Origin: Promethearchaeota archaeon
GTDB taxonomy: Archaea > Asgardarchaeota > Lokiarchaeia > Sigyniarchaeales > SOKP01
Reading direction: 5' to 3'
Length of the DNA: 25,478 nt
Assembly: GCA_048940445.1 (NCBI GenBank)
Contig: JBHLON010000040.1
Coordinates: forward strand, 2,347-27,824
The position numbers and the translations under genes are program-made. The notes below the pieces were generated by a model, which saw only the letters and a list, made by a program, of their open reading frames with translations, searched no databases and was not told where the DNA came from. The first letter of the stretch is position 1. Every line of letters begins with the position of its first letter. Shown in pieces: positions 1 to 25,478 of the stretch.

Positions 1-2
1 CG

Positions 3-2312
3 CCTCAAATTATATCCCAGATTTTATACCAAGCTGAAACAGGAAAAATTCCTGTATCTGGTGCGGGGTATGGAGGATCTTTTGCAGGAGAGGGATTTGA
101 TGCTATATGGTTCGATATGTCGGAAATTGTACGTCCTACAAGGGATGGAATCCACGGGAGAGAATACATTTCCACGAATATTGAATTAGGTCGAAAAGCA
201 TTGAATTTAAAGTTTGGTAATGAGAAAAAACTTTTGAAAGAACGCCCAACTCTACTAAAACTTCCTTTCCCTATTATTTTTAATCCAATTCCTTTAATAT
301 CACAAGATAATAAAAAAATCAAATCTATTGTTTCAGTAGCATATTCGTTAGGTACAATTGCGATTGTTCCTCAATCAGACTTTTCAGAAGATTTGTTACC
401 ATTTTCTAAGGCTGTTTGTTTAAGACTCAATAGTAAACCTAATCAATTGGAAAAGAAGTTGATTCAAAAAGCAAAAATTGTTGAAATTGAAGATTTTTCT
501 CTAATGAAAACGGTAAAGAAAAGTAATCCTGATATTTTATGTTCAATTTTTCTTCATGTAGATGAGGGGATTGAAAATAAAGTCTTTTCTCTAACTAAGA
601 GTGGAATGGACATTATTCACTTGAGCTTTGATTTTTATGGAAAAAGTAAAGCGGGAGACATTCCAACTGTTTTAAAAAAAATTCATGATTTTCTCATTGA
701 AAAAAAGTGTCGAAATTCTGTTAGCATTATAGTTAGTGGTGGTATAGCAGCTGCAGAACATGTTGCAAAAGCTATGATATGTGGAGCTGATTGTGTTGCA
801 ATAGATTATGTATTATTAATTGCTCTCGGATGTTCATTATGGGCTGATTTATCTTTTCCGTGTGTAGCTGAGCATGGTAAGATTGATTTGAAATGGGCTA
901 TTAATAGATTAGAAAATCTAATAGCAGCTTGGAGGGATCAACTTCTTGAAGTTCTTGGTGCTATGGGAATTAGAGAAATTAGGAGAATTAGAGGAGAAGT
1001 CGGGAGGGCAATTTTTTATCAAGAAGAGAAAGACAAATTTAGAAATCTATTTGAATCAGTAAGCATAAATTCAAAATCAGGGTATTTAATCCCTGTTGAA
1101 CAGTTAAGTGTTGGAGATTGTCGTTGGCCGCTCGAATTAATTCAAGCAACATTTGAGCAAGCACGTACAGGAATCATACCAAAACATCTTGAATATCGTG
1201 TAGGTAGAAGTGCAGGAGGATTTGATCGTCTTGCTTTTACTTTTGAAGAAAATGAAAAATATTTAAAAGATAATACATCGATAGATTTATCAATTTCCTT
1301 AAATTTGCGCTCTAAAGGACCAAGAATTGCTATTCCTATGCCAGTTTATTCAGGAGGAATGTCCTTTGGTTCGGTTTCCTTGAATGTGATGCTTGCACGA
1401 GCAATGGCAGCTCAAACAATTGATTCTTTTATGTCTACGGGGGAAGGTGGTTATCCGCAAGATTTAATACCTTATAAAGAACATGTTATAACTCAAGTTG
1501 CTACTGGCTTATTTGGTGTGAGTGAAGCTTCAATTCAAAGAGCTCCAATTATAGAATTTAAATATGCTCAAGGAGCAAAACCTGGTTTAGGAGGTCATTT
1601 ACTTGCAGGAAAAGTAACTGAAACTGTTGCTAATGCTAGAGAATCAGTAGCAGGTATAAGTCTATTTTCACCATTTCCTTTCCATAGTGTTTATTCAGTT
1701 GAAGATCATAAGAAACATATTGATTGGATTAAACAGGTAAATCCAGAAGCTCTAGTAATTGTTAAGGTTTCAACGCCTACAGATGTAGATATGGTTGCAG
1801 TTGGTAGTTATTATGCTGGTGCTAATATTGTAAACATTGATGGATCATATGGTGGAACAGGTGCGGCTCCAGAAGTAAGTAAAAAAAATATAGCAATGCC
1901 AATAGAATATGCAATCCCAAAAGTTCATAACTTTCTCATAAAAGAAGGAATAAGAGACGAAATTGTCCTTATTGCATCTGGAGGAATACGTACTGGATAC
2001 GATATTGCTAAAGCGATTGCTTTAGGAGCAGATGGTGCAATGGTAGGTACCGCAGATCTAGTAGCATTAGGATGCGAAAGACTTGCGGTTTGTGAAAAAG
2101 GAGACGGATGTCCTGCAGGTATTACTACAACAAATCCTAAATTTGCTTCCTTAATTGATCCTCAATGGGGTAAAGAACGCATAATAAATCTTCGAAAAGC
2201 ATGGGCTATTCAATTACGCCAAATATTAAACGCCCTTGGAATGAAAACTATAAGGGATTTAAGAGGTAGGACTGATACACTATTCTATTTAGACAAGAAG
2301 GTGAAATTATGA
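3..2312 (+). CDS. Glutamate synthase FMN-binding (GltB2-type) protein with two tandem synthase-like domains; 5' end lies outside the window
   Basis: The frame is open from base 3 (PQIISQILYQAETGKIPVSGAGYGG...FDAIWFD then MSEIVRPTRDG), so ATG 117 is internal. Domain 2 (~1110-2312) has MSFGS, STGEGG, QVATGLFG, KYAQGAKPGLGGHL, SPFPFHS, DGSYGGTGAAP, SGGIRTG, LGADG and a C-x5-C-x5-C cluster motif. Domain 1 keeps SGGI..AKA..GAD and the C-terminal LGAMGIRE helix. Confidence 0.9.
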   Translation, partial: PQIISQILYQAETGKIPVSGAGYGGSFAGEGFDAIWFDMSEIVRPTRDGIHGREYISTNIELGRKALNLKFGNEKKLLKERPTLLKLPFPIIFNPIPLISQDNKKIKSIVSVAYSLGTIAIVPQSDFSEDLLPFSKAVCLRLNSKPNQLEKKLIQKAKIVEIEDFSLMKTVKKSNPDILCSIFLHVDEGIENKVFSLTKSGMDIIHLSFDFYGKSKAGDIPTVLKKIHDFLIEKKCRNSVSIIVSGGIAAAEHVAKAMICGADCVAIDYVLLIALGCSLWADLSFPCVAEHGKIDLKWAINRLENLIAAWRDQLLEVLGAMGIREIRRIRGEVGRAIFYQEEKDKFRNLFESVSINSKSGYLIPVEQLSVGDCRWPLELIQATFEQARTGIIPKHLEYRVGRSAGGFDRLAFTFEENEKYLKDNTSIDLSISLNLRSKGPRIAIPMPVYSGGMSFGSVSLNVMLARAMAAQTIDSFMSTGEGGYPQDLIPYKEHVITQVATGLFGVSEASIQRAPIIEFKYAQGAKPGLGGHLLAGKVTETVANARESVAGISLFSPFPFHSVYSVEDHKKHIDWIKQVNPEALVIVKVSTPTDVDMVAVGSYYAGANIVNIDGSYGGTGAAPEVSKKNIAMPIEYAIPKVHNFLIKEGIRDEIVLIASGGIRTGYDIAKAIALGADGAMVGTADLVALGCERLAVCEKGDGCPAGITTTNPKFASLIDPQWGKERIINLRKAWAIQLRQILNALGMKTIRDLRGRTDTLFYLDKKVKL

Positions 2313-4744
2313 AAGTTATGAAAAAAGAAACTGAAGGCGGATGTGGAGTCGTTGGATTTTGTTCAACTGAAAAAATAGCAGGTAAGCATTTATTACCTCC
2401 ATGCATCCAAATGCATAATAGGGGAAATGGGAAAGGTGGAGGTATTATTGCCATGGGTTTAGAAGCTTCTCAGCTGAATGTCACAGAAGAGATTTTAAAA
2501 TCAAATTATTTGATTCAGATTGCTTACCTTAAACCTGAAATACGTGAAAGTGTAGAGCGTCAGTTTATTTTTAACAATTTTGATGTTTTTACTTATTACA
2601 AGATCAAAACTAAAAATCATAATTCAAGTAAGCTTGAAACAATTCCACCTGAAGTGTATAGATATTTTTGTCGTGTGAAGAAGCAAGTTCTAAAGAAATT
2701 CATGAAAAGTCATAATTTTAAATATCTAAATAAAGCTGAAGATGAGTTTGTGTTTCTCAATAGTTTTCAGATAAATAAAAAATTTTATAGTGAAGACAGT
2801 GCTCAAGAAGCATTTGTTTTATGTCATGGAAAAGATATGATTGTTTTTAAGATTGTGGGATATGCTGAAGAAGCAATTGAATATTACAATTTAATGGAAT
2901 TGAAAGCACATATTTGGGTAGGACATCAAAGATATCCTACCAGAGGAAGAGTCTGGCATCCAGGTGGGGCACACCCTTTTGTTGGATTAAAAGAAGCTTT
3001 AGTACATAACGGAGATTTTGCAAATTATCATTCCATCTGTGAATATCTTTATCAAAATGGAAGGGAACCATTGTTTTCAACTGACACTGAAGTAGCTGTA
3101 TTATTATTTGATCTATGGACAAGAATTTACGAATATCCATTAGAATATACAATTGAAGCATTTGCGCCTACGACAGAAAGAGACTTTACTATGCTTTCAA
3201 CTGAAAAACAACACATTTATCAACTTATTCAAAGTTATCATATCCAAAATTCTCCTGATGGTCCTTGGTTTTTTATTATTGCCAGAAATGATGATATGAA
3301 GGATCAATTCCAATTACTCGGTATAACTGATACATCTATGTTGAGACCACAAGTATTTGCTCTTCAGGAAAATGATGGAGTTAAAATTGGTATAATAGCT
3401 TCCGAGAAGCAAGCAATTGATTCTATTCTCTTAAGTATTTCTATGGAAGATGATAGATATTGTTCCGTTGCTGATTTATATTGGAATGCTCGTGGTGGTA
3501 GTTATACTGACGGAGGTGCTTTTTTATTTACTTTGAAGAAGAATAAATTATTTTGCACTGATAAGTTTGGTAAAAGAATAGAGATTCCAAAAAGAAGAGC
3601 TCTAAAGGTTAAAACATTTAAAAATTATCAATTCGATCCTGATTTTAATTCAATTATTAAGGATTTTGTTAGTATGGACTACGAGGAAGTATTAGGTTTT
3701 TTAAAATCTGCTGAACTTTATGCTAAAGAAGGTGATACTGAATTCAAAAAAACAATTAAACTTTTAACTAAATTAATTGATAGAGTGTATTCAATAGGAG
3801 AAAAAAAAAGGAGTAATCTTTTAGCGTTATATCATAAAACGTTATATGCAATCTTTCGTGGAATATCAATAGATTCAAGATTGTTTAAATTCTATAGTTT
3901 ACAATCTTCATCTATCCCTTTTCCCGATTCCAATAATCAATGTTTAATTATTGATAGTAAAGACTTTTCTTCAGAAGGATCTAAAAGCTTGGCTTCAATT
4001 TTAGTTAAGGCTTTTAACAATGGATGGTTGAATTTCATTTTGTTTGACCTTAAAGGACAGAGATTTTGCGGATGTGGTTTTGGGAATCATTCGAAACCAA
4101 TTAAAATTGAAGTATATGGTTCTCCAGGTGATTATTTAGGATCAGGTATAACTAATACTGAAGTTTTTGTACATTCTAATGGACAAGATCAATGGGGACA
4201 GATTATGAAATCAGGAAAACTTGTTATCTGTGGGGATGTAGGACAAACATTTCTTTATGGCGCTAAGGGGGGTACTTGTTATGTGAGAGGAAATGTAGCG
4301 GGAAGGGCTCTAATCAATGCAGTTGGGAATCCTCGTGCTATTATTAATGGAAGTTGTTTGGATTATTTAGCCGAATCTTTTATGGCAGGTGATGTTTTCC
4401 ATGATGGTGGATTTGTTATTTTGAATGGAATTAGGTTAAATATAGATGGTTTATTAGAAGAATATCCAGAACCATATCCAGGAGGAAATTTGTTTTCTTT
4501 AGCATCTGGAGGAGCCATTTATATTCGTGATCCATTCAAAAAAACATCAAAAAGTCAACTTAATGGAGGCTATTTTGCCCATTTTTCAGATCAAGATTGG
4601 GATCTCATTAAACCCTATCTACAAGAAAATGAGAGATTGTTTGGCATTAAAATCGATGACTTATTGTCTGTAAACAATCAAATAAAGTCTCCAAAAGAGG
4701 TATATAGAAAAATTGTTGTTGGAAGCACAGAGGTTTTAAAATGA
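2309..4744 (+). CDS. Glutamate synthase subunit: Ntn (class II) glutamine amidotransferase domain fused to a C-terminal GXGXG beta-helix domain (GltB1+GltB3)
   Basis: GCGVVG near the N-terminus, HNRGNGKGGG, GHQRYPT, AHPF, HNGDFANY, TDTE, DGPW, LRPQ. C-terminal GQRFCGCG, GDYLGSG, GDVGQTFLYGAKGG, GGAIYIR repeats. ATGA overlap with the upstream stop and a GGTGA SD. Confidence 0.9.
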   Translation: MKVMKKETEGGCGVVGFCSTEKIAGKHLLPPCIQMHNRGNGKGGGIIAMGLEASQLNVTEEILKSNYLIQIAYLKPEIRESVERQFIFNNFDVFTYYKIKTKNHNSSKLETIPPEVYRYFCRVKKQVLKKFMKSHNFKYLNKAEDEFVFLNSFQINKKFYSEDSAQEAFVLCHGKDMIVFKIVGYAEEAIEYYNLMELKAHIWVGHQRYPTRGRVWHPGGAHPFVGLKEALVHNGDFANYHSICEYLYQNGREPLFSTDTEVAVLLFDLWTRIYEYPLEYTIEAFAPTTERDFTMLSTEKQHIYQLIQSYHIQNSPDGPWFFIIARNDDMKDQFQLLGITDTSMLRPQVFALQENDGVKIGIIASEKQAIDSILLSISMEDDRYCSVADLYWNARGGSYTDGGAFLFTLKKNKLFCTDKFGKRIEIPKRRALKVKTFKNYQFDPDFNSIIKDFVSMDYEEVLGFLKSAELYAKEGDTEFKKTIKLLTKLIDRVYSIGEKKRSNLLALYHKTLYAIFRGISIDSRLFKFYSLQSSSIPFPDSNNQCLIIDSKDFSSEGSKSLASILVKAFNNGWLNFILFDLKGQRFCGCGFGNHSKPIKIEVYGSPGDYLGSGITNTEVFVHSNGQDQWGQIMKSGKLVICGDVGQTFLYGAKGGTCYVRGNVAGRALINAVGNPRAIINGSCLDYLAESFMAGDVFHDGGFVILNGIRLNIDGLLEEYPEPYPGGNLFSLASGGAIYIRDPFKKTSKSQLNGGYFAHFSDQDWDLIKPYLQENERLFGIKIDDLLSVNNQIKSPKEVYRKIVVGSTEVLK

Positions 4745-5532
4745 ATATAATGGTATGTTTAAAACAAGTTCCAGACACTGATGAAGTGAAAACTGATCCA
4801 GAAACGGGTCGAATTATTCGAGAGGGAATAGCTGGTACTATAAATCCTTTTGATATGTTTGTTCTTGAAGAAGCTCTACGATTAAAGGAAAAGTATGGGG
4901 GAAAAATTACTTTGCTGAGTATGGGACCAAAAGATGCTATCAACACTCTTTATTTTGGTCTAGCTTTGGGAGCTGATGAGGCATATTTACTATCAGATAT
5001 TAAATTTGCGGGATCGGACACATTAGCTACATCCTATGCACTTTCTTGTGGTATAAAAACACTTGGGTATTTTGATTTAATCATCTGCGGAATTAAAACT
5101 ACTGATGGTGATACTGGGCAAGTAGGGGCAAATTTAGCAGAAATCCTTGATATACCAAGTGTATATTATGTCAAAAATATACTGAATTATCAAAATTCCA
5201 AAATTGAAGTTGAGAGACTTTTAGAAGACAGAACCCAAATTTTACAAATCTCTCTACCATGTGTTATTTCAATTGTAAAGGGTGCGAATATGCCTCGAAT
5301 GCCTACATTAATTGGAAAAATTGAAGCTGAGAGAAAATTATTAAAAATTCTTAACGCTTCTGAAGTTAATGCTAAAGAAGATAATTGTGGACTTGAAGGA
5401 TCCCCTACCAGAGTCGTAAAAGTATTTCTTCCAGATAAAAGAAAACAAGGAGTAATTTTAAAAGGTTATTTTGATCGAAATATCAATAAATTAATAGAGT
5501 TTTTAAAGAGTAAGAAGATGGTGTCATCGTAA
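4741..5532 (+). CDS. etfB: Electron transfer flavoprotein beta subunit (EtfB/FixA family)
   Basis: CLKQVPDT, INPFD, SMGP, FAGSDTLATSYAL, DGDTGQVG, PRMP, GLEGSPTRV. ATGA overlap with the upstream gene. Confidence 0.95.
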   Translation: MNIMVCLKQVPDTDEVKTDPETGRIIREGIAGTINPFDMFVLEEALRLKEKYGGKITLLSMGPKDAINTLYFGLALGADEAYLLSDIKFAGSDTLATSYALSCGIKTLGYFDLIICGIKTTDGDTGQVGANLAEILDIPSVYYVKNILNYQNSKIEVERLLEDRTQILQISLPCVISIVKGANMPRMPTLIGKIEAERKLLKILNASEVNAKEDNCGLEGSPTRVVKVFLPDKRKQGVILKGYFDRNINKLIEFLKSKKMVSS

Positions 5533-6758
5533 TGATTCATATTGATCAGAACAAATGTATTGGATGTGGCGAGTGTGTTGATGCATGTATGTTTGGTTCT
5601 ATATCTCTTAAAGCTAATTTTCCTTCAATTTCAGAAGACTGTCGCTTATGTGGAGCATGTGCCAGAATTTGCCAATATAGTGCTATAATCATTAAACGAA
5701 AAAAAAAGAAGAAAATTATTGACTGGAAAGGTGTCCTCATTTTTGGAGAACAACGTGATGGAGAAATTTTAGAAGTTGTGTATGAATTGTTGAGTAAGGG
5801 TAAAGAATTAGCTGACAAACTTAATGAGTCTCTTTTATGCATTGTATTAGGAAATTCAGTGAAAAAAATTAATGATTTAAAATTTTATGGAGTAGATGAG
5901 ATACATTACTTTAATGATAATAATTTAGAGAGATTCAATTGTGAAATTTACTCAAAAATAATTTCTAGTTTCGTTAAAAGTATAAAACCAAGTATTTTTC
6001 TGATAGGTGCAACTTCCATTGGACGAGAATTAGGTCCTAGAATAGCTGCGAAACTTAAAACAGGATTAACTGCAGATTGTACTAGTCTAAAGATAAACAA
6101 GGAAAACTTATTGCTGCAAACTAGACCTGCATTTGGTGGAAATATAATGGCATCCATAATATGCCCATCTTCCAGACCTCAAATGGCTACTGTTCGCCCA
6201 AAAGTCATGAAAATAATGGAAAAAAAAATCGGAGGGGGAAGCTTAATCTATCATCAAGTAAATTCAGACTTATTGAAATCAAGAATTAAAATTTTAAGAG
6301 AATTAAAATTTGACAATCACCATAATATAGAAAATGCTGATATTATAGTTTCAGGAGGATTAGGAATAGGTAAAAAAGAAGGTTTTGTCTTATTACAAGA
6401 ACTTGCTGATGAATTAAATGGAGTGGTTGCTGCAAGTAGACCTGCGGTTGATGCTGGATGGGCAGATCCTACTGTTCAAGTTGGAATGTCTGGTAAAGTT
6501 GTACAACCTCATTTATATATTGCTTGTGGAATATCTGGAGCTATTCAACATCGAGTTGGTATGGAAACTTCCGATGTGATTGTTGCTATTAATAAAGACG
6601 AACGAGCTCCCATTTTTGATATTGCAGATTTTGGAATAGTAACTGATTTGTATGATTTTCTTCCAAAATTTATCCAAAATCTAAAAAAAACTAAAAATGA
6701 TGTTATTATTTCAAAAAACAAAATGGAGAATTTTATACCTTTACCTAACAACAAGTAG
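5532..6758 (+). CDS. etfA: Electron transfer flavoprotein alpha subunit with an N-terminal 2x[4Fe-4S] ferredoxin domain
   Basis: N-terminal CIGCGECVDAC and CRLCGACARIC. ETF alpha motifs TGLTADCT, RPAFGGN, PQMATVRP, SRPAVD, QVGMSG, GISGAIQH, AINKD. TAATG overlap with etfB. Confidence 0.95.
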   Translation: MIHIDQNKCIGCGECVDACMFGSISLKANFPSISEDCRLCGACARICQYSAIIIKRKKKKKIIDWKGVLIFGEQRDGEILEVVYELLSKGKELADKLNESLLCIVLGNSVKKINDLKFYGVDEIHYFNDNNLERFNCEIYSKIISSFVKSIKPSIFLIGATSIGRELGPRIAAKLKTGLTADCTSLKINKENLLLQTRPAFGGNIMASIICPSSRPQMATVRPKVMKIMEKKIGGGSLIYHQVNSDLLKSRIKILRELKFDNHHNIENADIIVSGGLGIGKKEGFVLLQELADELNGVVAASRPAVDAGWADPTVQVGMSGKVVQPHLYIACGISGAIQHRVGMETSDVIVAINKDERAPIFDIADFGIVTDLYDFLPKFIQNLKKTKNDVIISKNKMENFIPLPNNK

Positions 6759-6762
6759 TTAA

Positions 6763-6993
6763 TATATTTATCACTTAAGGTCAAAAAAAATGGAAAAGGA
6801 AGGTATTTTCGCATTACCAGGAAGCTTACAGCTAGTTTTAGATGAATTTAAGGAGTCAGACTCTATGAAAAAAGTATTTGGCGAACTTGCATTTAGGGAT
6901 TATGATTATACGAACCTTGAGGAATATGATAAATATTGAGTTGTTGTCAGTGAATGAGAAAGGGATCGTTATATAAAACGTTTATATATTTAA
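6763..6993 (+). pseudogene. glnA: Remnant of the glutamine synthetase (type I) C-terminus
   Basis: Manual translation: YIYHLRSKKMEKEGIFALPGSLQLVLDEFKESDSMKKVFGELAFRDYDYTNLEEYDKY*VVVSE*ERDRYIKRLYI*. This resembles the GlnA C-terminal pattern (NIYhl...GI..LP.SL..aLd.l.......lGe.........Ew..y...VseWE..rY). In-frame TGAs at 6937 and 6955; the N-terminal ~85% of the gene is absent. Confidence 0.75.
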
Positions 6994-7097
6994 CATTACG
7001 TCATTTATTTTCGATATTAGATAGGATGTAAACTATTTTTTTATTTTTAATAAATTACTGTTATTTTATTAAGTAATCTAAGCTTTTTTTAAATATA

Positions 7098-7517
7098 ATG
7101 AGATTTTTATCTTTTCATTGTGAATATTTTAATTACAAAGCCACGAAAAGAAGTCGTTCGAAAATTTTTGAGGAGTTAACAGAAAGCAACAGAGAAGGTA
7201 GTCTAGAAGATCTTATTTTACTTTTTATAAGTGTTGAGAAAAAAGATGAAAGTAATTCTAAGTTGTTAAAGAGTGCTGTTAGCGAAATTGATAAAATAAT
7301 AGATCAAATAAAAGTATCCAATATTGTACTGTTATCATTTGCACATCTTTTTGGAGAATTAAGTAGTCCAGAATTTAGTTTAAAAGTTCTAAAAGAATTA
7401 GAAGATATTTTGAGAGACCGATATATTGTATTGAGACCCCCCTTTGGTTGGTTTAATGAATTAGAAATAAAGGCAAAAGGACATCCTTTATCAAGAATTT
7501 CAAGGAAGATTGAATAA
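7098..7517 (+). CDS. Stand-alone archaeal threonyl-tRNA synthetase editing domain (DTD-like fold, tRNA-Thr_ED family)
   Basis: MRxLxxH start, FISVEKxDE, FAHL, PFGW, KGHPLSRISR match the N-terminal editing domain of archaeal ThrRS. Only 139 aa, with no catalytic or anticodon-binding domain. Confidence 0.88.
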   Translation: MRFLSFHCEYFNYKATKRSRSKIFEELTESNREGSLEDLILLFISVEKKDESNSKLLKSAVSEIDKIIDQIKVSNIVLLSFAHLFGELSSPEFSLKVLKELEDILRDRYIVLRPPFGWFNELEIKAKGHPLSRISRKIE

Positions 7518-7609
7518 TATTTATTGATTGAAATGTAACTTCATTTGAAAATTCTTAATTTACATTGATTATAGTTAGAACATTTAATAAATTTAGCTAG
7601 AATAGGCAG

Positions 7610-9415
7610 TTATATCTTCATTTTCCCCATTTCTTCAATATATTTTAGAGATTGATGCCTAAAGTAGGTGTTATATAGATTTGCATAAGTTCCACCCAGT
7701 TTCATTAGCTCGTCATGGTTTCCTTGTTCTACTATTTTTCCATGATCAAGCACCACAATACGATCGACATGTCGCACAGTCCATAATCGGTGGGCTATAA
7801 TTATAGAGGTACGACCTTGCATAGTTTTTTCCATAGCATCTTGAATTTTAGTCTCAGTAAAAGGATCAACGGAGGCGGTCGCTTCATCTAATATTAGAAT
7901 TGATGGATTTTGTAATAAGACACGCGCAAACACAACCAATTGTCTTTGACCCATAGAGAGTAATACACCTCGTTCCCCCACATTAGTCTGGAGTCCTTCA
8001 GGTAGACTATTAACCCAATCAGATCCTCCAGTTCTATCTAATGCAACAGTAATATCATCACAACTAACCCCACTACAGCCATAGCTGATATTTTTCTCAA
8101 CGGTATCTGACCATAGAAATGGAGTTTGAGGGATCAGCCCTATTTGTTCACGGTATTTTTTTAATTCATAATTTCGGATGCTAATACCATCAACTAAAAT
8201 ATCTCCGCCTTGAAATTCATAGAATCGTGCTATTAATTTCGCAATGCTAGACTTACCTGCACCTGTATGTCCCACAAGTGCAATTGATTCTCCAGGATTA
8301 ATCCTTAGGGAAAAATTATCAAAAACTTTTTTATTATCATCATATTGGAAAACTAAATTTCGGAACTCTATCTCACCACGTAAATTCAATGGATCGATAT
8401 TATCATTCTGAACAACAATTGGTGGAGTGTCTATTATAGCAAAAATTCTCTCAGAAGCGGCCAAACCAGATTGAAATTGCGGCCAAAAGGAAGCTATAGT
8501 AAGCAACGGAAAAAAGAGAAATGATAAACTTTGGAAAAAAAAATTGAAATCTCCCGCATTAAAAACTCCTAAAATTAAAAGATTACCACCATAATAAACT
8601 ATTATAGTTAATACTACGCCTTGTATTATCGATAAAGTTGGAAATATAGCATTTAGAACGAGTGCCCTCTTTAAATTTACTTTATAGGATTGAATATTAA
8701 CCTCTTCGAATTGTTCATATAATTTAGATTCTTGTCTAAAAGTTTTAGCTATTTGTATCCCTGAAAAGCTCTCTTTCACAAAAGCATTTACTGATGCTAA
8801 CGCTCTTTGACCGAAAAGGGTCATTCTCCGAGCAAATTTACGATAGATTAATGCAATTAAAAAGAAGAGAGGAATCATAATTAAAATTACCAAAGTGAGA
8901 ATACTATTGAATAAAAATAGTAAGATAATCAGAATGATCATTACAATAAAATTTGATGCTACCTCTACAGTTAAATCTACAGTTTGGGCGAAATCCCGGC
9001 TATCTGTGTTAATTCTACTAACAATCTTCCCAACAGGATTTTTATCAAAAAAGGAAAGATCATGTTCTAATACAGATTTTGTCGCACTTTCTCTTAAATC
9101 TAATTCTACATTCCCTATGGCCTTTGCTGCATAGATGTACCTAAAATAATTAAATACATATGTTAAGATGTTTAAAAAAAAGATCAATCCAATTAAAAGT
9201 ATAAAGCTTGTTAATTTAGGATCTGCCCCAAGGATGTTTATTGCTATAGAAGTAATTAATGGAACAAAGGAATTTGAGAGGGATGACAGAATAAGGAGCA
9301 TGATAACAATAAACATATACTTTTTATAGGGTGTAAAATATTTGAAAATCCTCTTTAATAGGGTTCTATCTCGAAATTCTCTATCATATTCTTCAGCTTC
9401 TAATCCTACCCACAT
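7610..9415 (-). CDS. ABC exporter, fused permease/ATPase (MdlB/TM288-like half of a heterodimer)
   Basis: Hydrophobic TMD, then Walker A GHTGAGKS, degenerate signature LSMGQ, canonical Walker B ILDEAT and H-loop IAHRL. Confidence 0.92.
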   Translation of the reverse strand: MWVGLEAEEYDREFRDRTLLKRIFKYFTPYKKYMFIVIMLLILSSLSNSFVPLITSIAINILGADPKLTSFILLIGLIFFLNILTYVFNYFRYIYAAKAIGNVELDLRESATKSVLEHDLSFFDKNPVGKIVSRINTDSRDFAQTVDLTVEVASNFIVMIILIILLFLFNSILTLVILIMIPLFFLIALIYRKFARRMTLFGQRALASVNAFVKESFSGIQIAKTFRQESKLYEQFEEVNIQSYKVNLKRALVLNAIFPTLSIIQGVVLTIIVYYGGNLLILGVFNAGDFNFFFQSLSFLFFPLLTIASFWPQFQSGLAASERIFAIIDTPPIVVQNDNIDPLNLRGEIEFRNLVFQYDDNKKVFDNFSLRINPGESIALVGHTGAGKSSIAKLIARFYEFQGGDILVDGISIRNYELKKYREQIGLIPQTPFLWSDTVEKNISYGCSGVSCDDITVALDRTGGSDWVNSLPEGLQTNVGERGVLLSMGQRQLVVFARVLLQNPSILILDEATASVDPFTETKIQDAMEKTMQGRTSIIIAHRLWTVRHVDRIVVLDHGKIVEQGNHDELMKLGGTYANLYNTYFRHQSLKYIEEMGKMKI

Positions 9416-9419
9416 TTTT

Positions 9420-11252
9420 CTAAATCACACCCCTTAATAATTCCTGTTCGTCAAGATCAAATTTCTTAACGAAAATTTTTCTATATTCTTCAGAACTCTT
9501 TAGGAGTTCTTGGTGAGAACCCTTAGCTTCGATCCTACCATCTTTTAATACGATAATCAAATCTGCCCATCTTATTTGGCTTAGTCGATGGGTAATTAAA
9601 AATGTAGTTCTATTATGTAAAATGTTTTTAATAGCGAATTGAATTTTATCTTCAGTATTTGAATCGATTGCTGATGTTGAGTCATCTAAAATGAGGATTT
9701 TAGGATCTGCTAAGAATGCACGTGCAATTGCTATTCGCTGCCTTTCACCGCCGCTCAGTAGAACTCCCCTTTCTCCTATTTTAGAATCGTATCCTTCTGG
9801 TAATTTACCTATGAATTCATCTGCTTGAGCTTGCCTTGCTGCTTCAATAACTTTCTGTTTGGAACTGATTCGTCCAAAAGTAATATTCTCAAAAACTGAA
9901 AAGGAGAATAAGAATACATCTTGTTCTATATACGAAATTTGGGCTCTAAGCGATTTTAAGGCGTAGTCTCTTATATCATGATTATCAACTAATATTTTCC
10001 CTTCAGATATGTCATATAATCGGGAAATTAACTTTGTTAACGTTGTTTTTCCAGACCCTGTAGTTCCTACAATTGCTACCGTTTGACCGGGTTTAACTTC
10101 AAAGCTAATATTTTTTAACACCAAATTTTTTGTACCAGGGTAACAGAAAGAGACATTTTCAAACTTAATAGAACCGCGTATATCCTTTTGAATTCCATCG
10201 GGATTTTCATCAATTTCGGTTACTTGGTTCATTAATTCAAGTAATCTTTTAGCGCTACTTCCTGCTAGCTTTATTATCGCAAATACAAAGATTGAGATAA
10301 AGGTTGAGAAATACAATAAGTCTAATAAACCAATATAAGAGATAATTTGCCCTATTTTAATTAAACCTAAGTTAAATAAAATAAGTGAATGTGCTAAACC
10401 AATAGTTATTATTATTCCGAGAAATAAAATAGGCATATATTTTGCTTGTATTCTCCCTTGTCTTACATAAGCATCTCTATAACTTTTTGCAAAGGTTAAA
10501 TACTTATCAAGTTCATAGGCTTCTTGAGTAGAACCTTTCACCACTTCAATCCCAGAAAGAGCTTCATTTAAAGACGCATTGATCATACCAAAATTCATTC
10601 TCAAATCTCCAGTTACTGGTGATAACTTTCTATTGTATCTTCTTAGCGAGATGAGAAACAGACCCGTAAAAATAAGAGGTTCAATAACCAATTGAACGGG
10701 ATAAAAGAGTAATATAAACACTATTGGTATAATTAGAGAAGTAAACGATTCAAAAATAAGAGACACGGCAGGGCTTATCATAAAATTCAACATCCTTACA
10801 TCATCAGTTGCTCTTGCCATAAGATCTCCAATTTGCTGTTTATCGTGAAATGATTGGCTCTTCCCTAGTAAAATCCCATAAAATTCTTTTCGTGTGTCTC
10901 GTTCAAGTCTTTGTGCTAACACTTCTCTTAAAAAGTAATTTAAAAGTCTTAATACAGGAGTTGTTAATCCGAGAATTAAAATCATAAGTGTGAAATAGAT
11001 TAAACTTCCAAAATTTGCGAGAATGAATTGGTCGACAGCATTTCCAATAGAAACTGAGATGGTTGATGCTAAAATTGAAGCGAGAACTGTTGTAATCAAA
11101 ACAACTAAGATAAATATTTTATTAGTCCCATGAAAAATATGGGAAAAAATCCATCTACGAACTCCTTTTTTTCGTGATTTTTCAAAAAAGTCTTTACCAG
11201 GGGAAAATTCTAAAATCTGACTTGATTGGTTAAGGTTTGCACGTTTGGGCAA
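9420..11252 (-). CDS. ABC exporter, fused permease/ATPase (MdlA/TM287-like half of a heterodimer)
   Basis: TMD, Walker A GTTGSGKT, signature LSGGE, degenerate Walker B ILDDST, THRL. TTG start preceded by GAGGT; 4 bp from its partner gene. Confidence 0.92.
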   Translation of the reverse strand: MPKRANLNQSSQILEFSPGKDFFEKSRKKGVRRWIFSHIFHGTNKIFILVVLITTVLASILASTISVSIGNAVDQFILANFGSLIYFTLMILILGLTTPVLRLLNYFLREVLAQRLERDTRKEFYGILLGKSQSFHDKQQIGDLMARATDDVRMLNFMISPAVSLIFESFTSLIIPIVFILLFYPVQLVIEPLIFTGLFLISLRRYNRKLSPVTGDLRMNFGMINASLNEALSGIEVVKGSTQEAYELDKYLTFAKSYRDAYVRQGRIQAKYMPILFLGIIITIGLAHSLILFNLGLIKIGQIISYIGLLDLLYFSTFISIFVFAIIKLAGSSAKRLLELMNQVTEIDENPDGIQKDIRGSIKFENVSFCYPGTKNLVLKNISFEVKPGQTVAIVGTTGSGKTTLTKLISRLYDISEGKILVDNHDIRDYALKSLRAQISYIEQDVFLFSFSVFENITFGRISSKQKVIEAARQAQADEFIGKLPEGYDSKIGERGVLLSGGERQRIAIARAFLADPKILILDDSTSAIDSNTEDKIQFAIKNILHNRTTFLITHRLSQIRWADLIIVLKDGRIEAKGSHQELLKSSEEYRKIFVKKFDLDEQELLRGVI

Positions 11253-11445
11253 CTTCCAGACCTCATTTATTTTAGTCTCAGTTATTTTTCATTTATTGGG
11301 TATTAATATGATAAAAACAAGATTATTAATAGACTTTTTAGCTTTGTAATATAAATTTTTAAGTATGGAAAAAGTACTCCGTAAAGAATAAAGGATTTAT
11401 CAAATTAATTTGATTATCTAGAAAATGATTTAAAAGAATGTAAAA

Positions 11446-13089
11446 ATGATAAATAAAAAGCTGAAAATAGTCTTAGCCCAAATTAATCCTATAGTTGGAG
11501 ATTTAGAGCACAATACGAACAAAATTTGTTCTATAATAGAAAAACACCAAAACGCAGATATTATTATTTTCCCAGAAATGGTTCTTGTTGGATATCCTTT
11601 AATGGATCATATCTATGATCCCTTGATAAGATCACGAAATAAAAAAAGCATTGAAAAAATTAAGAATCTAGATTCTGAACCAGCAGTAATTTTCGGAACA
11701 TTTACAGAACCTGAAGAAATAAGAGATAAAATTCATCCATTTTATAATTCTGCAATAGTTATTAAAAATAAAGAAATAAAAGCTATAATAAATAAGCGTA
11801 TTCTACCAGATTATGATGTGTTTAACGAAAGAAGATACTTTACTTTTGATACTAACTATCAACCAACACATATCAATGGTTTAAAAGTTGGAATATTAAT
11901 TTGTGAAGATATTTGGGATGAAAATTATGACATTAAGGTGGCTAAACAATTAGTTGAAAATAAGGCTGAGATTTTAATTGTCATTAATGCTTCTCCATAC
12001 AATATAGACAAATTTGACATAAGAAAAAACCTTGTTTGTAAAAAAGCAAGAGAGTTTTTAGTTCCAATTGTATATGTAAATATGGTAGGTGGAATTGATG
12101 AAATCGTCTATGATGGTCAGAGTTTCATAGTAGATGAGAATGGAGAACTTATTTATAAGGCAAAAGCATTTCAAGAAGAAATAGCTGCTATAAACATATT
12201 TGATAGCGAACAGAAGAATATTAAGGATTATAGATTAGATTGGAGAGAAGAAGTACTTAGAGCTTTGAAATTAAATTTATATGACTATTATTATAAAAAT
12301 AAGATTTTTGATGGAGTGGTATTAGGTCTAAGTGGAGGTATAGATTCTGCTTTTACAGCATACGTATGTGCTAAGACTCTTGGTCCTGAGAAAGTTAATG
12401 CAATTATGCTCCCTACAAGGTTTACATCTCAAGAAAGCCTCAAACTTGCTGAGGATTTTTGTATGAATGTTAACATTAATTATAAAATCCATTATATTGA
12501 CGATTTGTTCGATTTATACCAAAAAAATATCGAAAGTAATGTTGGAAAATTAGAATTCGATATCGCTGATGAAAATCTTCAAGCAAGAATAAGAGCCACT
12601 ATTTTAATGTATTATTCCAACAAATTTAATTGGTTATTGATCTCAACCGGAAATAAATCCGAAATTGGAGTTGGCTATTGTACATTATACGGAGATACGA
12701 ATGGGGGGAAAAATATACCTGGAGATTTATTTAAAACCCAAATATATTCAATTTGTAAATGGATTAATACTAAAAACGAAGTAATTCCAAGAGGGATTAT
12801 AAGTCGCCCTCCAACAGCGGAGTTACGCGAGAATCAAAAAGACGAAGATTCATTACCTCCATACAAAATACTTGACATAATCTTAGAGGAAATTATAAAA
12901 CATGGAATTGGTTCTGAATTAGAACATATAAAAAGTAAAACTATTGACCAAGAAACAATTGATAAAGTGCGAAAATTGTATTTAAATTCAGAATATAAAA
13001 GAAGACAGTTAGTTCAAACAATAAAAGTTAGTGAGAGTGCTTTTGGAATAGGCAGAAAATATCCAGTTCTAAAAAGAATTAAGTTTTAA
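11446..13089 (+). CDS. nadE: Glutamine-dependent NAD+ synthetase
   Basis: N-terminal nitrilase-family glutaminase (FPE, K in NKRILP, ICED nucleophile) plus synthetase motifs GLSGGIDS, ENLQARIR, TGNKSE, GYCTLYGD, PPTAEL, EYKRRQ. Confidence 0.96.
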   Translation: MINKKLKIVLAQINPIVGDLEHNTNKICSIIEKHQNADIIIFPEMVLVGYPLMDHIYDPLIRSRNKKSIEKIKNLDSEPAVIFGTFTEPEEIRDKIHPFYNSAIVIKNKEIKAIINKRILPDYDVFNERRYFTFDTNYQPTHINGLKVGILICEDIWDENYDIKVAKQLVENKAEILIVINASPYNIDKFDIRKNLVCKKAREFLVPIVYVNMVGGIDEIVYDGQSFIVDENGELIYKAKAFQEEIAAINIFDSEQKNIKDYRLDWREEVLRALKLNLYDYYYKNKIFDGVVLGLSGGIDSAFTAYVCAKTLGPEKVNAIMLPTRFTSQESLKLAEDFCMNVNINYKIHYIDDLFDLYQKNIESNVGKLEFDIADENLQARIRATILMYYSNKFNWLLISTGNKSEIGVGYCTLYGDTNGGKNIPGDLFKTQIYSICKWINTKNEVIPRGIISRPPTAELRENQKDEDSLPPYKILDIILEEIIKHGIGSELEHIKSKTIDQETIDKVRKLYLNSEYKRRQLVQTIKVSESAFGIGRKYPVLKRIKF

Positions 13090-13093
13090 GTTA

Positions 13094-13651
13094 TTAACCT
13101 ATTATATCATTCTTTTCTATTAACCCTTCTTCCATAAGCATTAACTTTGCGATATTATCAAAAATATTATCAACGTTATCCCCAGTTTTAGATGAACATT
13201 CGAAATATCCCTGTAAATTGCTGGATCTTGCGGTTTCTATTCCCTCTTCTGTAGATATAGATCTATTATCTTCTAGATCTAATTTGCTTCCTACCATTAT
13301 TATAGGAATGTGTTTATTAGTTACTTCCATTTCATCTTTGAAAAAAGAGAGCCAATTATCAAGATTTTTAATACTGGTATACCTTGTGATATCAAACATA
13401 AATATTCCACCTTGCGCGTTTTTTACAAAGCTAGGAAAAAGTATTTTATAGCGTTCCTCTCCACCAAAATCCCAAATATGGAACCTAGCATTAACATTGT
13501 CAACAATTACATCTTTTACATAAAAATCTGTCCCAATAGTCATCTTAAGATCTTCATTAAAAACTCGGTTTAAATAACGATCAGTTAGGGATGTTTTACC
13601 AACCCCTCCATCTCCAAAGATACAGAGCTTAAGTTTTGTTTTTTCTGGCAT
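13094..13651 (-). CDS. Rab-like small GTPase (Ras superfamily)
   Basis: G1 GDGGVGKT, G2 TIGTDF, G3 WDFGGEERY, G4 GSKLD, G5 ECSSK. No C-terminal prenylation cysteines. Confidence 0.92.
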   Translation of the reverse strand: MPEKTKLKLCIFGDGGVGKTSLTDRYLNRVFNEDLKMTIGTDFYVKDVIVDNVNARFHIWDFGGEERYKILFPSFVKNAQGGIFMFDITRYTSIKNLDNWLSFFKDEMEVTNKHIPIIMVGSKLDLEDNRSISTEEGIETARSSNLQGYFECSSKTGDNVDNIFDNIAKLMLMEEGLIEKNDIIG

Positions 13652-13729
13652 TTTTCAATCAAGCATCAATTATAGTATATTTATGAAAAAAAAACTTATT
13701 ATTAAATCTAATTAAAAAGAAAGTTAGAT

Positions 13730-14155
13730 TTAAGGATTAAAACCGGGAAGTAATTCTTCTCTAATCCATTGATGAATTTGATCCCTAACCTTTCTAAATA
13801 CTTCTAATCTTTCCTCTTCAGTTCCATTAAAGGTAGCAGGATCAAGGAAAGGTTTATGTACATTTTTCTTAGCACCCGGAAAAACAGGACAGATTTTTTT
13901 TGCATTATCACATACTGTAATAGCTAAATCGAATTTGGTTCCGTAAAAATCTCTTATATGTTTAGAATAATGATGTGAAATATCAATTCCGATTTCTTTC
14001 ATAACTTCTATAGCTTGTGGTCTAACTTCTGAAACTTCTATACCTCCACTATATGCCTCAAATTTATCATTGTATAATGCGTTAATTAACCCTTCTGCTA
14101 TTTGGGAGCGAGCAGAATTATGAGTGCAAATAATAAGTATTTTTTTTCTTTCCAT
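13730..14155 (-). CDS. arsC: Arsenate reductase, thioredoxin-coupled LMW-PTP family
   Basis: P-loop CTHNSARSQ, resolving cysteines VCDNAKKICP, DP motif, FRKVRDQI. Confidence 0.88.
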   Translation of the reverse strand: MERKKILIICTHNSARSQIAEGLINALYNDKFEAYSGGIEVSEVRPQAIEVMKEIGIDISHHYSKHIRDFYGTKFDLAITVCDNAKKICPVFPGAKKNVHKPFLDPATFNGTEEERLEVFRKVRDQIHQWIREELLPGFNP

Positions 14156-14182
14156 AACTAATTTTCTCTCACTAATTTCATA

Positions 14183-14833
14183 TTAAGAAATTTCAATATG
14201 GTCGCCTGTAACCATATAATGTACTTTTTCAGCAATTTTACAAGCGTGATCCCCACATCTCTCTAAATAACGGGCAATCATCATAAAAAAAGCACAAGCA
14301 GTGATCGTTTTAGTATCTTCCATCATATAGGTTATACATTCTCTAAAAATACTCCATCTCATCTCATCTATTTCATCATCTCTACTAGAAAAGTGTTCGA
14401 TATATTTAATATCAGATTCTTCAAAAGCTTTTAAGGCGTCAGTAATCATACTCTTTACATGTTCCCACATATGCTGTAGATTAACATATGGAGCAGGATG
14501 AGGTCTCTCTGATAATTCTTCTACTGCCGAGGCAATATCTTTCCCATATCTGCCTAATCTGGCTAGATAAGTGATTACTTTTAGAATTGTAGCTAATCTT
14601 CTGAGATCAATCGCCATTGGTTGATACAAAGCAATCAATTTTAATGCTTTTGCTTCAATGTTAGAATCCATTTCTCGTATTTTATGCTTTTTTTCTTCTT
14701 CTAATTTCGCCAATTCTATATTTTGATCAATTAATGCCTTCATTCCATTATCTAACATTTCTAATGCTAAATGACCCATATCAAGCACGTCCTTCTTCAA
14801 ATCTAATATCTGATTTCTCATTTTAGTTGCCAT
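14183..14833 (-). CDS. phoU: Phosphate transport regulator PhoU
   Basis: YQPMAIDLR, RLGRY, DDEID, ARYLERCGDHACKIAE. Directly after pstB, with a GGAGGT SD. Confidence 0.95.
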   Translation of the reverse strand: MATKMRNQILDLKKDVLDMGHLALEMLDNGMKALIDQNIELAKLEEEKKHKIREMDSNIEAKALKLIALYQPMAIDLRRLATILKVITYLARLGRYGKDIASAVEELSERPHPAPYVNLQHMWEHVKSMITDALKAFEESDIKYIEHFSSRDDEIDEMRWSIFRECITYMMEDTKTITACAFFMMIARYLERCGDHACKIAEKVHYMVTGDHIEIS

Positions 14834-14846
14834 ATATCATTACCTC

Positions 14847-15617
14847 CTATCCAAATCTACCAGTGATATAATTTTCCGTTAATTTTTCTTTTGGACTTTC
14901 AAAAATTTGGGTAGTTTCACCAAATTCAATTAATTTTCCTAAGTACATGAATCCAGTATAATCGCTAATTCTTGCTGCTTGCTGCATATTGTGAGTTACT
15001 ATAATTACTGTCCAATCTTTCTTCAATTCAAGTATTAAATCTTCAATTTTTCCAGTTGCAATTGGATCCAAGGCTGAACAAGGTTCATCCATTAAAATTA
15101 TTTCGGGTTCGACTGCCAATGCTCTAGCTATACATAATCTTTGTTGTTGGCCCCCGGAGAGGCTTGCTCCTGATTTATCTAGATCATCCTTTACTTCATC
15201 CCATAAATGTGTCAATTTTAAATTTCTTTCCACAAAACCTTCTAACTTTTTTCTATTTCGCATACCCTTTAGTCTAAGACCAGCTATTACATTATCAAAA
15301 ACTGACATGGTTGGAAATGGATTAGGTTTTTGAAATACCATTCCTATTTTCCTTCTAACTAATACTGAATCAATTGATCTATAATTATTATTATTACCAT
15401 ATATATTATAATTGTCCATAGTAATGTTACCAGAGACTTTCGCATTAGGAATAAGTTCATGCATCTTATTCATACTTCGAAGTAATGTAGTTTTACCACA
15501 TCCCGATGGTCCAATTATAGCGGTTACACGGTTTTTTTCAACATTTAAATTAATGTTAATTAATACTTGTTTCTTACCAAACCAAACATTTAAATTTTCA
15601 ATTTTTAGTTTAATCAA
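14847..15617 (-). CDS. pstB: Phosphate ABC transporter ATPase
   Basis: [66 protein letters not shown] start. Confidence 0.97.
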
Positions 15618-15629
15618 AATAAATCACAC

Positions 15630-16478
15630 TTAATATTTTTCCCTAGTTAATATTCTAACTATGATATTGAGGAAAAGAACTAGAAAAATTAAAACAATTG
15701 ATGCCCCCCATGCTTTAGGCCAATCAATGGAAATAAATGGAGATTGAGACGAATTGAAAATTGTTAATGGAAGCGCTGCTGCTGGTTCAAAAAGACTTGC
15801 TAAGAAAAATCTGCTTCCAAGGATAGTAAGTAATAATGGAGCTGTCTCACCCGCTACTCTAGCTATTGCTAACAATATTCCAGTGACTATCCCTTTTTTT
15901 GCTGTTGGAACGGTTACAGTTAGTGTTGTCTTCCATTGAGGTATTCCTAAAGCTAAAGCTGCTTCTTTTACTGTAGAAGGTACTAGTTTAATAGATTCTT
16001 CTGTTGCTCTCGTTATTAAAGGAATCATCATTATACCTAAAGCAAATCCACCAGCCAATATAGACCATCCTGTAATAGTTACAATTAATATCCATGTAAA
16101 AATACCGATAACAATTGAAGGCATATTAGAAAGCACATCACTTAAAAATCCAGCAGTAAATGCTAACTTACTACCAGGATATTCTGCCAAAAAAATTCCA
16201 GAAAAGATTCCTATAGGTATGCCTATTAAACATGCAAAAAGAATTGCTACAAAGGTCCCTTCGATAGCAGGGGCTATTCCCCCACCAGGTTGACTTAATG
16301 GAGCAATTTCTTGCGTTAAAAATCCGATATTTAACTGACTAATTCCATTTATAATTACCTCTGCTAAAATACTGATTAGGGGTATTAAGCCAATAATTAA
16401 GGCTAAGAAACAGAGGGCTATCATCACATAATTCTTAATTTTTCGGACCTTAAACCATGTTTCTTCTGAAAGATTCAC
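15630..16478 (-). CDS. pstA: Phosphate ABC transporter permease
   Basis: PSIVIG, EAALALG, ARVAGETAPLL. GTG start overlaps the pstC stop. Confidence 0.95.
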   Translation of the reverse strand: MNLSEETWFKVRKIKNYVMIALCFLALIIGLIPLISILAEVIINGISQLNIGFLTQEIAPLSQPGGGIAPAIEGTFVAILFACLIGIPIGIFSGIFLAEYPGSKLAFTAGFLSDVLSNMPSIVIGIFTWILIVTITGWSILAGGFALGIMMIPLITRATEESIKLVPSTVKEAALALGIPQWKTTLTVTVPTAKKGIVTGILLAIARVAGETAPLLLTILGSRFFLASLFEPAAALPLTIFNSSQSPFISIDWPKAWGASIVLIFLVLFLNIIVRILTREKY

Positions 16479-17488
16479 TAAAAAGTTTCAACTCCTTTAA
16501 ATTTTCTTGTTGTATATCTAATTATTAGTCTAGCTGTGATGTTTATGACTAATGCAAGAATTAGTAATACTAATCCCGTTTCGATTAAAGCAGAGAGATA
16601 TACTTTCGGAGAACTGGCTTCTGTGAATTCATTTGCTATTAGAGACGCTAATGTGTAGCTAGGATCAAATAGGGAGTCAAATAAATGAAATGAGTTTCCA
16701 ATAACCATCGTCACTGCCATTGTTTCTCCTACAGCTCGACCAAGTCCTAAAATTACCGCTCCTATTACACCAGATCGTCCATATTTCCTAATTATTTTTG
16801 TTGATTCCCATTTTGTTGCACCTAAAGCGATTATTGCTTCTCTCTGACTATTCGGGACTGCTGAGAATATGTCTCGAGAAATAGCTGTAATTGTAGGAAT
16901 GATCATAATCGCTAAAATAATACCCCCTGTAAAAACATTGTAACCATTATCTGCTCCTTGAAAAATTGGAATAAAACCAAATATAGCTTGAATACCAGGA
17001 TAGATATAATCTCTTAAGAATGGTATTAAAATAAATATACCCCAAAGTCCATAGATTACGCTTGGAATTGCAGCTAATAGTTCAACTAGAAAAGAAACAT
17101 AAAAATTTATTTTTTTAGAGGTAAATTCAGAAAGTGCTAATGCAATTCCTATGCTTATTGGAAAACTTATGATTATAGCAATTAAAGAAGTAACTAATGT
17201 TCCTATTAAAGGAGGCAAAATTCCAAATTCAGGTGGTGTATTAGGATTTGCTGGAGTTGGATTCCATACGGTTCCCCAGAGAAATTCAAAACCATAAGTA
17301 TTAATTGAAAGTAAAGAATCTAAAACGAGAGTTAGTATCAATAATCCCATGATGATAAATATCAGAATGGTAATTATTCCTAAGAATGACTTAAAGAATG
17401 AATCTCCAGATAGTTTTCCTTTTAAAATATTTATCTTTCTTTTTTTTTTTTGATAATTTTCTGGAAATATAGATATTTGCTCTTCCAT
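16478..17488 (-). CDS. pstC: Phosphate ABC transporter permease
   Basis: ELLAAIPSVIYGLWG, EAIIALGATKWE, GRAVGETMAV, IANEF. Confidence 0.95.
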   Translation of the reverse strand: MEEQISIFPENYQKKKRKINILKGKLSGDSFFKSFLGIITILIFIIMGLLILTLVLDSLLSINTYGFEFLWGTVWNPTPANPNTPPEFGILPPLIGTLVTSLIAIIISFPISIGIALALSEFTSKKINFYVSFLVELLAAIPSVIYGLWGIFILIPFLRDYIYPGIQAIFGFIPIFQGADNGYNVFTGGIILAIMIIPTITAISRDIFSAVPNSQREAIIALGATKWESTKIIRKYGRSGVIGAVILGLGRAVGETMAVTMVIGNSFHLFDSLFDPSYTLASLIANEFTEASSPKVYLSALIETGLVLLILALVINITARLIIRYTTRKFKGVETF

Positions 17489-17564
17489 CTTTAAACTGAT
17501 AAATCATGAATTTTTTAATCATTATAAAAAAAAGATTTATTTAAAGTGTTAAACTTTTAAAATT

Positions 17565-18677
17565 CTATTCCCATGTATTAACAATTGCCCCATTATACGT
17601 AATAGAACGTAAACTTGCTTCATTTATCGCTATCACTGTGGCTGGAATTTCAACGTAATATAATGCTGGAGCATAAGATTGGGCTTGATGAGTACACCAC
17701 CAGAGCCAATTTGTTAAAGCTCTTGCTTTTGTTAAGGTCATGCCAGGAATTACATTTAATTCTTGATAAACCAGCATATATGAAAATGATGAAATTGGGT
17801 ATGCATCTCCACAAGTTGGACCTAATTTAAAATAATTTCCTACAGATTCCCAATTTTCATCTCCAGCGGGCAATGTAGTTGAAGCATAATCAGCTGCGTC
17901 CGCTACAGTTGCTAAGCTTGGTGAAGAATAAACTAGATCTGCGTTTTGTATCAAAGCGTAATTAATATTACTTTCAATAGCATATGCTAATTCAATATAG
18001 CCAATTGAGTAATCATTTGTTTGAAGATACTGCGCTACTCCAGGATTTCCTTTTTGGCCTATAGTATCAGGGTCCCAATTTATGGTCTTAGAGGCTCCAT
18101 AAGTAGAATTCCACATTGCACTCTCATCTGATAAAAAGCTGGTAAACACTGCTGTGGTCCCACTTGAGTCTGATCTATGAACAACCGTAATTGGTTGATT
18201 TGGTAAAGTTACTCCTTTATTCAAATTTTGTATTGTTGCATTATTCCACTGAGTTATCCACCTTGCATATATTTGAGCAATAACTGATCCCGTTAAATTA
18301 AGATGTTCTGATATTCCAGGTAATCTATAACCAACAACCACACACCCTATTGTCATGGGCAATTGTAAAGTACCTGGTGCCGCCAACCATTCATCTGTTT
18401 TCATTGGTGGATCTGATGCTGCAAAATCCACTGTTTTTGCTGTATGTTGAGTAATACCTCCGCCACTCCCAATCCCCTCATAATCTACTTGAATTCCAGT
18501 AAGGCTATTAAATTCTAAAGACCATTTTTGATATAAAGGTGCTGGGAAAGTAGCTCCTGCCCCGCTGAGTCTAATAGAAGTTCCAGGTTGACTTACAATA
18601 AAAAGTCCAGCACTGAACCCTATAATTGTTCCAATTAAGGCAATTGTTAAGGCATATATTATAGTTCGTTCTCGCAT
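17565..18677 (-). CDS. pstS: Phosphate-binding protein with an N-terminal membrane anchor
   Basis: GAGATFP, GSGGG, DFAASD, HRSDSSGTT, GYIE, YPIS. Hydrophobic N-terminal helix with no lipobox Cys. Confidence 0.95.
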   Translation of the reverse strand: MRERTIIYALTIALIGTIIGFSAGLFIVSQPGTSIRLSGAGATFPAPLYQKWSLEFNSLTGIQVDYEGIGSGGGITQHTAKTVDFAASDPPMKTDEWLAAPGTLQLPMTIGCVVVGYRLPGISEHLNLTGSVIAQIYARWITQWNNATIQNLNKGVTLPNQPITVVHRSDSSGTTAVFTSFLSDESAMWNSTYGASKTINWDPDTIGQKGNPGVAQYLQTNDYSIGYIELAYAIESNINYALIQNADLVYSSPSLATVADAADYASTTLPAGDENWESVGNYFKLGPTCGDAYPISSFSYMLVYQELNVIPGMTLTKARALTNWLWWCTHQAQSYAPALYYVEIPATVIAINEASLRSITYNGAIVNTWE

Positions 18678-18767
18678 TAAAAAAATCTCATTTTTGTTGT
18701 AAATTGTAATTTTTGTTTTAAATTTGGTTATTTAATGTTATTAGAAGCATAAGATAAAGTATTTCGA

Positions 18768-18806
18768 TATAGATTCTATCTTGATATTTAGACTATAGAT
18801 TCTATA
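18768..18806. promoter_or_regulatory. Two copies of the palindrome ATAGA-T-TCTAT upstream of pstS; candidate operator
   Basis: The exact 12-mer TATAGATTCTAT occurs at 18768-18779 and 18794-18805 (26 bp period), 90-130 bp upstream of the pstS start. Confidence 0.55.
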
Positions 18807-18888
18807 TAGTTCTGCTTTTTAAAGTCTTTAAAGAGTCTTTGACTACTTCTTAATTTTTAATAAGTTAAAAATAGCTATTATTGGAGAG

Positions 18889-19407
18889 CTATTGATCTGA
18901 TGTAATCACATAGTTCACTAGGCTTTCAAAAGCGATTTCTACATTTAATCCACTTTTAGCAGATGTTTTTATATAATCGATCATTCCAAGCTGCTCTTGT
19001 GTTTTTTTTGCATAAATGTCTGCCACCATAGAAAATTCTTCCAAATCACATTTTGCAGCAATTAATGCAATTGGTAGGTTTTGATAATACTTTTTTACAA
19101 GTTGTACCCACTTTCTGATGTTTACAAAACTAGTCATGTTAGTTATATCAAAAAGCACTAACGCCCCACTTGCACCCCTCATATATTTATCTATCATAAA
19201 GCGAAATCTTTCCTGACCAGATATGTCCCAAAAAATTAGCTGGCACATTTTAGAATCTATTTCGATTTGCTTTGTAAGAAATTCTACTCCGATTGTCATT
19301 GTTGTTGTATCGAAAAACCTTCCTTCAACGTATCTATGCAAAAGTGTAGTTTTACCAACGCCTCCATCTCCAAGAATGATAAATTTAAAACTTAGGAATT
19401 TTCTCAT
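18889..19407 (-). CDS. Rab-like small GTPase (Ras superfamily)
   Basis: GDGGVGKT, TIGVEF, WDISGQERFR, YMRGA, VLFDIT, AKCD, TSAK; RabF-like motifs present. No C-terminal Cys. Confidence 0.92.
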   Translation of the reverse strand: MRKFLSFKFIILGDGGVGKTTLLHRYVEGRFFDTTTMTIGVEFLTKQIEIDSKMCQLIFWDISGQERFRFMIDKYMRGASGALVLFDITNMTSFVNIRKWVQLVKKYYQNLPIALIAAKCDLEEFSMVADIYAKKTQEQLGMIDYIKTSAKSGLNVEIAFESLVNYVITSDQ

Positions 19408-19513
19408 AGCTCACGCTTTCTCTTCTATCCTATAATAGAATGTATACAATATAAAAGTTGCAGAAAGATTTTAAGGGTAAAGCTATATTGTTTTAAAAAC
19501 ATAATTTACAATT

Positions 19514-21658
19514 TTATGTATTATTGTTAGCTAAATCAAATGCAGATGTAAACAAAGATCTTTTTGATTTCTTTTTTTTTTGTTTAAATTCTACAGATGA
19601 TGTTCGATAGACATTTGAATCTAATTCCGATATAAATTGTGATATTTTGGCAATTTGATTATCCCTATAGGTTTGAACGATCGAAGGAGATATCAAATAA
19701 AGCTGATCTTTTGCTCTTGTTACCGCAACATAAAATACTCTTCTCTCTTCTTCAAAAGTGTCAATATCACCTATCGTTCTGCTTGAAGGAAAGAGATTTT
19801 CACATAACATAGGAATGAATACAATGTTCCATTCAAGTCCCTTAGCTCGATGTATTGTAGACAAAATTATTGGCTTTTCTTCAATTTTTTGATCTCCCAC
19901 AATTATTGTTTTTGATTCCAAATTTGAGTAATTCAAGCTCAGATTTTCTAAAAACTTTTGGACTGATGGGAAATTTTTAGCATAAATGCCTAATTGAATT
20001 AGGTCTTCGATTCGATCTTGCCAGTTATCATACTTGGCTTTTAGATGTTCTTCAAGCAACGGTATCAAATTTTGGATGACTTCATCCGCATTATCTTCTG
20101 ATTTAAAGGGAATGAGTTGTTTTGTATGAGAAATAAGTTTTTTTTTACCAATTTCTGAGATTCTTGACCCTTTTAAGTGTTCTTCAAGAAATATCTTGCT
20201 GGATATATTTTGAATAGGGTTATCAGTTTTAGAAATCGCAGTAAATAACTTAATTCCTGATTTAGTACCAATACCAGGAATTATTGAAAAGATTCTCATC
20301 CAAGAAATTTCATCAAATGGATTTTCAAGTACTTTTAAGTGAGCTAACATATCTTTAATATGTGCTTTTTCGAAAAAAGCTACTCCAGCCCGTACTTCAT
20401 AGGGAATATTTTTAGCTTTAAGTTCCATCTCAATTCTCAAAGAATGAGAACCGGCTCTAATTAGAATAGCCATTTCGGACAATTCAAACCCATCTGATCG
20501 TAATTTTAAAATTTGATTCGCTATGAATCGAGCTTGATCCCAGTCATCACCAACGTTTACTTGATAAGGCTTGATTCCAGCTTCCCTTGTTGGTTTCATT
20601 TTCTTATGATATTGCTTTTTATTATATCTAATTGAATCATTTGCCAATTCTAAGATTTCAGGAATACTTCGATAATTAAATGTTATAGTATAGCGTCTAC
20701 AATCCTTATAACGACTTTCAAAGTTTAAGATATTTTCATAATTAGCCCCTCTAAATGCGTAAATACTTTGAGCATCATCCCCAACAGCCATAACATTATG
20801 TTCTACGTTTTGTTGGGCAATTTTGTTGATAATTTTATCTTGAATATAATTTGTATCTTGATACTCATCTACTAATATATATTTAATACGCTTTGCTACA
20901 AGTTTTGCCACATATCTTTCATCTAATAGTTTATTCCAAAACACTAAAAGATCATCAAAATCAACTAAATTATCCTTTGCCTTTTTTTTTCTATAGAGAT
21001 CAAATACTTCCTTTAATTTCTGGATAACTGGCTCGCTATCAAATTGACTATATTTCCACTGAACAATCTCCTTAATTTCTTTATTACAATTAATAGAAAA
21101 AGATAAAATATCCTTACACATTCCCGCAGTTGGAAATCTTTCCTCAATCTCTTCTTTTACATTTGCATCCCCTATAGCGAGTTTCATCAATCCCTTTGAG
21201 TCAGTCTCATCCATAATAATATAATTAGGTTTTAGTCCCATCGTCTTAGCATACATCCTTAAAAATCGATTAGCTAATGAATGAAAAGTTCCTGCCCATA
21301 TTCCTTTTGGTCTCTTACCAAGTAGTTGTTCTACTCTTTTGATCATTTCATTTGCAGCTTTATTAGTGAAGGTTACTAACATTATTTCGCTTGGTTTTAT
21401 TCCAGATAAAAGTAATTTTGCAACAGAGTAGACAATCGTTCTCGTTTTCCCTGAGCCTGCTCCAGCAATTACTAACATTGGGCCATGGATATTGTTCACC
21501 ACACTGAGTTGCTCTTCATTTAAATCATTTTCAAAGTTGATTTCATTATATTTTTCTTTCTTTTCTGAGATTTCCTCTTCGAATGTTTCAGCGAAATCTT
21601 CATCATAAAATTCAAAGACATATTCTTCCGTTGTTTTATGTTTTTCTGAAACCATCAA
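19514..21658 (-). CDS. UvrD/PcrA/Rep-family SF1 DNA helicase (start may be ATG at 21655)
   Basis: LNEEQ, AGAGSGKT, TFTNKAA, TFHS, LVDEYQD, VGDDAQSIYAFRGA, NYRS, STIHRAKGLE, EERRVFYVAVTRAK. Confidence 0.95.
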   Translation of the reverse strand: MMVSEKHKTTEEYVFEFYDEDFAETFEEEISEKKEKYNEINFENDLNEEQLSVVNNIHGPMLVIAGAGSGKTRTIVYSVAKLLLSGIKPSEIMLVTFTNKAANEMIKRVEQLLGKRPKGIWAGTFHSLANRFLRMYAKTMGLKPNYIIMDETDSKGLMKLAIGDANVKEEIEERFPTAGMCKDILSFSINCNKEIKEIVQWKYSQFDSEPVIQKLKEVFDLYRKKKAKDNLVDFDDLLVFWNKLLDERYVAKLVAKRIKYILVDEYQDTNYIQDKIINKIAQQNVEHNVMAVGDDAQSIYAFRGANYENILNFESRYKDCRRYTITFNYRSIPEILELANDSIRYNKKQYHKKMKPTREAGIKPYQVNVGDDWDQARFIANQILKLRSDGFELSEMAILIRAGSHSLRIEMELKAKNIPYEVRAGVAFFEKAHIKDMLAHLKVLENPFDEISWMRIFSIIPGIGTKSGIKLFTAISKTDNPIQNISSKIFLEEHLKGSRISEIGKKKLISHTKQLIPFKSEDNADEVIQNLIPLLEEHLKAKYDNWQDRIEDLIQLGIYAKNFPSVQKFLENLSLNYSNLESKTIIVGDQKIEEKPIILSTIHRAKGLEWNIVFIPMLCENLFPSSRTIGDIDTFEEERRVFYVAVTRAKDQLYLISPSIVQTYRDNQIAKISQFISELDSNVYRTSSVEFKQKKKKSKRSLFTSAFDLANNNT

Positions 21659-21997
21659 TATTCATTGAATTAAATCTTTATATTTCATACTATCTGTAAT
21701 AATAAGTATATTTAATGATTATTAAAAAAAATCTTTAGCTCTGTAGATATTTTTCAAATTGTATTATGAACTCTCTATTAAGAATACTTAGTATTAATTT
21801 AATTCATCTTAATCGATATTTTATATACTTATATATTTTTTGGTTTATCTATATATGCCTGTATTTAGCACTCTGATTTCCTTTTATAATTTTAAGATTT
21901 TTTAGAGAAAAAATATATAAAATATATAGATAGATTTTTTCTATAAAGATATAATTATAATAAATAGGTATTAATAGAAAATCAAGAGGGTATATAT

Positions 21998-23005
21998 ATG
22001 GAATATAATATCGATACACGAAGAGTTCAACAAACTGGGGGCTCTTCATACATAATTAGTCTTCCAAAAGAGTGGATTGAAAAACATGGTATTGTAGCAA
22101 AAGATACGATTGGAATACTTTCACAACCAGATGGGAACTTATTAATAACACCCTATATAAATTCTCAAGAATATGTAAAAGAAAAGATTTTTGACGTTGA
22201 TAATATTAATAACGCAACCTACTTATTCCGATTACTTATTGGGGCTTATGTTATGGGTTATACAATTATTAAAATGAAGACTAGCAGAAGCAAATTTAAA
22301 TCCGAAATTAGAGAATGCATAGAAAATTTTATCAATATTGCTATGGGACCTGAAATTATAGAAGAAACTAGTCAATATTTACTAATTAAAGATCTAATTA
22401 ATCCTAAAGAAATGCCTTTTGAAAAGACTATAAAAAGAATGTATATCTTAGCTCAATCTATGCATGAAGATGCTGTTATGGCTTTGGAGACAGGTAACAA
22501 AGCTTTAGCGAAGAAAGTAATTGAAAGAGATGATCAGGTTGATAAACTTAATTGGTTGGTTGAACGACAATCACATATAGTCCTTAGAGATATCATTTTA
22601 TGCCAGAAAATGAATATTACTTTAGAAGATGCTAGTAATTTTCAATTTATAAGTAAGTTTTTAGAACGTATTGGAGATCATGCTGTGAATATCGCTAGAA
22701 ATGTTTTAAAAATCGATTATAAGAAAATAGATAAGCAACTATTTAAGAGTATTACTGATGTGAGTAAAATTTCATTAGAGCTATTAAACATAAGCCTCGA
22801 TGCTTGGTTAAGAAAAGACCTAAAATTAGCAAATGAAAATATAGAATCTATTGATACGTTTTTAAATGCATGTGAGAAAATAATATTCAATTCAGAAAAT
22901 GCAGCTCAATTTGCTATTGAAATAGGTAATATTATTGAAAGTATTAGGAGAACTGGAGAATATTCATCAGATATTTCTGAAATCATTATAAATAATCTAA
23001 TCTAG
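21998..23005 (+). CDS. Archaeal phosphate uptake regulator: AbrB/SpoVT DNA-binding domain plus PhoU domains
   Basis: N-terminal RRVQQTGGSSYIISLPKEW (AbrB-like), ERDDQVDKL, LERIGDHAVNIA, ESIRRTGEYSSDISE. Confidence 0.92.
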   Translation: MEYNIDTRRVQQTGGSSYIISLPKEWIEKHGIVAKDTIGILSQPDGNLLITPYINSQEYVKEKIFDVDNINNATYLFRLLIGAYVMGYTIIKMKTSRSKFKSEIRECIENFINIAMGPEIIEETSQYLLIKDLINPKEMPFEKTIKRMYILAQSMHEDAVMALETGNKALAKKVIERDDQVDKLNWLVERQSHIVLRDIILCQKMNITLEDASNFQFISKFLERIGDHAVNIARNVLKIDYKKIDKQLFKSITDVSKISLELLNISLDAWLRKDLKLANENIESIDTFLNACEKIIFNSENAAQFAIEIGNIIESIRRTGEYSSDISEIIINNLI

Positions 23006-23017
23006 GTTAAGATAATG

Positions 23018-23302
23018 TTAAGTTTGAAAATTTTTTCTGACACTTATTAAAGTAGTTGTGGCCTCAATCCATTGTTTTAAATCATTGTCAAGCCTGCAAA
23101 ATGAAATAATTTTCTCTAATTCACCTAAATTACTAAAAATACACTCAATTAATAAATCCCATCCGCCATAAGTGGGTGTTACATATGTAATTTTCCAATT
23201 TTTATCAGAAGTATTCGAACTAAAATCTTTTAACTTTTTAACGATATCCCATTGAGTATCAATAATTTTTAGCCTAATCAAAATATATCCACGATAATAG
23301 AT
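23018..23302 (-). CDS. Small Lrp/AsnC ligand-binding (RAM)-like domain protein; start uncertain (TTG 23281 or ATC 23302)
   Basis: YRGYILIRL first strand, TYGGWDLLIE (G.wDl motif), IEATTTLI last strand. No HTH. The frame is open upstream of the TTG to a TAA at 23315-23317. Confidence 0.6.
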   Translation of the reverse strand: MYYRGYILIRLKIIDTQWDIVKKLKDFSSNTSDKNWKITYVTPTYGGWDLLIECIFSNLGELEKIISFCRLDNDLKQWIEATTTLISVRKNFQT

Positions 23303-23512
23303 TAGTTTGTCACCTTAATCCTTTAGTTTCAATTCTTTTCTTTGCTAAATCGTTAAGTATATCTAAAAATTATTAAGTCTATTAAAACTTTTCAAGCTTT
23401 CTATTAAGTCTAAAATGATTTTTTAATAGTTACGGAATTTTTTTATATAAGTTTATAAGAATATGATATATCGAATTTTTATAAAATTATAATCTAAAAA
23501 AGGGAATTTGTT

Positions 23513-24472
23513 TTGAGTGAAAGCAAAATTTTTTCTAAAAAATTGTTTCTATTCATTGTTATTAATATTATAGCTATATTTGTAATTGGCTTAATACTAA
23601 TATATTCAGGTTATAACATTTATTTCGATGAATTGTTCTTTACTAATGACATAACTTATATGATTTTTAGTGCAATCAGTTTTTTGGGTGATACTACATT
23701 CATAATATTAGTAATGGCAACTCTTTGGTTTGTTTATGATGTTAGATTTGCTAAAAACTTTGCTCTTAGTATTTTAGGATCATATTACATTAATTCATTA
23801 TTGAAGGATATAATACAAGACCCTAGGCCTTGGACAAACATAAAAACAGGGTATACTGATCCTGGTTTTCCTTCTGGACATGCACAACAAAGTGTAGCTG
23901 GTTATGCTTATCTAGGCTATGAAGCTTATCAAAAAGGAAAGAGATATATTGCATGGTTTTTCATAATTCTTGTATATTTAATAGCTATATCTCGTATAAT
24001 TGTAGGAGTTCATGATGTGGAAGATATATGGGGCGGATTGTTAATAGGAATAGTGTGGTTGATCATTTTCATTCTATTGGAACCAAGAATCTCAGAGATT
24101 ATAGGAAAATCTAAGTTAATAATAAAAATCTTAGTATCAATTATAATACCCATTGCTTTGTTTATTATAGCTATTTTAATCTTTCCTACTTCTGAATCTG
24201 TTTATGGATTAATAACAGGAAGCATGATGGGTCTCTCTTTAGGATATATTATAAATAAAGAATATATCGAATACGACCCACGAAAAATTAATACAAAACA
24301 AAAAATCTTGAATTTTATAATCGGTATAGTTATCACTTTAGTTCTCTACTTAGGCTTGAGATATATTCCTTTAGACTTCTTAGGGCAAATTTGGGATTTT
24401 ATTCGATATTTCATCCTAGCAACAATATTAACTACCTTGGTCCCTTGGATATTCACAAAAATTCAACGATGA
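23513..24472 (+). CDS. PAP2-family integral membrane phosphatase
   Basis: K-x6-RP (KDIIQDPRP variant), FPSGH, SR-x5-H-x3-D (SRIIVGVHDVED) and many TM segments. TTG start. Confidence 0.92.
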   Translation: MSESKIFSKKLFLFIVINIIAIFVIGLILIYSGYNIYFDELFFTNDITYMIFSAISFLGDTTFIILVMATLWFVYDVRFAKNFALSILGSYYINSLLKDIIQDPRPWTNIKTGYTDPGFPSGHAQQSVAGYAYLGYEAYQKGKRYIAWFFIILVYLIAISRIIVGVHDVEDIWGGLLIGIVWLIIFILLEPRISEIIGKSKLIIKILVSIIIPIALFIIAILIFPTSESVYGLITGSMMGLSLGYIINKEYIEYDPRKINTKQKILNFIIGIVITLVLYLGLRYIPLDFLGQIWDFIRYFILATILTTLVPWIFTKIQR

Positions 24473-24506
24473 GCTAATTTTAATTATATTTTTAATTCTT
24501 TTATTT

Positions 24507-25478
24507 TTACCAATAAATCTCTTTTAAAGATTTATGATATTCGTTTAAGGATTTGATTTCAATATTCTTTTTCCGAACATTTTCAATAGCATTAACAATG
24601 GCTTCAGCTAATTGTAAATTGATTATAACGGGGATATTGTAATCGATTGCCATTCTCCTAATTGCATACTCATCTTCCATAATTTTTATGAACTTCTCCT
24701 CAACGGTAGTTGCTAATGGAATATTAATAACCATATCTATGTGCCCATTTTGCAAGCAACTCATTATATTTGGTTCCATCCCATATTCATGCACTTTATA
24801 TAATCTCACAGCATTGATACTGTTTTCGCTTAACACCCTTTTTGTATCCTCAGTTGCAAATATCGCAAAACCTAGTTCTTTTAACTTTTTAGCTAGTGGT
24901 ATAATTTTTTGTTTAAGACTTTCCCCTCCTACAGAGAGCAAGATATTTCCTTCATTAAGAGGGACATCCATCTCCGTTGCTTCGAGTGCTTTCATCAAGG
25001 CGTCAGGAAAATCGCTACCAATACATGCAACTTCTCCTGTTGAACTCATCTCAACACCAAGGATTGGATCTGCCTTATCTAATCTCATAAATGAAAACAT
25101 AGGTGCCTTGATAGCTATATAAGGGCCCATTGGTAAATCCATTAGCCGTTTTGAAATCTTTTTATCCATAATGACTTCGGCTGCTAATTTCATTAAATTT
25201 ATTCCCCGCGTTTTCGAAACATAGGGCATACTACGACTTGATCTTAAATTACATTCGATCACATATACTCCACCGTTTTTAACAAGATACTGGATATTAA
25301 ATGGTCCTTTAATTTTAAGAGCTAAAGCAATTTCTTGAGTGTATTCTTCTATTTTTGATATAATGGCTCTAGAAATAGTTTGTGGGGGAATTGCCATTGT
25401 CGCATCACCACTATGAATTCCAGCATTTTCTATATGTTCAACAATAGCACCAATAAATACGTTTTCTCCATCACAAAC
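24507..25478 (-). CDS. carB: Carbamoyl-phosphate synthase large subunit, C-terminal part (5' end outside the window)
   Basis: The frame is open to the window edge (EHIENAGIHSGDA). GPFNIQY, IECNLRSSRS, LGVEMSSTGEV, then an MGS domain (FATEDT, MVINIP, IRRMAIDYNIP). Confidence 0.96.
   Translation of the reverse strand, partial: VCDGENVFIGAIVEHIENAGIHSGDATMAIPPQTISRAIISKIEEYTQEIALALKIKGPFNIQYLVKNGGVYVIECNLRSSRSMPYVSKTRGINLMKLAAEVIMDKKISKRLMDLPMGPYIAIKAPMFSFMRLDKADPILGVEMSSTGEVACIGSDFPDALMKALEATEMDVPLNEGNILLSVGGESLKQKIIPLAKKLKELGFAIFATEDTKRVLSENSINAVRLYKVHEYGMEPNIMSCLQNGHIDMVINIPLATTVEEKFIKIMEDEYAIRRMAIDYNIPVIINLQLAEAIVNAIENVRKKNIEIKSLNEYHKSLKEIYW

Follow-up and report, generated by a model that had tools for sequence, protein, structure and literature searches.

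A split glutamate synthase co-encoded with a two-FAD electron-transfer flavoprotein in a Lokiarchaeial genome: a candidate electron-bifurcating system

Glutamate synthases are known to draw their electrons from ferredoxin or from a GltD-type NAD(P)H subunit, and the established partners of bifurcating electron-transfer flavoproteins (ETFs) are acyl-CoA, pyruvate/lactate, and quinone systems (PMC8097209, PMC6085437, PMC13689815). The operon which opens the stretch of DNA analyzed here (25,478 nucleotides from a Promethearchaeota archaeon, referred to as the window) places a glutamate synthase beside an ETF, raising the question of whether the one feeds the other and, if so, whether ferredoxin is reduced in the process. 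The locus is best explained as specifying an assimilatory GS-GOGAT synthase in which a dedicated two-FAD EtfAB would act as the electron-input module, replacing GltD. A literature search, judged on titles and abstracts and with most subscription journals outside its scope, returned no relevant paper on an ETF-coupled or bifurcating glutamate synthase.

The operon and its glutamate synthase

Four open reading frames constitute the operon (Table 1), in the order synthase FMN subunit, GATase-GXGXG subunit, EtfB, and ferredoxin-fused EtfA, and their start and stop codons overlap, as read directly, in an ATGA at position 2309, an ATGA at position 4741, and a TAATG sharing position 5532. This overlap-joined arrangement had been proposed in a preliminary description and was corroborated by the ORFs, the overlaps, and Pfam assignments, as was, from the ORF list, the absence of GltD, acyl-CoA dehydrogenase, FixCX, and Ldh from the window. 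The extent given there (positions 3 to 6758) holds for the four genes but not for the 5′ border, as the first gene begins upstream of the window.

Table 1. Features of the operon and its 3′ flank (positions are those of the window unless stated otherwise)
Feature	Position	Strand	Description
Glutamate synthase FMN subunit	3..2312 (5′-open; true start at position 2016 of contig C82)	+	Fused central-like barrel and FMN synthase barrel
[3Fe-4S] ligand motif C-x5-C-x5-C	2073..2111	+	Three Cys align with GltB cluster ligands
Glutamate synthase GATase (Ntn, PurF-type) and GXGXG subunit	2309..4744	+	811 aa; Pfam GATase_6 and GXGXG (PF01493, above cut-off)
EtfB, two-FAD (bifurcating) clade, LctB/CarD-like	4741..5532	+	263 aa; Pfam ETF
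NAD-site motif RxFxG, here IKFAG	4999..5013	+	Arg87 replaced by Ile
b-FAD signature DGDTGQVGA (reference DGDTAQVGP)	5104..5130	+	Terminal Pro is Ala
EtfA with N-terminal 2[4Fe-4S] ferredoxin domain (CarE architecture)	5532..6758	+	408 aa; Pfam Fer4, ETF, and ETF_alpha
Degenerate copy of the glnA 3′ end	6766..6978	+	Immediately follows etfA; contains two in-frame stops; 63% aa identity across 71 aa

Just 5′ of window base 1, the assembly contains a 100-N gap and a 77-nt duplicated overlap. Once this duplication is removed, the FMN subunit comprises 821 aa, equal to the length of its orthologues, and a public contig, from a run which is possibly the source sample, joins exactly across the gap (with a skip of 177); a frameshift or fusion as the cause of the irregular 5′ end of the FMN-subunit gene was ruled out in favor of an assembly-gap artifact. 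Inspection of the upstream region for gltD or an acyl-CoA dehydrogenase gene revealed no conventional ETF partner and no GltD, but rather glnA (C82:587-1936) and a 135-aa ORF with a Cys motif, which is not a redox partner. The synthase is, as had been anticipated, the only redox enzyme co-encoded with the ETF, and a GltD small subunit, whether in the operon or fused, was found neither in the window nor upstream nor at any other copy of this four-gene cassette. A promoter and terminator scan, performed with sigma-70 patterns which are unsuited to an archaeon, gave matches at shuffled-background level.

The FMN subunit matches the Pfam families Glu_synthase (PF01645; E value of 5.5e-106, 355 bits) and Glu_syn_central (PF04898, above cut-off) and is devoid of 4Fe-4S ferredoxin inserts, while its [3Fe-4S] ligand motif is kept in all ETF-linked copies. 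The GATase subunit harbors the nucleophile Cys12 after EGG, together with HNRG, HQRYPT, HNGD, and TDTE motifs; EGGCG, HNRG, HNGD, and TDTE occur in all 13 ETF-linked copies, and HQRYPT occurs in 12 of the 13. The top fold matches are GltBD of A. brasilense (PDB 1EA0/6S6S) and B. subtilis (PDB 7MFM) and the Fd-GOGAT of Synechocystis (PDB 1OFD), with GltB matching the central and GXGXG domains, and the four modules, the [3Fe-4S] ligands, the synthase loop, and the glutaminase motifs are held in common. In contrast to these enzymes, the modules are distributed over two genes with their order permuted (FMN leads, and GATase is fused to GXGXG), an ETF is attached in the absence of GltD, and the score of 231 bits lies far below the GltB equivalog cut-off of 1047 bits. 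Judged by its motifs, the split glutamate synthase is intact and is predicted to convert Gln and 2-OG to 2 Glu.

Lineage and signatures of the ETF

The best structural relatives of both Etf subunits are all bifurcating ETFs, with EtfB scoring 165 to 210 bits against these PDB entries versus 57 to 75 bits against canonical ETFs. These scores place the ETF in the two-FAD bifurcating clade, characterized proteins being absent from our trees. The best match for EtfB is LctBCD (Ldh-EtfAB) of Acetobacterium woodii (PDB 7QH2; 210 bits), and that for EtfA is the caffeyl-CoA reductase CarCDE (PDB 6FAH; 378 bits, 2[4Fe-4S] domain included). FixABCX/EtfABCX (PDB 7KOE) likewise possesses a two-FAD ETF, but its similarity of 165 bits is below that of LctB or CarD, and no FixC, FixX, or quinone is involved here; EtfB, earlier described as having FixA-like segments, is closer to LctB/CarD. 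The two members sampled from the sister clade of EtfB reside in LctBCD-like etfB-etfA-LctD/GlcD operons and share xK(T/S)xDGDT and QVG[LM]SG features with the EtfB/EtfA of the cassette, for which an LctBCD-type lineage is the apparent source of recruitment. The acyl-CoA-dehydrogenase-linked ETF of the genome is a separate paralogue (43% identity).

In LctBCD mutants, the b-FAD DGDT-x-Q motif, the Arg198 equivalent, the SPT anchor, and the ferredoxin domain were each required for bifurcation (PMC9232219). EtfA carries the bifurcation Arg198 at b-FAD N5 (LctC R205), the a-FAD Arg303, and the a-FAD loop QVGMSG; Arg198, the SPT anchor of the EtfB arm (S221-P222-T223), and the b-FAD zipper are invariant across cassette ETFs, although the Arg is conserved in canonical ETFs too. 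The Gly at position 5 of the b-FAD signature occurs in 11% of bifurcating ETFs, whereas canonical ETFs read DDDSNQ (PMC8958531). The NAD site retains its Phe and Gly, with Arg87 being Ile, Lys, or Ser in the sublineage of the window and Arg in deeper members.

LctBCD resembles the present system in its ferredoxin-fused EtfA, its low-potential partner, and its a-FAD loop (QIGLSG in LctC), but its partner is an FAD dehydrogenase rather than a glutamate synthase (FMN/[3Fe-4S]), and its EtfA has one cluster versus two here, where the probable direction is bifurcation. CarCDE and Bcd-EtfAB (PDB 5OL2 and 4KPU) share all b-FAD signatures; they differ in that the present operon lacks an acyl-CoA dehydrogenase, its acceptor has a lower potential, and electrons would enter at an Fe-S cluster.

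Distribution and co-inheritance of the cassette

Among 400 Asgard genomes searched, the EtfB orthologue (E value of ≤1.6e-89) occurs in exactly the 10 Lokiarchaeia genomes which possess the synthase sublineage of the window, where it always adjoins the synthase, and none was found apart from it. The adjacency is retained in all 10 genomes with this synthase type and is thus not attributable to chance. The cassette is also present in one Altiarchaeon, one further archaeon, and two Thermoplasmatota, so that the recommended synteny survey found the gltB-etfBA order kept across at least three archaeal lineages; bacterial occurrence is under-sampled, as the contig search was run with one protein as query and yielded close relatives for the most part. 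Across varied flanks, the order of the four genes persists to identities as low as 54% for the GATase and 48% for the ETF, with junctions which mostly overlap or are <30 nt, and no Ldh, acyl-CoA dehydrogenase, or FixCX is conserved at any cassette. ETF and synthase divergences correlate (Spearman coefficients of 0.86 and 0.92, over pairs which are not independent).

Synthase relatives carry other redox modules at the same locus, namely, NfnSL, HdrABC/MvhD/MetVF, FAD-oxidase-FeS, or none, and in two other Asgard genomes a different, Fe-S-bearing synthase is joined to a different, ferredoxin-less ETF. The synthase tree requires at least two gains or losses, but independent ETF recruitment could not be taken as established, as the EtfB data are compatible with one clade (AU test of one common origin for the synthase-linked ETFs, P = 0.48). 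No cassette-type ETF was found in trans in five genomes with ETF-less synthases (best identity of 44%). Fe-S loss as a general consequence of ETF gain was rejected, since Fe-S-less forms without an ETF are common.

Proposed electron flow and competing readings

On this genomic evidence, the ETF and the synthase are likely to be functionally coupled, the ETF acting as electron donor. It is proposed that NADH would reduce b-FAD, from which the a-FAD shuttle would carry one electron to the synthase's [3Fe-4S] center and its FMN, while the second would exit via the 2[4Fe-4S] domain of EtfA to free ferredoxin (overall reaction: 2 NADH + Gln + 2-OG + 2 Fd(ox) -> 2 Glu + 2 NAD+ + 2 Fd(red)). Such net bifurcation is plausible and is advanced tentatively. 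The expectation that the exergonic synthase reaction could drive ferredoxin reduction is permitted by the overall energetics, with a standard free energy of -16 to -32 kJ per 2 NADH and a margin of only about -1 kJ at -280 mV for NADH and -500 mV for ferredoxin, but the a-FAD entry step is uphill at published potentials. Those of the A. brasilense synthase are -280 mV for [3Fe-4S] (-190 mV with 2-OG) and about -270 mV for FMN with 2-OG (PMC8097209), and example a-FAD potentials are -61/-182 mV at pH 8 (PMC8958531). As the synthase cofactors (-190 to -280 mV) thus lie below a typical a-FAD, retuning would be needed for electron entry, for which ancestry from an LctBCD-type ETF, already serving a low-potential (-190 mV) partner, would help; FixABCX, in which a-FAD donates to the Fe-S center of FixX, offers a precedent for a-FAD-to-Fe-S transfer (PMC9232219). 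Also weighing against bifurcation are the replaced Arg87 and the terminal Ala of the b-FAD motif in the sublineage of the window. The Fe-S-less FMN subunit type occurs in many bacteria without an adjacent donor, so the synthase chassis is presumably able to use a free carrier, and GltD-domain and Nfn proteins are encoded elsewhere in the genome.

The uphill step would be eased if the ETF stood in for GltD without conserving energy, both NADH electrons entering the synthase (for instance, the first through a-FAD and the other through the fused ferredoxin domain docked on [3Fe-4S]) and no free ferredoxin being reduced. In known synthases, electrons do arrive from [4Fe-4S] clusters of low potential in GltD or ferredoxin (PMC8097209), and the FMN subunit no longer has either of its ferredoxin inserts, EtfA for its part bearing two clusters, the converse being seen in the two Asgard genomes mentioned above. 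This complementarity is only suggestive, however, because Fe-S loss extends to ETF-less synthases, and with the coupling signatures invariant across cassette ETFs and the fused domain of CarE and LctC relaying to external ferredoxin (PMC9232219), we regard this reading as unlikely. A synthase with FMN and [3Fe-4S] as its only cofactors, as in plant and cyanobacterial Fd-GOGAT, could also occupy the low-potential branch as a ferredoxin-dependent enzyme, just as FixABCX supplies a neighboring low-potential consumer (PMC5861303), with the high-potential sink (acyl-CoA dehydrogenase or LctD-like) encoded elsewhere in the genome, where there are 11 full acyl-CoA dehydrogenase matches along with several FAD-oxidase homologues and roughly a dozen small ferredoxin-like ORFs. 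Such an arrangement appears improbable, as characterized bifurcating ETFs are co-encoded with their high-potential partner (PMC6085437), whereas the cassettes have no conserved gene of this kind nearby and the ETF never parts from the synthase in the Asgard genomes.

The patchiness of the cassette (10 of 161 Lokiarchaeia genomes), which is consistent with block transfer, the large share of the sample contributed by one closely related clade, and the unrejected single origin would all suit neighbors which are co-transferred or co-regulated without direct electron transfer. We consider this quite improbable, given the retention and translational coupling across Asgard, Altiarchaeota, and Thermoplasmatota even where identity drops to about 50%, flanking glnA and nadE genes which come and go while the cassette stays, and the lack of any ETF orthologue surviving without the synthase. 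Catabolic confurcation, in which glutamate would yield 2-OG and ammonia at the synthase site with reduced ferredoxin driving NAD+ reduction, is suggested by the descent of the ETF from a lineage like LctBCD, which operates mostly by confurcation (PMC9232219). The glutaminase subunit, whose catalytic Cys is invariant, would then be dispensable, yet its site is intact, glnA lies directly upstream in six genomes, and three glutamate-dehydrogenase-family paralogues are present in the genome, which makes the reverse running once envisaged for glutamate catabolism highly unlikely. Full reversal to glutamine is not considered feasible.

Should the proposed bifurcation hold, a possibility to which we lend somewhat guarded support, this would be the first electron-bifurcating glutamate synthase, in which a retuned ETF of the Ldh lineage would let NADH-driven nitrogen assimilation yield reduced ferredoxin, and it would represent one among several redox front ends which are interchangeable within a widespread, uncharacterized split-GOGAT family and may have been recruited on more than one occasion. 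The four proteins are soluble and co-expressible, rendering the idea directly testable. If true, the main route by which nitrogen enters amino acids would gain a new class of electron donor, and ETF bifurcation a new class of acceptor, and energy would be recovered from a biosynthetic step usually counted as pure cost, which is of relevance to energy-starved sediment archaea.

Gene organization of the cassette

The four cassette genes are joined, as read from the sequence, by ATGA, ATGA and TAATG overlaps in that order; their reading frames, overlaps and Pfam domains agree with the preliminary description of linked genes for the synthase modules, EtfB and a ferredoxin-fused EtfA. The window corresponds to G000:C82:2347-27824, and its relatives belong to Promethearchaeota/Lokiarchaeia. 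The first gene starts outside the window, at C82:2016. Its apparent length of 880 codons includes a 100-N scaffold gap plus a 77-nt duplicated overlap just 5′ of window base 1; after merging, the protein has 821 amino acids, as in its orthologues. This defect explains the truncated 769-amino-acid database product (P0245), and a public contig omits precisely these 177 bases. Inspection of the upstream contig sequence revealed glnA and a small ORF and no gltD or dehydrogenase gene, which removes one objection to the earlier proposal of glutamate synthase as the ETF partner, namely a conventional partner or GltD encoded upstream.

Directly after etfA, the 3′ end of glnA is repeated in degenerate form (72% nucleotide identity to the gene upstream, interrupted by two in-frame stops). 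The cassette thus stands between glnA and a remnant of it, which may reflect a past rearrangement. In relatives, nadE occupies the position 3′ of the cassette. Further along the window, two small GTPases of a type typical of Asgard genomes flank an arsC-phoU-pstBACS cluster.

Features of the cassette, its surroundings and related loci (window positions unless a contig or locus is named)
Feature	Position	Strand	Basis
Glu_synthase + Glu_syn_central	3-2312	+	Pfam
GATase_6 + GXGXG	2309-4744	+	Pfam
ETF (EtfB)	4741-5532	+	Pfam
Fer4 + ETF + ETF_alpha (EtfA)	5532-6758	+	Pfam
glnA 3′-end remnant	6766-6978	+	
Stand-alone archaeal threonyl-tRNA synthetase editing domain	7098-7517	+	PF08915
nadE	11446-13089		
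Rab/Ras-like small GTPase	13094-13651	-	Sequence only
Rab/Ras-like small GTPase	18889-19407	-	Sequence only
Gap and duplicated overlap in synthase gene	G000:C82:2170-2346		
NfnS-like gene, then 911-aa protein with GltD/NfnL-type domain and long extension	G000:C84:373-3979	-	
Second synthase-ETF architecture	L186:2967-10604		
Second synthase-ETF architecture	L187:6088-13427		

Conservation and relatives of the synthase and ETF

The gltB-etfBA adjacency, on whose conservation the preliminary description had made its proposal depend, proved to be kept: the cassette synthase type is present in 10 of 161 Lokiarchaeia genomes, with etfB and a ferredoxin-fused etfA directly 3′ in all 10. An EtfB orthologue (E≤1.6e-89) was found among 400 Asgard genomes in exactly the same ten, the next matches sharing ~45% identity. 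The four-gene order also occurs in two further assemblies, one Altiarchaeota genome, one more archaeon and two members of the Methanomassiliicoccales phylum; in these, flanking contexts are unrelated and identity falls to ~50%.

G298 and G397, both Asgard genomes but from other families, combine an Fe-S-bearing three-gene synthase with another EtfB and an EtfA that has no ferredoxin domain; the closest synthase relatives of these two lack that ETF. The second architecture tabulated, from other Asgard families, has DGNT rather than DGDT in EtfB and a ferredoxin-less EtfA. ETF linkage requires at least two gains or losses on the synthase tree; the synthase may have recruited ETF repeatedly, but the EtfB data do not reject a single clade of synthase-linked ETFs.

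Judged from its sequence, the cassette synthase is intact; no other PF01645 synthase locus turned up in the G000 genome. All 13 ETF-linked copies examined keep the glutaminase motifs and, among them, the Cys nucleophile; the three [3Fe-4S] cysteines and synthase loop align with A. brasilense GltB, and an AlphaFold model (pLDDT 81) matches glutamate synthases best. The split family is large, with 7762 GATase-GXGXG homologues reaching E≤1e-100 out of 8000 scored. Most relatives divide the FMN part between two genes that each carry ferredoxin-type clusters; in the cassette the two genes are fused and both ferredoxin-type inserts are deleted.

Three EtfAB pairs, sharing 43-47% identity, are encoded in the genome: that of the cassette, one with an acyl-CoA dehydrogenase on either side (C4) and an orphan (C101). 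Among solved structures, EtfB matches LctB, CarD and the C. difficile, A. fermentans and T. maritima EtfBs at 165-210 bits, versus ≤75 bits for canonical ETFs, in keeping with the bifurcating affinity previously suggested; CarE is the closest solved relative of EtfA. Of the elements known from mutagenesis to be essential in LctBCD (PMC9232219), the b-FAD zipper, EtfA Arg, SPT and ferredoxin domain are present. At the NAD-site position of Arg87, EtfB has Ile in the window; close kin carry Lys or Ser there, and deeper members have Arg. The EtfB trees pair the cassette clade with a sister clade that shows the same xK(T/S)xDGDT variant and whose two placeable members sit in etfB-etfA-LctD/GlcD operons. 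The a-FAD loop has Leu or Met together with Ser in cassette EtfAs, the two sister-clade EtfAs and LctC, versus Gln-Thr in Bcd/Car types. These two sampled neighbours suggest that the cassette ETF was recruited from a lineage adapted to a low-potential partner.

Energetics and alternative readings

Judged by their defining partners, the cassette is none of GltBD, Bcd-Etf, LctBCD or FixABCX; it is predicted to operate as a glutamate synthase coupled to GS, with an ETF front end of the Lct/Car type. A literature search found no paper describing a glutamate synthase-ETF pairing; example EtfAB acceptors named in a 2026 paper are crotonyl-CoA, pyruvate and quinone (PMC13689815).

In an NADH-driven bifurcating ETF, one branch would enter the synthase cofactors from a-FAD and ferredoxin would be reduced on the other. 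The 2-OG plus ammonium/Glu potential is -130 mV and Gln hydrolysis yields -14 kJ/mol. Calculated from these textbook inputs, the acceptor couple lies at ~ -56 mV and bifurcation at -16 to -32 kJ per 2 NADH at the standard NADH potential, the margin being only ~ -1 kJ at NADH -280 mV and Fd -500 mV. The weak point of the bifurcation model is the entry step, from a-FAD (in one example, -61 and -182 mV at pH 8; PMC8958531) into synthase cofactors with published potentials of -190 to -280 mV (PMC8097209). In LctBCD, a partner near -190 mV is accommodated by retuning, and FixX provides an Fe-S centre receiving electrons from a-FAD (PMC9232219). Functional coupling of ETF and synthase is therefore considered highly probable, while net bifurcation, with ferredoxin reduced, is a serious possibility falling slightly short of probable.

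That the ETF merely replaces GltD, conserving no energy, is rather unlikely, and a Fix-like supply to the synthase with a high-potential sink in trans is decidedly improbable. Simple co-transfer of the genes would be a little less credible again. Confurcating glutamate oxidation, the reverse run once entertained for glutamate catabolism, is very improbable, since six genomes have glnA 5′ of the cassette, the glutaminase is intact and the G000 genome holds three glutamate-dehydrogenase-family genes.

Redox modules in the wider synthase family

No ETF adjoins the synthase at any of 80 metagenomic loci from the wider family, some of which are short; recurring neighbours are MvhD (25), MetF (20), a GlcD-like FAD-oxidase-FeS protein (18), NfnL- or HdrA-like (17), NfnS-like (11) and HdrBC (9-10). 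Within the short flanks examined, ETF was likewise absent from the other 15 Asgard matches, 26/28 Thermoplasmatota genomes and 11 Acidobacteriota-phylum genomes. Many anaerobes (L141, L142, L143 and 15 more loci) have the GlcD-like FAD-binding/Fe-S gene directly 5′ of the split synthase; the gene product weakly matches the D-2-hydroxyglutarate dehydrogenase YdiJ and is possibly an electron input driven by a 2-hydroxyacid. Seven loci (L068, L098, L110, L113, L128, L129, L131) carry an FAD-oxidase-FeS gene 5′ and an NfnSL-like pair 3′ of the split synthase. At L190-L198, from other Asgard lineages, neither of the two FMN-part genes of the split synthase has canonical ferredoxin motifs, and no redox gene adjoins the synthase. 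In Chloroflexota-like bacteria, no donor gene adjoins the fused, Fe-S-less forms, and the synthase chassis can therefore do without ETF.

The synthase-ETF gene cassette is real and conserved, a candidate variant of two known kinds. Given the varied redox genes beside the synthase, with ETF at only some loci, the split-synthase family appears to act as a chassis on which redox modules, ETF among them, can be exchanged.
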